NCBI GenBank assembly: GCA_963677485.1
Contig: OY781964.1
Coordinates: 1,248,001-1,312,000 of the forward strand
Direction of reading: 5' to 3'
DNA: 64,000 nucleotides
DNA from: Armatimonadota bacterium
Lineage (GTDB): Bacteria > Armatimonadota > HRBIN16
In this document: positions 1 to 64,000 of the stretch, one piece after another
Layout of the letters: each line of letters starts with the position of its first letter
How positions within the stretch are numbered: position 1 is the first letter of the stretch
Made by a program: the position numbers and the translations under genes
Notes under the pieces: model-generated
Told to the model about the DNA's origin: nothing
The model's input: the letters and a program-made list of their open reading frames with translations, nothing else
Database searches by the model: none

Positions 1-1290
1 ACAGCTCAGCAGGATGTCCATGCTCTCCGCACCCAGGTCATCGGTGATGGGGCGTGAGGCACTCACTGAAGCGTTCGTGTGCACGCGGCTCTTACCCCGC
101 AGACGCTCGATCTCCTGCACCGGGTAAGGTGTCAGGCGCATTCCCTGCGGAGTGGTGCGCAGGCTGAGGCTGGTGGGGATCGTCATGCACTGGTTGAAGG
201 GCATCCCCAGCGTGGTGCTCTGGCCCCAGCCGATTTGGATACGCCGGCCATCGGCGGCAGGGATATTGTTGTAGGTCTGGGCTGCGTAATAGGCGTTGCC
301 GTATGTGTAGCGGATTTTGTCAGTATCTGGCGTGAACACCTTGCCGTCAAACTTCCCGATCATATAACCTCCGTCGGCTGCGCTGAGCACCCATCGGGTC
401 TGAGACGGATTCCCATCTACCGGCAGCTCATACATATCGGGGCACTCGTAGAAGCCCCCGATGAAGCTCTGCCGCTCCCAGTGTTTCATGTTGGCGGAGG
501 TAAAGAAGGCCACGCCCTGCGTGTTTTCCTCCACACGATAGACCGCGATCACATACTGTCGGCTTGGTGCGTGCCATAGAACCCGCGGATCGCGCCCATC
601 ACCCGGATGTTTGATCATCGGATTGTCGGCACCGAGGCTCCAGGTGAGGCCGGCGTCGTTGCTGTAAGCCAGCACCTCTCCGCTGCCGGTGTCGGTCAGG
701 AATGCGATCAGGCATTTCTCACTGCCGGTCTGGTATCCGGTGATGTTGTGCTCACCGACTATCGCACTGCCGCTGAAAGCCATCCCCTTACACTGCACAA
801 ACTGGAATATAGCGGTGGGCAGCTCCTTCCAATGGAACAGGTCGGTGCTGACGGCATGGCCCCAGTGCATGTTGTCCCAGTTGAACCCGTAGGGGTTATG
901 CTGATAGAACAGGTGGTATTCGCCCTTATAGTAAACCAGCCCATTGGGGTCGTTGTTCCATCCGCGGCGGGTGGTGAAATGCACCATGGGACGCAGCTTT
1001 TCGCGGTAGATGCTCTTTTCATCACGGATTTGCGCCGAGTTCTCAATACCGGTTAACAGCTTGGAGGCAGCCGGTAGGTCAGCCGCTTCGATGGTCGCGG
1101 ACTTGCCTTGATAGCTCTGCATGTCGGCGAACACCCAAAAGTCGGGTTGGCCATCGGCCAATTCGATTCCGAATTTGCGGACGGCTTGACCGTCGATGGT
1201 GATGGTCAGTTGTGCTTTCGGTGCCCCGTTCTTGACGGGAAGGTTCAGGTATCGCTCAGTTAATATGATTGTGCGTTGGATGTTCATCAT
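1..1290 (-). CDS. GH32 family glycoside hydrolase (levanase/beta-fructosidase-like), 3' end runs off window start
   Basis: Absent from the ORF track because it has no stop in the window. Read manually from ATG at 1290 (GGAG RBS upstream): MMNIQRTIILTERYLNLPV...HFTTRRGWNNDPNGLVYYKGEYHLFYQHNP...MHWGHAVS...FSGSA...RDPRV...ECPD. These are the three GH32 catalytic motifs (NDPNG, RDP, EC). Confidence 0.93.
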   Translation of the reverse strand, partial: MMNIQRTIILTERYLNLPVKNGAPKAQLTITIDGQAVRKFGIELADGQPDFWVFADMQSYQGKSATIEAADLPAASKLLTGIENSAQIRDEKSIYREKLRPMVHFTTRRGWNNDPNGLVYYKGEYHLFYQHNPYGFNWDNMHWGHAVSTDLFHWKELPTAIFQFVQCKGMAFSGSAIVGEHNITGYQTGSEKCLIAFLTDTGSGEVLAYSNDAGLTWSLGADNPMIKHPGDGRDPRVLWHAPSRQYVIAVYRVEENTQGVAFFTSANMKHWERQSFIGGFYECPDMYELPVDGNPSQTRWVLSAADGGYMIGKFDGKVFTPDTDKIRYTYGNAYYAAQTYNNIPAADGRRIQIGWGQSTTLGMPFNQCMTIPTSLSLRTTPQGMRLTPYPVQEIERLRGKSRVHTNASVSASRPITDDLGAESMDILLSC

Positions 1291-1592
1291 TATATCTCCA
1301 TGATTAATATAGACCCATTGGTATATTCGCTTGTTGGTGCAGATATCCTTCTATAATGACCTCGCCGCATCATTGTTCCCTGGTGGCATTCAAGATCGCT
1401 GAGATATCGGATATCTGACCAAATTCAACTATTTCATAATTTTAACATAAATATTTACATATTAATATGTATTTAAAAGGTATACTATAGCCACTAAAGT
1501 CTGATTTAGGTCAGATTTATAGAAGAATCGCCCTAAGGAATCAGGTTTGGAGCACGGATATTTTTAGAACATCTAGAATCAACCACGTCGAC

Positions 1593-2099
1593 TTGGATCA
1601 GGTGAATGAGTTCACCCACTCGATCATGCAAGACCCAACAGCATCACGGACAACGGAAGTCATCGAAAGCGAATGGCAGATCAGTGATGGTGGGATGCAA
1701 GATCAATCCAAGCTGGTGTTTGATAACGGTACAACCGGGGCAGCACTAACCCCGTCAGACGGTGTCGAAGGCGATGTGACCTTCGCAGATCCGATGCACT
1801 ATTACTACTATGGCATTGCGTCAGGCTATACTGGCGTTTTTGCTGCTCTGGCAGCATCACTAGGCGTGAAACTCAAGTGCATGACCACACGAGTGGAAGC
1901 CGATATGAGCCACTCACATGCAGTGAATGTCACACATGAGCCTGTTCTGGAATGTGTGAGGATGGTGCTGCGGATTGTCAGCGATTCGACCATCGCAAAA
2001 CTGCGTGAGGTTGAGGCGCTGGCACTTAAACAATGCCCCTCTGGATTGTTGTGTCGCCATCAGGTCAAACTGATGCCATGGTGTTCTGTCTCAGTATAG
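1593..2099 (+). CDS. OsmC/Ohr-like protein, divergent (start uncertain)
   Basis: Pattern DPMHYYYYGIASGYTGVFAALAASLGVKL...VEAD...LECVRMVLRIVSDS...LALKQCP resembles the OsmC fold. The first conserved Cys position reads G. Confidence 0.6.
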   Translation: MDQVNEFTHSIMQDPTASRTTEVIESEWQISDGGMQDQSKLVFDNGTTGAALTPSDGVEGDVTFADPMHYYYYGIASGYTGVFAALAASLGVKLKCMTTRVEADMSHSHAVNVTHEPVLECVRMVLRIVSDSTIAKLREVEALALKQCPSGLLCRHQVKLMPWCSVSV

Positions 2100-2353
2100 G
2101 AACACGACCCTTGGCCTCCCTCAACCTCGGGGGAGGCCTCGATCCGCATGATAACGACTTGCATAAACGATCTCGTCAGATATTTCACGCCTCAGATGGG
2201 AATGCGTTACAATGATACTGTTCGGTTGACGCCACTGTATCGAGCCTCATGCAGGCCATCACGACGCCAATATAAGTTCCGGACCGTATTCACAACACCT
2301 TAACTCTGCATTTCGAGGCATAGGGTGTGGTTTGCGCACTTGAAGGGTCTCAT

Positions 2354-4342
2354 ATGTTTGGTTTTGAGCTCACTAGCCAACCTGGCCTGTGGCTGTCGAT
2401 AACCCTTACCGCCTGGCTGCTTGTGGTACTCGTCGGAACCCTCCGGCGCAACTCCTCAGGATATCTTCTCGCGGTACCGGCATTGGCGGGCTGCCTGTTG
2501 GTGTTGGTCGCAGTATTTACCTCACGCAATGGCATGTTCCAACTCCCTCATTTTTTGCATCTGGGTGATGCACCGTTCCGCTTAGTAATCGACCCGCTCA
2601 GCCGATGGTTCCTCGGGATCATCGCCGTGGTCGGTGTTCCTGTGGTGCTGTTTTCCAGCGGATATCTGCACCACTTGCGCAAGCGGGTGGCTCTGGGTTA
2701 CGTGTGGGCCGCGCTGGCGGTGCTGTTTATCAGCATGTGTGCCGTGGTGCTGGCGGGTAATGCGATGTTGTTTTTGGTGGCTTGGGAGTGCATGGCGTTC
2801 AGCTCCTTCGTGCTGGTTGCGGCCGACCACGGCAACCGAGATATCCGTCGTGCTGCTCTGATCTACCTTGGCGCCACCAGAACCGGAACCGCCTTTTTGA
2901 TGGCCGGTTTCCTCTGGGCACACCAACTGACAGGCAGTTGGGAGTTCGCACAGTGGGCCCTGACCGGTGCATCGGCTCTCGGTCCTGCTTTGTTGATTCT
3001 GGTGGGTCTAGCCACTAAAGCGGGTTCCTGGCCATTTCACCTGTGGCTGCCCATCGCCCATCCAGCCGCACCCACGCCTGTGTCGGCCATCATGAGCGGT
3101 GTGATGATCAAAACCGCCATCTACGCCATGGCACGCTTCTTCGTGGTGGGTGACGCCTTTGTCCATCCCGCATTAGGTCCGGTGATTCTGCTGCTCGGGG
3201 CGGTATCCGCCTTCTGGGGAGTGATCTTCGCGCTGCTGCAGCACGACCTGAAGCGGCTGCTGGCCTACCACAGCGTGGAGAACATCGGCATCATCATGAT
3301 GGGGCTGGGCATATCATTGCTGGGTAAACAACACCACCTCCCGATACTGCAGCAATTAGGACTGGCTGCGGCACTGTTCCACACGCTCAACCATGCGGTG
3401 TTTAAAAGTCTGTTGTTCCTGGGCGCAGGGGCCATCGATGCCCGCACCCACCTGCGCGACATCGAGAAGCTGGGCGGACTGATCCGCCGGATGCCCTGGA
3501 CTGCTGGCGCGTTCATCGTGGGAAGTGCTGCCATCTGCGCTTTACCCCCCCTTAACGGCTTTGCCAGCGAATGGGTGCTTTACCAGGGCTTTTTCGAACT
3601 GGCAAAAGGCGGAGCGAGTGTGGCGATGCGGTTAGGTGGCCTGCTGTTGATGGGCTGGCTGGGGCTGATCGGTGCATTGGCCATCGCCTGTTTTGTGAAG
3701 GCGGTGGGTGTGGTATTTCTGGGCAACCCCCGCAGCCAGGAGGCCGAGAACGCCAAAGAGGTGGGCCAGAGCATGGTCACCGCCCAATGGTATCTGGCGG
3801 CTCTCTGCCTGCTGATTGGTCTTTCGGTGCCTGCGCTGATGAGACCACTCGGGGATGTGGTGGCGATGACCGGCCAGAGTTCGCTGCTAGCCGCCGCCTG
3901 GAGCCTACCCATGCTGCCACTGGCTGTGGCACTGCTGCTGGGGCTGGTTGCGGTGAGCCTTTGGATACGCCAACTGCAGAAGCTCCACCCCGAACGCCGC
4001 TTCATCACCTGGGAATGCGGGTTTGGTGAGTTGGGCCCACGCACGCAGTATACCGCCAGTAGTTTCGCCCAGCCGATCTCACGGTTGTTTGGAAAACTCT
4101 ACAGCTATTCGCTGGAGGTGCAGCGGGGTGGGGAGAACAAACAGCTCTTCGCGGAGACCGTGCAAGCGGAAACCCATCACGAAGCGCATCTGGAGACTCA
4201 TCTCTACGTGCCGCTGATAAAGAGTATTCAGCGGATTTCGGAGAAACTCATCATGCGCATCCAGGCTGGCAGCATCCACCAATATCTTCTCACCATGGCG
4301 CTGGTTCTGGCACTCTTACTATGGATAGGTCTCAACCGATGA
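2354..4342 (+). CDS. hyfB: HyfB/NuoL-like proton-conducting membrane subunit of Ehr/group-4 hydrogenase-like complex
   Basis: Highly hydrophobic. Motifs FLVAWECM, KAGSWPFHLWLPIAHPAAPTPVSAIMSG, DLKRLLAYHSVENIG, LPPLNGFASEW, TWECG. Confidence 0.9.
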   Translation: MFGFELTSQPGLWLSITLTAWLLVVLVGTLRRNSSGYLLAVPALAGCLLVLVAVFTSRNGMFQLPHFLHLGDAPFRLVIDPLSRWFLGIIAVVGVPVVLFSSGYLHHLRKRVALGYVWAALAVLFISMCAVVLAGNAMLFLVAWECMAFSSFVLVAADHGNRDIRRAALIYLGATRTGTAFLMAGFLWAHQLTGSWEFAQWALTGASALGPALLILVGLATKAGSWPFHLWLPIAHPAAPTPVSAIMSGVMIKTAIYAMARFFVVGDAFVHPALGPVILLLGAVSAFWGVIFALLQHDLKRLLAYHSVENIGIIMMGLGISLLGKQHHLPILQQLGLAAALFHTLNHAVFKSLLFLGAGAIDARTHLRDIEKLGGLIRRMPWTAGAFIVGSAAICALPPLNGFASEWVLYQGFFELAKGGASVAMRLGGLLLMGWLGLIGALAIACFVKAVGVVFLGNPRSQEAENAKEVGQSMVTAQWYLAALCLLIGLSVPALMRPLGDVVAMTGQSSLLAAAWSLPMLPLAVALLLGLVAVSLWIRQLQKLHPERRFITWECGFGELGPRTQYTASSFAQPISRLFGKLYSYSLEVQRGGENKQLFAETVQAETHHEAHLETHLYVPLIKSIQRISEKLIMRIQAGSIHQYLLTMALVLALLLWIGLNR

Positions 4343-5262
4343 ACACACTAGCATACCTCCCTCTGGTTTTGGTCAATGTGCTGATCGTGCCGCTGCTGCT
4401 GATGGGCATCATCCGCAAGGTGAAGGCCTTGATGCAAAACCGCATCGGCTCACCCATCCTGCAGCCGTTCTATGATTTCGCGAAGATGATTCGCAAGACC
4501 GAGACGGTCAGCCAGACCGCAAGCTGGGTGTTCGCATGGGCGCCGCGGATCGGACTGGTCACGGCCGTGCTCGTGTCGATCATGGTGCCATGGAGCGGTC
4601 TGCTTATGCCCAGCAACTGGGCGATGGTCACGAACTTTTTACTGGTGCTCTATCTGCTGTCTCTCAGCAAGTTCTTTACGATGCTGGCTGCCATTGATAC
4701 CGGCTCAGCGTTTGGCGGGCTGGGTGCCAGCCGTGAGGCCACCATCTCGATGCTGGTGGAGCCCACTCTGGTGATGGGTCTGGCTGCGCTGGCCCTCGGT
4801 GCGGGCAGCACCAATCTGCTGAGCATCTTCTCGGGGCCCGTGAGTCCGGCAGTGGCCATCCTGGTGGGTTGTGCGCTGGTGGTCGCCGCGCTGGCTGAGC
4901 TCTCGCGAATGCCTGTAGATGACCCCACCACGCACCTGGAACTGACCATGGTGCATGAGGCGATGATACTGGAGAACAGCGGACGTGGACTGGCGTTCAT
5001 TGAGTATGCCTCCGCATTACGGTGCTGCATCTTCCTGGGATTGGCATCTCAGACGCTCATTCGGGCGATACCGGGTTACCACACCATCCCGCTGCTCACG
5101 CAGTATGGCCTCGGGTTGTTGGCTGTTGTGCTGATGGGGGTCGCGGTGGCGGTAGCCGAGGGTGTGCTGGTGAAGTTGAAATGGCGCAGCGTGCCCAACT
5201 TCCTGGTGTTCGCGACGGTGATGAGTATGCTGGCGGCATTGATCGCAGCGGCTCAGGCTTAG
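4339..5262 (+). CDS. hyfC: HyfC/NuoH-like membrane subunit
   Basis: RKVKALMQNRIGSPILQPFYDFAK, GSAFGGLGASRE, ELSRMPVDDPTTHLELTMVHEAMILE. ATGA overlap with hyfB. Confidence 0.9.
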   Translation: MNTLAYLPLVLVNVLIVPLLLMGIIRKVKALMQNRIGSPILQPFYDFAKMIRKTETVSQTASWVFAWAPRIGLVTAVLVSIMVPWSGLLMPSNWAMVTNFLLVLYLLSLSKFFTMLAAIDTGSAFGGLGASREATISMLVEPTLVMGLAALALGAGSTNLLSIFSGPVSPAVAILVGCALVVAALAELSRMPVDDPTTHLELTMVHEAMILENSGRGLAFIEYASALRCCIFLGLASQTLIRAIPGYHTIPLLTQYGLGLLAVVLMGVAVAVAEGVLVKLKWRSVPNFLVFATVMSMLAALIAAAQA

Positions 5263-5282
5263 CGAGAGGAAGGCGTAAAGAT

Positions 5283-5927
5283 ATGAACCTGTCTCAAATC
5301 GACCTGTTGGCCTCAGGAGCCGCCATTCTGGCGGTGTGGGCCTGTGGGGTCAGCCGCATCAAGGTGCAGATCAGGCTTTTGGCCCTGCAAACCGCCTTCC
5401 TGGCGGCCATCTGCCTTCTTCTGGGCCTGCACGAGGGCAGCAAGCAGTTGCTGGTGCTGTCAGCCGTGGTGCTTCTCGTCAAGGCGGTGGGCATTCCGGT
5501 ATTCCTGCAGTGGTCGGCCAGACATATGGGTGTCGAACGCGACCGAGGAATCGGGGTGAACTTGACACCAGGACTGATCATCGGATTCTGTCTGCTGGCG
5601 GTGGGCTACTTCATGGCCCCGCAGTTCGCGGTGCCCGGCATGGGTAACAGCGGTTCGGCCGGTATGGGCTTTGCGCTGATGCTGCTCGGGATGCTGCAAA
5701 TGACCTCGCGGCGGTTGGCCCTCAGCCAGGTGATCGGCTTCTTGACCATGGAGAATGGCATCTTCCTGTACAGCCTGACTCAGACCAAGCATATGCCGAT
5801 TCTGCTGGAAATGGGCAGTGTGTTCGAGGTGCTGATCGCGGTCATGATCGCTGGCATGGTGCTGTTCCGCATCAACCGAAGTTTTGAGCACATCGATGTC
5901 ACGGATATGCAGGAGTTACGCCATTGA
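5283..5927 (+). CDS. hyfE: HyfE-like membrane subunit
   Basis: LSQVIGFLTMENGIFL and C-terminal RINRSFEHIDV. Start taken at MNLSQ after an AGGAAGG RBS. Confidence 0.85.
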   Translation: MNLSQIDLLASGAAILAVWACGVSRIKVQIRLLALQTAFLAAICLLLGLHEGSKQLLVLSAVVLLVKAVGIPVFLQWSARHMGVERDRGIGVNLTPGLIIGFCLLAVGYFMAPQFAVPGMGNSGSAGMGFALMLLGMLQMTSRRLALSQVIGFLTMENGIFLYSLTQTKHMPILLEMGSVFEVLIAVMIAGMVLFRINRSFEHIDVTDMQELRH

Positions 5928-7360
5928 TCAGCCTGATACTTCTGCCACTCATCATCGCGGTGCTGGGCCTGATGCCCCGTATGTCACGCCATATCGCCGT
6001 CATCAGTGCGAGCCTGATGCTGCTGCAATTGCCGGTGGCCGTCTGGATCTGTCTGCCCGCCTTCCGTGGGCAAACGGTGGTGGCTGGTAACTTTGCGGTA
6101 GATGGTGTTGGGGCCGTGTTCACCATCATCACTACACTGGTGGCACTCGCAGCGATGCTCCAAGCCGCCTTGCAGTTGCCGGCTGAGCGTCTGACGGAAC
6201 ACAAAACCAGCGACAAAGCCTACTGCGGCTTCTTCTCGCTCTCCGCGCTGTTCTTGATCGCGATGTATGCGGTGCCATTGTCTCAGCATCTGGGCGTGAT
6301 CTGGATGGCGATTGAAGCCACCACGTTGATGTCCGCCCCGCTGGTGTATTACCATCGCAGCCGCAGCTCGCTGGAAGCCACCTGGAAGTATCTGCTGCTT
6401 TGCAGCGTGGGCATCGCCTTTGCGCTGTTCGGCACGGTGATGCTGTTCGCCTCCCAGCACTCGTTCAACGGCGAGTCGATGATGCTGGCCGACTTGACGG
6501 CGCACGCCAAACAGCTCGATCCCAAGCTGCTGAGCCTGGGATTCATTTTCTGCCTGCTGGGATACGGCACCAAGGCCGGTATCTTCCCGCTGCATAACTG
6601 GCTGCCAGATGCGCATAGTGAAGCCCCTGCACCCTCGTCTGCGATGCTCTCCGGGTCGTTGTTGAACTGCGCTTTGGTGGCTATCTGGCGGCTGTCGCAG
6701 TTGATGGCCGCGGCCGGTCAGGCCGATCTGGTGCGTGATCTTCTGGTGCCTGCGGGAGCAATCACTGTGATCGCCGCCAGCCTGATGCTGGTGCGACAGC
6801 ACGACTTGAAGCGGATGCTGGCCTATTCCAGTGTGGAACACATCGGATTGCTGACGCTTGCGATTGGTATCGGCTCCACACCGTTGTTCATGCTGCACGC
6901 ATTCAACCACAGCATCATCAAGGTCGCCCTGTTCTTGATGGCGGGCAGTATCCTGCACGTCTACGGAACCAAGCAGTTGTCCAAACTGGGCGGGCTGCTG
7001 AAGTCCTCGCCGTTGTGGGGCGCAGTGTTAATGTTGGCAGGTTTCGCCATCGCTGGCAGCCCGCCGTTTGGCACCTTCATCAGCGAATGGCTGCTGCTGC
7101 GCGACACGCTATCAGCGGGCGAGGTTGCGGCCACCGTCACGGTGATTGTTGGACTGACGATCACCTTCATCGCCATCACAACCCATCTGGGCAAAGTGGT
7201 GTTCGGTATCGAGCGGCCGTTAGTCCACGGCACGCCACAGCGAAGCTGGGCCTATGTGCCTGTCTGCCTGCTGGTGCTCAGCCTGCTGGCCGGTGTGGCG
7301 ATTGCCCCGAATGTGATGAGCAGGCTGGTCATGCTGGCCCAACTGGGGGGTGCCCGATGA
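5924..7360 (+). CDS. hyfF: HyfF/NuoM-like membrane subunit
   Basis: WMAIEATTL, SLEATWKYLLLCSVGIA, GYGTKAGIFPLHNWLPDAHSEAP, KRMLAYSSVEH, PPFGTFISE. Confidence 0.9.
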   Translation: MISLILLPLIIAVLGLMPRMSRHIAVISASLMLLQLPVAVWICLPAFRGQTVVAGNFAVDGVGAVFTIITTLVALAAMLQAALQLPAERLTEHKTSDKAYCGFFSLSALFLIAMYAVPLSQHLGVIWMAIEATTLMSAPLVYYHRSRSSLEATWKYLLLCSVGIAFALFGTVMLFASQHSFNGESMMLADLTAHAKQLDPKLLSLGFIFCLLGYGTKAGIFPLHNWLPDAHSEAPAPSSAMLSGSLLNCALVAIWRLSQLMAAAGQADLVRDLLVPAGAITVIAASLMLVRQHDLKRMLAYSSVEHIGLLTLAIGIGSTPLFMLHAFNHSIIKVALFLMAGSILHVYGTKQLSKLGGLLKSSPLWGAVLMLAGFAIAGSPPFGTFISEWLLLRDTLSAGEVAATVTVIVGLTITFIAITTHLGKVVFGIERPLVHGTPQRSWAYVPVCLLVLSLLAGVAIAPNVMSRLVMLAQLGGAR

Positions 7361-8856
7361 ACCACAACTTCAAGTGTATCGATGAGACCCCTGCCAATCT
7401 GGCGAAAGCTGCCAGGAGCTGGCTGAGCAAACCGGGTCGGCGTTATGGTCACTTCACCGCCCGAGTGTGTGATGATGGCCGACTGTGCCTGGTAATGCTG
7501 CTGCTTGACCTCAACACCAGCGGAGGGGTGATCATGAGCGCAGCTCTGGCTGATGGCGAAACCGAATACCCGGCTATCACCGCAGAAATACCGGCAGCTC
7601 ACTGGGCGGAGCGGGCAGTGGGCGACTTCTTTGGGTTGCTGCCCATTGGCCATCCGCGCTGGAAGTCCGTGATCCTGCATGACGGCATCTGGCCAAACGA
7701 CCTCTACCCGCTGTCACCAAACGCAGGCCATCCGCGCGGACTGTATGAGTTCATGCTGGTCACCGGTGAGGGGATTCATGAGATACCCGTGGGCCCTATC
7801 CACGCGGGGATCATCGAGCCTGGCCATTTCCGGTTTAGCTGTTCGGGTGAGGTGATCACCAACCTGAGTATCCGGCTGGGATACCTTCACCGCGGCGTGG
7901 AAAAGCGGCTGGCGGAGCTTCCCTGGCAGCAGACTCGCTTCCTGGCGGAGTCGGCTAGCGCCGACACGGCCCTGGGCAACGCATTGGCCCATAGCGTCGC
8001 GATGGAGCAGTTGCTGGGCATCACGGCACCGGCACGGGCACAGTATCTGCGCACCATCGGATTGGAAATCGAGCGGCTGGGCAACCATGTCGGCGACCTG
8101 GGAGCACTGGCGGGTGATGTGGGCTACAGTGCCGGAGCGGGGTTGTTCCCGCCGATGCGCGGCGCGGCCTTGAGCCTGGCGATGCTGTTGAGCGGATCGC
8201 GGCGTCAGCGGTATTACGTGAAGCCCGGCGAAGTGGCGCGCGATCTGCCAGATGACCGGCGGTTGAAGATGCTGACCGGCCTGGATGAGATGGAGACGCG
8301 TCTGCACGATTTGATCCCACTGTTACTGAAGAACTCATCTGTCATGGAGCGCATGGAAGGTACCGGAGTGGTCTCGCTGGCGGTAGCTCGTGAGCTGGGG
8401 CTAGTGGGCCCCGCGGCACGTGCCAGCGGCCGCAGTTACGACGCCCGCCGCGTATACGCTCATGGTGTGTATCCGGAGTTCGCTCCCGAGCTGGTCAAAC
8501 AGCAAGAGGGCGATGTGATGGCGCGTACCCGTCAGCGAGCGGACGAGATATGGAGCAGCATCGCGATCATCCGGCAACTGCTGCAGTCGCTGCCAGAGGG
8601 AGCTATATGCGAAGAATGCACACACCTTCCGCTGGCACCGAACAGCAGCGGTGTGGGGATTGTGGAGGCCTGGCGAGGCGAACTGCTGCACTGGGTATTC
8701 ACCGATGCTTCAGGAAATATAAGCAGGTATGCCATCAAAGACCCCAGTTTCAACAACTGGACGGGTCTGTCAATGGCGGTGCGCGGCAACCTTGTGGCAG
8801 ATTTTCCTGTCTGCAACAAGAGCTTCAACTTATCCTACAGCGGGAATGACCTTTAG
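7357..8856 (+). CDS. HyfG/NuoCD-like large subunit lacking NiFe ligands (EhrL type)
   Basis: VGPIHAGIIEPGHFRF, LGYLHRGVEK, VEAWRGE, KDPSFNNW, C-terminus DFPVCNKSFNLSYSGNDL. No CxxC pairs. Confidence 0.9.
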   Translation: MNHNFKCIDETPANLAKAARSWLSKPGRRYGHFTARVCDDGRLCLVMLLLDLNTSGGVIMSAALADGETEYPAITAEIPAAHWAERAVGDFFGLLPIGHPRWKSVILHDGIWPNDLYPLSPNAGHPRGLYEFMLVTGEGIHEIPVGPIHAGIIEPGHFRFSCSGEVITNLSIRLGYLHRGVEKRLAELPWQQTRFLAESASADTALGNALAHSVAMEQLLGITAPARAQYLRTIGLEIERLGNHVGDLGALAGDVGYSAGAGLFPPMRGAALSLAMLLSGSRRQRYYVKPGEVARDLPDDRRLKMLTGLDEMETRLHDLIPLLLKNSSVMERMEGTGVVSLAVARELGLVGPAARASGRSYDARRVYAHGVYPEFAPELVKQQEGDVMARTRQRADEIWSSIAIIRQLLQSLPEGAICEECTHLPLAPNSSGVGIVEAWRGELLHWVFTDASGNISRYAIKDPSFNNWTGLSMAVRGNLVADFPVCNKSFNLSYSGNDL

Positions 8857-8868
8857 GAGGGCAGTATC

Positions 8869-9624
8869 ATGCGAAACACATTGCTATCGGTGTTGAAAAC
8901 CGGCCTGCTCACTCAGAAAGAGCTGTTCCCTGAGCTGCCAGAGGAGGCCAACGGACTGCCAACGGTGACGCAGACTCCATGCGACGGGGGCTCCTGCGGG
9001 CAGTGCGCAGACCTCTGCCCAACCCATGCGGTTGCGGTTTCCGATGGCGGCGTGTCGCTGGACCTGGGGTGCTGCATCGGCTGTCAGGCGTGCGTGGAGG
9101 TCTGCCCAACGGGCTCGATTGTGCGCAACCGGTCGACGAAGATCGCCTCGCTGAGCCGTGAGGGTTTGGTTCTTACGGCCAGTTCGCTAGCACCCACGGA
9201 CAGTAAGCCAGTGAATCGGCCATTTCACCGCTCGCTGCATGTACGCGCGGTCTCGACGGGGGATAGTGCCAGCGATCTTGAGATGATTGCCAGCACCAAC
9301 GCGGTGTTCGACATCACGCAGTTTGGCGTTCATTTCGTGGCTTCACCGCGGTTTGCCGATGCGCTGATGGTCACCGGCCCGGTGCCGCACGCCATGCAGG
9401 AGCCTTTACGACGCTGTTACCAGGCGATGGCCGAACCTCGGCTGGTGATCGCGCTGGGAACCTCCGCCATCAGTGGCGGGCTGCATTCCGGTGGCTACGC
9501 CGAAGCGAATGGTGTAGACGCCGTGCTTCCGGTGGACTGTTATATCCCCGGCGATCCGCCGCACCCCTGGAGCCTGCTCTACGGTGTGCTGCTGGCGATG
9601 GGTAGGGATCCATCTACCCTTTGA
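8869..9624 (+). CDS. Fused 2x[4Fe-4S] ferredoxin (HyfH/NuoI-like) + NuoB/HyfI-like small subunit
   Basis: N-terminal CGQCADLCP and CIGCQACVEVCP. C-terminal FVASPRFADALMVTGPV and YIPG-PPHP. Confidence 0.88.
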   Translation: MRNTLLSVLKTGLLTQKELFPELPEEANGLPTVTQTPCDGGSCGQCADLCPTHAVAVSDGGVSLDLGCCIGCQACVEVCPTGSIVRNRSTKIASLSREGLVLTASSLAPTDSKPVNRPFHRSLHVRAVSTGDSASDLEMIASTNAVFDITQFGVHFVASPRFADALMVTGPVPHAMQEPLRRCYQAMAEPRLVIALGTSAISGGLHSGGYAEANGVDAVLPVDCYIPGDPPHPWSLLYGVLLAMGRDPSTL

Positions 9625-10711
9625 TGCTGCGTGCCACCTCCGCGGCTAGCGCGAACTTCTCCACAGTGACGCCGGGCGGGCAGCTATCGCTGTTCGCCAG
9701 CAGGAACGGCCCGCCGGCACCTTCCGCGATCACCTGTTCCACATAGCTGCCGAAGCTTTCGATGGGCTCATTCAGGAAGCGCACCGGCTCGATGCCACCA
9801 ATGATGCCCATTTTATCGCCGCAGACCTGCCTGATCTCCTTGATCTCGATATTACCTGTGGGGGCTGGTGAGGCACTCTCGACTGCGTATACTCCGCCGT
9901 CGACCATCTGCTCCACTAAATAGCGCAGATGACCACAGGCGTGCTGCACGTACCTCTTGCCATTCGCTTTGGCGATATCGCAGTAGGCTTTAATCTCAGG
10001 TGCGATGTATTTGGCATATTGCCGAGGGCTGTAGTTCTGTGTGCTGCTGTCTTCAAAGGTCAGGAAGTATTGGTAGTCACTTTGGGCGGCGAGTCTGGCG
10101 CATTCCAGATCATTCACCATCATCGCCTGCCATAACTCATCGACCAGCTCCGGCTCATCCTGCATCATATACACCAGTTCCTCTGTGCCCACATAATGCT
10201 CTACCATCGCCTGGAATGCAGTCTTGCCACGGAAACACATCATGGCGAGGGAGAGCCCCTCGTTGGAGCCGGGGTCATTCAGCCAGTTCGTCGCGACCTG
10301 CGGTTGCGCTTCAAAACGGGTGTGCTGTTCGATCCATAGCAGGGTCTTCAAGTCTTCAGGCGACTTGCATGGGTGCTCCACCAGGAACATGGTGCCGCCC
10401 GCATCATTGGTGCGTCGCCAGGTATGGTGCAGACTGCCGACTGGGGTGATGAGCTCCTGGTGGTGCCCGCCCGGTCGTTCGGTCACGATGGATTCCACAC
10501 CGTCTTGAGCGACCGACACGGACATTGGCGCACCTCGCCACAAGGGGTCAGCACCGATCATCTTGTGGAACGGCAGTTGCCCCATCTGCTGTATCTCAGC
10601 AGGAAAATACTCCCAGACATAAGCTAGAAATGGTGAAAACGGCATATGGTCCACAGGCTTTCCCGCGAGGGCAGCCTCGATACGTTCTTTAGAGGTCATT
10701 TCTGGCAGCAT
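9614..10711 (-). CDS. Uroporphyrinogen decarboxylase / MtaA-CmuA-like TIM barrel protein
   Basis: MTSKERIEAALAGKPVDHMP, HACGHL, IIGGIEP, GGPFLLANSDSCPPG. Confidence 0.8.
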   Translation of the reverse strand: MLPEMTSKERIEAALAGKPVDHMPFSPFLAYVWEYFPAEIQQMGQLPFHKMIGADPLWRGAPMSVSVAQDGVESIVTERPGGHHQELITPVGSLHHTWRRTNDAGGTMFLVEHPCKSPEDLKTLLWIEQHTRFEAQPQVATNWLNDPGSNEGLSLAMMCFRGKTAFQAMVEHYVGTEELVYMMQDEPELVDELWQAMMVNDLECARLAAQSDYQYFLTFEDSSTQNYSPRQYAKYIAPEIKAYCDIAKANGKRYVQHACGHLRYLVEQMVDGGVYAVESASPAPTGNIEIKEIRQVCGDKMGIIGGIEPVRFLNEPIESFGSYVEQVIAEGAGGPFLLANSDSCPPGVTVEKFALAAEVARSIKG

Positions 10712-10946
10712 TGGTTTGATGGCTCCTTGTGTGGTTTCGGTGATGTCAAGTCGTCATCTAATTCTACACCAATGGCCGACATGTGATCGTGCTATCACCG
10801 TCCGAAAAGACAGATGAGAGGATAATATGCAGCATTGTGTCCTACAGCGGGTTTAATAACACAGATGGTCTATCAGCAACATATAGGAATCGTGCTGCCC
10901 AATAAGGTAAAGTACTGTTAGATATACCAGAATCTGGAGGTGCATC

Positions 10947-11639
10947 ATGGACGCCGAACAAAAACCGCGGAAGCAGTTTGCCGGAGCTAACCTTGAAGGT
11001 GCAGAGTTGCGCATGGCGGATCTTGCCGGAGCGAATATGGCCGAAGCCAATCTGAAAGGTGCCAACCTTGAAGGTGCCGACCTCACTTCGGCCGACCTGA
11101 GCGGGGCGACCTTGGTGGAAGTCTACGCCAGAACCCTGGACGCAGCCGATGCCGACTTCAGCGGAGCGGACATGAGCGGGATCAATCTGGAGCTTGCCAA
11201 CCTGGCAGGAGCAGACTTAAGCGGCTGCGAGCTGACCGATGCCTATATGCGTGGTGCCGACATGACTGGCTGCAGCCTGGTGGGCGCCGATCTCTGCCAT
11301 GCCAATCTGGAAAAGGCAAAACTTCTTGAGGTGGACATGCAGAGTGCACTGCTCAAAGGAGCCTCCATGCAGTTTGCGCGATTGAAAGGCGCCAGTCTTC
11401 AGGGTGCCAACTTCAGCAGTGCCAGCCTAGAAAATGCCGACCTCAGCAAGGCGAACCTCACGGGTGCTGAGCTGGACGGCGTCTGCTTGCGAGGGGCGAA
11501 CCTCACCGGTTCGGTATTGTCTGGAGCGAACCTCAGCGGAGCTGACCTTCAGGATGCGGATTTTACCGGTGCCGAAGTGCGCGACATGGTGCTGGATGGG
11601 GCGAATATGACTGGGGTGAAAGGGCTGATTTTGAAATGA
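10947..11639 (+). CDS. Pentapeptide repeat protein
   Basis: Almost entirely A(D/N)LxG pentapeptide repeats. Confidence 0.95.
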   Translation: MDAEQKPRKQFAGANLEGAELRMADLAGANMAEANLKGANLEGADLTSADLSGATLVEVYARTLDAADADFSGADMSGINLELANLAGADLSGCELTDAYMRGADMTGCSLVGADLCHANLEKAKLLEVDMQSALLKGASMQFARLKGASLQGANFSSASLENADLSKANLTGAELDGVCLRGANLTGSVLSGANLSGADLQDADFTGAEVRDMVLDGANMTGVKGLILK

Positions 11640-12073
11640 AATATACGCAGGGTAGCACCGGACGTGTGTTCCTGGCCAAACTTGATGATGGCGAATCGGT
11701 ATACGATGCCGTGATGGAGATTGCCAACAAGGAAAATGTGAAGCACGCGGCGGTATGGGCGGTGGGCGGAATGCGCAGCGGTAAGGTGGTCAGCGGTCCC
11801 GAAGACCCCAACGGGCCGGTGGTGCCCGTGGTGTATGAGTTTGATGATGCGCGGGAACTGGTCGGTTTTGGCACACTGGTGCCGTTGAACGGGGAACCCT
11901 CGCTGCACTTCCATGCCGCCATCGGCCATGAGCAGGGAGCCATGGTGGTGTGTCCCCGCATTGAGATGCATGCCTACCTGGTGCTTGAGGTCGTAATTCT
12001 GGAGATGGTGGGCCTGTCTGCCTGCCGCGAATACGAAGCCCGCTGGGATGTGCATACCCTCAGCGTGGGGTAG
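11636..12073 (+). CDS. PPC domain (DUF296) protein
   Basis: GRVFLAKLDDGE, ELVGFGTL, PSLHFHAAIG, LVLEVVILE. ATGA overlap with the upstream gene. Confidence 0.85.
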   Translation: MKYTQGSTGRVFLAKLDDGESVYDAVMEIANKENVKHAAVWAVGGMRSGKVVSGPEDPNGPVVPVVYEFDDARELVGFGTLVPLNGEPSLHFHAAIGHEQGAMVVCPRIEMHAYLVLEVVILEMVGLSACREYEARWDVHTLSVG

Positions 12074-12222
12074 AGCTGTGTTAGGACGCAGCCTCACGCG
12101 AAGACGCGGAGGTAATGACCGGCGGAAGGCCTTCCCCATCCGCGTCATCCTGTGAATCCGTGTAATCCGTGGTTCAGACAAAAATCCGAGCGGTGCCGTT
12201 TGGTGCATATCTCAGGTTGCCG

Positions 12223-12687
12223 GCCCCCCTGCCGCGGGTTTAGTCACCCCACGGGACTGGCGTCCCTAAACGGGGTTCCCTCACCGCGCGTCTAGCCATC
12301 TGCAGCCCGCAAGCGGGCGCTGGTGGCCCTCCGCAAGCGCCCGCTGGAGCGAAGCGACGCGGGCAGCCATCTGATTAGCGACGGGTGATGGAGCCCCCTG
12401 GGGCGATGGAACCCGTCGCTGAGGGCCAGTCGCGAATATCGTTGATCATCAGCCCCCCTGCCGCGGGTTTAGTCACCCCAGGGGACTGGCGTCCCTAAAC
12501 GGGGTTCCTTCACCGCGCGTCTAATCAATCGCAGCCCGCAAGCGGGCGCGGGGTGCCCTCCGCCAGCGCCTGCTGGAGCGAGGCGACGCGGGCAGCCATC
12601 TGATCAGCGACGGGTGATGGAGCTCCCTGGGGCGATGGAACCCGTCGACACGGGGCTACCAGCCCCCCTACCGCGGTTTAGCCACCC
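12223..12687. repeat. Two tandem ~195-bp palindrome-rich repeat units plus a partial third
   Basis: GCCCCCCTGCCGCGGGTTTAGTCACCCC...GGAACCCGTCG starts at 12223 and 12452. A partial copy starts at 12662. Confidence 0.9.
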
Positions 12688-12700
12688 ACTTGAACGCACC

Positions 12701-13192
12701 CTACTCCTCTGCCACCAGCTTCGCGTTTTTGGCCAGGCTCTGAGCGGCCAGACCTAGCTTGTATTCGGCCAGCTTCTCTTCAATCTCAGGATCGGATGTG
12801 CCCAAAATCTGCATAGCCAGCAACCCGGCGTTGGTGGCTCCGTTCACGGCCACGGTGGCGACCGGCACACCGCTGGGCATCTGCACGATGGAGAGCAGCG
12901 AATCCAAACCCTGCAGTTTGCTGAGCACCGGCACGCCAATGACGGGCAAGGTGGTGACGGCGGCCATCACACCAGGCAGGTGCGCGGCTCCGCCGGCCCC
13001 GGCGATGATCACCTTGATGCCACGCTCACGGGCAGATCGGGAGTATTCCAGCGTCTCATCTGGGGTTCGGTGGGCGGAGTAGATTTTGACCTCGCACTCC
13101 ACGCCGAACTGGTCGCATATATCTTTCGCCTGCATCATGACAGCCAGGTCCGAATCGCTACCCATCACGATAGCCACGAGGGGGTTCTTCAT
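12701..13192 (-). CDS. purE: N5-carboxyaminoimidazole ribonucleotide mutase
   Basis: [50 protein letters not shown]. Confidence 0.98.
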
Positions 13193-13282
13193 CAGTGTCC
13201 TCCATGATAACCATTGGTCATCCATTATGATTTTACCGTATGGCTGTGGTAAGCTGAACAAAACATATCTGAGGAGGATCCC

Positions 13283-13915
13283 ATGGATACAATCTTTCTG
13301 ATGCACAAACTGGTCCACCTGGACGAATGCCCGGTACTGTTCGGTACCCCGTTCGATGCCAATAGCTGGCAAGACCATTGGAAGGTTCGTTCGGGTGACT
13401 GGAGCGTCGAAGGTGACTGGGCGACCGGTAACCATCCCCACAACAGCCCGGGAATGATCACCTCGACGGCGAACTATACGGGCAATGTGATACTGGAGTT
13501 TGAGGCACGTACCGTGCTGCCCAGCACGCATGACATCAACTGCATGTGGAATGGCAGTTGGGACGAACAGACCAATACCCGCGATGTGGCCTATGTGGCA
13601 GGCCTCCAAGGCTGGTGGGAGGGTAAAGTGGGGTTCGAGCGATCACCTGAGTATAAGTTGAACGCCGGAACCCCGCTGTTCGCATTTGAACCCGGGCGAA
13701 TCTATCAGATGCGTGTTGGCAGTATCGACGGCCATGTGTTTGTGATGGTCGACGGGGCGTTGCTGCTTGAGATCACCGATCCTGACCCCATCGACCACAG
13801 CCGGTATGGCATGGTCGGTTTCGAGGCCTATTACAGTTGCATCCAGGTTCGCAAGCCAGTCGTCCGGCAGGTGGTGTGGCATCCCAGGGAGCAAAGCTAC
13901 CAGCCTGAGGTGTGA
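13283..13915 (+). CDS. Hypothetical protein, ConA/LamG-like beta-sandwich (DUF1080-like)
   Basis: Trp/beta-rich with RBS GAGGAGG. Patterns [11 protein letters not shown] and YGMVGFEAY. Confidence 0.6.
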
Positions 13916-13970
13916 TGGTCTGAACCACGGATTACGCGGATGGCATGGATGGTAAAGAACACGGGGCTAA

Positions 13971-14042
13971 CCGCCAGACCGGCGCGGTCTATAGCCATCT
14001 GTCACCGTTACCTTACCGACAGACCGCCCCGGACTTAGGCTA
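13971..14042 (+). repeat. Dispersed ~72-bp repeat (other copies at 44254-44325 and, split and inverted, 43919-44221)
   Basis: CCGCCAGACCGGCGCGGTCT...CAGACCGCCCCGGAC is collinear between copies. Confidence 0.8.
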
Positions 14043-14132
14043 TTCGGGTGTCATGAAATACGGTCCCCTTTGCGTCCTTTGCCCCTTTGCGTCATTGCGT
14101 TTACATTCCCTGCCAACCGCACGCAAAGCGGC

Positions 14133-14909
14133 CTACTCGTCGTCGACGGGCTTCTGGTTCTCCAGGCGATAGTCAGACGGCGCTTTCCCCATGGCACGAT
14201 GGAACACGCGTGAGAAATAGAGCGGGTCGGTAAACCCGCACTGGGCGGCTACATCACCCACGCGCAAGTCGGTAGTGCATAAAAGCCGCTGGGCGGCTTG
14301 AAGCCGAAGCTGCATGAGGTAGTTGCTTGGCGTGATCTCCCACCGTTTGCGGAACAGGTGCGACAGGTGACTGCGGGTGGTATTGACCGCGGATGCCACT
14401 TCGCTGAGGCTCAGGGGCTGATGGTAGTTCACCGCCAGATACTGTGCTGCCAATTGGGCCAGGTCAGTTTGGACGCCCTTCCCTTGCTGCCAGGCACGCT
14501 CTACATGGCATAAAAACGCTCTGCCGTAGTAATTGATCAAGTGCTGGTCGCTTCGGCCGGAGTTGACCTCGGCTAGGACTCGGCTGGCCAGCCAACCCAT
14601 CTCACCACCCACATCGGGCAGCATCAAGGGCATCTGCTGCATGTTTTCGGTCTGCACGTCGATCGACATAAACACGGTCTGTTGCGGGTTGCGTGGGTTG
14701 CTCGCTTCGGCATGGGGCATCATGGGTGGGTAGACCACCAAATGGAACTGGTGAGGAGCATAAGAGGTATCCGGCAGATCAACTTTGCCAGACCCCTTCA
14801 TGAAATAGATGAACTCCCAAAACGAATGCGAATGTGCTGGCAGCTTCCATGCGGCGTCAGGAAGCGTACTGCCAGCACTAATGACTGTGGCCGTGTCGAT
14901 GATGAACAT
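14133..14909 (-). CDS. AraC family transcriptional regulator (cupin + HTH)
   Basis: HSHSFWEFIYFMKGSG cupin. C-terminal VAAQCGFTDPLYFSRVFHRAMGKAPSDYR. Confidence 0.93.
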   Translation of the reverse strand: MFIIDTATVISAGSTLPDAAWKLPAHSHSFWEFIYFMKGSGKVDLPDTSYAPHQFHLVVYPPMMPHAEASNPRNPQQTVFMSIDVQTENMQQMPLMLPDVGGEMGWLASRVLAEVNSGRSDQHLINYYGRAFLCHVERAWQQGKGVQTDLAQLAAQYLAVNYHQPLSLSEVASAVNTTRSHLSHLFRKRWEITPSNYLMQLRLQAAQRLLCTTDLRVGDVAAQCGFTDPLYFSRVFHRAMGKAPSDYRLENQKPVDDE

Positions 14910-14979
14910 AATACTAGTATACAGATTTGAGGGCAGATTCCATACCGCCTCTGGACACCAATAAATGCTGGGTTTGAGG

Positions 14980-15813
14980 TTATGGCATCCCGACAGGCAT
15001 GCTGCTGGGCGGCCATCCTGTGGCGGGTAGAGTGTTCCACTGCTGTCCCCATGGCAGGAAGCCGGTGTGGCCGTCAAAATACAGCACATTGTAGCCGTCG
15101 TCGTGGTTACGCATCATCATCCCGGCCTCTAGCGGCTGACCGTCGTCACCCTTGGCCTCGGTACCCTGGAAGCCGAAGACGCCGCGGTCGGTCAGAAGCA
15201 TGCGTTCGGATACCCACTGGGAATTGAGGCCCACCGGCTGCTCATACAGGTCGCGAGTTTTGGGGTACATTTCAGAGCCGTAGTTACGGCATTCGAAGAT
15301 CGATCCGACGGCGGGGTTGTCGCATTGCACGTTATACACCCAGCCGGTGATCCACTGGTAGCTTTGGGCGCCTTTAGCCATGTTTTCGGGGGTAGGCAGG
15401 CTCGTGTGGTCGCCTGGGCAGTACCAGTTCTGAAGGTTCTTGGAATATGGCTGAAGCTGCACGTGCATCAGAAACTTGTAGAACCTGTGACCGAAACATC
15501 CACCATCCATATCGGCCTCTTCCGCGACATCGGGATTGACTTCGAAATTCCGGCTCGCTGACAGTGGGCCATCGATCTGGCCGTCCTCATCCAGGTCACC
15601 GCCGGTATAGCAGCCGTTGGGGAACTGCTGCTCGAAGTCCTGAGCATACATGCGCATGGCCCCACCCAGTGTGCGCAGGTTGGAGACACACTCCGCATCC
15701 TGCAAGCCACTGCCTGCGTTTATGACGGCTGGGTGCAGCAGATAGGCCGTGACCGCACAGATGCCAAACGCTGCGCAGACTTGCTTCAAACTGATTTCAG
15801 TTCGCTTCTTCAC
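14980..15813 (-). CDS. DUF1559-like / H-X9-DG domain protein with degenerate prepilin N-terminus
   Basis: CVSNLRTLGGAMRMYAQD, WYCPGD, NHDDGYNVLYFDGH. Confidence 0.75.
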   Translation of the reverse strand: MKKRTEISLKQVCAAFGICAVTAYLLHPAVINAGSGLQDAECVSNLRTLGGAMRMYAQDFEQQFPNGCYTGGDLDEDGQIDGPLSASRNFEVNPDVAEEADMDGGCFGHRFYKFLMHVQLQPYSKNLQNWYCPGDHTSLPTPENMAKGAQSYQWITGWVYNVQCDNPAVGSIFECRNYGSEMYPKTRDLYEQPVGLNSQWVSERMLLTDRGVFGFQGTEAKGDDGQPLEAGMMMRNHDDGYNVLYFDGHTGFLPWGQQWNTLPATGWPPSSMPVGMP

Positions 15814-16027
15814 GCCGAAACCTCCGAAATGGTATTGTTTGCATTCATTATGTCACCAAAACGGTTGTCGAGTCAAGTGTTTCTATGGGTAGTTTTGATT
15901 CATCATCAGCTTATTTCTGAACGGATCCGCCTCCTGGCCTCCTTTTCTCTTCCCCTCCTCCCCGGGCCATATGCTATCATGAATCTGACCCACCATCGCA
16001 AAAAACAACCTGAGGATTTACCAACAC

Positions 16028-17251
16028 ATGACCGAACTGCTCGCGCCAGCCGGAAACCTGGAACGTCTGAAATGGGCGGTGGCATACGGTGCGGATGCGG
16101 TCTATTTCGGCGTGGGCAACTTCTCGCTGCGTAGTTTTGCGGGTAACTTCAGCCTGGAGGACGCACAGACCGGGTTGGACTACCTGCATGAGCGCGGGAA
16201 ACGCGGTTATGTGACGCTGAACGCCTACCCCTTCACCGAGGAGTTTGAGGAGATCGCACAACTTGCAGCCTCTCTTGATGAGATGGGTGCAGACGCCTTC
16301 ATTGTGGCCGATCTTGGGGTGTTGAACACCCTCAGGGGTATGGGGCTGCGTGCCGCTCTGCACATCAGCACCCAGGCGAACACGCTCAACGCGCAGTCGG
16401 CACTGGCGTATCAAAAGCTTGGAGCCCGACGGGTCAACCTCGCACGGGAGCTCTCGCTGACCAACATCCAGGATATCCAAAAGGCTTTACAGGGCACCGG
16501 CATGGAGACCGAGGTGTTCATCCACGGCTCGGTCTGCTTTTCATATTCAGGCCGATGTGCCATCAGCGACTATACCACCGGCCGGCGCGCCAACCGCGGT
16601 CAGTGTACCCACCCCTGCCGATGGAACTACACGTTGATGGAGGAAAAGCGCCCGGGTGAATACTTCCCCGTGTATGAGGATGAGCGCGGGCTCTATCTGT
16701 TCAACAGTAAGGACCTCGCTCTGTTTAACTATGTGCCGGCACTGGTAGAGGCCGGTGTGTGTTCATTCAAAATCGAGGGGCGGATGAAGAACGCCCACTA
16801 CCTCGCCGCGGTGCTGCCGGTCTACCGGGCCATTTTGGATGGCAAACCCATGCCTGTGGATGAGGCCTGGTTGCGGTTGATGCGCGTAGATAACCGGGGC
16901 TTTTCGGATGGGTTCATGAAGGGCGAACTGAGCTCTGAGGACTACGAGACCCACTCCACCGTTTACCAGAGCAGTTCGCGCTGGATGGCCAACAGTACCG
17001 AGCAGATGCAGGATGGTCAGCGCGTGTGCCAGATTAAAAACACCATCGACGCTGGTGAGACGCTGGAGCTGCTCACACCCGATGGCGGGCGTCGGCCTTA
17101 CACTCTGCCGAACCTCATTTTCTCCGTAGAAGGCAAGCCGCTTGACCGCGCCAAGAACCAGCACACGATATTGCTGGATGGCAGCATCCCTGCCTACTCG
17201 ATATTTCGGCGTGTCCTCGACCAGTCCGATAATGCAGGTGATGTGTCATGA
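16028..17251 (+). CDS. U32 family peptidase-like protein (TrhP/YegQ-like tRNA hydroxylation)
   Basis: ELLAPAG, YGADAVYFG, HISTQAN, LARELS, HGSVC..SGRC..NRGQCTHPCR, KIEGRMK. Confidence 0.9.
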   Translation: MTELLAPAGNLERLKWAVAYGADAVYFGVGNFSLRSFAGNFSLEDAQTGLDYLHERGKRGYVTLNAYPFTEEFEEIAQLAASLDEMGADAFIVADLGVLNTLRGMGLRAALHISTQANTLNAQSALAYQKLGARRVNLARELSLTNIQDIQKALQGTGMETEVFIHGSVCFSYSGRCAISDYTTGRRANRGQCTHPCRWNYTLMEEKRPGEYFPVYEDERGLYLFNSKDLALFNYVPALVEAGVCSFKIEGRMKNAHYLAAVLPVYRAILDGKPMPVDEAWLRLMRVDNRGFSDGFMKGELSSEDYETHSTVYQSSSRWMANSTEQMQDGQRVCQIKNTIDAGETLELLTPDGGRRPYTLPNLIFSVEGKPLDRAKNQHTILLDGSIPAYSIFRRVLDQSDNAGDVS

Positions 17252-19404
17252 AGTCCATGCCTGATCCCCACCAGCCGTACGCGCTTTCCCAGCCTAATGC
17301 GCAGGAATACCTCAACAAGTTTTGGATGATCTACGGTCTGAGTGAAGGTCCCGAGGGCATGAGCGGCTGGGATGACGGCCCGCTGCACCCCTCCGTGTTC
17401 TGGTTCGAGTGGAACATGATGAAGCTCGCCTGGAATGGACACAGCGAGAAAATGCAGCATTGGCAGCGGGATTTGCTGCTGGGTCAGAAGATCAACGGGC
17501 TCAACGCCAGCAATGAGCAGGCGGACGGCTTCCTCTGGCCCGAGCCCTCCAACCCGCGCTGGTTTGGGCTACAGTATTACTTCGACCACATCCCACGGTA
17601 TATCATCGGTGCCTACCTCTACTATGTGTGGAGCGGAGACCGCGATTTTCTGAAGTCCGCCATGCCGATGCTGAGGGCCGTGATGGGCTTCCTATGGAAC
17701 GGCATGAAGCTGAGCCAGGGAATCGCCATCTGCCCAGGTAATAATACTGGTCTGCCAAACACCGGCGAAGTCACCACATATATGGACTGTATCCGCTCGG
17801 GATACATCGACAGCTGGACCAATACCGCGGTCTACACCGCTTTGCAGAACATGGCGGAGCTGGAAGCCATCTCAGGCAATCCGGCTACGGCCCTTCGCTA
17901 CCACAAGGCCGCGGAGGCATTTGTGGCCCAGTTTGACAAGCAACTATGGAACCCCGCCACGAAACGCTATGCCGGATGGCGTGACATCAAGATGAAGCAG
18001 CACGACTGCGGATACACCTATATCAATATTGAGGCACTGGCCCGTGGGCTGGGTGACGCCGATAAGGCATGCTGCATCTTCGACTGGCTGGATCATGGCA
18101 AAGCTCAGCCGGTCTGGAAGGGCGGAAACAACGGCAGCACGGACATCTACCAGCTTGTGGTGGCCCCGCGCGCGAACACCATCCGCATACCCAATGAGGA
18201 GTGGGACACCTTCTCACACGTCAACCGCAATGCTCAGGGGAAGGATTACAGCTATGCCTACGGCGGGCTAGTGGAAGACGGCGGCACGATGCTGTGGATG
18301 AACTACTACGATGTGCAGGCGCGGCTGCGCTGGCTCGATGCCGACCACGCCTACCGAAAACTGACCGACATGCTCTACCGCTGTGCGAATGACAGCCGGT
18401 TCCTGAGCTTTGGCAAAAAGGGCAGCGGGAACTGGCGCAGCTTTACCGACTTCGGCGAGCACTTCCTGGCCATCGGCACCAACTACGACTTTCCAGAATC
18501 GGGTCTGGCCGCCATGTCGATGCTGTATGGCTTCATGGGCGTGTCTGCTGACACCAAGGGGCTTTATGTGCAGCCGAACCTTCCGCGTGATTTAATATCG
18601 GCGCAGTGCTCAGGAATCCGGCATCGAGGGAATGACTATACGATCTCCGTGGAGCGCGGCAGCACCATCATGATGCAGGAGCGGCGTGACACCGCCTCGA
18701 TACTGGCACCGGGCAAAGAGCTGGTTCAGAGGATTCACATCACGAAGCCGTTCGATCTGGTCGGTGTGTTTACAGGCAACTTCGCCACGGAAGGGGCGGA
18801 GTTCCGAATGACATTGCTTCGGTTGGGCACCGAAGGTCCCCAGTCTGTGGCTTGCCAGCAGATGCGTTGTGATCCCGACAACACCTGGCAGTATATGCCG
18901 GTCGATGACTTGTCCGCTGGCGACTACCAGATCGTGTTGAGCCATGTGAAAGGTCGAATGGCGTGGCACCAGCATTCTGTTGAGGGGTTCGTGTGTTGTG
19001 CGGTCAGTACCCCTGTCACACCCTTGAAGCTGCCCGATTTCACCTGGCGCATGAGTGCTTCCAGGGGTGACTTCGAGTTGAAATTGACAGCGAAACAGCC
19101 GTTCTGCCGCGTCGCGGTGCCGGTTGTTCACGACAAGGGCGCATCGTGCCGGATCTCTTTGCTCAGGCTGATGGGTTCGCAGTGGCAGCCTGTTCAGGAG
19201 ACGCGCCATCCTAATCTAGGGGGCGTGGATCGTCTGCTGATGGATGTAGCCGACCAGCCCGTAGGTGATTACCGCCTGATCATCACGCCATCCGGGCAGA
19301 TGACTCCACGGGGGTTGTCGCTCTCCCGCGGGCTGTATACCGTGACGGCGAATGAACGAAGCAGCGTGTCTGTGCCTGCTGGCACCCGCGTGCGTCTGGG
19401 CTGA
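17248..19404 (+). CDS. Six-hairpin (alpha/alpha)6 glycoside hydrolase-like protein
   Basis: YYVWSGDRDFLK, TYMDCIRSGYIDSWTN, LWNPATKRY, MLYGFMGV. Family not assignable by eye. Confidence 0.65.
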   Translation: MKSMPDPHQPYALSQPNAQEYLNKFWMIYGLSEGPEGMSGWDDGPLHPSVFWFEWNMMKLAWNGHSEKMQHWQRDLLLGQKINGLNASNEQADGFLWPEPSNPRWFGLQYYFDHIPRYIIGAYLYYVWSGDRDFLKSAMPMLRAVMGFLWNGMKLSQGIAICPGNNTGLPNTGEVTTYMDCIRSGYIDSWTNTAVYTALQNMAELEAISGNPATALRYHKAAEAFVAQFDKQLWNPATKRYAGWRDIKMKQHDCGYTYINIEALARGLGDADKACCIFDWLDHGKAQPVWKGGNNGSTDIYQLVVAPRANTIRIPNEEWDTFSHVNRNAQGKDYSYAYGGLVEDGGTMLWMNYYDVQARLRWLDADHAYRKLTDMLYRCANDSRFLSFGKKGSGNWRSFTDFGEHFLAIGTNYDFPESGLAAMSMLYGFMGVSADTKGLYVQPNLPRDLISAQCSGIRHRGNDYTISVERGSTIMMQERRDTASILAPGKELVQRIHITKPFDLVGVFTGNFATEGAEFRMTLLRLGTEGPQSVACQQMRCDPDNTWQYMPVDDLSAGDYQIVLSHVKGRMAWHQHSVEGFVCCAVSTPVTPLKLPDFTWRMSASRGDFELKLTAKQPFCRVAVPVVHDKGASCRISLLRLMGSQWQPVQETRHPNLGGVDRLLMDVADQPVGDYRLIITPSGQMTPRGLSLSRGLYTVTANERSSVSVPAGTRVRLG

Positions 19405-19532
19405 TAGGGATGTTTTTATCCACAAATTTCGCAGATTACGCAGAAGAGGTTTTTATGGTTACCTCCCATCCGTGTAATCCGTGTAATCCGCGTAATCCGT
19501 GGTTCAGACAAATCCTCGACGCGGTATGCCCT

Positions 19533-19844
19533 CTATTCCCCGATAAACCTGAGGTAGGTATGCGGATTCTCGGAGCAGCTCACAACCATAGAGCGCAGCG
19601 TCTGCCAGAGATCCTCCGCATGATGCTCGCGGAAGCACATCAGCAGCCCGTCCCACTCCGATAGCAGCACGCGAGCCTGAAGCGGGTTAAAGATGGTGTC
19701 GCCATATGGGTCGATGAACCGCAAGCAACAGCTCTGGCTATCACCGCAGCTGCGCAGGCAAGCCGCCATGGCACCCTCGGTATCGCACACCAGCTCGCTG
19801 ATGTTTTGGTGCCTCTCGTCTTGTAGCACAACCACCATACTCAC
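19533..19844 (-). CDS. Putative immunity protein
   Basis: Small acidic protein with IDPYGDTIFNPLQ and PHTYLRFIG, 12 nt downstream of the toxin-like gene. Confidence 0.6.
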   Translation of the reverse strand: MSMVVVLQDERHQNISELVCDTEGAMAACLRSCGDSQSCCLRFIDPYGDTIFNPLQARVLLSEWDGLLMCFREHHAEDLWQTLRSMVVSCSENPHTYLRFIGE

Positions 19845-19856
19845 AAACTCACCCGC

Positions 19857-20699
19857 CTACTTCACAACCGGGTAGCAGGTCACCAGCTTACCCGTCTGGG
19901 TGGCAATCACCTTGATGGTGCTGGTCTGCTTGTTCTTGCGTTTATCATATCGATAGTCATCGTATCCCACAATATGGCCAGCATCGTAATCGCGGCTGAC
20001 ATACCCGTTAGACTCAATCTCTGGCGTGACGATCTCGGCCTGCTTGATGAGTGCTCTGATATCTTCCCCGCCGTAGAAGGTGCTGGCTCCGGCGTTCTTC
20101 GCGCCGCCAGCGGTGTGCCGGTCGATGATGTGCTGCCAGGAACTCGTGGTCACCTCGATGTGCTGAAGCATGCTCAAGATGGCCGGAGTGAATTTGGCGG
20201 GTGCCAGGCTGCGATCTGCCTTCAGCGTGTAGGCGCGCCCCTGGAAGGCGACCGTTGAGCCAGCAGGTATCACACTGAGCAGATCGTGCGACACAGGAAG
20301 CCTGTTTATATCAAGGAGCTGGACGATATCCTTCGGTGTGGGCGGACGGCTGGTTTTGTCAGATGGTCGGGCCGCTTCATATAGTTTAACTGCATCTGCA
20401 CCAGCGATCAGGTTGACCGTGTTGGAGTTGAGCACGCGATACAGCTTGTTGTTGTGTAGAAACTCACTGCCCGGTTTGGCCTGAGCGCATGTGCCAGGCT
20501 GCCACTGCCCTGTGTCGGTCATGAACAGCATCACACGGGTGGCCGATGTAAACTGGGCAGCAAGGTTGGTTTTCGCAGTGGTCGGGGCAGAAGGCACCGT
20601 GGCTGTTTGCTCAGCGCAAGCCAAGCCAATCAGCATTAAAGCCGCCAGCATCGCGATGAGCCAGGCAGCGTATTTGTTGGTCTTGCGGGGTTTCAGCAT
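19857..20699 (-). CDS. Secreted protein with C-terminal polymorphic-toxin-like (putative RNase) domain
   Basis: Sec signal peptide. C-terminal HIIDRH...STF...YDAGHIVGYD...TSTIKVI...GKLVTCYP. Confidence 0.6.
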   Translation of the reverse strand: MLKPRKTNKYAAWLIAMLAALMLIGLACAEQTATVPSAPTTAKTNLAAQFTSATRVMLFMTDTGQWQPGTCAQAKPGSEFLHNNKLYRVLNSNTVNLIAGADAVKLYEAARPSDKTSRPPTPKDIVQLLDINRLPVSHDLLSVIPAGSTVAFQGRAYTLKADRSLAPAKFTPAILSMLQHIEVTTSSWQHIIDRHTAGGAKNAGASTFYGGEDIRALIKQAEIVTPEIESNGYVSRDYDAGHIVGYDDYRYDKRKNKQTSTIKVIATQTGKLVTCYPVVK

Positions 20700-20793
20700 G
20701 TGTGACGCTCCAGAGTCAGGATGGATACACTATACCCTATCACAGGCGAAACGACGATATTCATGACGGTTAGTTTGGCGGGGGGGGGAATTC

Positions 20794-21050
20794 GTAGGGA
20801 TGGGCCTTGTGCCCATCCGAAACCGCAATGTGCGTATTGCCATGACACCACGGATGGCTAGCGGGTAGCCGTCCCAGCGCCCGCCGGAACGCGGGCCGGT
20901 ACTGATCAGCGACGGGTGACAGCGCTCGTACCGGGACGAAGTCACGGACGGGCCGCCGAACCCGTCGCAGCGCGACTGATCGCCCATGCGGCCACGTCAC
21001 AGGCTGGTGTCCATCGATGGGTTCGGATGCCCACAAGGGGCATCCCTACG
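20794..21050. repeat. GTAG-type REP pair enclosing a CGACGGGTGA...AACCCGTCG hairpin element
   Basis: GTAGGGATGGGCCTTGTGCCCATCCGAA ... TTCGGATGCCCACAAGGGGCATCCCTAC. The inner CTGATCAGCGACGGGTGA is shared with the 12223 repeat. Confidence 0.75.
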
Positions 21051-21079
21051 CCGGACGTCGTTGAGGCGGTAAAACCCGC

Positions 21080-21502
21080 TTAGCCGCAGCAGCCGCCAGA
21101 GCAGCCGCAGTCGCTCTTCGCGGGCTTGGAGCCAGCCTTCATCTTCTCTTCGGCTTTGAGAACAACCGCAGCCACATCCTGCTGGGTGTAGTCGAATGTG
21201 TGGCTTTTCTCCACTCCGCAGTCATCGGTGATGACCACATGCACGTCAGGTGTTTTACCGACGTTCTCCAGGGCGATCCTGGTGCAGCCCACAGAACAAC
21301 CGTCGACCGCGATGACGGTCGCGTCTTCTGCGTTGACCATATTCACGAACGTCGGCAGCTTGGCACCGACACCGGCCATACAGCTCATGTTTCCCAGACC
21401 GAGTTGGTCCATCGCTTTCGCCGCATCGTTGGCCATCTGTCCAACATTAGACCCACCACTACAGGCCATGATGATTTGCTTTCCGCCGCAACAACTAGAC
21501 AT
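21080..21502 (-). CDS. DGC domain putative zinc-binding protein
   Basis: ACSGGSNVGQ, SCMAGVG, IAVDGCSVGC. Confidence 0.88.
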   Translation of the reverse strand: MSSCCGGKQIIMACSGGSNVGQMANDAAKAMDQLGLGNMSCMAGVGAKLPTFVNMVNAEDATVIAVDGCSVGCTRIALENVGKTPDVHVVITDDCGVEKSHTFDYTQQDVAAVVLKAEEKMKAGSKPAKSDCGCSGGCCG

Positions 21503-21532
21503 TGCTCATTTCTCCTTGAGTGTAGTTATGAC

Positions 21533-22621
21533 TTACCGAACGTGAAGGACGCCCAGGTTCAGGCTGTTGAACATGAAGCCCACCAGCATGATCCCCACGG
21601 CGACCGTACCAAAGAAAACCGCGATGAGCTTCGGACGCAGCACCTTGCGTAGGATGACTGCCTCCGGCAGACTGAGCCCAATAGTGCTCATCATGAAGGC
21701 GAGGCAACTTCCCAATGCGGCACCTTTGGCCAGAAGCGCCTCAACGATGGGGATTATCCCCGCCGCGTTGCTGTATAACGGCACCCCGACGATGACGGCC
21801 AGCGGCACCGAATACCAGTGTCCAGCACCCAAAATCCCGCTCAGCATGTCGGTAGGGGCGTATCCATGAATGCCCGCGCCCACTGCGATGCCAACGATCA
21901 CATACGGCCAGACCTTGCCCACGATCTCCTTCAACGCTGTGATACCGGCGTCCAGCCGAGAGTTCCAATCTGGGTTCTCGTCGACACCTTCGCCAACGGC
22001 GATCTCGCGGACCCAAGGCTCAATCTCATTCTCCAGGTTCATCTTGCCGATAATCCAACCGGCAATAATGGCCACGGTCAATCCTGCAGCGACATAAATC
22101 GCCGCCACCTTCCAGCCAAACAGACCCGCCAGCAGCACCAGCGCGACCTCGTTGACCATCGGTGCGGAGATCAAAAAGCTGAAGGTCACCCCCAGCGGCA
22201 CACCGCTCTGCACAAATCCGATGAACAACGGCACCGCCGAGCAGCTGCAGAAAGGCGTCACGATACCGAGCGCCGCTGCCATGATGTTGCCCACAAACTG
22301 ACGACCCGCCAGCAGCTTGCGGCTGCGTTCTGGCGTGAAGAAGGTACGCACGATGCCGATGGCCCACACCACCAGGCTGAGCAACAGCAGCACTTTCGGC
22401 ACATCGAAAAAGAAGAACTGCAGCGACAACCCCAAATGCGACTTTTCACCCAGCCCGAGCAGTTTGAAAGCCAGCCACTGGCTAAATGGCAGCGTGGCCC
22501 GATACGCGAGCACCCATACCACCACTGCCAGAGCGGTCAGCAGCAGCCGCTTCTGAAGCGACGGTGCGCCGTTTTGGTTTTGGTCAGGTTTGATTTTAGT
22601 CGTGGGACAACAGTCAGACAT
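21533..22621 (-). CDS. ArsP/DUF318 family permease
   Basis: TPFCSCSAVPLF, FSFLISAPMVNE, GVPLYSNAAG, LSLPEAVILRKV. Confidence 0.9.
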   Translation of the reverse strand: MSDCCPTTKIKPDQNQNGAPSLQKRLLLTALAVVVWVLAYRATLPFSQWLAFKLLGLGEKSHLGLSLQFFFFDVPKVLLLLSLVVWAIGIVRTFFTPERSRKLLAGRQFVGNIMAAALGIVTPFCSCSAVPLFIGFVQSGVPLGVTFSFLISAPMVNEVALVLLAGLFGWKVAAIYVAAGLTVAIIAGWIIGKMNLENEIEPWVREIAVGEGVDENPDWNSRLDAGITALKEIVGKVWPYVIVGIAVGAGIHGYAPTDMLSGILGAGHWYSVPLAVIVGVPLYSNAAGIIPIVEALLAKGAALGSCLAFMMSTIGLSLPEAVILRKVLRPKLIAVFFGTVAVGIMLVGFMFNSLNLGVLHVR

Positions 22622-22623
22622 CC

Positions 22624-23679
22624 TTATACCCCTGTCTCAGCCTTAGGCTGAAACCACTTTCGGCGAAGCCAGAAGGCCGAATTCACCAGCAACAGCATCA
22701 CCGGAACCTCCACCAGCGGTCCAATGACGGCCGCAAACGCCTCTTGGGAGTGGATCGTGAATGAGGCCACCGCCACGGCAATGGCCAGCTCGAAGTTGTT
22801 ACTCGCAGCCGTGAAGCTGAGGGTTACGCTCTGCTCGTAACTGGCGTTCAGCTTGCGGCCCATATAGAACGAGATGAAGAACATCAGCAGGAAGTAGACC
22901 AGCAACGGCACCGCAACCAGGAACACCTGGAAGGGAAGCTCCACGATGGTCTGCCCCTTCAGGCTGAACATCACCACGATAGTGAACAGCAGGGCGATCA
23001 GCGTGAGCGGGCTGATTTTCGGCATGAACTGGCCGTAGAACCACTCATCGCCCTTGCTCCTGCGCAGCATGGCGTTAGTCAACGCACCCGCCGCGAAGGG
23101 GATGCCCAGGTAGATCAGCACGCTATGGGCGATTTGTATGGGGTCCACATCGACCACCGAACCCTTCAGGCCGATGAGTTTGGGCAGGATCGTCACAAAT
23201 ATCCAGGCAAAAACCGAGTAGAACAGCACCTGGAAGATAGAGTTGAAGGCCACCAGTCCGGCTGCGAACTCCGTATCACCCTCAGCCAGCGTATTCCACA
23301 CGATCACCATCGCGATGCAACGCGCCAGACCGATCATGATCACGCCGACCATCAGTTGCGGGTAGTGGTGCAGGAATAGAACCGCCAGCACGAACATGAG
23401 GATCGGGCCAATGACCCAGTTCTGCAACAGTGAAGCCGCCAGCAGCCGCTTGTGTTTGAACACCGCCGGCAACTGCTCGTAGCGAACTTTGGCCAATGGA
23501 GGATACATCATGACGATCAACCCGATGGCTATCGCGATGTTGGTACTGCCCACGCTGAAGCGGTCCCAGAACTCAGCCACATGGGGCACCATCGCACCCC
23601 AGGCCACTCCCACAACCATCGCCAGCAGTATCCATACTGTAAGATACTGGTCAAGAACGGACAGCCTCTTCTGCGTCAT
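22624..23679 (-). CDS. acr3: ACR3 family arsenite efflux transporter
   Basis: [51 protein letters not shown]. Confidence 0.96.
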
Positions 23680-23692
23680 TATCCAGGTTGAC

Positions 23693-23926
23693 CTATTGAA
23701 GCATCTTCTTGAGATCGTTCAGGTTGGGTACCTTGCCACTCACCTTTACCTGACCATCTACCACCAGGGCCGGGGTGCTCATCACACCGTATTTCATGAT
23801 GTCAGCCAGGTTCGTGACCTTCTCCATGTTGATCTCGATGCCAAGTTCCTCAGCGGCTTTGGCTGTCTGGTCCGCTAGGGTATGGCATTTGGTGCATCCG
23901 CTGCCCAGGATTTTCACTTCTTTCAT
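23693..23926 (-). CDS. Small redox-active disulfide protein (thioredoxin family)
   Basis: [23 protein letters not shown]. Confidence 0.92.
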
Positions 23927-23956
23927 CGGTCGGTTCCTCCAGTAAAGATTCTTTCC

Positions 23957-24077
23957 TACTTGGCATAATAGCCAAGTATCATCTGAATGTCAATAGCACA
24001 CTGCTGTCTGGGCGAGATGACTGGTGACATTCAGATGATAATCTATATTTGGCGTGATGGCCAACTTATGCTATACT
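23957..24077. promoter_or_regulatory. Divergent sigma70 promoters with overlapping TTGGC-N6-GCCAA operators (ArsR/SmtB-like)
   Basis: Minus strand TTGACA-N17-TATTAT overlaps palindrome TACTTGGC-ATAATA-GCCAAGTA (23957-23978). Plus strand TTGGCG-N17-TATACT overlaps TTGGC-GTGATG-GCCAA (24049-24064). Confidence 0.75.
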
Positions 24078-24148
24078 AACACCATCATGCAGCCGTAGGA
24101 ACTGAATGACCGCGGTTCACATGACACGATCTTAAGGATCATCACGCA

Positions 24149-24373
24149 ATGAAAAGAGCCATCATCCGTCCCGAGAAGTGCCAGAACTGCACGCCTTGCC
24201 AGATTGAGCTGAACTGCCACATGACGGCGGTCATAAGGGAGGCAGCCAGTTCGCGTCCGTGGATCGACTTCTACCGCTGCGCAGGCTGCATGAAATGCAA
24301 ATCCTACTGCGCCAATAAGGCCGTAGAGGAGATTGCACACCCTTGCGACGGCAAAGGCCGCATGGGCTGGTAG
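24149..24373 (+). CDS. Small 4Fe-4S ferredoxin-like protein
   Basis: CQNCTPC...C and CAGCMKCKSYC. AAGGA RBS. Confidence 0.75.
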   Translation: MKRAIIRPEKCQNCTPCQIELNCHMTAVIREAASSRPWIDFYRCAGCMKCKSYCANKAVEEIAHPCDGKGRMGW

Positions 24374-24442
24374 GTTCTGTGGCAGGCCGATACCGTATTT
24401 AAACGGATGACCACACGGGTCATCCCTGCATAGGAGAACACG

Positions 24443-24619
24443 ATGGCGACCATCACACTTACCGAGCAAGATATCATGCGATTGAAAGTCATTTTGATGG
24501 ATCAAGATAAAGATGATGCCTTCGCCTTTATCCGTGAGCGCATCATACCTGAGCTGCAAAAACAAGAAGGTCAGCAGATGAAAAGTCATCTGGACGGCGG
24601 TAAAGGCTCGATGTTTTGA
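24443..24619 (+). CDS. Small hypothetical protein (58 aa; below the ORF-track cutoff)
   Basis: AGGAG RBS. MATITLTEQDIMRLKVILMDQDKDDAFAFIRERIIPELQKQEGQQMKSHLDGGKGSMF. Fills the gap before arsC. Confidence 0.7.
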   Translation: MATITLTEQDIMRLKVILMDQDKDDAFAFIRERIIPELQKQEGQQMKSHLDGGKGSMF

Positions 24620-24653
24620 TTCTATCGACAAACACCGAACAGATGAGGTAAAA

Positions 24654-25058
24654 ATGCTCGTATTATTCCTTTGTACCGGCAACTCCTGCAGGAGCCAGAT
24701 GGCCGAAGGGTTCGGCAAGCTTTATGCACCCGATGGCTGGCAGGTGGCGTCGGCTGGCAGCAGGCCGGTGGGCTATGTCCACCCAAAAGCGATCGCGGTC
24801 ATGGCAGAAAAAGGCGTCGATATCGCCGGTAACAGCAGCAAGCATCTCAACGATTTTCCAAAACCCGATGTGGTGGTCACGCTGTGTGGAAGTGCAGCCG
24901 AGGAGTGCCCACTGTATCCCGGGGCCCTAATGACCGAGCACTGGGGCCTGCCAGACCCCGCTCACGCCGAAGGCGATGAAGCGGCGGTGTTGAACGCCTT
25001 CCGCAGCGTGCGTGATGAGGTAGAACGCCGAGTGAAGGATCTGTTTGCCCGGCTGTAG
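24654..25058 (+). CDS. arsC: Arsenate reductase, thioredoxin-dependent LMW-PTP type
   Basis: LFLCTGNSCRSQMAEG, TLCGSAAEECP, HWGLPDP, FRSVRDE. Confidence 0.93.
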   Translation: MLVLFLCTGNSCRSQMAEGFGKLYAPDGWQVASAGSRPVGYVHPKAIAVMAEKGVDIAGNSSKHLNDFPKPDVVVTLCGSAAEECPLYPGALMTEHWGLPDPAHAEGDEAAVLNAFRSVRDEVERRVKDLFARL

Positions 25059-25092
25059 CAAATCTCACAGGTAGACCGTCAAGGAGTATGAA

Positions 25093-25587
25093 ATGACAAT
25101 CAAGTGGACCCGCATCGTGCCTTTAACCATTCTCATCGGATCCATCGGCTTGGGTTGCGCCGTGCAGAGCGCAGTAAGCAAGCCGGCTCCGAAAGCTAAA
25201 ACGGGAGCAGTTTGCCCGAAACCTCTGCCCAAAAAGGCAGTTGCGGTAAAGCCTGTTGTAAAAAAGAAGCCTGTCATTGCGGCGAAAACAGCCGTCGGTA
25301 AAAAGCTGCCAAGGTTGCTAGACCTTGGTGCCACTGGCTGCATTCCGTGCAAAATGATGGTCCCTGTTCTTGATGGTCTGGCGAAAGACTACAAAGGCAA
25401 GCTGACCGTGGAGTTCATCGATGTATGGAAGAACCCATCGGCTGCGGAAAAGCACAAGATCCAAAGTATCCCCACCCAGATTTTCTACGACGCCAACGGC
25501 AAAGAGTTCAACCGCCATGTGGGCTTCATCCCCAAAGAAGACATTATGAAGGTATTCAAGGATAAGGGCATTAAATTAGCCCGGTAG
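25093..25587 (+). CDS. Exported thioredoxin family protein
   Basis: Signal peptide, Lys/Pro-rich linker, DLGATGCIPC, IPTQIF. Confidence 0.88.
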   Translation: MTIKWTRIVPLTILIGSIGLGCAVQSAVSKPAPKAKTGAVCPKPLPKKAVAVKPVVKKKPVIAAKTAVGKKLPRLLDLGATGCIPCKMMVPVLDGLAKDYKGKLTVEFIDVWKNPSAAEKHKIQSIPTQIFYDANGKEFNRHVGFIPKEDIMKVFKDKGIKLAR

Positions 25588-25618
25588 GTCGCTTTAGCGG
25601 TCATGTGGATAGCTGGTC

Positions 25619-25700
25619 GTAGGGGCGTCCCTTGTGGGCGCCCTAAACAATTACAATCAAACGAACAACGATTAGGGCGCCCACAAGGGACGCCCCTACG
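25619..25700. repeat. REPIN (inverted GTAG REP pair)
   Basis: GTAGGGGCGTCCCTTGTGGGCGCCCTAA...TTAGGGCGCCCACAAGGGACGCCCCTAC. Near-identical to 58940-59020. Confidence 0.9.
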
Positions 25701-25819
25701 ACCTGTATCTGTTGCAGTCCAGGCTGCCGTGACCGCAAGGGCTGGTGCTTGTTGGTCAATAGACTGGGCTATTAGTAATAGGTAATGATGATCAGCATCG
25801 ACATACCTGACAATGGAGA

Positions 25820-26764
25820 GTGAAGACGATGAACCGAATTTATGTGCTTGCCGCTTTTTCTGCTGCATTATGTGCTGTGATGAGTGTCGCTGCGTGGGCC
25901 GCCGATGCGCCACCGGTCACCAACCCGCAGGTGAAGGATGTGTACCCCTCCCTAGCCTCCAGCGCGTTGACGACTGCTACACTTGGCCCACTCCCGGCGG
26001 GTGTATTGCTGCAGTCCGGTAACTATAAGATAACGCAGAAGGAGATCGATGCTGTAATCGCCAAGTCACCCGCCGCCGGTCGGGCTGAGCTGAAGCGAAA
26101 CCAGTTCTTTCTGCTGGAGAACCAGGCGACCAGCAAGCTTCTGGAGCTGGAAGCCCGCTTCTGGGCTAAGTCAAAGGCATCACCATCTGTAAAGGCCGCC
26201 GATGAGCTCATTACAGATTACCTTTTGGATACGGTGAAGGGTGTTTCGGTGTCGGATGAACAAATCAAGGCCTTCTATGACCAAAACCGGGAAATGGTGG
26301 GCTCTGCTTCCTACGACGACACCAAGGATGAGCTGCGCCAGTATCTGCAAGGCCAAAAGCAACAGGACGCTGTGAACAGCTATGTATTTGCGCTTGGCCA
26401 GCGGAATAGGGTTCTGGTCAATGCGGCCTGGACCGCCAGGCAGGTTGTGCTGGCGATGGATAACCCCGTCGATAAGGCTCGCAAGTCCGGCCAGCTGACT
26501 ATGGTGGACTTTGGTGCGGACGGCTGCCAACCTTGTGAAATGATGACCCCCATCCTGGCTGACCTCAAGACCGAATATGCCGGCAAGGTGAACATCGTGT
26601 TTGTGCAAGTCAGGCAGCAGCAGATACTGGCCGCGCGGTTTGGTGTGCAGAGCATTCCTGTGCAAGTCTTTTTTGATGCCAAGGGCAAAGAGGTATTCCG
26701 GCATGTGGGCTTCTTCGCAAAAGCTGATATCATCGCCAAACTGACCGAGTTGGGAGCGAAGTAG
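25820..26764 (+). CDS. Exported thioredoxin with SurA/PrsA-like N-terminal region
   Basis: Signal peptide, VSVSDEQIKAFYDQN, C-terminal DFGADGCQPC...IPVQVFF. Confidence 0.8.
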   Translation: MKTMNRIYVLAAFSAALCAVMSVAAWAADAPPVTNPQVKDVYPSLASSALTTATLGPLPAGVLLQSGNYKITQKEIDAVIAKSPAAGRAELKRNQFFLLENQATSKLLELEARFWAKSKASPSVKAADELITDYLLDTVKGVSVSDEQIKAFYDQNREMVGSASYDDTKDELRQYLQGQKQQDAVNSYVFALGQRNRVLVNAAWTARQVVLAMDNPVDKARKSGQLTMVDFGADGCQPCEMMTPILADLKTEYAGKVNIVFVQVRQQQILAARFGVQSIPVQVFFDAKGKEVFRHVGFFAKADIIAKLTELGAK

Positions 26765-26766
26765 CG

Positions 26767-27465
26767 TTGGAACAATTGTTCATCACGCTGACCAAGGCGA
26801 TTGAAGGTTCTGTCCCGGTCGCACTGACTGCCGCTTTCATATGGGGCATTCTGAGCGTGATTCTTAGCCCCTGCCACCTGTCCAGCATCCCGTTGATCAT
26901 CGGGTTCATCAGCGAGCAAGAGAACCTGAACACCCGCAAGGCATTCGTGCTCTCATTTTTGTTTGGTCTGGGCATACTGGTCACCATCGCGGTGATCGGG
27001 GTGATCACCGCGTTGATGGGCCGGATGATTGGCGATGTTGGGAGATATGGCAACTACGCGGTGGCAGGCATCTTCTTCATCGTGGGGCTTCATCTGGTGG
27101 GTGTGATCCCGTTGAGCTTTTCCGGTGCCGGGAATATCGGCATGAAGCGAAAGGGGTACTGGGCCTCATTCATACTGGGGCTGGTGTTCGGCATCGCCCT
27201 GGGCCCCTGCACGTTTGCCTATATGGCCCCCGTGCTCACGCTGTCACTCAGGGTGGCCGCCACGAATGCTGCCTACGCGGTGCTGCTGCTGACCCTGTAT
27301 GGGCTGGGGCACTGCCTGGTGATTGTGGCCGCCGGCACCTCGACTGAGCTGGTGCAGCGGTACCTGAATTGGAACGAACGATCGAAGGGCGCAACCATTC
27401 TCAAGCAAGTCTGCGGTGTGCTGGTGATGCTGGGCGGGGTTTACCTTATCTACACCGCGCATTGA
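26767..27465 (+). CDS. CcdA/DsbD transmembrane electron transfer protein
   Basis: SVILSPCHLSSIP and GPCTFAY in a multi-TM protein. Confidence 0.9.
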   Translation: MEQLFITLTKAIEGSVPVALTAAFIWGILSVILSPCHLSSIPLIIGFISEQENLNTRKAFVLSFLFGLGILVTIAVIGVITALMGRMIGDVGRYGNYAVAGIFFIVGLHLVGVIPLSFSGAGNIGMKRKGYWASFILGLVFGIALGPCTFAYMAPVLTLSLRVAATNAAYAVLLLTLYGLGHCLVIVAAGTSTELVQRYLNWNERSKGATILKQVCGVLVMLGGVYLIYTAH

Positions 27466-27659
27466 TGCCTTCTAGACAGAAGATCGGTGTCCTGTAGCCA
27501 TCTACGCTTGAATCTTACCGCATGTTGTCCGTATCTAACACCCTGAACGCAATCACTAGATAGCTGCGCATATGGTGGGTGACTCGGTATGACCATGCAA
27601 AGGCAATTCAGAATGTTAAACCAAGCCATGTATACCGGTTGTTGGCTATTACAGTATAT

Positions 27660-27675
27660 TTGGCTATATGGCAAA
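27660..27675. promoter_or_regulatory. Third copy of TTGGC-N6-GCCAA-like operator
   Basis: TTGGC-TATATG-GCAAA upstream of the fmdE-chrA operon. Confidence 0.55.
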
Positions 27676-27745
27676 ACTACCATATAGCGGTAAACACGCA
27701 GTTGGATTGGGCGTGACTCAATCCGAACAAACAAGGAGACATGAA

Positions 27746-28348
27746 ATGATTGACAAGAACCTGCTTGCATTCGGACAGAAATTCCACGGACACAAATGCC
27801 CCGCTATGCCCATGGGGCTCCGCGTTTCCCTGGCTGCCATGAATAAGCTTGGTGTGGAGCACGCTCCAGACGGACAGCTTGTGGCCCTGATTGAGATTGA
27901 CGAAGACCATTGCGCAACCTGTTTTGCAGATGGTGTGCAGGTGGCCACAGGATGCACACTGGGTAAAGGTAATATTAAGAAGCTGCACTACGGCAAATGG
28001 GCACTAACCTTGATTGACAAAAAGAGCAAGAAGGCCGTGCGTGTCTCTCCCAAAGCCGAAGCGATGAAGAAAAACAAAGAATCCGCCTTCATGAAGCTTC
28101 GATCGTCAGGTGTTCCTGCCTCTCAGGTGCCTGCTGATGTGGCTGACCCACTTGTGGAGATGGTCTCAAATGCGCCTGATGAGATGCTTCTGACCATCGG
28201 TGAAGTGTTCGATTACGAGTGGACCGATGCTCCGCACACCTTTGAATCGGTGGTGTGTGAAGAATGCGGTGAGATGACAGTCACCCGGAATGCACGCGTC
28301 AAGGACGGCAAGATCGTCTGCATCCCGTGTTCAGGCTACGGAAAGTAA
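27746..28348 (+). CDS. FmdE family protein with C-terminal zinc finger
   Basis: FHGHKCP, CFADGVQVATGCTLGKGN, CEECGE...CIPC. Confidence 0.92.
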   Translation: MIDKNLLAFGQKFHGHKCPAMPMGLRVSLAAMNKLGVEHAPDGQLVALIEIDEDHCATCFADGVQVATGCTLGKGNIKKLHYGKWALTLIDKKSKKAVRVSPKAEAMKKNKESAFMKLRSSGVPASQVPADVADPLVEMVSNAPDEMLLTIGEVFDYEWTDAPHTFESVVCEECGEMTVTRNARVKDGKIVCIPCSGYGK

Positions 28349-28402
28349 CCCATATCAGGGTGCTCAGCACCACAATTACCCTTACTGTAGAAAGCTGGAT
28401 TG

Positions 28403-28993
28403 ATGAGACAGAAGCAAGTCGAGAGCTCACATGCACACGGCGTATCCCTATGGGAGATTGCCAGGACGTTTCTGACAATAGGGGCCATCGGGTTTGGTGG
28501 CGGAATGGCCGTGATTGCGCTCATCCAAGAGCGCTGTGTGGTCAAAAAACAGTGGATGGAATCGGATGAGTTCTCGCATGGGATGGCTTTTGGGCAGATT
28601 CTGGGCCCCTTCGCAGTGAACGCTTCGATATTCGTCGGCTACAGGCTAAGGGGGTTAAAGGGAGCGATCGTTGCAGCGATCGCCTTCTTGATCCCCTCGG
28701 TCACACTGGTCATTGGCATGAGTGCGCTTTATAACAGGTTCCAGCATGTACCATCGTTGAAAGCTGCATTGAAAGGGATCGGCCCTGTAGTGGTGGCTCT
28801 CATACTATCTGCAGCATACCAAATGGGCAAAAGCCGTGTCAGAAATATTGAGCCCATACTGCTGATGATCGCAGCAGTCGCCCTAAGCATGTTGCTCAAG
28901 CTGCAGACCATAGTCATCCTGCTTATCGCCGTGCTGTATGGATTTGCTAAACTGAAGTTGGTAAAGGTAGGTGATGCCAATGCAGATGCTTAA
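28403..28993 (+). CDS. chrA: Short-chain chromate transporter subunit
   Basis: FLTIGAIGFGGG, GQILGP, GYRLRG. Confidence 0.88.
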   Translation: MRQKQVESSHAHGVSLWEIARTFLTIGAIGFGGGMAVIALIQERCVVKKQWMESDEFSHGMAFGQILGPFAVNASIFVGYRLRGLKGAIVAAIAFLIPSVTLVIGMSALYNRFQHVPSLKAALKGIGPVVVALILSAAYQMGKSRVRNIEPILLMIAAVALSMLLKLQTIVILLIAVLYGFAKLKLVKVGDANADA

Positions 28994-29525
28994 GTGGCTC
29001 ATGGCACCTGTGTTATTAACGCTGGCTTGGGTATTCTTCAAAATCGGGCTGGTGTTTTTTGGTGGAGGCTTCGTGCTCATTCCCGTCATGCATCGAGAGT
29101 TGGTGACCAATCTGCATTGGCTGACCGACCGCCAGTTTGTAGATGGCGCCGCTATCAGCCAGTTAACACCTGGACCTATTGCGGTTTTTGCCACATTCGC
29201 AGGATACCAGGTAGCCGGAGTGGCCGGTGCCTTGGTCGGCACAGCCGCTGTCTTTCTGCCGGGCAGCCTGCTTATGATCTTCCTGTCGAAAAGTTATGCG
29301 TATATCAAAGATAACCATACGGCACGTCAGGTCATGAATACCCTCATCCCAGTTATCGTCGGACTACTGGTAGCGGCTGCGCTGCAAATAGGCCGGACAA
29401 GCTTGACGGATTGGGAAGGTTACATAGTCATGTTAGTTGCGCTGGTGGCACTCATTAAATACAAAGTGAACCCGGCGTTACTCATCATCGCTACAGCTCT
29501 ATTGGGCTTAATAAGGGGTTCCTAA
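28980..29525 (+). CDS. chrA: Short-chain chromate transporter subunit (partner)
   Basis: FFKIGLVFFGGG, SQLTPGPI, TFAGY. Confidence 0.88.
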   Translation: MQMLKWLMAPVLLTLAWVFFKIGLVFFGGGFVLIPVMHRELVTNLHWLTDRQFVDGAAISQLTPGPIAVFATFAGYQVAGVAGALVGTAAVFLPGSLLMIFLSKSYAYIKDNHTARQVMNTLIPVIVGLLVAAALQIGRTSLTDWEGYIVMLVALVALIKYKVNPALLIIATALLGLIRGS

Positions 29526-29529
29526 CCAC

Positions 29530-30165
29530 ATGCAAGACAACGCAAAAAGAGATTTCAACAAGGAAGCCCAAAGCTGGGATGATAACCCCATGAGGGTTCA
29601 GATGGCCCACCATATTGCAGATGCTATCCTGCAGCAGATCCCCGTTTCGAATGAGATGGATATGCTGGACTACGGTGCCGGAACAGGGCTTGTCACCCTC
29701 GCGCTGCAGCCTTATGTGCGCAGCGTCACAGCCGCCGACAACTCTGATGGCATGCTGGCCAGGCTCAGTGAGAAGGCCGAAGCCTCTGGCTTGAGCAATG
29801 TGAAGACCAAACTGCTTGATCTGGAGAAGCAGGCGGTGCCAGTTGACCGTTATGAGCTGATCATTTCGAGTATGACCATGCATCACTTACAGGATCATCG
29901 GGCATTGATATCGAACCTTGCTGCGATGTTGAGACCGGGCGGTTATCTGGCCATCGCCGATCTGGATCTGGATGATGGTGAGTTTCATGCCGACCAAACC
30001 GGGATTAGGCATGACGGCTTCGACCGGCAAGAGATCGTCCGTCTGTTCGCAGAAGCGGGCCTTGGTCAGGTAACGGCAACGACGGCTAACACCCTCACCA
30101 AAGAGGTGAAGGGCAAGGGGCCGAGGGAGTTCACCGTCTTTCTGGTCACGGGACGGAAAGCATAG
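29530..30165 (+). CDS. Class I SAM-dependent methyltransferase
   Basis: LDYGAGTG, SSMTMHH, LRPGGYLAIADL. Confidence 0.92.
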   Translation: MQDNAKRDFNKEAQSWDDNPMRVQMAHHIADAILQQIPVSNEMDMLDYGAGTGLVTLALQPYVRSVTAADNSDGMLARLSEKAEASGLSNVKTKLLDLEKQAVPVDRYELIISSMTMHHLQDHRALISNLAAMLRPGGYLAIADLDLDDGEFHADQTGIRHDGFDRQEIVRLFAEAGLGQVTATTANTLTKEVKGKGPREFTVFLVTGRKA

Positions 30166-30238
30166 GCCCATTGCTCATCAGTGTTCAGATACCATATTAC
30201 ATGGAAGCTCGTCACTGCTGTGTAAAGCGACATGGGGT

Positions 30239-32611
30239 ATGAATATGAAATCGGCAGCCACCGCTATGCTTGTGTTAACATTCTGTGCGATTGTGACATC
30301 ACTGACCCCAGTCGCCGCCAAAGCTGAATACCTCACCCCTGAAAAGGCGGGGTTTCACCACTGTGTGCTCATCTACCATACGGAAAAGCGGGATGCCAAT
30401 GCCCTGAAGCCGTATGTGGTGCGGATGCGAAACGGCCAGCCGACCAACGACTGGCTGTTCGATTCGTTCTTGTTCCTTGACTACTCGCTGCCGAGTGGAC
30501 GAGATACCGAAGCCGGTGCCACCAACATGCAGGACTGGCTGTGGCAGCTTGACAGCTGGTTCGCGAAAAACCGCGACATCGACGCCCTCAACCAGGCCAT
30601 CAGCCAAACCGCAGCGGTCATTGGAACCAAACCGAAAGCACGCAAAGTGATCCTCGCCATTCCCTGGCCGAACCCCGCCGTTACCGACTTCGGCGATGTG
30701 GATGGCGACGGAGTCAGCGAGAGCCTGGCCTCGCTGGCCGGTCGCGAGAAGGTAATGCGTTGGTATATCAAAGAGGCCATGACGCGCTTCCAGCAGGCCC
30801 GATACGAGCATTTGGAGCTCTGGGGATTTTACTGGATGCGGGAACGCATCGATGTCAACCCCGAGACGGTTCGTGCCGCTGCACGCATTGTGCATGAGGC
30901 CGACAGCAAGCTGCTGTGGATCCCCTGGTTCCGCGCGCCGGGCTGGCAGAATGCCTATAACTACGGCTTCGATGCCGTCATCATGCAGCCGAATTATTCA
31001 TTCAACACCTGGCTGGATGGCGGAAACATACGCTCAAACCGGCTGGATATCTGTGCCATGGATTGTGCCGATAAAGGGTTTGGGGTGGAGATAGAGAACC
31101 GGAGTAACCCACCTAACTTCACCGATGGGCAGGTGTTCCTGAACTACCTGGCCTATGGCGACGCCAAACGGCTGGGATACCAGAAGGCGGTGAACGGTTA
31201 TTTTCTGGATGTCCATTTCCTAGAAAACACCTACTTCTCAAAGCAGCCAGAACTCGTGCGCTATTATGAGGCCCTTGCCGACTACGTGACGGGCAAGACG
31301 ATCCCGGTGCCCATCGACACCGTGAAGTTGAGCTGGACAAAATCGGGCGTGGTGTATACCGGGGAGGGAAAGGTCGACCCCCTTCACAAGGTCTGCTATG
31401 TCGATGTCATCACCTCACGTGAACGGCTTTCGGGATGGCGTGGTGTAATAGAAGCCCAGTTCAAAAGAAATGGTAAATACAGTCCCGCAGGCTGGGCAGC
31501 CTATCTGCAAACAGGCACAGATAAAGTCGGATGTCTGCCTATCCCCGTGGATGGGGGTGGAGAGAGCCTCCGGCTGAAGGTGACCACCCTCTCCGGTACG
31601 TTCCGCCCTGATGCGGTGATCAGGGTCAGCCTGGATGCCACTGGACCTCATGCCAAGCCAAATATGGCACTGTTCAAGCCATATACTATTAGCCCCGATA
31701 TCACGCCTCGTGACTACCCAGACAGCGGCACTAGGCTGACCGACGGCGTGGTCGACCTTCAAGGTTTCCATTCAGGACTGAGCGTGGGCTGGATGTCCAC
31801 CAGAGTTCAGGTGCAATTAGACTTGGGGCAAAAGCGTGTGCTGACGGGTGTCGATCTGCATCTGCTGGGTGGCGGTGGTGCTGGTGTCAACTGGCCAAAG
31901 CAAGTCGACGCCGCGTTCTCGGCCTCAGAGGAGGTTCGGGGTAACTTCGCAGGGCTTGGCAATACGCCCGATGGGCTGGTGGTGGTCTCGAACAAGGCAG
32001 TCAGCGGCATCACCCGGAGGTCACCAAAGGATGCATCTGGTGTGATCTCGCTGCGCACCAAAAAAGCGACCACCGCGCGATACATCACAGTGGCCATCGA
32101 ACCTGATATCTGGCTGATGTTATCTGAGCTGCGGGTGAAAGGCAAGCAGGGTAATGTCGCCGTGAAGAGCTACCGAGTGACGCCGCGGCCCACCGCACAA
32201 CCGGGCGGACAATATGTGGACGACGGACGCAAACTAACCGATGGCGTGGATTATGAGGCCCTGAACAGCGGTTTGGTAGGCTGGACCGGCAAAAGCACGC
32301 GGGAGATCACCGTCGACCTGGGAGGTGTCCGCAGCACGCAGTCGTTCAGTGTGGTTGTGTTAAGCGATTTGTATTCCAGCAGGACGATGGCCGCTCCGGC
32401 GAAGGTGGAGTTTGTGGTCTCGCCTGACGGCCAGCAGTGGAGCAACCCGTTACCCGCGGCCAAACAGCCTCAGATTAACCAAAACAGCCTGTTTGAGTAT
32501 TCGGAGTACCGCGCCACCTGCCCTGCCGGTGCCAGTGCCCGCTACGTCCGAGCCGTCATCACCCCCAGCGGGGAGGAGCGCACGCTGGTCTCCGAAGTCG
32601 CCGTGCGGTAG
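30239..32611 (+). CDS. Secreted DUF4855-like TIM-barrel protein with C-terminal F5/8 (discoidin)-like domains
   Basis: Signal peptide, WLFDSFLFL, LWGFYWMRE, LLWIPWF, IMQPNY. Two LTDG...DLG repeats. Confidence 0.75.
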   Translation: MNMKSAATAMLVLTFCAIVTSLTPVAAKAEYLTPEKAGFHHCVLIYHTEKRDANALKPYVVRMRNGQPTNDWLFDSFLFLDYSLPSGRDTEAGATNMQDWLWQLDSWFAKNRDIDALNQAISQTAAVIGTKPKARKVILAIPWPNPAVTDFGDVDGDGVSESLASLAGREKVMRWYIKEAMTRFQQARYEHLELWGFYWMRERIDVNPETVRAAARIVHEADSKLLWIPWFRAPGWQNAYNYGFDAVIMQPNYSFNTWLDGGNIRSNRLDICAMDCADKGFGVEIENRSNPPNFTDGQVFLNYLAYGDAKRLGYQKAVNGYFLDVHFLENTYFSKQPELVRYYEALADYVTGKTIPVPIDTVKLSWTKSGVVYTGEGKVDPLHKVCYVDVITSRERLSGWRGVIEAQFKRNGKYSPAGWAAYLQTGTDKVGCLPIPVDGGGESLRLKVTTLSGTFRPDAVIRVSLDATGPHAKPNMALFKPYTISPDITPRDYPDSGTRLTDGVVDLQGFHSGLSVGWMSTRVQVQLDLGQKRVLTGVDLHLLGGGGAGVNWPKQVDAAFSASEEVRGNFAGLGNTPDGLVVVSNKAVSGITRRSPKDASGVISLRTKKATTARYITVAIEPDIWLMLSELRVKGKQGNVAVKSYRVTPRPTAQPGGQYVDDGRKLTDGVDYEALNSGLVGWTGKSTREITVDLGGVRSTQSFSVVVLSDLYSSRTMAAPAKVEFVVSPDGQQWSNPLPAAKQPQINQNSLFEYSEYRATCPAGASARYVRAVITPSGEERTLVSEVAVR

Positions 32612-32711
32612 GGGAGCACCTGCCCGTGCTGACACCGCAGCCCAGGCTGTAACTGGTCGTATGGACGCCCCTACGACCAGTTACTTGCGAGTGGATATAT
32701 CGGTCCATTCC

Positions 32712-33401
32712 CTATTTTCGGCGTCGAAAGATATAGTTCGGAGAACCAGCTGTCTTTTCAGATGCGTAGCCCAGGTTGGACAGGAATTCTACAACGGCTT
32801 CCTGACCCGTCTCCACCAGCAGAGTTGGTGAGTGCTCGGTCAGAATGCGCGTCATACCCTTCAATGCGGTCAGCTCGTGACCTTCGATATCCATCTTGAT
32901 GAACGCAATCTGATGGTCGAATGTCAAACTATCGAGTGGCATGAGGTAGATACCAACATACTCGGGGTCGAGTTCCGCCTCAGGTATCTCATGCGACTCG
33001 AGTGTAGCCCAGCACGCCCAAGACTTTGTCTTCGACCGGGGTATCCTGATCATCGCCTCGTCGCTCTTTTCCGATACCGCCGCATTGAACAAGCTGATGT
33101 TCCTGTAGGAAGCATGATGCATATTGGCGACAAGTGTTTCAAAGGTATCGGGAACCGGTTCAAATGCAAAAACCCTTCCCGTTTTACCAACAAGCGTCGA
33201 CAAGCGGGCGGTATAGCGGCCATCGTTCGCACCGATATCTATCACCCAGTCACCATCATGCACAAATTCATGAAGGCGTTGGAACTCAGGCTCGGGTGAC
33301 GCGAATGTGCCCTTCTTAATGGACCGGCCATGCCGAACCCGTGTGATGGCCCTCCGAAGTGATTCCGGTAATTGAAAGTAAAGTACCCGCAAAAAACTCA
33401 T
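32712..33401 (-). CDS. FkbM family methyltransferase
   Basis: IDIGANDG, VFAFEP, FIKMDIEGHE. Confidence 0.92.
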   Translation of the reverse strand: MSFLRVLYFQLPESLRRAITRVRHGRSIKKGTFASPEPEFQRLHEFVHDGDWVIDIGANDGRYTARLSTLVGKTGRVFAFEPVPDTFETLVANMHHASYRNISLFNAAVSEKSDEAMIRIPRSKTKSWACWATLESHEIPEAELDPEYVGIYLMPLDSLTFDHQIAFIKMDIEGHELTALKGMTRILTEHSPTLLVETGQEAVVEFLSNLGYASEKTAGSPNYIFRRRK

Positions 33402-33633
33402 AATAATCCTCCAGCAAGAGCCGTCGTTAATCCGTATCCAATCCGTGGTATAGATTAATGACCACAGATACCATCCATGGCGGAATCCCAAATCCATTAT
33501 GCCATATACCTGATCTGGCCAAACCACGGCAGCAGTACCATCGGTATCACCCTTCTGGCGAACACGCACCCTCTTCAGATTGGTGTATTCTATAAAAAGA
33601 GCTCATACCTTCCATTCAAGGAGAACATATACT

Positions 33634-36441
33634 ATGAATCCTTTCACAGGATCGTGGATTTGGTGCCTGGATACCCGCCCGAAGGTCAACCGCTGGGCCA
33701 GATTCGCAAAACAGTTCGATTACCGCGGCGGAGACGCCGTATTACACATTACCGCTGACAGCCGTTATATCCTATGGGTCAACGGCAGCTACCTGGGCGA
33801 GGGCCCTGCCCGCTGCTGGCCATGGGACTGGAGCTACGACAGCTACGACCTGACGCCCTACCTGCGGGCGAAGAACAACCGGATCGCCGTGCTGGTACAG
33901 CATCTGGGCACCGGCACGATGCAGTACATCCACGGACCAGAGGGGCTTCTGGCACAGCTTGAAATAGACCACCAGAGCCTGCCCACGGACGCAAGCTGGC
34001 TGGCGGCACCGGAGCTGGGAATGCTTCAGAACAGCAGCCGCCACGGCATCCAGCAGGGATACGAAGAGGTGTTCGATGCGCGCCTGACAGAGCTCAAATG
34101 GAGCTGCCCAGATCACAGCCTCTCCGGCTGGCAGCCCGCGGTGGAGCTGCGTTCTGCCGAGGACGGTCACCACGAAAACTTCATCCCCCGCGACATCCCA
34201 GCCATGACTCTGCAGCCTTATCTTCCAGTCAAGCTGGAAGCCGTGGAAGCGGTGAAGAGCCAAGGTTACCGCTTCAGTCTGAACCCGAAACCGATGCTGT
34301 TCCCGGAAGACGAGGCAGCAAACGGCTACTGGCAGCACTTCTATCTCTGCACACAGCTTTACAGCCCCGTTGATGGTGAGCTGAAGCTGGCCCCCGTGAG
34401 CTATTATCCCCACGCCATCAAGGTGAATGGCGTGCTGATGGAAAACAACGTCGCCCCGCTGAAAGCCGGCTGGAATGGCTTGATGATGAAGTATCGCTGC
34501 ATGATGCATCATCCCACCCACCAGATCACCCTGACAGGACCTAATGGCCTGAAGTTCGCGGCATATGGTGATCAGGGTGGTGATGAGTTGATGCTGGTGG
34601 GCAACTTCTTCGGCAAGCCTGAAGAGATGACCGGTCCTGGCTTCCACGACTTCGCTCCGAAACCAGTCGGTCTGCCCAGCGTGGAAGAGGGCGAAGCGGT
34701 CTGGGATTCCGGCGATGCACTGGCAGCCGCTAAGAGCTCCTACGCTCAACATATCCCTGAGCACCTGATGACCCGCATCGACCCCTCCGCTCAGTTCTAT
34801 ATGGACGAGGTGCTGGGCGATACGCAGCTTGGTGACCCTGAGGGCTTCATCAACGGCAACCAGTGGGTCACCGTGCCAGCGGGCACCGATACGCGCATCA
34901 CACTGGACTTCGGCAAGGAGCTTCTGGGTCTGCTGCAGTTTGATGTCATCGCCGCCGAAGGCACCGTGCTGGATGTGATGTTCTTCGAGTATATCGCGCC
35001 CGACGGCCGCCGCGACTGGTGCGACTGGTGCAGCCATGCACTGCGATACGTGTGCGTGGACGGCCGCCAGAGTTACACCGCCACCCACCGCAAGGGGATG
35101 CGCTATGCGGCCATCACCATCCGTGGCGCCGCCAAGCCGGTGCTGCTGCGGGGAGTGAAGATGCTTTTCCAGGGCTACCCGCAGGCGCGACAAGGCAGCT
35201 TCCAGTGCGCCGACGGCAAGCTGAACGCCATCTGGGAGGCCGGCGCACACAGTCTGCGCTGCTGCGCGGAGGACACCTACACCGACTGCCCCACTTTTGA
35301 GCGCGTGCATTGGGTGGGCGATGCCCGCAATGAGGCTCTGGTGGACTACACCGTGAACGGCGACCCCCGCCTGTGGCTGCACTGCGTGAAGCAGATCGCG
35401 GGCAGTCTGCACCGCTCACCCATCGTGGAATCGCATGTGCCCAGCGACTGGTGGAACATCCTGCCGGCCTGGACGGCGCTTTGGATGCGCATGTGCGTGG
35501 AGTATTACCAGTTCACGGGCGACTCAACCGGTGCCCGCGAGCTGATGGTCAGCTTGAAGAAGAACCACGAGGGCATCGAGCAGTTCGTGCGTGAGGACGG
35601 GCTGATTGAGATCACCGGCTGGAACATGTTCGACTGGGCACCGATGGACACACCGTCTACCGGTGCGGTGGTCACGCACATCTGCTGCTTCTTCGTGCTG
35701 GCTCTGCGCGATGTGGCACATCTCGCACATCAACTGAACGACAACGCGTTTGCCGACAACTGCACGGCTCTGGCAGACCGCATCAAGCAGGCGGTCAATG
35801 CCAAACTCTGGAACGAAGAGAAGCAGGCCTACACCGACTGCCTGCGCCCCGAGGGCCAGAGCAAGGTGTTCAGCCAGCAGACCCAAACCGTGGCCGCCTC
35901 CTCAGGCGTCGCCGAGGGCGAGCGCGCGACCCGCTGCCTCAGCATCATCCACAACCCGCCGGAGGGCTTTGTGGTCAGCGGCAGCCCCTTCTACGAGTTC
36001 TTCCTGCTGGAAGCGCTGCAGAGCGAGGGCAAGGATCAGGCCTTCATCGACCGCATCCGCAACGACTGGGGCTTCATAATCGACGCCGGTGCCACCACCT
36101 TCTGGGAGATGTTCAGCGGCACGGGCTGGATCAACAACGACACCTCGCGCGTGACCCGCAGCTTCTGCCATGGATGGTCGGCGGCCCCCACCTTCTTCCT
36201 GACCAACTGGGTGCTGGGCGTGCGACCGCTGGAGCCCGGTTTCAAGAAGATGGTGATTGAGCCCCATGCCGGTGACCTGCTGTGGAGCCGCGGCACCGTG
36301 CCCACGCCGCACGGGGTGGTGAACCTGAACTGGGTGAACGAGCCCGGCAAACCGATGCGCCTCACCGCGAAGATCCCGCAGGCCATCGAGTTTGAGCTCC
36401 GCCTGCCCGAAGGCGCCACGACCGACATCAGCCGGTTTTAA
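33634..36441 (+). CDS. GH78 alpha-L-rhamnosidase-like glycoside hydrolase
   Basis: ITADSRYILWVNG, DFGKE, TDCPTFERVHWVGD, GATTFWE, SFCHGWS, VPTPHG. Confidence 0.9.
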   Translation: MNPFTGSWIWCLDTRPKVNRWARFAKQFDYRGGDAVLHITADSRYILWVNGSYLGEGPARCWPWDWSYDSYDLTPYLRAKNNRIAVLVQHLGTGTMQYIHGPEGLLAQLEIDHQSLPTDASWLAAPELGMLQNSSRHGIQQGYEEVFDARLTELKWSCPDHSLSGWQPAVELRSAEDGHHENFIPRDIPAMTLQPYLPVKLEAVEAVKSQGYRFSLNPKPMLFPEDEAANGYWQHFYLCTQLYSPVDGELKLAPVSYYPHAIKVNGVLMENNVAPLKAGWNGLMMKYRCMMHHPTHQITLTGPNGLKFAAYGDQGGDELMLVGNFFGKPEEMTGPGFHDFAPKPVGLPSVEEGEAVWDSGDALAAAKSSYAQHIPEHLMTRIDPSAQFYMDEVLGDTQLGDPEGFINGNQWVTVPAGTDTRITLDFGKELLGLLQFDVIAAEGTVLDVMFFEYIAPDGRRDWCDWCSHALRYVCVDGRQSYTATHRKGMRYAAITIRGAAKPVLLRGVKMLFQGYPQARQGSFQCADGKLNAIWEAGAHSLRCCAEDTYTDCPTFERVHWVGDARNEALVDYTVNGDPRLWLHCVKQIAGSLHRSPIVESHVPSDWWNILPAWTALWMRMCVEYYQFTGDSTGARELMVSLKKNHEGIEQFVREDGLIEITGWNMFDWAPMDTPSTGAVVTHICCFFVLALRDVAHLAHQLNDNAFADNCTALADRIKQAVNAKLWNEEKQAYTDCLRPEGQSKVFSQQTQTVAASSGVAEGERATRCLSIIHNPPEGFVVSGSPFYEFFLLEALQSEGKDQAFIDRIRNDWGFIIDAGATTFWEMFSGTGWINNDTSRVTRSFCHGWSAAPTFFLTNWVLGVRPLEPGFKKMVIEPHAGDLLWSRGTVPTPHGVVNLNWVNEPGKPMRLTAKIPQAIEFELRLPEGATTDISRF

Positions 36442-36485
36442 GGCTGAGATTGCCTGGGCGTCCGATGGACGTCCAGGCGTGCATG

Positions 36486-37496
36486 TTAACTGCCGGTTGT
36501 TCTCGCTGCAGATTTTGGATTTATCGGTAGCAACAAATCCAGTTGCATATCATTCGGCTCGGTTTTATCCAAATCCACACGATTGATATAGTTCAGTTGT
36601 TCCTCAAGCCAGCCCCACATATTGTGTTCGCCCCAATCGCTATTGCCACGGTAATCGTATTGGCTCTGCGCCACCCATTTGAACAACCATTCCCATTCTT
36701 CAAACGCGCCTATTGGAATCATATGAGCGGCGTAGAGTCCTCCCTCCAAATGCTTTTTTACAAGCGGCTCTGCTACAGCAAAATCTTCGGGAATGGTGAC
36801 CCACATTTCATAACCGTGGTGATTGGTTTCGTCAACTGGGTTTGGTGCGTTAAATCCAAAATGCCGCAGGTCAGGTTTTATTACGGTTAGATTGCTGTCA
36901 CGAACAAAGGCGTCCACTACTTGATGACAGCGTTCTTCCGGGTCGTCGCCTTCATACTGGTAAGCAGCTACGGCAGCAGGTGGCAGGTAGATAATCCGCA
37001 CATCGCGGTCGGTCAGTTTGTTCAGCCTCTCGCTTGCGGATTGCAAATCCGCGACTGTCTTATCCTCTTTGAGCGGCATTTTCTGCACCGTCAGTGCGTC
37101 CACCGCTTTCAGCAGAGCGGTATCGTTTAGTAGGTTTAGCTTGATATCTTGATGAATACTCTCATTCAGTCGTGTGATGAAATTGCTGATGATATTACGG
37201 ATGGTGGACAGCGCAGTTATTTCGCCATCCAATTCGGCGAGGTTTTGCCGGAAAGCGTCGATGATGGCAGACGTGTTTTCACTCTGCAAGATGACTCCGA
37301 TTTGCTTGAGCGGAATCCTCAATTTACGCAGCACAAGAATTTGCTGCAGGCGATTGACAGTAGCTTCATCAAACGTTCGGTAGGCGTAGTCATCTTTCTT
37401 GACGCTCTCGATTAACCCGATTTGCTCATAGTAGCGCAATGTTCGGGTAGAGATACAGAGTCCTTTCGAGATTTCGCTGATAGTGATTAGGTTCAT
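36486..37496 (-). CDS. MerR family regulator with GyrI-like effector domain
   Basis: ISTRTLRYYEQIGLI HTH. C-terminal HGYEMWVTIP...GGLYAAH. Confidence 0.92.
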   Translation of the reverse strand: MNLITISEISKGLCISTRTLRYYEQIGLIESVKKDDYAYRTFDEATVNRLQQILVLRKLRIPLKQIGVILQSENTSAIIDAFRQNLAELDGEITALSTIRNIISNFITRLNESIHQDIKLNLLNDTALLKAVDALTVQKMPLKEDKTVADLQSASERLNKLTDRDVRIIYLPPAAVAAYQYEGDDPEERCHQVVDAFVRDSNLTVIKPDLRHFGFNAPNPVDETNHHGYEMWVTIPEDFAVAEPLVKKHLEGGLYAAHMIPIGAFEEWEWLFKWVAQSQYDYRGNSDWGEHNMWGWLEEQLNYINRVDLDKTEPNDMQLDLLLPINPKSAARTTGS

Positions 37497-37541
37497 TTGG
37501 ATTCACCTCCGAATATAGTTCCGTTCACACAGACTATATTT

Positions 37542-37572
37542 AGTGTAAACTGCGACGTCGCGTCAAAGTCAA
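37542..37572 (-). promoter_or_regulatory. MerR-type promoter with 19-bp spacer and dyad
   Basis: Minus strand TTGACT-N19-TACACT with the perfect palindrome GCGACGTCGC in the spacer. Confidence 0.75.
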
Positions 37573-37898
37573 GGGGATTTTCTGCCCGCGATAAAAATAC
37601 AGAGCTGCCCGAAGGCAGTTGCATCCAACACGTGGTGAATATGGCCAGCTTTCTTGGAACGTCAGTTGCTATACGGATTTAGTAGATACTATAGTAGATG
37701 GGCGAATTTGACGGGGTCAGGTCACTGCGAGCGAAACGACACTGGCCGTCGACTAATGAACCACGCGATACAGAAACCAGCACATAAAGGTCGTAGTCAT
37801 CGTGGTGCAGGGGTTCTTTCTGTGCGGGTGACCATACCCATGCCCTTAGTGGCTGAGGTGTTTCGATTTCGTAATAACTCTCTTACGAGGTATATTCC

Positions 37899-39278
37899 AT
37901 GCCAACCATCCGACCCACAGACAACGGTAAGCCTTGCGTCAACCCATGCATGGGCTGGACGATGCACTTCTACAGCAATATCCCGACCAACTACGGCTCT
38001 CAGCTGGAACCCTCGGATACCGTGGCCGATTTTCCGGGCCTCAGCACCGTGTTTCTACGGATACCGTGGGCTTTCCTGGAGCCACAGGAGGGCCTTTTCA
38101 ACTGGGCGCTGCTGGATACCCCCGCTCAGCGATGGATATCTCAGGGCAAGAAGGTCGCCATAAGCCTGACCTGCAGCGAAAGCTGGCTCCGCTTTGCCAC
38201 CCCGGAGTGGGTATTCAAGGCGGGAGCCAAGTCGGTGAGCTTCAACATGGGCACAGGACCTTCGGCTGATGGCAGTTTGGTGGATCCGATTTTTGACGAC
38301 CGCATCTTTCTGAAGAAGCTGGAGGCTTTCCTGATGGCCGCCGGTGCACGCTACGACCAAAACCCGAATGTTGAGTTTGTGGATGTGGGCAGCTTTGGTC
38401 TTTGGGGCGAAGGGCACACCATGATGAGCAGCCATTTCCCGCAGAAACGCGTCATGAGCTGCCTGAAAAAGCACTTCGATCTGCACAAGAAAGCCTTCCC
38501 GAACACGCTGCTGTATATCAGCGACGACATCGCTGGACCAGAGACGCCGGGCTCTCACTTCCCAGAGACCGACCTTGCGCTAGCCATGGATATCGGCTTG
38601 CGCGACGACAGTATTCTGGTGCAGCCGCCGCCCAAAAGCTGGTTCCATGCTCAGATGGCGCAGGCCTTCTGGCCAAAGCATCCGGTGGTGCTGGAGCATG
38701 AGCACTACGGCGGTTCGCTGGCGCGCGGGGCCTGGAGTAAGCCGCTGCTGTTGAAGTCTGTAGAGGATTACCATGCCAGCTTCATAAGCATCCACTGGTG
38801 GCCGCGCATCGAGCTTGAGGGGAACAGGGATATCATCGAGCGCATCAACCTGCGGATGGGGTATCGGCTGCAACTGCGCAAGCTGAGCCTGCCCGATTCG
38901 GTAGCCATCGGAGAGTGGTTTGATGTGGAGAGCACATGGGCCAACGCTGGAGTGGCCCCCTGTTACCCGGGCGGCTTCATGGCACTGACGCTTAAGGATG
39001 AGAAGGGCGGCATCGTCTCCCTGATGGTGGATGAGGGGCTCGACATGCGCAGTCTTGCCGTGGCGGCACCTGGCCGTGCTCCCGAGACCAGCCATCAGGC
39101 ACGCTTTGCCGTGGGATTGGTTGCTCCCACCACCAAAGCTGGCACATACAGCCTGTGGGTGAGCGTGGGACAGCGTGACGGCACCCCGGTGATGGAGCTG
39201 CCACTGGATGGCTCCGATGGTGCTAAGCGTTACCGCATCGGGGAGCTGCAAGTCACCGGCACCCAAAAGGGCTGGTAA
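37899..39278 (+). CDS. DUF4832-like glycoside hydrolase (GH-A TIM barrel)
   Basis: NPCMGW, RIPWAFLEPQEGLFNW, GSFGLWGEGH, RMGYRL, NAGVAPCY. Confidence 0.75.
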   Translation: MPTIRPTDNGKPCVNPCMGWTMHFYSNIPTNYGSQLEPSDTVADFPGLSTVFLRIPWAFLEPQEGLFNWALLDTPAQRWISQGKKVAISLTCSESWLRFATPEWVFKAGAKSVSFNMGTGPSADGSLVDPIFDDRIFLKKLEAFLMAAGARYDQNPNVEFVDVGSFGLWGEGHTMMSSHFPQKRVMSCLKKHFDLHKKAFPNTLLYISDDIAGPETPGSHFPETDLALAMDIGLRDDSILVQPPPKSWFHAQMAQAFWPKHPVVLEHEHYGGSLARGAWSKPLLLKSVEDYHASFISIHWWPRIELEGNRDIIERINLRMGYRLQLRKLSLPDSVAIGEWFDVESTWANAGVAPCYPGGFMALTLKDEKGGIVSLMVDEGLDMRSLAVAAPGRAPETSHQARFAVGLVAPTTKAGTYSLWVSVGQRDGTPVMELPLDGSDGAKRYRIGELQVTGTQKGW

Positions 39279-39850
39279 GCGAATCGACTACCTGCCGGGA
39301 TGGGGTGGACCAAACAATCTGTTGGGTCCGCCCCATCCCCGCTGCCCGAAGAGGCTTCCATCGGCATATCCGGTTTTAATGCAGGATTCGCTATGGCGTT
39401 TAAAAGATGCCCCTTTTGTGGTAACCCATCGCATGTTCACTGCTCTATGCATCCGAAATTGCCCCTCAAATGACCGTCTACCCACTTCGATAGTTCCATT
39501 TCGGCGTTATCTAGACGAATTTTACGTAATTTCCGTTTTCGACCCCAAATAAATGAACTTATTCAGCCGCGCCATAGTCTGATTACCTGTAGAGTTCTAA
39601 AATGAGGTCTGGTAAGCTATACTTGAGCTTGTCAAGGTGGAGTTGTTATATTTGTTCTGGTGCTGAAAGACATCCGAAGTGTATGATGGGCATATCGGAT
39701 GAGGAGCGCACAGATGCAGGTAATCACTGACCGACGCAGTTTGCGAGTAACCTACCCCAACTGATACGAAAAGTAAACGGGAGGCGACGTCTTTTTTTAG
39801 AACAGTAGAAATATCCATTGCATCTGAGAAAAAACAATAGGAGAGATCGA

Positions 39851-40648
39851 ATGAAGCGTGCAGGTTTCACCCTTATCGAGCTGCTCGTAGTGATCGCGAT
39901 CATCGCGATCCTGGCAGCCATCCTGTTCCCTGTCTTCGCCCAGGCGCGCGAAAAAGCGAAACAGAGTGCCTGTTTAAGCAACATGAAACAGATGGGCCTG
40001 GCAATGCGGCTCTACGCTGATGACAACGATAGCGGATTTCCGGCTGTATATGATGATGAGTCCGATACTAACCAGGACGGTCGTCTTGATCGACAGGTTT
40101 GGTCAGACAAAATCTTCCCATACACCAAGTCCCGCAACATATTCGCTTGTCCCTCAATGCCGAACAAGTGCATTGACGCCGCTACAATAGCCTCATATGA
40201 GGCTGGCGGTATGACCCAGAAGTCCCTGGGCATGACCACCTACCATATGAATATGTGTCACAACTGGCATTTCCCAGAGGGCACCAACACCACCTCCGGT
40301 GCACCGGACTATATCTATCCAGTGACTGAAAATCAGGCCGCGAACCCCACTCAGACCATTGCCATCCTTGAAGGCAATACGACCATCGGTTGGTTCTGGT
40401 CACACTGGAACGGCGCCCACGCTGGATGGGAAAGAACAAGACAGAATAACGGCAAAACGGAACTGCTTAGCCAGGACGGCGGCTATGGGCTAGTCACCGC
40501 TTCACGCCACACCGACGGCATCAACATCGCTTTCATTGATGGCCATGCTGGATTTAAGAAGATGGTCGCTCTGACCTGCAACTTCGAGATGTGGAACTTC
40601 CGTGAGAAACCCGATACCTGGGGGTTCCCTGCCCCCTGCACCAACTAA
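39851..40648 (+). CDS. Prepilin-type N-terminal cleavage/DUF1559/H-X9-DG protein (paralog A)
   Basis: [53 protein letters not shown]. Confidence 0.93.
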
Positions 40649-40666
40649 ATAGCCACCGCCGTTTCC

Positions 40667-40699
40667 AGGCCAGCCATCCTTCGGGAGGCTGGCCTTTTT
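40667..40699 (+). terminator. Intrinsic terminator
   Basis: AGGCCAGCC...GGCTGGCCT followed by a T-run. Confidence 0.85.
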
Positions 40700-40959
40700 C
40701 GTTGGGGGAGCAAAGGAAAATAGGAGAGGAGGAGTAAAGGAGGAAAAAAAGCAGGCATCGCGGCGTGTCCAACTCGTCCTACTCATCTTAGGTGTCATAC
40801 CACACGGAGTTTAACGGACTATTCGGCAGAGATGATCGCGTGTGCCAAATCCCCTCCTAATCCACACCAGGTCTGTGATATAGTGCCAATAAGCGAGCCC
40901 ATTTGGACGCCAAACGCAGGTGCTGCCTACCAATGCGCACCACAGCCTGGAGAGTATCG

Positions 40960-43866
40960 ATGGAATTGATCAAACTGCTATCCTTATGTATTCTGTGCTT
41001 GGTTAGTCTATTAGCTAACAGCAGAACCGCACACGCCCAGGTTGAGAAGGGAAAGAACCTGCTGGCCAACCCAAGCTTTGATATGCTCAGCCCGATCGGC
41101 GACAGCTTCCCCCTGAGCTGGACGCATCAAGTGGTGGGTGATGAGGCCTCGGTCAGTGTAGACAAAGACGCGGTCGATGGCGGTCTTTCCGTGCGAATGA
41201 AGGCGGCTGGAAACAGCGTCGCGGTGGTCAACTCCGAAACCGTGCCCATCAGCAGCGGCACATTAAGCTTCAAATACAAGCTCATCGCCTCAGGCAATAA
41301 GGCACAGAACATGACGGTCTATGTGATCGCGATGAACGCGGAGAGCGTGGACATCGGGCGGGTCGGCACGCAAATGCCAGAGCAATGCATCGGCGATGGG
41401 CAGTGGCATGAGATGACACTCAACTTTTCCTTCAACGCCAGTCAGTGCGTGAAGGTGCTGGTGGCGCCGCGCATCAACGAGGCGGGTGAGCGCACCGTGG
41501 GTGAGTGGCTGCTGGACGACTTCAGCGTAATGGTGAAGAAACTCGGAGCCAAACCCATGATTGAAGCGCTGTATCAGCCCAAACCCGTGCTGTTGCTGGG
41601 TAAGAAGTCGCAGCTGGTGGTGCAGATCGCCAACCAGGGCGATGAGGAGATATTGGGCTCCAGACTACTATTAAATCTGCCGGAGGGCCTGACGCTGTCC
41701 GGTGATTTCCAGAAGCTCACCCCCACCCAATACGCGGTAGATGTGCTCAAGCTGGCCCCTGCGGATTCCATCCGATACGAGCTAGAACTGCTGGCCAACA
41801 AGTTGGGTGAATATGACCTCAACCTGGAGTGGCAGACGCCATCCGGCAGTGTCACCCGGAGCCGCCACACGGTGTGTGTCAGCAAGCTCAACGAGCGGGA
41901 GCTGTATACCGGCTCTGACGGTTACTGGCGCGCCATGCCCCCAATCACGACACTTCAGCAGGGCAACAGCTCGTCCTTGAGTCAGGTGAAGCGCAAGAAG
42001 TCGGTTGACCTTCCCGACAGCTATTTCGGCATGACCGCCCACCTGCCGCGGTCCGTTGACTTTGAGAGGGTATTTGAGTCTGGCTTCCTTATTGATGGCG
42101 ACCAGGACACCAACTGGGCGGGCAGAGCTCATGCGACCCAGGTGCCCGGCTCGGTGGAGTGGGTGGAAATCAAGCTACCCAAACCTCAGCCCATCGCCGC
42201 CATCCACATCGTGCCCTACTGGCACGGCGAGGGTTTCCCGCTGGATTTTGTGATCAAACTGCGCTCCGGCGGCAAGTGGGTAGATGTATACCAGGGCAAG
42301 AACGCCACCATACCGGCATCTGATGGCACACCCGGCCAGAAGAAGCCTTATGTGATCCAGCTCGCGAAGCTCTATCAGGCCGATGCTGTCCGGTTGGAGG
42401 TGACACGTTTCGGCATGGTCTCTGGGTTCTTCTGTGACCTGGGTGCCTCCAACGGATTGAGGCTTTCGGGCATCGAAGCGATAGACCCAAGCGGGCAAAA
42501 CCTGGCGCTCAGCAGCAAAGGTGCTACGGTGACCGCATCCACCACCCACAAGGCGTATTTCAATACCGCCAAGACGGTGCGAGAGACCTACCCACAAATG
42601 TATGAGCTGGGCATGAAGTGGAACCGCGTGGGCCAATGGGGCGACTACACCGCCTGGGCGATGGTGGAGCAGCAAAAGGGCGTGTATAAAATCGACCCCG
42701 AGACCGATCAGGCGGTCACTGACAGCATCAAGAACGGCGTGAACATCCTCTACACGCTCGACTACGGCAATCCGTTGTATGAAAAGACCCGCTGGCTGTC
42801 GGACCAAGGTCCGGTGTGGCGGCACGGTCACCCCTTCACCGGCGACGGCGGCCCCACGAAGGCGGAGAGCATCCAGGGCTTCGTGAACTACGCGAAGTTC
42901 GTGGCTACGCACTTCAAGGGACGAATCACACACTACGAGATATGGAACGAGGAGAACAGTTGGGCATGGTATGGCGAACCGCCGTCGCCTGAGCACTTCG
43001 GCACCCTCATCCGAGAGACATCGAAGGCTTTGAAGCAGATCGATCCGAACATCAAGATCATGGTTGGCGGAACCGCAGCCTATTCGCCGCAGTTCACCTC
43101 AGATACCATAGATGTGGCTGGGCGCGAAAACATCGATGCGGTGGGCTTCCATCCATACGGTGCGCCGTATGCGGAGAAGGCCATGGCTTCGCTGGATGTG
43201 GTCAACGGCGTGCAGCAGGGCAAGCCGCCGTCGGAATACGGTTGCGACAGTATCGAGCAGCTTCTGGCCTTCTTCCGCACGAAGTATGGCAAGGGCAACC
43301 CTGATCTTAAGATTTGGCAAAACGAGTGGAACGCATGCCCATTCAGGGAGGACGACGTCTACCCCACCAACATGAGCGAGGTGATGGAGGCGAAGCAGAT
43401 CGCCCGCTACTACATCAGCGGGTTGATGAACGACATGCCCTCGGTGTGGTGGTCGCTCTACAACGAAAACTATATCTCCGACTGGGGTATTCTGCGGGAA
43501 GCCGATCAGAGCCGGAAGCCCGCCTTCTTCACCACTCAGGTGATCACCACCTATCTGAGCGGCGCCAAGCCGGATCCAAGCATTGTGGTGACCGCCAGTC
43601 CCATGCTGCCCGAGCTACGCTGCAATCCGGTGAGGGGGTATCAAGGGGAGCTCATGCTGATTGTATGGCAGGCCACCAGTCCCAACAATGAGTTTGAAGG
43701 CAAACCCATCACGCTGCGGGTGAAGCTCAGCGGAGTGAAGTCGGTGGAGGGCATCAGCACCCTTCGCGCAATGGTGCAGAAGCTGAACTTCCGTCAGGAT
43801 GGCGAGGAGCTGGTGATTGAGGGTCTTCTGGCCAGCGATGCACCGGTGATTGTGCGCATTCGGTAG
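40960..43866 (+). CDS. Secreted modular glycoside hydrolase (CBM-like + discoidin-like + GH-A/GH39-like catalytic domain)
   Basis: Signal peptide, NLLANPSF, LIDGD..TNW, YEIWNEEN, GFHPY, WQNEW. Confidence 0.78.
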   Translation: MELIKLLSLCILCLVSLLANSRTAHAQVEKGKNLLANPSFDMLSPIGDSFPLSWTHQVVGDEASVSVDKDAVDGGLSVRMKAAGNSVAVVNSETVPISSGTLSFKYKLIASGNKAQNMTVYVIAMNAESVDIGRVGTQMPEQCIGDGQWHEMTLNFSFNASQCVKVLVAPRINEAGERTVGEWLLDDFSVMVKKLGAKPMIEALYQPKPVLLLGKKSQLVVQIANQGDEEILGSRLLLNLPEGLTLSGDFQKLTPTQYAVDVLKLAPADSIRYELELLANKLGEYDLNLEWQTPSGSVTRSRHTVCVSKLNERELYTGSDGYWRAMPPITTLQQGNSSSLSQVKRKKSVDLPDSYFGMTAHLPRSVDFERVFESGFLIDGDQDTNWAGRAHATQVPGSVEWVEIKLPKPQPIAAIHIVPYWHGEGFPLDFVIKLRSGGKWVDVYQGKNATIPASDGTPGQKKPYVIQLAKLYQADAVRLEVTRFGMVSGFFCDLGASNGLRLSGIEAIDPSGQNLALSSKGATVTASTTHKAYFNTAKTVRETYPQMYELGMKWNRVGQWGDYTAWAMVEQQKGVYKIDPETDQAVTDSIKNGVNILYTLDYGNPLYEKTRWLSDQGPVWRHGHPFTGDGGPTKAESIQGFVNYAKFVATHFKGRITHYEIWNEENSWAWYGEPPSPEHFGTLIRETSKALKQIDPNIKIMVGGTAAYSPQFTSDTIDVAGRENIDAVGFHPYGAPYAEKAMASLDVVNGVQQGKPPSEYGCDSIEQLLAFFRTKYGKGNPDLKIWQNEWNACPFREDDVYPTNMSEVMEAKQIARYYISGLMNDMPSVWWSLYNENYISDWGILREADQSRKPAFFTTQVITTYLSGAKPDPSIVVTASPMLPELRCNPVRGYQGELMLIVWQATSPNNEFEGKPITLRVKLSGVKSVEGISTLRAMVQKLNFRQDGEELVIEGLLASDAPVIVRIR

Positions 43867-43971
43867 TGATGATGCGTTGGGCAGGTGTTTTTTGCCTGCC
43901 CAGCCTGTACGTACCTTGTTGGCTATGTCCGGGGCGGTCTGTCAGTACGCCAGCGGAGGCCACTGTTTATT

Positions 43972-44205
43972 GACCAGTCTATTACCCACAAATATTGCAT
44001 GGCCAGTAGGTCACCGATTCCGCGACATAAATGTCTCGGCTATTGAACACCAAGACTGCTGAAGCAGTCTTCATTAACGTTATCTTTGTCGGCAAGGAGC
44101 TCCGCAGCCCGGTTTAGCGGGCTTATTGATCAATAGCCGAGACATTTATGTCGCGGAACATGGTCGATACGATCCCAATCTGGATTTGTGGGTGATTGGC
44201 TGGTC
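43972..44205. mobile_element. MITE-like palindromic insert within a dispersed 72-bp repeat
   Basis: Imperfect 22-bp terminal IR GACCAG...ACCCACAAAT. Internal perfect 29-bp IR (44018-44046/44130-44158). Flanked by TATT/TATA. Confidence 0.6.
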
Positions 44206-44366
44206 TATAGACCGCGCCGGTGCTTGTTCCTGACACATATCTTTCAAGGCTGTCCGCCAGACCGGCGCGGTCTCGAGCCTTCTGCAGCCGCTAACCTACG
44301 CACAGACCGCCCCGGACATAGGCAATTAGGTGCATTTTGCCTTGCCAAATTATAGACTTAAAAAGG

Positions 44367-45098
44367 CTATTTGGCCTTCTTCGGTTTGCTGATAGTCGGA
44401 ACAACCTTCTTGGCGGGTAGAGCGATCCATGGGCGTCGGCCGGCACCATAAGCGGTGGTGAATAACACTCTGGGGTTGCCGCCATCGGCATCCATGATCC
44501 ATGTCTGAGCGGTACCCCAGTTGGGATTAGGCATGCGGTTGGATTCAAACACGATACTCTTACCGTCGGGTGACCAGTTAGGATTATCGCTGTTGATGTT
44601 CTCCTGCAACTCGTGCGTCAACTGCTTCCGGTTGGTACCGTCGGCATTCATGACCCATATTTCGCCGCTGCCGCTTAGACTCGACAGGAAAACAATCTTG
44701 CTGCCGTCATAAGACCATGAGGCGAGGGTGTTGACATCGGTGCCCTGAGTGAGATACCGCTTGCCAGACCCATCTGGGTTGATCACATATATGGTTTGGG
44801 TATTCCCGCCGTATCCGGCCGAATCGCTCGCTACGATAATGCCCTTGAGTGACGAGGCAGCGGAGTACTGCTTCTTATTAGTGGATATTGCGGAGCGAGT
44901 CGGAGACTCACTGGTAAGGGTGACGGTCTTTGGCTTGTGACTCAACAAAACACCCCCAGCCGCTTTTGAGAATCTAGCTGAGGGCATTATGGAAACTATA
45001 TCGTTCGTTGCCGCGCAACAGGGAATGGCTAAGCCTACTGCTATGCAAAGCTGGGCACCTCGTATCAATGATATGAGACCCGCCCTGCGCCTGGGCAT
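44367..45098 (-). CDS. TolB-like PD40 repeat protein
   Basis: IYVINPDGS, WSYDGSKIVF, WSPDGKSIVF. Confidence 0.8.
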   Translation of the reverse strand: MPRRRAGLISLIRGAQLCIAVGLAIPCCAATNDIVSIMPSARFSKAAGGVLLSHKPKTVTLTSESPTRSAISTNKKQYSAASSLKGIIVASDSAGYGGNTQTIYVINPDGSGKRYLTQGTDVNTLASWSYDGSKIVFLSSLSGSGEIWVMNADGTNRKQLTHELQENINSDNPNWSPDGKSIVFESNRMPNPNWGTAQTWIMDADGGNPRVLFTTAYGAGRRPWIALPAKKVVPTISKPKKAK

Positions 45099-45102
45099 AT
45101 CG

Positions 45103-45396
45103 CTATTTTCCGGGTGTAGGTGGCATCGCAGCCGAACCACCCATGGGCAACATCGGCCCGCCGGCTGCAGGAGCTGTTGTCCCACCAGGCGCAGACATGC
45201 CGCCAGGAGCAGACATCCCACCCACGGCAGGGGCACCTGCGGTCGGACTGCTGGTGGCTTCTGTGGTGGTTGCGGCGGGCGTTGCCACAGCCTCTAGTCG
45301 CTTGTTACCCCAGACTATGAAGACAGCAATCATCACGATGCCTAGCACCACTGAAATGATGTTCACGAGGTCAAATGGGTTAGATTTTTTCTGCAT
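45103..45396 (-). CDS. Small single-TM protein with low-complexity Pro/Gly/Met tail
   Basis: TM segment followed by repeated GGMSAP. GGAG RBS. Confidence 0.65.
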   Translation of the reverse strand: MQKKSNPFDLVNIISVVLGIVMIAVFIVWGNKRLEAVATPAATTTEATSSPTAGAPAVGGMSAPGGMSAPGGTTAPAAGGPMLPMGGSAAMPPTPGK

Positions 45397-46051
45397 GGGA
45401 ACTCTCCGGTCTTACGTCATTTCGTGTGGCTAAATCTCCACACTCCTAACGCTATTATAAAACAATCCAGGTTAGTTTACACTGAATAACTAAGGATGCG
45501 TCACTATTAATTCGCAATTTGCCGATTATAGCTGAAGATACCTGTCTCGGGGCATATATAAAAATCCAGCATAGACCAATAATATGACGTCAGATAATGC
45601 AGAATGTTTCATAAATATGAGCTCATAAAGACAGAGCTTTGTGGATATCGGCACGTTATCATCCGAGTTTGTTACCACATGGTTTTGCTCAGTAACAGTC
45701 TGACAAGCGGATACTCGCCCAGCCTGTTCGTTGTGACCATTTTCGCCTAACGGTATATTAAGGTGGCATATATAGGGATATATAGCAATATATGCACTAT
45801 TACACCACTGACACCCAACACTCCCCGTCACTAGAATCACATGATGTTACGATGCACGTGGATTTTAGACCACTGTTACTAATTATAATAACAGAGGTAA
45901 GGGCTTGAATTACCAGTTTTTGCTTGAATTTCACTCAGATACACCATTGTATCTTGACCTGATGAACATAATAATACTATAATTGTACGTGTGGGCATGT
46001 TAAGTGCCAGATACACATCTCATCTACTCTCTACCATCATTGGAGAATCGA

Positions 46052-46840
46052 ATGAAGCGTAACGGATTCACCCTTATCGAGCTGCTCGTAGTCATCGCGA
46101 TCATCGCGATCCTGGCAGCCATCCTTTTCCCAGTTTTTGCACAAGCCCGTGAAAAGGCAAAACAGAGCGCCTGCTTGAGTAACATGAAGCAGATGGGTCT
46201 GGCTATGCGGCTCTATTGTGACGACAACGACGGCGGCTTCGCGGCTGTATACGACGATGAGTCTGATACCAACCAGGACGGTCGCTTGGACCGCCAGGTG
46301 TGGTCGGACAAAATCTTCCCTTACACCAAGTCCCGCAACATTTTCGCTTGCCCGTCAATGCGCAACCTCGTGAATGATGCTACAACCATCAATTCATACG
46401 TTGCTGGCGGTATGACTCTGAAATCATTAGGTATGACTACCTACAACATGAACATGTGCCACAACTGGCACTTCCCAGAGGGCACTAACACTGTTGCAGG
46501 CGCACCGGATTATATCTATCCTGTGACCGAGAACCAGTCCGCTAACCCCACCATGACCATCGCCATTATGGAAGGTAACACGACCATTGGCTGGTTCTGG
46601 CAGCACTGGAATGCAGCGCACAACGGCTGGGCAGCCACCCGTAAAGACGGTGACAAACTGATCCTTCACGGTGTTCTTGGTGAAGAGACAACTCAGCGCC
46701 ACACTGACGGCATCAACATTGCCTTCATTGACGGTCACGCTGGCTTCAAGAAGATGGTCGCTTTGACCTGCAACTTCGAGATGTGGAACTTCCGTGAGAA
46801 ACCCGACGTCTGGACATTCCCAGCTCCTTGCGTCAACTAG
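46052..46840 (+). CDS. Prepilin-type N-terminal cleavage/DUF1559/H-X9-DG protein (paralog B)
   Basis: Same motifs as, and long identical stretches with, 39851-40648. Confidence 0.93.
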
Positions 46841-46856
46841 TTTAATCTAGTTCATT

Positions 46857-46892
46857 AAGGCCGGCCACCCATTAGGGTGACCGGCCTTTTTT
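46857..46892 (+). terminator. Intrinsic terminator
   Basis: AAGGCCGG...CCGGCCTT followed by a T-run. Confidence 0.85.
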
Positions 46893-47048
46893 GTGTGTGC
46901 AGCCATATTTCCGAATAACCACGTCATCCACACGGCTTCGGTAGCACATACCGCCTTTTCACACGTAAATCAGTCACCAGCGCACCCATATCTGCAGTAC
47001 AATATCGCTTAGAGAACCACAAATTCCCAACACTCCGAGGAAAAGACT

Positions 47049-48539
47049 ATGCTTAATGCCCCTGATGTAAAGCTTGCGCTGGTCGGCGTCAGCCGCGACT
47101 GTTTCCCCATCGAACTCACCCGAACACGGCTAGGCAAGCTGGCCGAGGCCTGCAAAAAGATCGGTCTGGATGTTTACGTGGCCGAAACCGTGATCGAAAA
47201 TGAGGTTGATTCGAACGCTGCGCTGGACGAGGTGCTCGCGAATGGCGCCAACGCCGCCGTGGTCTACCTGGGCAACTTCGGCCCCGAAGGCCCGCTCAGC
47301 ATCTTCGCGGAGCAGTTCCCCGGCCCGGTGATGGCCTGCGCGGCCGCGGAAGAGTCCGGCAATAACTTGATACAGGGCCGCGGCGATGCTTATTGCGGCA
47401 TGTTGAATGCTAGCTATAACTTCAGCCTGCGGCAGGTCAACGTGCATATCCCCCAAATGCCCGTTGGCTTGGTGGATGAACTGGCTGAGAAGATCGCCCA
47501 TTTCGAGACGGTCGCCCGCATCGTGATCGGTGTGTGGAACCTGAAGATATTCGGATTTGGCCCACGGCCGCAGGACTTCTTTGCCTGCAATGCGCCGATC
47601 AAGCCGTTCTACGACCTGGGCGTTGAGGTGATGGAGAACAGCGAGCTCGACATGTTCGAGCAGTTCAACAAAACATCAGGCGAGGACGCTGAAGTGAAGG
47701 CCGTTCTAGCCGATATGACAAAGGAGTTGAACAACTGCTGCGGAAACAACCATCCGGGGATACTTCCCAAGCTGGCCCGTTTTGAAGTGGCACTACTCCG
47801 ATTCGCAGAGAAGAACATCGGCAGTCGTGACTTCGCCGTCTTCGCCAACAAGTGCTGGCCCGCGTTTGAAACCAGCTTCGGATTCGTGCCCTGCTTTGTC
47901 AACAGCCGCCTGAGCAGCCGCGGCATCCCGGTGGCATGCGAAGTAGACCTGTATGGCGCGCTCAGCGAGTATATGTGCTATCTGGCAAGCTGCCAGCCTG
48001 CCACCTTGCTGGATATCAACAACACTGTGCCCCGCGACATGCTGAAAGGTGCTGACCTGAAGGGTGCCGCAGTTGACGACCTCTTTATGGGATTCCACTG
48101 CGGAAACACCCCCAGTTGCTGCATGAAGAACTGCAGCATGAAGCACCAGTTGATCATGAACCGCCTGCTGGAAGACCCCACCAAGGAGCCAGACATCACC
48201 CGAGGCACACTCGAAGGCCAACTGAAGCCCGGTGACACCACCTTCTTCCGTCTGCAGGGTAATGCAGCCGGCAAGCTGGTGAGTTACGTGTGCGAGGGCA
48301 GCATCCTGGATATCGATCCGCGCAGCTTCGGCTGTATCGGCGTGTTCGCCATCCCCAACTTCGGCCGCTTCTACCGCCATGTGCTCATCGGCAAGCAGTT
48401 CCCGCACCATGGCGCCGTGGCCTTCAGCAAGGTCGGCAAGGCGCTGTATGATGCGGCCTTGATGCTGGGTGTGGAGGATATGAACGTGCCGCTACCCGCC
48501 AGCATGTGGTATCCCACCGAGAACCCGTTCGAGCTTTAG
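47049..48539 (+). CDS. L-fucose/L-arabinose isomerase family protein
   Basis: YLGNFGPE, RGDAYCG, KCWP, CEVD, FHCG, PHHGA. Confidence 0.85.
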   Translation: MLNAPDVKLALVGVSRDCFPIELTRTRLGKLAEACKKIGLDVYVAETVIENEVDSNAALDEVLANGANAAVVYLGNFGPEGPLSIFAEQFPGPVMACAAAEESGNNLIQGRGDAYCGMLNASYNFSLRQVNVHIPQMPVGLVDELAEKIAHFETVARIVIGVWNLKIFGFGPRPQDFFACNAPIKPFYDLGVEVMENSELDMFEQFNKTSGEDAEVKAVLADMTKELNNCCGNNHPGILPKLARFEVALLRFAEKNIGSRDFAVFANKCWPAFETSFGFVPCFVNSRLSSRGIPVACEVDLYGALSEYMCYLASCQPATLLDINNTVPRDMLKGADLKGAAVDDLFMGFHCGNTPSCCMKNCSMKHQLIMNRLLEDPTKEPDITRGTLEGQLKPGDTTFFRLQGNAAGKLVSYVCEGSILDIDPRSFGCIGVFAIPNFGRFYRHVLIGKQFPHHGAVAFSKVGKALYDAALMLGVEDMNVPLPASMWYPTENPFEL

Positions 48540-48609
48540 AGCGGCGTTGGTGGGACGGGACGGGACCGGTTGACGGGCGCGGAGACCGCGCCCCTTGTAT
48601 GCTTATAGA

Positions 48610-48825
48610 TGGAGGTCCTCAGACCTTAACCCAAGACTTGAGGACCATCCTCACACCGGGACGCTGGGGTGAAAGAGAAGGGGTAGATGCCGTCGCGCCC
48701 CTTGTAGCTTTGACTACGCGACGTAGAATGGCACCCTTCTCTGCAATGACCTAACACGAACAGTATCATGGGCTAAAGCCCGCATTTACAAGGATGTCAA
48801 GGTTGATTGCTTCACCTGTGTCCCT
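48610..48825 (+). ncRNA. IS110 bridge RNA (5' hairpin + target-binding loop + donor-binding loop); ends approximate
   Basis: LTG CGCGCCCCT 48693-48701, RTG CGTAG 48722-26, LDG ACAGTATC 48760-67, RDG TACAAG 48787-92. Each guide pair lies in the internal loop of a stem-loop. Confidence 0.88.
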
Positions 48826-48845
48826 AACTAGGAGCATACCGGACT

Positions 48846-50009
48846 ATGCAAATCAATGGCAACTCGTACAGCTACTACGCTGGGATCGACATATCTAAAG
48901 ACACTTTCGACGTGTCGGTCGTTGATCAAGACGGCACCCATCTGATCCACAAGCAGTTTGTGAACAACCAGAAAGGCTTCAAAGAGCTGGTGTCACTCAC
49001 CAGGAAGCAAGGCTGGATGCCTGTGCTATTCGCAATGGAAGGCACTGGCGGATGTGAGCAAAAGCTGCTTGACTACCTGTATAAGCATAAGCAGGCAGTC
49101 TCACGGCAAGAACCCTGTCGAATACACTATCATCGCCTCTCACAAGGATCTCGGCAAAAGACAGACTATGTAGACAGCCTGATCATTGCTGACTACGCAC
49201 TAAAGAACCGCCTGCGGCTCTACATTCCTAAAGGCGAAAGCTATCGGGCGCTGCAGGAGATCGGTCGCACACGGCGCATGCTGGTCAGACACCGGAACTC
49301 CCTGCAGCAGAGGCACTCTCACGCGCAGAACCTGCATGCCAAAGCGGTTCTTCAACGCAGCATAGATCACTGCACAGAGGATATCGATCTTTTGAACTCC
49401 GCGGCTGCTGAGATTATCGCCAGCAATGACAGGCTAGCGGAAGATTATCGCCTCCTGAACAGTATTCCGGGTGTAGGTGATATCACATCCAACTACTTTC
49501 TAGGGCTCATCGGTGATATATCTTGCTTTGCGACGTCTGCGAAGATAATCCGATTTGTGGGTATGAACCCATGCCCGCACCAGTCAGGAACCAGCATCGA
49601 TTCCGAAAGCAGCATATCCAAAATGGGCGATCCCTACATGCGCTCCTTGTTATACACCAGTGCCATGGCTGTATTACATATGGTGGATCACAATTCGAAA
49701 GCACTCCATCGCATGTATCGGTTCGTGGCCAAAATGCGGGAGAGATTCGGCCCGAGTTCTAGCAGGAAGGTCGTATGCGCGGTGATGCGCAAGCTGCTGA
49801 TCTTGATGTGGGCTGTGTTGACCAGGCGTAAGGTTTACGATCCGTGCTACGGACTAGAGCCGCAGGATGCTCCGGCCAACCAGACACCGCAATCCGACGA
49901 CACTGGCCTTGTCCAGTCTCGTGCCGAAGCGGCCTCAGATTTTGCCGGCGAAGGCAATGATGCTGGGCAGGACAGTGGCGTTCCAGGATTGGGATGTCTG
50001 GATGGATAG
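48846..50009 (+). CDS. IS110 family DEDD recombinase/transposase
   Basis: GIDISK, AMEGTG, KTDYVD (DEDD RuvC-like), SIPGVG, HQSG (catalytic Ser motif), SKMGD, AVMRKL. Confidence 0.96.
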   Translation: MQINGNSYSYYAGIDISKDTFDVSVVDQDGTHLIHKQFVNNQKGFKELVSLTRKQGWMPVLFAMEGTGGCEQKLLDYLYKHKQAVSRQEPCRIHYHRLSQGSRQKTDYVDSLIIADYALKNRLRLYIPKGESYRALQEIGRTRRMLVRHRNSLQQRHSHAQNLHAKAVLQRSIDHCTEDIDLLNSAAAEIIASNDRLAEDYRLLNSIPGVGDITSNYFLGLIGDISCFATSAKIIRFVGMNPCPHQSGTSIDSESSISKMGDPYMRSLLYTSAMAVLHMVDHNSKALHRMYRFVAKMRERFGPSSSRKVVCAVMRKLLILMWAVLTRRKVYDPCYGLEPQDAPANQTPQSDDTGLVQSRAEAASDFAGEGNDAGQDSGVPGLGCLDG

Positions 50010-50319
50010 CCACCGTGTGGTTCATCCTTGGCCCCAAGTGGTTGAGCAGCATTCCAGAGCCGGCGAGTCAGCGGTAGAAAGATATGATCACCACTAGCTA
50101 GCTGCTCTTGATCTAGCCGCTAAAATGAACATCATTAGAACGTTATCTTTAAAGCCTCAAAGATGCGGGGTGGGCGTTCATCACTACGGATGACGGGCAA
50201 CCCTTTGCATAACGGTGCATCTTCGCGTGGGACCGGCTTGTGCCATGAGCTTGGGTATACCTAAGGTCTATTTGCCACATTGCATAATATAAACGTTGTC
50301 CGCAGAACGTTATGGGCAT

Positions 50320-50350
50320 AAATCTGGTATTTCGGACAAATACCAGATTT
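50320..50350. terminator. Perfect 13-bp hairpin in the IS110 right end
   Basis: AAATCTGGTATTT-CGGAC-AAATACCAGATTT, just upstream of the outward-facing TTGACA. Confidence 0.55.
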
Positions 50351-50577
50351 CACCCTCGGAGGCCTTGACAAATAACACAGTATCTACGGTCAATTGTAGG
50401 GGCGCGGTCTCCGCGCCCAATGTATTCCGCGCCCACGGGCGACGGCCGGTCGCCCCTGTGATCATCTGTCTCCCGATTGACGTACGACCTTCCTATTCGC
50501 GTTCATTCGCGTTCATTCGCGGTTAAACATACCCTACCGGAAAAGTGACGAGTAGGACAGGCGGCTGCCCTACCGCG

Positions 50578-52866
50578 TTATTTCGCCGGTTGGATCGTGA
50601 ACCGGTCGATTCGGATGGCTTTGATGTTCGGGTTCACTATCGGTGCCACAAACAAGTACATGCCCGGCGTGAGCTCGATCCCTTTATACACCATCTGCTG
50701 ATAGCCAGGCTTGATATCAGCCACAGTCAGCACACTGGTTGTCGTCTTTTCGGTGATTTTGTTACGTATGCCAAACTGCAGCACGCCATCGGTTGGCTGG
50801 CCGGCTTTACCTTCAGCGGGTATCACCTTCACCTCCAGGCTGACATCTACTTTGGGCCACTTCACCTCACCTTCGTAGATGTGGTGCTGCACGGCCCACT
50901 CGGTATGGCTGCACGGCATCTCCGCGGCGTAGCCGTTGCTGGCTTCTGGGTCCTTCACGATATTGACCCAGTTCCCCTCTTCAGCCAGGTTGAAGTCACC
51001 CTCTTGTGCATCCAGCCAGTCCACCCCTTGGACCCCGCTCACGCCCATCGCTGTGTCCGCTTTGGGATAGCTGGGAGGCGGTGCGATCTTGGCCTTGAGC
51101 TGAGTGCGAAAGCCCTCATCCCACTTACGGCCTTCACTGGGCCAGTTGTTTCCGGTTTGGTTGCTCAAGTCCGTGAAGTGATCCACTATGGTGTCCCAGT
51201 TGATCCCTGGCACCTCTTGATGTGCCTGTGCGAGGTTGCGTTTGGTGTTGATCAACACCAGATCCAGTGCCAGGCGTTGAATCTGCACGCGTTTCAGCAA
51301 CGTCGGGTTGTTCTTGACGGCCGCTTCGGCTTGATCGTATAGCCTCTTGAACTTCGTCAGCTCATCGATGTTGTAGTAGTCCGCATTACCGATGTAGCAC
51401 GAAAGCCGCACACCCGAACGTTTGCGGGCCGCTTCCATCGCCAGCACCGCTTCGAGCAGCGGCTTGCCAGCCGGACCGTAATACCCATCCATGAACTCCT
51501 TCATGATGGGCAGTTCGGGCTGGTAGGGGTTCCACATCAGCTTGGACAGCAGATAGACCTTCAATGGATGCATGGTGGAATCCACGTTGAAGCTGTCGCC
51601 TTGTTCAAACATGCCCACCACGTTGTTCTCAGTGAAGCTGCGCAGGTCGGACCCAAGGATGCTGAAGTTCGGGTGAGGAATGAGATAGCTTGAGAAGTCC
51701 ACGACGTAGTTCCATACATACAGCCGTTTCGCGATCTTTTTCCAGTCCGTAAGGTCCTTATAGAATGACTTATTCTCTGCGGCTGTGATAGGCTTGCCAA
51801 AGTCATTCTCGATGCTGCACAGACGCACAATCACGTTGTCGCGCGGTTTAATGTTGGTAGGCGCATGGCGAGTATACTGGTATGCCAGTGTCTCCACAAG
51901 GAAGTCGGGGTACTGCTTTTCAATTTCAACGGCCACGTCGTTGACGAAGCTGATCAGAGCACCAGATTCGGAGCCAGTCTTCTTGACCAGTTCTTTGCAC
52001 TTGTCACACTGACAAGGACTCATATCGTCATTCTGCGTGATAGAGATCATGCCGGCATCGGGCTGTTTGCGAATGGTGTCCAGCGCGACCTTCACCATCT
52101 CCCGCTTCATATCCTCATTGGTCAGGCACATCTGGGTGTAACCACCGTCACGCTTACCGTTGATCAGCGAATACCACTCAGGATGCTGCGCATAGTATTT
52201 AGCGGCAGGCAGCATTTTGTCGAAGGTATGCACAAATCCCAGCAGGTTGTAATGCCCGCCCATCTCGGGCTTGATCTGTTGATGGTGCCCATTCATGCGC
52301 ATATGCACAGGGAAAAGGTCATCCTTCTGTATCACGTTGTAGAAATAGGCCTCGCGATACATCAGCTTGGGTGTGTAACAAACATTCATGGCTGGCACAG
52401 TGATGGTCTTTAACTTGGGAATACGCTGCGCATCCGGGGCATACCAACGCACGCCCAGTTTCGTCTCCAGCAGCTCCTGCACCGCGTAGATGCTGCCCCT
52501 GGGACGATCACCAGATAGTATCAGGTCGCGGCCAGTGGTGCGGATCAGGATGCCATCACGGCGAAGCTGCTCCCAGTTGAAGCCCTTCATCAGCCGTTTG
52601 ACCACGGCGGTCTGACCCACAAATATCCGCGTGCCTGCGGAGGGTGCAATATCGGTGATTTTCAACCGGGCACCACTCATCTGCTGGATCGTGTCCGCGA
52701 GTTGTTTCGCAGCAAACCGCTCCGGCGCGGTGGCGTCCGTGCCCAGCACGATGGTGGCGGTCGGCTTTCCCGATTTCACGACAGTCAACGGCGAGGCTGC
52801 CTTGGCGGGCAGGCTGGCCAACACCAGCAACGGCAAAATGCACGGAATGAGATCACAGACATTCAT
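50578..52866 (-). CDS. Secreted DUF4838 domain protein (paralog 3)
   Basis: Signal peptide, RGSIYAV..LLE..LGVRWY, FVHTF, HPEWY, CQCDKC, TLAYQYT. Confidence 0.85.
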   Translation of the reverse strand: MNVCDLIPCILPLLVLASLPAKAASPLTVVKSGKPTATIVLGTDATAPERFAAKQLADTIQQMSGARLKITDIAPSAGTRIFVGQTAVVKRLMKGFNWEQLRRDGILIRTTGRDLILSGDRPRGSIYAVQELLETKLGVRWYAPDAQRIPKLKTITVPAMNVCYTPKLMYREAYFYNVIQKDDLFPVHMRMNGHHQQIKPEMGGHYNLLGFVHTFDKMLPAAKYYAQHPEWYSLINGKRDGGYTQMCLTNEDMKREMVKVALDTIRKQPDAGMISITQNDDMSPCQCDKCKELVKKTGSESGALISFVNDVAVEIEKQYPDFLVETLAYQYTRHAPTNIKPRDNVIVRLCSIENDFGKPITAAENKSFYKDLTDWKKIAKRLYVWNYVVDFSSYLIPHPNFSILGSDLRSFTENNVVGMFEQGDSFNVDSTMHPLKVYLLSKLMWNPYQPELPIMKEFMDGYYGPAGKPLLEAVLAMEAARKRSGVRLSCYIGNADYYNIDELTKFKRLYDQAEAAVKNNPTLLKRVQIQRLALDLVLINTKRNLAQAHQEVPGINWDTIVDHFTDLSNQTGNNWPSEGRKWDEGFRTQLKAKIAPPPSYPKADTAMGVSGVQGVDWLDAQEGDFNLAEEGNWVNIVKDPEASNGYAAEMPCSHTEWAVQHHIYEGEVKWPKVDVSLEVKVIPAEGKAGQPTDGVLQFGIRNKITEKTTTSVLTVADIKPGYQQMVYKGIELTPGMYLFVAPIVNPNIKAIRIDRFTIQPAK

Positions 52867-52965
52867 GGCGGAGTTCTCCTGACATATATCGGCGATAAAA
52901 TTATCGGACGGATGGGACGGATCCGACCTATATGCCCGATCCGTCCAAACATCCTATTTGTTGCG

Positions 52966-55260
52966 TTACTTCGAAGGCTGCGCTGCGAAGCGGTCAACGC
53001 GAACCGCTTTGATGCCGGGGTTGACCACAGGCGCGGCGTAGAGATACATCCCCACCTTCGGTGCGATGCCCTTCAACACCATACTCTGGTAACCCTGCTT
53101 GATGTCAGCCACCGTCACCGTCCTCTCCACCGCCTTCTTAGTGATGGTGTTGTACACGCCAAAACTCAACACCCCGTCCTGAGGGTTCAGTTTTGCGCCT
53201 TCCACCGGTATCACCCGGAACTCGATGCTGACGTCGGTCAAAGGCCAGCGGAGATCGGACTCTTTCCCGAAGTATTGGATAGCCCACTGGTTGTGTGTGT
53301 TCGGCATCTCCAACGCACAGCCATCACTGGCGGCTTCATCGGACACGACGCTCACCCACTTGCCCTCTTCCGCCAGATTGACCTCGTCATCCTGGATATC
53401 AATCCAGTCTTTACCCTCCACGCCGGTGACGCCCATCGCGGCGGTGGCTTTATGAACGGACGGCATCTTCTTCGTGCGTGACCTTAGCAGCGTTCGGTAA
53501 CTCTCATCCCACAGTCGGCCTTCATGAATCCAGTTGTTACCGGTGGTGTTGCTGAGGTCGACGAAGTGGTCGACCAGCTTCGGCCAATCGGTACCGGGCA
53601 CTATCTGTTGGTTTCGGGCAAATGATCGCATGGTCAACAGACAGAGATGGTCAAACGCCAGCCTCTGAACCTGCACACGCTCCAGCAGCTCCGCATCATT
53701 AGCCACGGCGGCTTCGGCTTGATCGAAACAGCTTTTCAGGGCTACCATGTCCTTCATGGTGTATATGGTGCTTGGTGCGGGCATAAAGCACGACAGCTTC
53801 GTCTTGGGCGATCGCTGCACCACCGCCTCGAACGTGGTGAGTGCTTTCAGCATCGGCTTGCCAGCCGCTCCGTAGTAACCGTTCATGAACTCTTTGATAA
53901 TCGGCTGCTCCGGCTGATTGGGGTTCCACATCAACTTAGCCAGCAGATAGGTCTTGAGCGGCTGCATAGAGGCGGCTGCGTTGAAGCTGTCGCCCTGTTC
54001 AAACATGCCGACGACGTTGTTCTCTGTGTAGGTTCGCAGGTCGGCTCCCAGGTTGGTGATGTTTGGGTGGGGTATCAAGTAGTTCGAGAAGTTGACCACA
54101 TAGTTCCAAACATATAGTCGTTTGGAAATCTTACGCCAGTCCGTCAGGTCCTTGTAGAAGTCCGCGTTTTGGGCAGCGGTAATGGGTCTGCCAAAGTCGT
54201 TCTCGATGCTGCACAAACGCACAATCACGTTGTCTCGCGGTTTGATATTAGTGGGAGCCTTGCGTGTGTACTGGTAAGCCAGCGTCTCCACCAGGAAGTC
54301 CGGATACTGCTTCTCAATCTCCGCCGCGACGTCATTGACAAAGCTGATGAAGGCACCCGATTCGCTGCCGGTCTGCTTGACCAGCCGCTTGCAGTTGTCG
54401 CACTGGCATGGGTTGAAGCTGTCGTTCTGAGAGATAGAGATCATGCCAGCATCGGGCTGCTTTTCGATCCACGCCAGCGCGTTCTTCACCAGCTCGCGCT
54501 TCATGTCGGGGTTGGTCAGGCACAACTGCGAATCCTTGTCCACACGCTTGCCGTTGTTGAGTGCATACCACTCCGGGTGTTCCGCGAAGTATTTATCCGG
54601 CGGCAGCAGCGGATAGGAGGTATGCACAAAGCCCAACAGCGTATAATGGCCGCCCATATCGGTGTTGATCTGTTGATGATGCCCGTTCATCCGCATATGC
54701 AGCGCGAACAGGCCATCTTTCCCCTGCACGCTGTGATAGTACGCCTCGCGATACATCAGCTTGGGGGTATAACAGACATCCATGTCAGGCAGCGATATTG
54801 TGCTCTTTTTAGGGATGCGTGTGGCATCGGCAGCAAACCAGCGCACACCCATCTTCGTCTCAAGCAGTTCCTGCACGGCGTAGATGCTGCCACGCGGACG
54901 GTCGCCCGCCAGCACAAGGTCACTACCCACCCTGCGGATGAGTATCCCATCGCGGCGTAGCTGCTCCCAGTTGAACCCGTTCAGCAACCGCTTGACAGAC
55001 GCTGTCTGACCAACATATATCATTGTTCCTGTCGCAGGTTCGGTATCAGTCACTGCCAGGCGTGCTCCACTGATCTGCTCGATCGTGTCCGCAAGCTGTT
55101 CGGCTGCAAATCGCTCTGGTGCGGTGGCGTCATCACCCAGCACGATGGTGGCCATGGGCATCCCATCCTTGACGAGGGTCATCGGTTGAGCAGCCCTGGC
55201 AGACACACTGGCTAACACCAGCAGTGGCAATAAAAGCGGAACCAGATCAAACGCATTCAT
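52966..55260 (-). CDS. Secreted DUF4838 domain protein (paralog 2)
   Basis: Same motifs as its neighbours. Confidence 0.85.
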   Translation of the reverse strand: MNAFDLVPLLLPLLVLASVSARAAQPMTLVKDGMPMATIVLGDDATAPERFAAEQLADTIEQISGARLAVTDTEPATGTMIYVGQTASVKRLLNGFNWEQLRRDGILIRRVGSDLVLAGDRPRGSIYAVQELLETKMGVRWFAADATRIPKKSTISLPDMDVCYTPKLMYREAYYHSVQGKDGLFALHMRMNGHHQQINTDMGGHYTLLGFVHTSYPLLPPDKYFAEHPEWYALNNGKRVDKDSQLCLTNPDMKRELVKNALAWIEKQPDAGMISISQNDSFNPCQCDNCKRLVKQTGSESGAFISFVNDVAAEIEKQYPDFLVETLAYQYTRKAPTNIKPRDNVIVRLCSIENDFGRPITAAQNADFYKDLTDWRKISKRLYVWNYVVNFSNYLIPHPNITNLGADLRTYTENNVVGMFEQGDSFNAAASMQPLKTYLLAKLMWNPNQPEQPIIKEFMNGYYGAAGKPMLKALTTFEAVVQRSPKTKLSCFMPAPSTIYTMKDMVALKSCFDQAEAAVANDAELLERVQVQRLAFDHLCLLTMRSFARNQQIVPGTDWPKLVDHFVDLSNTTGNNWIHEGRLWDESYRTLLRSRTKKMPSVHKATAAMGVTGVEGKDWIDIQDDEVNLAEEGKWVSVVSDEAASDGCALEMPNTHNQWAIQYFGKESDLRWPLTDVSIEFRVIPVEGAKLNPQDGVLSFGVYNTITKKAVERTVTVADIKQGYQSMVLKGIAPKVGMYLYAAPVVNPGIKAVRVDRFAAQPSK

Positions 55261-55337
55261 GCTAGATCACTCCTCATATTCAAGCACAGAAATCAGACGG
55301 ATCAACCTATTCGGGCTGACCCGTCTGACATGTCTGA

Positions 55338-57617
55338 TTACTTCGCCGGTTGCACGGTAAACCGGTCGATACGGATGGCTTTCACCGCGGAGTTGACCTC
55401 CGGTGCAGCCCAGATATACGCCTTGGAATTTATCTTTACGCCTGATATCACCAGGCGTTGGTACCCAGGCTTCACATCCGCCAGCCGAAGGATCACATTG
55501 TAATCACTGCTGTTGTTAGGGTCATACACACCCAGCCTGAGAACCGCGCTCTGAGGGTCACCCTGAACGCCATCCGCCAGGATCACGCGGTACTCCATCG
55601 ACACATCCGCCTTGGGCCACTTCACATCGCCCTGCTCAAATGCATGCTGCACGGCCCACTGGGTATGGGTGTTGGGCATCTGAGCCGCCGCGCCGTTACT
55701 CGCCAGCGGATCGCTCACCACCGAAACCCAGTCGCCCTCGTTGAAGAGCTCGAACTTATCTTCCTGGTAGTCAAACCAGTCCACGCCCTCTTTACCACTG
55801 ACGCCCATCGCTGTTTGTGCTTTACCAAAGTTGTACACAGGCGGAGGGGCGATGCTGCGCAGCAGCACATTGCGGTACTCGTCATTCCACAGACCGCCTT
55901 CGCGCACCCAGTTATTGGCGGTTTTATTGCTCAGGTCGATGAAGTGGTTGACGGTCTTCGTCCAGTCTATGCCCGCCACTTCCTGATGTTTGCGATTCAT
56001 AGAGCGTTTCGTGATGATCAACAGATGGTCGATAGCCAGCCGCTGTATCTGCACCCGTTTCAGCAGCACAGGGGTATTCTTCACGGCAGCTTCCGCCTGA
56101 TCGAAGCTGCTCTTCAGGCTGCGCAGATCATCGATGGTGTAGTAATCCGGCGAGGTCATGTAGCAGGTCAGACGGCCTTTACTGCGCTGCACTGCCGCTT
56201 CCATGGTCATCACAGCCTTCAGCATCGGCTTTCCGGCTGCACCGTAATAGCCGTCAAGGAACTCTTTGATGATGGGCATTTCGGCCTGGTTGGGGTTCCA
56301 CATCAGCTTGGTCAGCAGATAGGTCTTCAGCGGGGCCATGGCGGCGGTGGCGTTGTAGTTATCGCCTTGCTCGAAGATGCCCACCACGTTGTTCTCGGTA
56401 AAGGTGCGCAGGTCCGGTCCCAGCGGGGTGATGTTGGGATGCGGGATGGTGAAGCTAGCAAAGTTAACCACGTAGTTCCAGATGTAAAGCCTCTTGGCCA
56501 GCTTCTGCCAGTCCTTAAGGTCCTTGTAGAAGCTTGCATTCGATGCGGCGGTGATCGGGCGGCCGAAGTCGTTCTCGATGCTGCACAGCCGCACAATCAC
56601 GTTATCGCGTGGTTTGATGTTTTTCGGAGCGCTGCGAGTGTACTGATACGCCAGCGTCTCCACCAAAAAGTCGGGGTATTGCTTTTCAATGGCGGCTGCC
56701 ACATCGTTGATGGCGCTAATCAGTGCGCCAGACTGGCTGCCGGTCTGCTTCACCAACGCCTGGCACTGCGGGCATTCGCATGGCCCAAGCCAGTCATTCT
56801 GCGAAATAGAGATGATCCCCGCTTCGGGGTTCTTCTTAATCCAGCTTAGAGCTTTCTTGACCAGCTCCGCTTTCATTTCCTCATTACTCCAGCACAACTG
56901 AGACCCTTCCGCCCGTCTGGCTCCGCCTAAGAACCCGTACCACTCGGGGTGCTTACCGAAGTAGTCCTTCGGCGGCAGCAGCTCAAACGACGTGTGGCAC
57001 CAGCCCAGCAAAGAGTAATGGCCACCCATCTTCTCAGGGATGGATTGGTGATGGCCGTTCGCCCTGACATGCACCGCAAATGGCGCAACATGGGTCGCGA
57101 GCGTGAAGAACGGCTCGCGATACATTAGCTTAGGTGTGTAGCTTTTGTTGAGGGCCGGTAGTGTGATTGTGCTCTTTTTGATGATGCGTGTGGCATCGGG
57201 AGCCCAGTATCGCACACCAAGCTGGGTTTCCAGCAGTTCCTGCACCGCGTAGATGCTTCCACGAGGCCGGTCACCAGATAATACCAGGTCTTTGCCAACC
57301 GTGCGCAGCAAGATGCCATCACGCCGCAGCTTCTGCCAGTCGAAGTTTTTCACCAACTTTCGCGCATAGGCGGTCTGCCCTATGAAAATGCGGGTTCCTG
57401 AGCTGGGGGCCTTGTCAGTCACGGGCAGCTTGGCCCCGCTGATCTGCTGGATCGTCTTCGCCAGCTCCGCGGCGGCAAACCGCTCCGGTGCGGTGGCATC
57501 CTGACCCAGCACGATGGTGGCGGTGGGTTTACCAGATTGTACAATGCTCATTTGCGGTGCGGCTTGAGCCTGCATCCCGGCGATACATAACATGGGAACG
57601 AGAAGAGATATTCGCAT
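55338..57617 (-). CDS. Secreted DUF4838 domain protein (paralog 1)
   Basis: Same motifs. Start taken at MRISLL after an AGGAG RBS. Confidence 0.85.
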   Translation of the reverse strand: MRISLLVPMLCIAGMQAQAAPQMSIVQSGKPTATIVLGQDATAPERFAAAELAKTIQQISGAKLPVTDKAPSSGTRIFIGQTAYARKLVKNFDWQKLRRDGILLRTVGKDLVLSGDRPRGSIYAVQELLETQLGVRYWAPDATRIIKKSTITLPALNKSYTPKLMYREPFFTLATHVAPFAVHVRANGHHQSIPEKMGGHYSLLGWCHTSFELLPPKDYFGKHPEWYGFLGGARRAEGSQLCWSNEEMKAELVKKALSWIKKNPEAGIISISQNDWLGPCECPQCQALVKQTGSQSGALISAINDVAAAIEKQYPDFLVETLAYQYTRSAPKNIKPRDNVIVRLCSIENDFGRPITAASNASFYKDLKDWQKLAKRLYIWNYVVNFASFTIPHPNITPLGPDLRTFTENNVVGIFEQGDNYNATAAMAPLKTYLLTKLMWNPNQAEMPIIKEFLDGYYGAAGKPMLKAVMTMEAAVQRSKGRLTCYMTSPDYYTIDDLRSLKSSFDQAEAAVKNTPVLLKRVQIQRLAIDHLLIITKRSMNRKHQEVAGIDWTKTVNHFIDLSNKTANNWVREGGLWNDEYRNVLLRSIAPPPVYNFGKAQTAMGVSGKEGVDWFDYQEDKFELFNEGDWVSVVSDPLASNGAAAQMPNTHTQWAVQHAFEQGDVKWPKADVSMEYRVILADGVQGDPQSAVLRLGVYDPNNSSDYNVILRLADVKPGYQRLVISGVKINSKAYIWAAPEVNSAVKAIRIDRFTVQPAK

Positions 57618-57762
57618 TTGTGCTACTCCTATGTGCGCGAAGACTGGACATGTTAAGTTAATGATGCCATCCATCGGAAGATATTACAATGATGCTGCGT
57701 CAATAACTCCGCCATAGGCGATGATCATGCATTAGTCCATAGTCGGTAATGCTGCTGAGGCT

Positions 57763-57998
57763 TCCGGCACCCACGGAGTGGGTAAGATTCTTATAGCCAC
57801 GGGTAAGCGCCAGCGCAACCCGTGGAACGCAACCAAAAACCTTCTACCCCGAAGTGGGTCGTCTTCGGTGACTTGACAAAACGGCTACCACGAATAGGTG
57901 CGACCCACTTCGGGGTAGGAATGATGCGCCGATTCCAGGGGTATCGCTTCGCTCACCACTGGCTATAAGAACTGCTACCCACTTCGTGGGTGCCCGGA
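57763..57998. repeat. ~235-bp compound palindrome (REP/BIME-like)
   Basis: GGCACCCACGGAGTGGGTA/TACCCACTTCGTGGGTGCC, TTCTTATAGCCA/TGGCTATAAGAA, CTACCCCGAAGTGGGTCG/CGACCCACTTCGGGGTAG. Confidence 0.85.
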
Positions 57999-58274
57999 GG
58001 GATGCATGAAGGCGTTACGCATATGCTGAACAGAAATTGGCAGTATAATCTGATGGCTGAGTAGTTACGACATGGAAGTAAAGTCGGCCTGATGGGCGTT
58101 GGCCCGTGATCATCAAACTGCCACCCAATCGGCATCACCATAAACTGCTCACCCACAAAAGCCCCATCATCCCTCGTAAAAATACTTAAGGAGTTGTCAG
58201 TTAGGGCGGGGATGGTGTAAACTACTATTTGCGTATATCGTCTTAGTGCTACCACAGCAGGAGCGATTCACAAG

Positions 58275-58676
58275 ATGTTTCCGTTTTCAGGCTTAGGAAC
58301 CCCAGAAATCATCAGCATCATGTTATTGGCGTTGCTGGTGTTTGGCCCCAAGAAACTACCCGAAGTGGGGCGGTCGGTAGGTAAAGCGATTCGTGAGTTT
58401 CGTAAGAACTCACAGGAAATCGCTGAATCCTTCAAGGTGGATGTGGATTTAGATACTACGACCAATAGCCAAAACGAATATGTCTCACAATATGGCAGTT
58501 ATTACGGCACAGGTGCTGACAGTTCCGAATCGGGCGGCGGTGATTTCACACAACCATCCAGCCCGGAGCCAGAGCCCCAGACTGTGTCCGATCCAGCACC
58601 AGATCGAACGAATACCTATCGAGCAATCGCCCGCGGACGAACCTCTAAAGGCAGCTCATCTCGGAGGAGAGTATAA
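58275..58676 (+). CDS. tatA: Twin-arginine translocase TatA/TatB family subunit
   Basis: GTPEII...LLVFGPKKLPEVGRSVGKAIREFRK. Confidence 0.88.
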   Translation: MFPFSGLGTPEIISIMLLALLVFGPKKLPEVGRSVGKAIREFRKNSQEIAESFKVDVDLDTTTNSQNEYVSQYGSYYGTGADSSESGGGDFTQPSSPEPEPQTVSDPAPDRTNTYRAIARGRTSKGSSSRRRV

Positions 58677-58907
58677 ATGTTTCTTAATGCACTTATTGGG
58701 TTACAGGTCATCACCGCTGTCTTTCTTATAGTGGTCGTCGCACTGCAGACCTCTAAAAATGAAGGATTGGGCGGGGCGATCAGCGGCCAAACCAGCAGCT
58801 CATTCCGCGGCAAACTCGGCCGTGAAGAACAGTTGGGCATGGTCACTAAGTATGTGGCTGTAAGCTTTTTCGTACTCAGCATCATTGTGGCTGTGATTGC
58901 CAAGTAG
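58677..58907 (+). CDS. secG: Preprotein translocase subunit SecG
   Basis: VALQTSKNEGLGGAISG between two TM segments. Confidence 0.9.
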   Translation: MFLNALIGLQVITAVFLIVVVALQTSKNEGLGGAISGQTSSSFRGKLGREEQLGMVTKYVAVSFFVLSIIVAVIAK

Positions 58908-58939
58908 GTTTTCGACAGCGCATTGTATTCATTTTGTAA

Positions 58940-59020
58940 GTAGGGGCGTCCCTTGTGGGCTCCCAAAACAAGAACTACCGATTGAACAACGATTAAGGCG
59001 CCCACAAGGGACGCCCCTAC
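58940..59020. repeat. REPIN (inverted GTAG REP pair)
   Basis: GTAGGGGCGTCCCTTGTGGGCTCCC...GGCGCCCACAAGGGACGCCCCTAC. The spacer shares GAACAACGATTA with the 25619 copy. Confidence 0.9.
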
Positions 59021-59089
59021 GACAGTATCTCAGCATCATCGTAGCCGTGATTGCCAAGTAGATCTCCGACAATGTATTGTGTTCATTCT

Positions 59090-59120
59090 AACCACCTGAA
59101 GTACATTTCAGGTGGTTTTT
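59090..59120 (+). terminator. Intrinsic terminator of tatA-secG
   Basis: AACCACCTGAA...TTCAGGTGGTT followed by a T-run. Confidence 0.85.
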
Positions 59121-59245
59121 GTCATTAGTGCCCGCAACTCGTGCATCCTCTCGCACATCATTGTACAATCTTCAGATAGAGCAGATATGCTAATTACCGT
59201 CTATAAACGGCGCGCGTTCCTATACAGATGGAGGAATTCACTATT

Positions 59246-60511
59246 ATGAAACCGAGCTCGGAAACAATCCGGCGAAACTACGAAGTAGCCAAAGAGGCCT
59301 ATGCTGGTTTGGGCGTAGACACCGAAAAGGCCATGGCTATCCTTGATGAGCTTCAAGTATCACTTCACTGCTGGCAGGGCGACGACGTCGGTGGATTTGA
59401 AAACCCCGAGGGTAGCCTCTCTGGCGGAATTCAAGCCACTGGCAACTACCCTGGCAAGGCATCCACCCCGGCGGAGTTGCGTGCAGACATCGAAAAGGTG
59501 ATGAGCCTGCTTCCCGGCAAGCAGAGGCTGAATATCCACGCCCTCTACATTGATTACCCGGAAAAGATCGAGCGCAACGTCATGAAGCCTGCTCATTTCC
59601 AGAGCTGGATCGACTGGGCGAAAAAGAACGGCATTGCACTGGATTTCAACAGCTCCTTCTTCAGCCATCCATTGTCTGAAGACGGCTACACCCTGGCCAG
59701 TGCCGATGAAAAGACCCGTCAATTCTGGATTGACCACCTCATCGCCAGCCGACAGATCGCTGCCGAAATCGGCAAGCAGTTGGGCTCCCCTTGCTGCCAC
59801 AACATCTGGATTCCTGATGGCGAAAAAGATCAGCCAGCAGACCGCTGGTCACCACGCGCCCGCCTGATGGACAGCCTGGACAAAGCGATGGCTGTTGATG
59901 TAGACAGGAACCACTGCAAGGACTTCGTAGAGAGCAAGCTGTTCGGTATCGGCGCAGAGAGCTATACCGTTGGTTCCCAGGAGTTCTACCTGGCATACGC
60001 CATGAGCCGAGGCGTGGGCCTGACCATGGATATGGGCCACTATCACCCCACCGAGGTTGTGTCCGAGAAGATCTCCGCAGTGCTGACCTTCATGGACGAA
60101 GTACTGCTTCACGTCAGCCGTGGCGTGCGCTGGGACAGCGACCATGTGGTCACCCTGAGCGATGAACTGCTGGCTCTGTGCCAGGAAGTCGTCCGTGGAG
60201 ATGCCATGAAACGCGTCCACTTCGGTCTGGACTTCTTCGATGCCAGCATCAACCGCATCGCCGCCTGGGTCATCGGAACCCGCGCCATGCAGAAGGCTAT
60301 GCTGATTGCTCTGCTTGAACCCAGCGATTGCCTGAAGAAGATGGAAAGCACTGGCGACAAGGCCGGTCGTCTGGCACTGATGGAAGACCTGAAGGACATG
60401 CCTTGGGGCCTGGTTTGGGACTTCTATTGCGATCAGAACGGCGTCCCCGCAGGTAACGCATGGATGGATGATGTTCGTGCTTACGAGAAGAGCGTTCTAA
60501 ATAACCGCTAA
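59246..60511 (+). CDS. rhaA: L-rhamnose isomerase
   Basis: SLHCWQGDDVGGFE, GIQATGNYPGKA, WIPDG, ESKLFGIGAESYTVGS, HVSRGVRWDSDHVV, GLDFFDASINR. Confidence 0.97.
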   Translation: MKPSSETIRRNYEVAKEAYAGLGVDTEKAMAILDELQVSLHCWQGDDVGGFENPEGSLSGGIQATGNYPGKASTPAELRADIEKVMSLLPGKQRLNIHALYIDYPEKIERNVMKPAHFQSWIDWAKKNGIALDFNSSFFSHPLSEDGYTLASADEKTRQFWIDHLIASRQIAAEIGKQLGSPCCHNIWIPDGEKDQPADRWSPRARLMDSLDKAMAVDVDRNHCKDFVESKLFGIGAESYTVGSQEFYLAYAMSRGVGLTMDMGHYHPTEVVSEKISAVLTFMDEVLLHVSRGVRWDSDHVVTLSDELLALCQEVVRGDAMKRVHFGLDFFDASINRIAAWVIGTRAMQKAMLIALLEPSDCLKKMESTGDKAGRLALMEDLKDMPWGLVWDFYCDQNGVPAGNAWMDDVRAYEKSVLNNR

Positions 60512-60532
60512 CCATCGCAATCTGTATCCTTT

Positions 60533-60567
60533 ACAGACCGGCAATCCTGCCGGTCTGTTCTAGTTTT
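60533..60567 (+). terminator. Probable intrinsic terminator
   Basis: ACAGACCGGCA-ATCC-TGCCGGTCTGT followed by a T-rich tail. Confidence 0.7.
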
Positions 60568-60691
60568 AGGGATCTGCCCGAATTGCCCTTCGCATATCGC
60601 CCATTGTTAGGGTATGATTCAATTGTATACAAGTGTACTTAGTCTTGAGAACATCGCATATTACGGTAAGCCAGGATAGAAAGAACAATCG

Positions 60692-62584
60692 ATGAGAATT
60701 CTCGTAGCTGAAGATACAGCCACGATGCAATGCCTCCTCACCAATGCCCTTACAGAGTGGGGTTACGAGGTGGTTTCCGCTACAGATGGTAAAGCAGCCT
60801 GGAAAATCCTAAAGTCACCAAATCCCCCGCCAATCGCCATCCTGGACTGGATGATGCCAGGGCTAGATGGCGTTGACATCTGCCGACTCGCTAGACAGCA
60901 ACTCACCACTCCGCTCTACATAATATTACTTACCGGACGGGGTAAAACCGAAGATATTGTGGTTGGTTTAGATGCGGGTGCTGATGACTATGTAACCAAG
61001 CCTTTTGAGCTAGAAGAGCTTCACGCTCGGGTCAAATCCGGCGAGCGGTTTGTCGGGCTGCAGCACGCCTTACGTGATCACATACGCCGGTTGGACGAGA
61101 GCCAAAACCTGCTACGTAAAAGTGAGCAGCACTACCGCACACTGGTTGAAGGTGCCCCCTACGCCATCGGACTGCTTGACATATCAGGCCGCGTGCTCAG
61201 CATGAACACCAGTGGCTTGCACGGCATGCAAATGCAGGCCGATGAGGTGCTGGGAGCCTCGTTCAATGACATCTGGGTTCGCGAAACACAGCCCGCGGTC
61301 AGTTACGCCTTCGCCCATGCAATCGCTGGTGAACGATCCTCTTTCATAGCCGATCACAAGCTATTAGATGGATCCATCGCAACCTGGGAAGTGGCGTTGA
61401 ACCCCCTTTTTGACGACCAGACCGGCAGTGTGACCGGGTTAGTCGTGATCGGCGGTGACATCACCCAGCGTAAGCGTACCGAGGACGCCCTTCGGGAAAG
61501 CGAACGATGGTTCCACACCATCGGTGATGCGGCCATGGACGGCATCATGGCTCTGAACTCCCAAGGCAAAATCATCTATTGTAATAGAGCTGGCGAACAG
61601 ATTCTGGGCTGTGAAACATACGAAGCATTAGGGATTGAAGCAGCCTCTCTGCTGTCAGAAGGTCCTGGGCAAGATGAGTTCCTGGCCGTTTTGAATTCTA
61701 TCAGCGACCCAGACGAAACGACGATGTCTTCGCACACCATAGAGTCCGAATTGGTGAGGCGTGACGGCGGCATCATTCCTGTGGAGATTCCCCTAAGCGT
61801 GGCCAAAATGCGTGGTGAATGGCATTTAATAGCCATCATTCGCGACATTACAGAACGCCGAAGCAGGGAGGAACAAAACCAGTTGCTCATGAACCGGCTG
61901 GCGGATGCCAACACCGAGTTGCGCGACTTCGCATTTGTGGTATCCCACGACCTGAAGGCCCCGTTGAGGGCGATCGGCAGCCTGGCCACATGGATTGTGC
62001 AGGACTACTCAGACAAGCTGGATGAAGACGGCATTAGTCAACTGGATCTGCTCGTACAACGCGTAGGACGCATGGGCAAACTGATAGACGGTATTTTGGA
62101 GTACAGCCGTATCGGTCGCCTTTCCGAGAAGTTTGAAGAGGTGAACCTCCAGACGATCATCACTGACATCGTGGATATTCTCGCTCCTCCAGCCAATATG
62201 CTCATCACGATACAGCCGGATTTACCCACCATCATCGCCGAACCAACACGCATCAACCAACTGTTTCAAAATCTGATCAGTAACGCCATTAAATACAACG
62301 ACAAACCTCAAGGGCAAATATCGGTCACCTGTAGTAATCAAGGGCAATACTGGTTATTTGAGGTCACCGACAACGGACCGGGCATCGCCGAAAAAGACTT
62401 CGATCGGGTTTTTCAGATTTTCCAAACCCTCAAGTCTCATGATGAAGTGGATAGCACCGGAGTCGGCCTTACGGTGGTCAAGAAAATCATAGATATTTAC
62501 CGGGGCAAAATATGGATCACCAGCAAGCTGGGTGAGTTCACAACTTTCTCCTTTACCTTGCCAAAGAACTTGATGTCAGCCTAA
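60692..62584 (+). CDS. Hybrid REC-PAS-PAS histidine kinase
   Basis: ILDWMMPGLDG receiver, two PAS (DITQRK, DITERR), VSHDLKAPL H-box, NLISNAIKY, DNGPGI, STGVGL. Confidence 0.93.
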   Translation: MRILVAEDTATMQCLLTNALTEWGYEVVSATDGKAAWKILKSPNPPPIAILDWMMPGLDGVDICRLARQQLTTPLYIILLTGRGKTEDIVVGLDAGADDYVTKPFELEELHARVKSGERFVGLQHALRDHIRRLDESQNLLRKSEQHYRTLVEGAPYAIGLLDISGRVLSMNTSGLHGMQMQADEVLGASFNDIWVRETQPAVSYAFAHAIAGERSSFIADHKLLDGSIATWEVALNPLFDDQTGSVTGLVVIGGDITQRKRTEDALRESERWFHTIGDAAMDGIMALNSQGKIIYCNRAGEQILGCETYEALGIEAASLLSEGPGQDEFLAVLNSISDPDETTMSSHTIESELVRRDGGIIPVEIPLSVAKMRGEWHLIAIIRDITERRSREEQNQLLMNRLADANTELRDFAFVVSHDLKAPLRAIGSLATWIVQDYSDKLDEDGISQLDLLVQRVGRMGKLIDGILEYSRIGRLSEKFEEVNLQTIITDIVDILAPPANMLITIQPDLPTIIAEPTRINQLFQNLISNAIKYNDKPQGQISVTCSNQGQYWLFEVTDNGPGIAEKDFDRVFQIFQTLKSHDEVDSTGVGLTVVKKIIDIYRGKIWITSKLGEFTTFSFTLPKNLMSA

Positions 62585-62610
62585 ATTCATCGATATAGAG
62601 GAGTGCATCT

Positions 62611-64000
62611 ATGCGACTAAACTCAATCAGCGTGGGCAAAAGGCTCGCTATCGCATTTATCATCATCACGGCCATCACCGCCATCATCGGCTGGCGAGGG
62701 GCGTATGGTATGAGGCATATTCAAACACTCGCACGCACCCTGGTCGATGTCGATAATGCGGCTATCGAGCACTGCCTTTCCGTAAACCTTGCATTGACTG
62801 ACCTCTCCCGTGTTGAGAGGACGCTGATACTTCCCAGCCTAACTGACGAACAGCGTCAACAGCAGGAGGGTTCCCTTGCCGGCTTATATTCAGTACTGAA
62901 TAAAAACATTGATGCATTTGACAACCTGGAGTTAAGTGGGCAGAACGAAAAGCTTTGGGGAAAATTCGTCACCACGAAAAACCAATGGATGAGCGTGCAT
63001 AAGCGCGTGGTCGGCCTCTGCCAGCAGAATAAGCTGCAGGAAGCCGCTGCGTTGTCGATGGGTGAAGGCCTGACATTGCATGAACAGCTAGATGCTGCCG
63101 CTGATGTGCTGACATCGTCCGTCGAAAAACAGAGCAATGATGCGTTACTTCAAATCGAAGCTGTTTACGGATCCATGCATGTTTTCGTCATCATTTTGAC
63201 GACACTAGGATGTCTTCTTGCGGTCATTCTAGGATGGATCATGACCAATTCGATCACACGTCCTTTGCAGAAGCTGACTGAGGCCAGCGCACGCCTGGCT
63301 GAGGGTGATGCGACCACACAGGTAAAGGTAGAAGGCTCAGATGAGGTTTCCTTACTGGCAAGCTCTGTAAAAGCCGCACTGGCCAACATCCGCAGTCAGA
63401 CCGAAGTCGCGCAGCAGATTGCGAAAGGCGACCTCAGTGTGACCGTCTCTGCCGCGTCGGACCGTGACACACTGGCACAGTCGATGCAAGCGATGGTTGA
63501 TACACTACGGGGTCTGGTTCAGGAGTCCACCACTTTAACATCAGCGGCCGCCGTCGGGCAGGTACGCGTCCGTGGTAACTACCAGGCATTTCAAGGGGCC
63601 TACCGTGATATCGTAGTGGGCGTTAACAACACGCTGGATGCCATCATGGATGCTTTTGATGCGGTGATCGCAGTCAGCGGATCCCTTAGCCAAAAGGACC
63701 TAACAGCACGGATGTCCATCAATTACCAGGGTGAGTTCCTTGAGTTAGCCCAGGCACTGAACACGGCGATGGCCGCCCTTGAGGCAGCCTTCGGCCAAAC
63801 TGACCAGGCCGCTGAACGCGTATTACGTGCCACGAAAATGGTGGCAGCGACCAGCGGCGAAGTGGGCCGGGCCAGCAGTTCCATAGCACAGACTATCTCG
63901 CAGGTCGCCCAGGGCAGCTCTGAACAGAGCCGCACCATTACCAGTGCCTCCGCCAGTATGGAGCAGTTGAGCCGTGCCATAGAAGATGTGGCCCGCGGGG
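62611..64000 (+). CDS. Methyl-accepting chemotaxis protein (4HB sensor, HAMPs), runs off window end
   Basis: Read manually: MRLNSISVGKRLAIAF TM, second TM then SITRPL HAMP, ...IAQTISQVAQGSSEQS. AGGAG RBS. Confidence 0.9.
   Translation, partial: MRLNSISVGKRLAIAFIIITAITAIIGWRGAYGMRHIQTLARTLVDVDNAAIEHCLSVNLALTDLSRVERTLILPSLTDEQRQQQEGSLAGLYSVLNKNIDAFDNLELSGQNEKLWGKFVTTKNQWMSVHKRVVGLCQQNKLQEAAALSMGEGLTLHEQLDAAADVLTSSVEKQSNDALLQIEAVYGSMHVFVIILTTLGCLLAVILGWIMTNSITRPLQKLTEASARLAEGDATTQVKVEGSDEVSLLASSVKAALANIRSQTEVAQQIAKGDLSVTVSAASDRDTLAQSMQAMVDTLRGLVQESTTLTSAAAVGQVRVRGNYQAFQGAYRDIVVGVNNTLDAIMDAFDAVIAVSGSLSQKDLTARMSINYQGEFLELAQALNTAMAALEAAFGQTDQAAERVLRATKMVAATSGEVGRASSSIAQTISQVAQGSSEQSRTITSASASMEQLSRAIEDVARG

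What the first reader, a model, noticed from the sequence alone, without database searches (positions are those of the whole stretch)
48596..50385. Intact IS110 bridge-recombination system with a bridge RNA programmed against the host REP repeat
Seen in sequence: the 250-nt left end of the element folds into a 5' hairpin (GGTCCTCA 48614-21/TGAGGACC 48639-46) and a closing stem (GGGAC..GGTGAA/TTCACC..GTCCC). That stem carries two large stem-loops. Loop 1 has stem AGAGAAGGGT 48674-83/ACCCTTCTCT 48733-42 and inner hairpin GTAG/CTAC. It holds CGCGCCCCT (48693-701), identical to the 9 nt left of and including the CT insertion core, and CGTAG (48722-26), the reverse complement of CTACG on the right of the target. 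Loop 2 has stem GCAATGACCT/AGGTTGATTGC and inner hairpin GGGC-TAAA-GCCC. It holds ACAGTATC (48760-67), matching the element's right tip, and TACAAG (48787-92), the reverse complement of CTTGTA (core plus left tip). Established knowledge: this LTG/RTG + LDG/RDG layout is that of IS621-type bridge RNAs guiding DEDD/Ser recombinases. Inference: this is a naturally reprogrammed, likely functional ortholog from a lineage far from E. coli and a candidate programmable recombinase.
Basis: partly seen in the sequence, partly recalled or inferred. Interest (0 to 1): 0.95.

Follow-up and report, generated by a model that had tools for sequence, protein, structure and literature searches.

The report
IS110 bridge-RNA insertion sequence targeting REPs
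This is an intact mobile element of the known IS110/IS621 kind, whose own small RNA reads both the element's ends and a repeated host hairpin to choose where it inserts; it is a well-supported new member of a known system, not a new mechanism.

Summary
Window 48596-50385 is a 1,790-bp IS110-group element bounded by CT cores and inserted between two inverted REP-like hairpins. It encodes a 387-aa DEDD/Ser recombinase (Pfam PF01548 + PF02371; about 30% identical to IS621, PDB 8wt6). Its 250-nt left end folds, with compensatory support, into a 5' hairpin plus two internal-loop stem-loops. Loop 1 carries CGCGCCCCU, identical to the left target plus core, and CGUAG, the reverse complement of core plus ACG. 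Loop 2 matches the element's own right and left tips.

The strongest evidence is natural covariation. Orthologues 84-87% identical (nine copies in a sister genome, two metagenome contigs) and a 46%-identical paralogue (12 copies in this genome) each carry a different left target guide. That guide matches each one's own flank with 0-1 mismatch at 23 of 25 sites.

The 14-bp donor site is identical to the IS621 donor oligo printed in PMC13396178. RNA expression, circle formation and activity could not be tested.

Thousands of such bridge RNAs and REP targeting by IS110 elements are already published. This is a new member of a known kind, from a rare sub-lineage with a C-terminal tail and an unusually long right end. 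Interest is moderate, not 0.95.

The parts
48575..48594 (+). Left REP-like hairpin (GGGCGCGG-AGA-CCGCGCCC+C). Its 3' arm is the left target.
48594..48595 (+). Left copy of the CT core dinucleotide.
   Evidence: The same CT precedes every copy of elements A, A' and B.
48596..50385 (+). IS110-group element 'A', 1,790 bp. The right CT core is counted with the element.
   Evidence: A 100%-identical second copy, split by another IS, and 70-71%-identical paralogues define the ends. The syntenic locus in sister genome G001 lacks it.
48598..48603 (+). TATGCT, the -10 half of a split sigma-70-type promoter. It is completed only in the circular form.
   Evidence: Read. With TTGACA at 50365-70 the spacer across the RE-LE junction is 17 nt. 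The same geometry holds in A', L064, L065 and B. The model comes from PMC11208160. No + strand promoter is found in the integrated state.
48611..48650 (+). 5' stem-loop of the bridge RNA.
   Evidence: helix 1: 17 pairs, 5 with compensatory changes.
48658..48824 (+). Closing stem (GGGAC..GGUGAA / UUCACC..GUCCC) that encloses the two binding loops.
   Evidence: helix 2.
48674..48742 (+). Target-binding stem-loop.
   Evidence: helices 3-5, 93-100% of cells paired, 5 compensatory pairs.
48694..48702 (+). Left target guide CGCGCCCCU, identical to the 7 nt of left flank plus the CT core.
   Evidence: six consecutive variable columns among A-type relatives.
48722..48728 (+). Right target guide CGUAG (reverse complement of CT+ACG), followed by the two handshake positions AA.
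   Evidence: The handshake reading follows PMC11208158. The first A can pair with donor position 7 (T).
48743..48810 (+). Donor-binding stem-loop.
   Evidence: helices 6-7.
48760..48767 (+). Left donor guide ACAGUAUC, identical to the right tip of the element.
48782..48794 (+). Right donor guide GCA-UU-UACAAG. It is discontiguous and is the reverse complement of CT+TGTA and, after a 2-nt bulge, TGC. The handshake positions GA follow.
   Evidence: The discontiguous 9 RNA: 7 DNA pattern is described for IS621 in PMC11208160. Elements A and B covary at donor positions 10 and 14.
48846..50009 (+). Recombinase gene, 387 aa, with RBS AGGAG at 48831-35. The catalytic residues are D15, E65, D107, D110 and S247.
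50010..50385 (+). Right non-coding end, 376 nt. It has conserved short hairpins (for example 50320-50350), TTGACA at 50365-70 and the donor tip.
50384..50385 (+). Right copy of the CT core.
50399..50418 (-). Right REP-like hairpin, an inverted copy of the left one.

Best explanation
Window 48596-50385 is an intact insertion sequence of the IS110 group (IS621-like).

Proposed cycle:
- Its DEDD/Ser recombinase excises the element as a circle.
- Joining the right and left ends places TTGACA 17 nt upstream of TATGCT.
- That promoter drives a bridge RNA of roughly 215 nt from the left end, starting near 48610.
- The RNA's first internal loop pairs with both strands of a host target, CGCGCCC-CT-ACG, the 3' arm and tail of a REP-like hairpin.
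- The second loop pairs with the element's own joined ends, ACAGTAT-CT-TGTAT.
- The recombinase tetramer exchanges strands at the CT core, so the element inserts without duplication beyond CT.

Shown here:
- the anatomy of the element;
- the conserved fold of the left end;
- the guide-to-flank and guide-to-tip matches;
- their covariation among relatives;
- the enrichment of insertions at guide-matching REPs.

Inferred from IS621 work:
- transcription from the circle junction;
- binding of the RNA by the protein;
- the strand-exchange chemistry;
- present-day activity.
For: 1. Protein. PF01548 scores E 1.1e-26 and PF02371 scores E 4.1e-21. The best solved relatives are the IS621 transposase 8wt6 (E 1.1e-24) and ISCro4 9t56 (E 8.7e-23). 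The aligned DEDD and Ser positions are D15, E65, D107, D110 and S247 (residue roles from PMC11208158).

2. RNA fold. z is -4.73. RNAalifold on 5 relatives gives 81 pairs, 14 of them compensatory, with LTG and RTG unpaired. For the 66-pair bridge model, 92% of cells are paired. It has 14 compensatory pairs against 3.8 +/- 1.5 in shuffles (0 of 500 shuffles reach this) and 0-5 in the slid controls.

3. Guide-target covariation. At 25 insertion sites of 5 element types, the cognate 9-nt LTG has 0 mismatches at 13 sites, 1 at 10, 2 at 1 and 3 at 1. A non-cognate LTG fits better at 1 of 25 sites. Among four A-type RNAs, 37 of 252 columns vary, including 6 of the 9 LTG columns (Fisher p 4e-4).

4. 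Target choice within this genome. There are 313 REP-hairpin+CCCCT sites. The 12-copy paralogue B occupies 6 of 11 sites with 0 mismatches to its LTG, 4 of 29 with 1, 1 of 62 with 2, and 0 of 211 with 3 or more.

5. Donor guides. LDG and RDG match the tips. A and B differ at donor positions 10 and 14, and their RDGs differ in the complementary way.

6. Donor identity. The 14-bp donor equals the IS621 donor oligo core printed in PMC13396178.

7. Conservation. The left end is more conserved than the coding sequence between A-type copies: 90-98% against 87-90%, with the right end at 72-80%.

8. Recent movement. Two copies in the genome are 100% identical, and the syntenic site in sister genome G001 has no element.
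Against: - No expression or activity data exist. The runs that hold the locus are kept as contigs only. They show no circle junction and no empty site. The one 'joint' seen is a paralogous REP pair elsewhere in the genome.
- The single RNA-library contig (209 nt, 49823-50031) lies in the 3' part of the gene, not in the bridge RNA. It could also be DNA carry-over.
- No Rfam 15 family matches the left end at E up to 10.
- In this copy's own minimum-energy fold, parts of the guides are paired.
- Element A has one intact copy. The second copy is broken by an IS21-family insertion.
- 7 of 8 REP sites that match its LTG perfectly are unoccupied. Its second copy sits at a site with 2 LTG mismatches.
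- One metagenome relative (L067, 92% identical over residues 1-222) has unrelated sequence upstream in place of the left end.
- The right end (376 nt) is longer than the left end (250 nt). This is the opposite of the trend reported for the IS110 group (PMC11208160).
Confidence: 0.88

Rival explanations
1. The system is a genuine bridge-RNA element by descent but is no longer mobile, or barely mobile, in this genome. It would be a recent relic rather than a working recombinase. This is compatible with the best explanation for what the element is; it disputes only 'functional now'.
For: There is only one intact copy. The other is split by an IS21-family element. 7 of 8 REP sites that match the LTG perfectly are free. 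The ORF stops 13 codons earlier than in the three 400-aa (Ap, e64) or equivalent (e65) relatives. No circle or empty-site contig was seen (contigs only).
Against: The ORF is open, and all five catalytic residues are present. The two copies are 100% identical over 1,790 nt, so a transposition was recent. The left end is 97.6% identical to that of a metagenome relative. IS621 itself excises rarely, and its RNA is weakly expressed from chromosomal copies (abstract of PMC13626964).
Confidence: 0.25
2. The left end is only a structured 5' leader that controls recombinase translation. Target choice would be made by the protein, and the guide matches would be coincidence or a by-product.
For: The extreme left tip (48597-48604) can pair with the RBS region (48833-48840) in the fold and in 4 of 5 relatives. 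This would silence read-through transcripts.
Against: Proteins that are 84-87% identical go with different left target guides, each matching a different flank. Variation is concentrated in six consecutive guide columns. Four separate guide segments sit in the positions and orientations described for IS621.
Confidence: 0.03
3. The guide RNA lies in the long right end, as in the IS1111 group (seekRNA type), and the left-end structure is something else.
For: The right end (376 nt) is longer than the left end and holds several conserved hairpins. One search finds 88 predicted pairs, 21 with compensatory changes.
Against: The right end has no match of 7 nt or more to the target or tips beyond the tip itself. 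Its overall fold is not better than shuffles (z -1.36). It is the least conserved part of the element (72-80%). All four guide matches lie in the left end.
Confidence: 0.02
4. The CGCGCCCCTTGTAG stretch in loop 1 is a fossil of an old left junction (flank plus element tip) captured inside the element, not a guide.
For: In A-type copies, the LTG plus the next 5 nt equals the present left junction at 13 of 14 positions.
Against: In paralogue B, the bases after the LTG (GGUG) do not resemble its own tip (AGTA), yet its LTG still matches its flank. The stretch sits inside a conserved, compensated stem-loop. It changes together with the flank in each lineage.
Confidence: 0.03

Closest known systems
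IS621 of Escherichia coli with its bridge RNA (Durrant et al. 2024, PMC11208160; Hiraizumi et al. 2024, PMC11208158)
   Same: - Domain pair PF01548 + PF02371, with DEDD and Ser.
- CT core, and a left-end RNA with a 5' hairpin, then a target loop, then a donor loop.
- 9-nt LTG and 5-nt RTG that include the core; a discontiguous RDG; position-7 handshake complementarity.
- A split promoter across the circle junction.
- Insertion just 3' of a REP hairpin whose tail reads ..CCTACG. The E. coli REP queries printed in PMC11208160 end in GGCCTAC(G).
- An identical 14-bp donor.
   Different: - Only about 30% protein identity and no DNA similarity.
- The seven non-core LTG bases differ.
- 387 aa against 326 aa, because of a conserved acidic/glycine-rich tail of about 60 aa.
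- Left end 250 nt against 191 nt.
- Right end 376 nt, longer than the left end.
- The host is probably Armatimonadota.
ISCro4 (PDB 9t56)
   Same: It is the second-best solved relative (E 8.7e-23), with the same domain layout.
   Different: About 30% identity. Nothing further was compared here. I recall that it is the element engineered as IS622, but no call confirmed this. Of the IS622 preprint (10.1101/2025.05.14.653916) only the search listing was seen.
ISPpu9 and ISPpu10 of Pseudomonas putida (PMC12288879, search listing only; 10.64898/2026.03.19.712850, abstract only)
   Same: IS110-family elements that insert into REP sequences. For ISPpu10 a target DNA hairpin 5' of the site is reported to be required. 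Here the insertion sites lie directly 3' of a hairpin in 13 of 14 cases in this genome and 7 of 9 in G001.
   Different: The ISPpu10 RNA is reported to lack the 5' stem-loop, whereas this one has it. No sequence comparison was made. A hairpin requirement was not tested here. One G001 insertion (L043) is at a non-hairpin site with a perfect LTG match.
IS1111 group / seekRNA elements
   Same: The same recombinase family, and an RNA-guided choice of target.
   Different: In those elements the RNA lies in the right end and they have long subterminal inverted repeats (PMC11208160). Here the guides lie in the left end.

Membership tests
IS110 family, IS110 group (IS621-type bridge recombinase with bridge RNA) | RuvC-like DEDD domain (PF01548) with the four acidic residues | tested here: met
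   (E 1.1e-26, residues 12-156). D15, E65, D107 and D110 align with the IS621 DEDD residues (residue roles).
IS110 family, IS110 group (IS621-type bridge recombinase with bridge RNA) | Tnp domain (PF02371) with the conserved serine followed by glycine | tested here: met
   (E 4.1e-21, residues 202-287). S247-G248 in HQSGTS aligns with ESG of IS621.
IS110 family, IS110 group (IS621-type bridge recombinase with bridge RNA) | No terminal inverted repeats, and a short core (CT) present at both junctions | tested here: met
   CT lies at 48594-95 and 50384-85. The same holds at all 25 junction pairs examined.
IS110 family, IS110 group (IS621-type bridge recombinase with bridge RNA) | [quoted passage not shown] | tested here: met
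IS110 family, IS110 group (IS621-type bridge recombinase with bridge RNA) | First loop: the 5' side equals the left target top strand (8-9 nt), and the 3' side is complementary to the right target top strand (4-7 nt). Both include the core and covary with targets. | tested here: met
IS110 family, IS110 group (IS621-type bridge recombinase with bridge RNA) | Second loop: the same arrangement against the joined ends of the element | tested here: met
   There are two compensating differences between A and B. In A-type copies the LDG covers C8 but not T9 of the core, and A' has a mismatch at donor position 7.
IS110 family, IS110 group (IS621-type bridge recombinase with bridge RNA) | Promoter rebuilt across the RE-LE junction of the circle | tested here: inconclusive
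   TTGACA, a 17-nt spacer and TATGCT are present by reading, and are conserved in all five element types. Neither the circle nor the transcript was observed.
IS110 family, IS110 group (IS621-type bridge recombinase with bridge RNA) | Left end longer than right end (a typical trait of the group, not a defining one) | tested here: not met
   The left end is 250 nt and the right end is 376 nt. The trend is stated in PMC11208160.
IS110 family, IS110 group (IS621-type bridge recombinase with bridge RNA) | RNA is expressed and bound by the recombinase, and RNA-dependent recombination occurs | not testable with these tools
   Only contigs of public runs were available.
IS1111 group | Guide RNA in the right end and long subterminal inverted repeats | tested here: not met
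REP (repetitive extragenic palindromic) elements | Short GC-rich palindromes repeated many times, often as inverted pairs | tested here: met
   313 hairpin+CCCCT sites. GCCCCTACG occurs 232 times against 59 expected. Inverted pairs are shown.
REP (repetitive extragenic palindromic) elements | Association with a RAYT-type Y1 transposase | tested here: inconclusive
   The genome has 3 PF01797 loci. None of the 3 has the GTAGGGGC/GCCCCTAC motif within the roughly 1.5 kb fetched on each side.

The most novel reading that the evidence does not exclude
This rare sub-lineage may carry an extra layer on top of the IS621 mechanism. Only 3 of the clusters at 50% identity match through the C-terminal tail, out of 3,317 IS110 relatives at E up to 1e-10. 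The conserved tail of about 60 aa and the unusually long right end, with its conserved hairpins and repeated ACGTT motifs, could together form a module. That module might gate recombination on the REP hairpin, or control excision or expression.
Probability: 0.12. Interest if true: 0.6.

Novelty: new member of a known kind. Interest (0 to 1): 0.35.

Why it matters
It adds a cleanly documented natural example of guide reprogramming. Near-identical elements in two sister genomes, and a paralogue in the same genome, each read a different stem variant of the host's REP hairpins. Insertions are concentrated on the best-matching variants. It is also a distant orthologue (about 30% identity to IS621) that keeps the very same 14-bp donor. 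That makes it a reasonable candidate for screens of bridge recombinases. It does not open a new question: the mechanism, its covariation signature and REP targeting are published.

Tried and rejected
- Rfam 15 scan of 48000-51000 at E up to 10 gave one spurious minus-strand lncRNA hit only.
- blastn of the element against 20,395 E. coli records gave no match. A direct RNA-to-RNA comparison with IS621 was therefore not possible.
- tblastn against plasmids gave 771 records, all under 60% identity. Two were fetched (H29 = L076, H4 = L077) and the ends of L076 were read. They showed no resemblance to this donor, and this line was dropped.
- The genome-contig scan returned only the sister genome (8 loci).
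- The cluster look-up gave no names. The protein atlas gave no useful taxon.
- Public runs: 23 were listed and 5 hold at least half of the sampled words. Four were laid, and all are contigs, so they carry no information on transcript starts or levels. The apparent deletion joint 48594 to 50399 has 14 other letters between its sides and is the paralogous REP pair at C1:2713120, not an excision product. The parts without cover in the RNA run say nothing.
- A first count of REP sites wrongly counted sites occupied by B as free. One search replaced it.
- I looked for extended RTG pairing beyond 5 nt. It fits only the second A copy (7 nt) and none of the other sites read.
- The pairing of the LTG with the 3' side of loop 1, seen in this copy's own fold, is kept in L064 through wobble pairs but lost in L065 and A'.
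- RAYT linkage of the REPs was not found at 3 of 3 Y1_Tnp loci.
- Supplementary files of the papers were closed. I could not check whether this element is already among the orthologues listed by Durrant et al.
- No search was made to show that this particular element is unpublished.
Full report
**What is there.** The window holds a 1,790-bp insert at 48596-50385. It has one long ORF, 48846-50009 on the + strand, of 387 aa. The ORF carries the two Pfam domains of IS110-family recombinases: PF01548 (E 1.1e-26, residues 12-156) and PF02371 (E 4.1e-21, residues 202-287). The best solved relatives are the IS621 transposase (8wt6, E 1.1e-24) and the ISCro4 transposase (9t56, E 8.7e-23), at about 30% identity. 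The residues aligned with IS621's D11, E60, D102, D105 and S241 are D15, E65, D107, D110 and S247. Their roles are taken from passages of PMC11208158. A CT dinucleotide precedes the left end (48594-95) and ends the right end (50384-85). Removing the insert leaves GGGCGCGGAGACCGCGCCC-CT-ACGGTCAATTGTA followed by the inverted copy of the same 20-mer. This is the same hairpin-tail-spacer-tail-hairpin layout as several uninterrupted pairs elsewhere in the genome.

All listed motifs are present, with two one-base slips (see the observation check). The 250-nt left end folds at -95.2 kcal/mol against -71.7 +/- 5.0 for shuffles (z -4.73; 0 of 200 shuffles as good). The fold is a 5' hairpin, then a closing stem that carries two stem-loops with internal loops. 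In this copy's own minimum-energy fold, four LTG bases and two RTG bases pair with each other, and three LDG bases pair with the RDG.

**Copies and relatives.**
- The host genome is one 5.22-Mb contig of 54.4% GC. It has this intact copy and a second, 100%-identical copy split at position 622-627.
- The split is a 2,563-bp IS21-family element with IstA and IstB and a 6-bp duplication.
- The genome also has 12 copies of a paralogue, called B here. B is 1,812 bp, with 46% protein identity and 70-71% DNA identity over two short stretches. Two B copies carry a 16-bp deletion and a split frame.
- A sister genome of the same genus, G001, has nine copies of an orthologue, A', at 83-84% protein identity.
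- Four metagenome contigs hold relatives at 84-92% identity. L064 and L065 are complete. L066 equals A'. L067 has unrelated sequence in place of the left end.
- The syntenic intergenic region in G001 is 226 bp and holds no element. In the window the same region is 222 bp once the insert is removed. It has diverged, so it is not an exact empty site.

**Fold conservation.** I aligned the five distinct left ends: A, L064, L065, A' and B.
- RNAalifold predicts 81 pairs, 14 of them with compensatory changes, and leaves the LTG and RTG columns unpaired.
- For a 66-pair bridge model without the loop-internal pairs, 92% of cells are standard pairs.
- That model has 14 compensatory pairs, against 3.8 +/- 1.5 in shuffles (0 of 500 shuffles reach this) and 0-5 when partners are slid by 1-3 columns.
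- Five sequences are few and they are related, so these figures are supportive rather than conclusive.
- Between A-type copies, the left end is more conserved (90.0-97.6%) than the coding sequence (87.2-89.7%) and the right end (71.6-79.6%).

**Guides and targets.** The layout matches what sections 6 and 7 of PMC11208160 describe for IS621. The first loop is for the target and the second for the donor. The 5' side (8-9 nt) has the sequence of the top strand. The 3' side (4-7 nt) is complementary to the top strand. The core is included in all four pairings.
- In A the LTG is CGCGCCCCU (48694-702) and the RTG is CGUAG (48722-26).
- In A' the same columns read GGGUCAUCCCU, and the flank reads GGGTCATCCCT at 6 of 9 sites.
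- L064 has CGUGCCCCU next to the flank CATGCCCCT. L065 has GUGGCCCCU next to GTTGCCCCT.
- B has GAACCGCCCCU next to CGAACCGCCCCT.
- Over all 25 sites, the cognate 9-nt LTG has 0 mismatches at 13, 1 at 10, 2 at 1 (the second A copy) and 3 at 1 (a B site with an extra C).
- A non-cognate LTG fits better at 1 of 25 sites. There the L064-type guide fits the second A copy's site.
- The 5-nt RTG has 0 mismatches at 16 sites, 1 at 8 and 2 at 1.
- Among the four A-type RNAs, 37 of 252 columns vary, and six of these are the consecutive non-core LTG columns (6 of 9 guide columns; Fisher p 4e-4).

**Donor guides.**
- The LDG ACAGUAUC (48760-67) equals the right tip.
- The RDG UACAAG (48787-92) is the reverse complement of CT+TGTA. 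After a 2-nt bulge, GCA (48782-84) continues the pairing.
- This gives the discontiguous pattern described for IS621.
- A and B differ at donor positions 10 (T/A) and 14 (T/C), and their RDGs differ in the complementary way (A/U and A/G).
- The base just 3' of the RTG is A in all five RNAs and can pair with donor T7. The base just 3' of the RDG is G in all five and can pair with target C7.
- That is the position-7 handshake described in PMC11208158. This is my reading of the alignment, not a test.
- The 14-bp donor (right tip, CT, left tip) is identical to the donor core of the IS621 dDNA oligo printed in the methods of PMC13396178.

**The target is a REP-like family.**
- The exact 20-mer is rare: 5 copies in the genome.
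- It belongs to a family of GC-rich hairpins whose stems vary by compensating changes and whose tail is GCCCCTAC(G/A). GCCCCTACG occurs 232 times against 59 expected.
- A stricter count finds 313 hairpin+CCCCT sites: 300 free, 11 with B and 2 with A.
- B occupies 6 of 11 sites with no mismatch to its LTG, 4 of 29 with one, 1 of 62 with two, and 0 of 211 with three or more.
- A occupies 1 of 8 perfect sites and 1 of 126 two-mismatch sites. Its perfect sites are therefore mostly free.
- The target 12-mer of A' occurs 30 times in G001 and 12 times in this genome. The reversed control gives 1 in each. Both hairpin families therefore exist in both genomes, and the two orthologues read different ones.
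- Insertions lie directly 3' of a hairpin at 13 of 14 sites here and 7 of 9 in G001. One G001 site (L043) is not a hairpin but matches the LTG perfectly.
- E. coli REP queries printed in PMC11208160 end in GGCCTAC(G). The CT-AC(G) half of the target is thus the same as for IS621.
- A link to a RAYT transposase was not found: 0 of 3 Y1_Tnp loci carry the motif nearby.

**Promoter.** TTGACA at 50365-70 is followed by 15 nt of right end. In a circle, two bases of the left end then precede TATGCT (48598-603), giving a 17-nt spacer (read). The same geometry holds in A', L064, L065 and B. In the integrated state the scan finds no sigma-70-like site on the + strand upstream of the RNA. This fits the published model of a junction promoter (passages of PMC11208160). 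It also fits the weak chromosomal expression reported for IS621 (abstract of PMC13626964). Neither a circle nor a transcript was observed here.

**What is unusual.**
- The protein has a tail of about 60 aa beyond the IS621-like core. The tail is conserved between A and B.
- In a full HMMER pass over 1.84 billion representatives, 11,043 proteins match at E up to 0.001 and 3,317 at E up to 1e-10. Among the 150 listed, only three match beyond about residue 360: P0004, P0208 and P0209.
- The right end is 376 nt, longer than the left end, which is contrary to the IS110-group trend. It holds conserved short hairpins, although its overall fold is unremarkable (z -1.36).
- No function is proposed for either feature beyond the speculative reading in the novel case.

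**Host.** Eight of the 12 organism names among the 120 listed homologues of the neighbouring fucose-isomerase-like gene are Armatimonadota. Three are Phycisphaerae and one is Planctomycetota. This is weak evidence from one gene. It does support 'far from E. coli', together with the absence of any DNA match there.

**Novelty.** The following are all in print:
- the bridge-RNA mechanism;
- its covariation with targets and donors (5,511 and 2,201 pairs);
- predicted RNAs in 85.7% of ISfinder IS110s;
- REP targeting by IS621, ISPpu9 and ISPpu10;
- hairpin gating.

The sources are sections and passages of PMC11208160, abstracts and search listings. This element is a new member of that kind. I could not check the closed supplements to see whether it is already listed.

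**Verdict.** The finding is a new member of a known kind, and interest is 0.35.

Noticed in passing
Genome C1, e.g. 2863787-2865598 (L004, L017); 12 copies listed: A second IS110-group element (B, 1,812 bp, 46% protein identity) has its own bridge RNA aimed at the GGGCGRTTCGCGAAYCGCCCC hairpin variant. Two of the 12 copies carry a 16-bp deletion that splits the ORF (near C1:1369454-1370607 and C1:1871543-1872696).
   Followed up: yes
Genome C1:2667677-2672038 (L002, L003, L078): The second copy of element A is interrupted at its position 622-627 by a 2,563-bp IS21-family element (IstA with rve and Mu-transposase C domains; IstB) with a 6-bp duplication. Its own insertion site has 2 mismatches to A's LTG but fits the L064-type guides better (1 LTG mismatch, 8 of 8 extended RTG).
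   Followed up: partly
window 50010-50385: The right end is 376 nt, longer than the left end. It holds an invariant hairpin ATCTTT..AAAGAT (about 50141-50166), a 13-bp hairpin at 50320-50350 just upstream of the -35 box, and three ACGTT(A/G)T motifs. Its function is unknown.
   Followed up: partly
window 49830-50009 (protein residues about 330-387): A C-terminal acidic/glycine-rich tail is conserved between A and B but absent from IS621-length relatives. Only 3 of the 150 best representatives match through it. In A the ORF stops 13 codons earlier than in its three 84-87% relatives.
   Followed up: partly
window 48597-48604 with 48833-48840: The extreme left tip can pair with the RBS region (GUAUGCU/AGCAUAC). 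The pairing is kept in 4 of 5 relatives. It would mask the RBS only in transcripts that start outside the element, not in those from the junction promoter.
   Followed up: no
L067 (metagenome contig, 1,713 nt): This contig has a recombinase gene start 92% identical to A, but the sequence upstream of the RBS is unrelated, so the bridge-RNA region is missing or replaced.
   Followed up: no
window 50486-50527: A tandem TTCATTCGCG x3 stretch belongs to a dispersed short repeat. It gave many short hits in G001 and G002. It also shows a large pile-up of contig depth and loose ends.
   Followed up: no
window 49080-49089: A 10-nt exact reverse complement of the left tip (48598-48607) lies inside the coding sequence. 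It is the longest tip-complementary match in the element and is possibly chance.
   Followed up: no
Genome C1:376078, C1:2992049, C1:4121913 (L079-L081): Three Y1_Tnp (PF01797) genes are flanked by other palindromic repeats, not by the GTAGGGGC/GCCCCTAC family.
   Followed up: partly
Genome-wide, and G001: A second hairpin family (GGATGACC..GGTCATCC-CTAC) occurs in both sister genomes. The 12-mer is found 12 times here and 30 times in G001. Only the G001 orthologue is programmed for it.
   Followed up: partly

Follow-up and report, generated by a model that had tools for sequence, protein, structure and literature searches.

A probable split junction promoter in an IS621-like bridge-RNA insertion sequence of an uncultured Armatimonadota bacterium

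Background

The junction promoter (Pjunc) of an insertion sequence is assembled on the circular intermediate from a -35 box provided by one end of the element and a -10 box provided by the other, and leads to increased transposase expression. Members of the IS3, IS21 and IS30 families carry DDE transposases and terminal inverted repeats, and in the IS1111 group the guide RNA sits downstream of the recombinase gene. The Pjunc principle, as set out in the portions of the literature consulted for ISEc11 and IS492 (IS1111/IS110 family) and for the IS3, IS21 and IS30 families, is shared by the element described here.

The closest described system is IS621. In the part of the report by Durrant et al. 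(2024, PMC11208160) on which we rely, the circular form of IS621 reconstitutes a sigma70 promoter across the core; the junction reads TTGCAG, 15 nt to the end of CT, TG and TATTAT, and the first base of the RNA is the 7th after the -10 box. Small RNA-seq in the same report places the RNA start at the junction promoter in IS621 and five orthologues. A 22-bp IS621 donor lacking the -35 box works only with the RNA provided in trans, and loss of the -35 box abolishes expression in cis (PMC11208160). The sections consulted also give CT as the conserved core of IS621-type elements and describe their donor as more conserved than the target. A 2026 Nature paper (PMC13626964) confirmed the IS621 junction promoter by RNA-seq and, in its consulted part, describes integrated copies as weakly expressed via read-through, at a level which is enough for rare excision.

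Two further elements are found in Pseudomonas putida KT2440, where ISPpu10 has a junction promoter and ISPpu9, in the consulted part of the report (PMC12288879), is described as lacking one and relying on its own promoter, Ptnp; each of the two makes an antisense sRNA (Asr9 in ISPpu9 and Asr10 in ISPpu10). Junction promoters in IS110 circular intermediates, which the initial annotation of the present locus had taken as established, are on these accounts experimentally shown for IS621 and ISPpu10.

Here we describe an element of this kind in a 64,000-nt stretch of DNA (hereafter the window) from an uncultured Armatimonadota bacterium (assembly GCA_963677485.1, contig OY781964.1, positions 1,248,001 to 1,312,000 of the forward strand). 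All positions refer to the window unless another sequence is named.

Results

Identity, copies and ends of the element

The element occupies positions 48596..50385 on the + strand and is an insertion sequence of the IS110 family, IS110 group (bridge-RNA, IS621 type), 1790 bp in length. The coordinates of its parts are collected in Table 1.

Table 1. Features of the insertion sequence and its immediate flank, in window coordinates
Feature	Position	Strand	Basis or remark
Target hairpin, GC-rich, REP-like, 8-bp stem, 3-nt loop	48575..48593	+	sequence and fold
CT core, left-junction copy	48594..48595	+	flanks of both copies read ...GCCCCT, element, ACG...
Predicted -10 half, TATGCT	48598..48603	+	positions 3-8 of left end; overlaps right-donor bases
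Bridge RNA	48610..48816	+	fold, five-lineage consensus structure, guides
Bridge RNA 5' stem-loop	48611-48650	+	fold
Target-binding loop: left target guide, core, handshake bases	48694-48706	+	match to flank
Target-binding loop: right target guide	48720-48728	+	
Donor-binding loop: left donor guide	48760-48767	+	repeats end of right end
Donor-binding loop: right donor guide	48782-48793	+	
Recombinase gene, 387 aa	48846..50009	+	PF01548 (1.1e-26), PF02371 (4.1e-21)
Perfect 13-bp hairpin, 14 nt upstream of -35	50320..50350	+	fold -18.2 kcal/mol, z -2.75
Predicted -35 half, TTGACA	50365..50370	+	ends 15 nt before element end
Left-donor bases and CT core, end of right end	50376..50385	+	match left donor guide; 3' part of spacer

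Five related lineages were compared. Lineage A, the reference for identity, comprises the window element and a second copy in the same genome; lineage B has 12 copies in this genome, with a recombinase 46% identical to that of A, and lineage C has nine copies in a sister genome (84% identity). Lineages L063 and L065 are represented by a single copy each on metagenome contigs (87% and 86% identity, respectively). In the metagenome scan of 80 loci only L063-L065 were close, with L064 lacking the end of the right end, and the remaining 77 loci (23-35% identity) were left out of all counts. The five lineages are kin, and for this reason they do not amount to five independent trials. Of 18 genomes in the order, 2 gave a match at E up to 1e-40, as did, at E up to 1e-50, 2 of the 401 sampled in the phylum, both in the same genus, and a blastn search in distant mode against 5,426 E. 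coli genomes returned no DNA match.

The ends of the element are fixed in three ways, by the second genomic copy, by the bridge-RNA guides and by the four related lineages, and all three bear out the boundaries that had been proposed from the sequence of the locus. In a search of its own genome, the identity between the window copy and the second copy (G000:C1:2667677-2672038) spans 48590 to 50388 and no further. To the left of both copies the DNA ends in ...GCCCCT and to the right it begins with ACG..., the target of A being ...GCGCCCCT followed by ACG.... On the evidence of the bridge-RNA guides (three observations), the few flank bases which the two copies have in common represent target similarity and not the element. 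The left flank together with the first four bases of the element (48587-48599) recurs within the RNA-coding left end, at the position where bridge RNAs of the IS621 type hold the left target guide together with the core and the handshake bases. In each of A, B and C this guide is identical to the left flank, so that it changes from lineage to lineage along with the flanks (...GAACCGCCCCT for family B, ...GGGTCATCCCT for family C). The left donor guide, for its part, repeats the end of the right end. It follows from the guide repeats and from the covariation of the guide with the flanks that the element extends from 48596 to 50385.

Each junction has a CT dinucleotide, one lying in the flank at 48594-95 and the other within the element at 50384-85, so that the joined sequence and its spacing are identical whichever CT is assigned to the element. 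In every one of the 2 A, 12 B and 9 C copies the flanks take the form ...CT, element...CT, A..., the ends of the element are not inverted repeats, and there is no target duplication beyond the core. The second copy is interrupted at the equivalent of 49217-49222 by an IS21-family element of 2563 bp (L146:55-2617), which encodes IstA (rve and Mu-transposase C-terminal domains) and IstB and is flanked by a repeated GCTCTA. The window copy is therefore the only intact one in the genome.

Insertion is sequence-specific and directed to repeated palindromes across the A, B and C copies: the window element directly follows the 3' arm of its target hairpin, and a GC-rich hairpin whose 3' arm abuts the element also closes all the left flanks of the second copy and of families B and C. 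An inverted copy of the window target hairpin lies in the right flank at 50400-50418. Family B is itself an IS110-group element of about 1812 bp, found in 12 places in G000:C1 (e.g. 1660604-1662415) after GGGCGGTTCGCGAACCGCCCCT-type hairpins; in two of its copies the protein matches only from residue 166 on, and these copies may be broken. Further along the right flank, at 50480-50527, CGCGTTCATT is repeated three times in tandem, and contig depth there is much higher with many loose ends; this is a dispersed repeat.

Bridge RNA and recombinase

The bridge RNA that had been placed in the left end is upheld by its fold, its consensus structure and its guides. As a single sequence it folds at -85.3 kcal/mol (z -3.65). 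A consensus structure built from the five lineages contains 62 pairs, of which 9 show compensatory changes, and conservation is lowest in precisely the columns of the left target guide. No Rfam family was matched in 48000-51000 at E up to 1.

Both Pfam domains of a DEDD recombinase of IS110 type are present in the encoded protein, and an AGGAG ribosome-binding site lies at 48831-48835. The protein aligns over residues 10-325 with the IS621 transposase chain 8wt6_A (E 1.1e-24). Residues D15, E65, D107, D110 and S247, which we take to be catalytic, are invariant in the alignment of the A, B and C recombinases and align with the GID, EATG, KTDxVD and SGSS motifs of the IS621 chain. The C-terminal tail (49860-50006, residues ~340-387) lies past the region alignable with IS621 and is well conserved between A and B despite their 46% overall identity.

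A promoter split between the two ends

In the initial annotation, the two ends of the element were read as halves of a promoter which forms only after excision. The sequence is exact on both sides: in the right end TTGACA is followed by 15 nt (50371-50385) ending in CT, and the left end begins with TG (48596-48597) followed by TATGCT. Joining the ends at the CT core gives TTGACA-N17-TATGCT, as was proposed, and this site points into the bridge RNA and the recombinase gene. The -35 box matches the consensus at 6/6 positions and lies wholly within the right end, the spacer is of 17 nt, and the -10 box, wholly within the left end, matches at 4/6 positions, with both critical bases, A2 and T6, in place. 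We conclude that the joined site is very probably a split junction promoter (Pjunc), carried by a bridge-RNA insertion sequence that belongs to the IS110 group and resembles IS621.

Three other assignments of the boxes were considered and rejected. TATAGA at 48604-48609 would, as a -10 box, leave a spacer of 23 nt; the TG dinucleotide is one base too close to the hexamer for an extended -10; and TTGACG at 48570-75, as a native -35 box for TATGCT, would leave a spacer of 22 nt. With TATGCT as the -10 box, the bridge RNA is predicted to start at 48609-48611, 6-8 nt after the box, and the 5' stem-loop of the RNA begins at 48611, adjoining the predicted start.

This is similar to what is described for IS621 in the consulted part of the literature, where the layout is the same base for base: the -35 box is 15 nt before the end of CT, the -10 box starts at base 3 of the left end and the spacer is of 17 nt. 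The RNA start about 7 nt after the -10 box, the 5' stem-loop followed by target- and donor-binding loops, the insertion after a REP-type hairpin at ...CCT, AC... and the two recombinase domains are likewise the same. The 14-nt donor is identical to the wild-type donor of E. coli IS621, despite the remote kinship of the two recombinases and the distance between the hosts. The boxes themselves differ, being TTGCAG and TATTAT in IS621 and TTGACA and TATGCT here; the right end of the present element is much longer (376 nt) and carries conserved hairpins; and the host is uncultured and non-proteobacterial.

In part 20 of the published donor/bridge-RNA alignment, inspected by eye, 19 of the 44 lines have a TTGnnn-N16-18 -10 pair spanning the core, 6 have TTG in place with a weaker -10 box, and 19 have neither; the lines are not independent. 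A split promoter is, on these counts, common but not universal, in line with the difference between ISPpu9 and ISPpu10. The 21-nt right-end termini of A, B and C found no match among the listed part of the published donor alignment.

Conservation of the split site

In all five lineages the best joined site has TTGACA 15 nt from the right end, a 17-nt spacer and a -10 box starting at base 3 of the left end. The -10 box is TATGCT, or TACGCT in B (TAYGCT overall). Four of the five spacer bases next to the -35 box vary among the lineages (AATAA, AAAGC, AAGTG), whereas TTGACA is invariant in 5/5.

Some of this constancy could have another origin, in that the hexamers may be conserved for recombination, as part of the donor site, as subterminal repeats or as a recombinase contact, and merely look like a promoter. 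TATGCT does share bases with the right donor (TGTAT), the pairing partner of the right donor guide, the spacer closes with 10 nt made up of the left donor and the core, and in IS621-type elements, as far as the consulted sources go, it is the donor that is more conserved than the target. Since the bridge RNA reads donor bases that fall within the -10 box (4/6), conservation of this box alone is no proof of a role in a promoter. The -35 box is a different matter. It lies outside the 14-nt donor, and the 22-bp IS621 donor without a -35 still recombines when the bridge RNA is supplied in trans, which indicates that the -35 region is unneeded for recombination itself. The five bases that separate TTGACA from the donor vary while the hexamer and its distance stay fixed, and a perfect TTGACA exactly 17 nt from TAnnnT would be an odd coincidence in a pure recombination signal. 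For these reasons we regard a purely recombinational origin of the hexamers as very unlikely.

Promoter score of the joined site

The joined site was scored with a sigma70 weight matrix, the hexamer frequencies of which were textbook values. Its score is 13.92, and 178 of the 10,440,028 positions in the genome (both strands) score as high (~1.7 in 100,000); the genome holds 79 instances of the bare pattern TTGACA-N17-TAnnnT. Matches scoring at least 13.9 number 181, as against 60 in a reversed-sequence control, and 67% of them fall outside long ORFs, as against 23% in the control, with 12% of the genome lying outside. The sigma70 consensus is therefore meaningful in this host. We know of no experimental study of promoters in this uncultured bacterium.

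A chance match, with the element transcribed only by read-through from upstream or from an unrecognised internal promoter, is less likely still. It is true that read-through suffices for excision of the weakly expressed genomic copies of IS621 (PMC13626964), that the upstream gene here (47049-48539) runs in the same direction and stops 56 nt short of the element, and that ISPpu9, according to the consulted part of PMC12288879, uses a native promoter and no junction promoter. However, a match of this quality is rare in the genome, the split site recurs in 5/5 lineages and in IS621, and read-through and a junction promoter are not exclusive of each other, the published model making use of both (PMC13626964).

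The integrated element and the search for circles

The integrated copy lacks a comparable + strand site, as shown by both the scores at the junctions and a promoter scan, which agrees with the claim that the promoter forms only upon joining. The best sites at the linear left junction score 4.08 and 3.86 (copies 1 and 2, respectively), the left flanks of the two copies offer a -35 of only 2/6 and 3/6 at 16-18 nt from TATGCT, and the scan of 48300-50700 gave no + strand promoter-like site. In this the element differs from ISPpu9, as described in the consulted part of the literature, in having no recognisable native + strand promoter.

The sole promoter-like site in the linear element lies antisense (48833-48862, minus strand; TTGCCA-18-TATGCT), covers the start codon of the recombinase gene together with its ribosome-binding site, and has TTGTCA in lineage C. 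A single such site against 1.9 expected for the region is within chance; an antisense promoter-like site over the start of the recombinase gene is a likeness to ISPpu9 and ISPpu10, going by the consulted sections on these elements. In lineage C (loci L040-L055 of the sister genome G003), the target hairpin gives a -35 of 4-5/6 in 6 of the 9 distinct left junctions (ATGACC, TGGCCA or TTGCCA, 16-17 nt before the left-end -10), and the sequences suggest that integrated lineage C copies may be less silent than the window copy and the switch leakier.

Least probable of all is that TTGACA serves as an outward half-promoter, mainly forming hybrid promoters with the flanks and switching on neighbouring genes when integrated. 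The box does point outward, 15 nt from the end, and among the 25 distinct right junctions of lineages A, B, C, L063 and L065 there are 3 with a -10-like box (4/6 or better, A2 and T6 included) at a distance of 16-18 nt. The other 22 have none, among them both copies of the window element (best right-junction scores 6.21 and 4.83, with 33,659 genome positions reaching 6.21). The bridge RNA dictates AC(G) as the right target bases, so that a good -10 cannot fall at the proper distance, and the next gene (50578-52866) is on the opposite strand. The suggestion, made in the initial annotation, that hybrid promoters could form with flanking DNA is consequently not supported at this copy, which has no -10-like box 16-18 nt past TTGACA and a convergent downstream gene.

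Excised forms were sought in several collections. Logan contigs of 4 runs, which drop rare forms, held no back-joined record over 48400-50600; the junction 24-mer and 40-mer occurred 0 times in the genome, finished genomes being unable to show rare circles; and the junction 15-mer occurred 0 times in 145 loci, sequences of a kind that likewise cannot show rare circles. A joint of 48594 to 50399 (14 other letters between, sides of 20) was considered as an empty site and rejected, being another locus with the same hairpin pair. The orthologous intergenic region of G003 carries quite different hairpin repeats and no empty site.

Discussion

We suggest that the element described here is controlled by a junction promoter of the kind known from IS621. 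From the arrangement of its ends we infer that a circular form exists, that the joined promoter is active on it, that transcription starts where predicted and that the recombinase is co-transcribed with the bridge RNA. In the integrated state, the -35 box in the right end and the -10 box in the left end are 1.8 kb apart and face away from each other. As the GC-rich target hairpin in front of the left end offers no -35 box, expression would be limited to read-through from the co-oriented upstream gene. At this basal stage, by analogy with the work on IS621, read-through would yield a little recombinase and bridge RNA. The recombinase-bridge RNA complex would then excise the element at the CT cores, bringing the right end against the left end and assembling TTGACA-N17-TATGCT, from which the housekeeping sigma factor of the host could start at about 48610 on the circle. 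The transcript from the junction would take in the bridge RNA first and the recombinase mRNA beyond it, and the raised levels of both could lead to re-insertion at a new ...GCCCCT, ACG... hairpin site.

The long right end may hold additional signals. The sequence of the hairpin at 50320-50350 is kept in lineages C, L063 and L065, and it is possibly a terminator or an insulator. A second stem at 50145-50164 (ATCTTTG...CAAAGAT) has arms that are kept and a loop that varies. The 376-nt right end may hold a terminator or another RNA.

A further, joint reading is that donor and promoter constitute one overlapping code, in which the promoter freezes the donor, and that the 50320-50350 hairpin acts as the terminator or insulator of the system. 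The identity of the donor with that of IS621 would follow from this, because the -10 box begins in the right half of the donor, and the left half determines the spacing of 17 nt. We offer this combined reading tentatively and consider it rather doubtful. If it is true, a promoter-frozen donor would account for the greater conservation of donors than of targets throughout the family, and the hairpin would prevent occlusion of the junction promoter by transcription running around the small circle.

Conclusions

On the sequence evidence, the junction promoter of this element appears to be real and well supported, and its mechanism would be an ordinary one for the family; as the switch has already been published and tested for IS621 and ISPpu10, the element opens no new question in this respect. 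The junction promoter provides an independent check on the exact ends, the core and the start site of a previously unlisted bridge-RNA element. The window copy combines an intact recombinase with a canonical bridge RNA and a junction promoter close to consensus, and is a candidate for a test panel of natural bridge recombinases. The comparison with IS621 shows that the geometry of its promoter, and even the sequence of its donor, hold far outside the enterobacteria.
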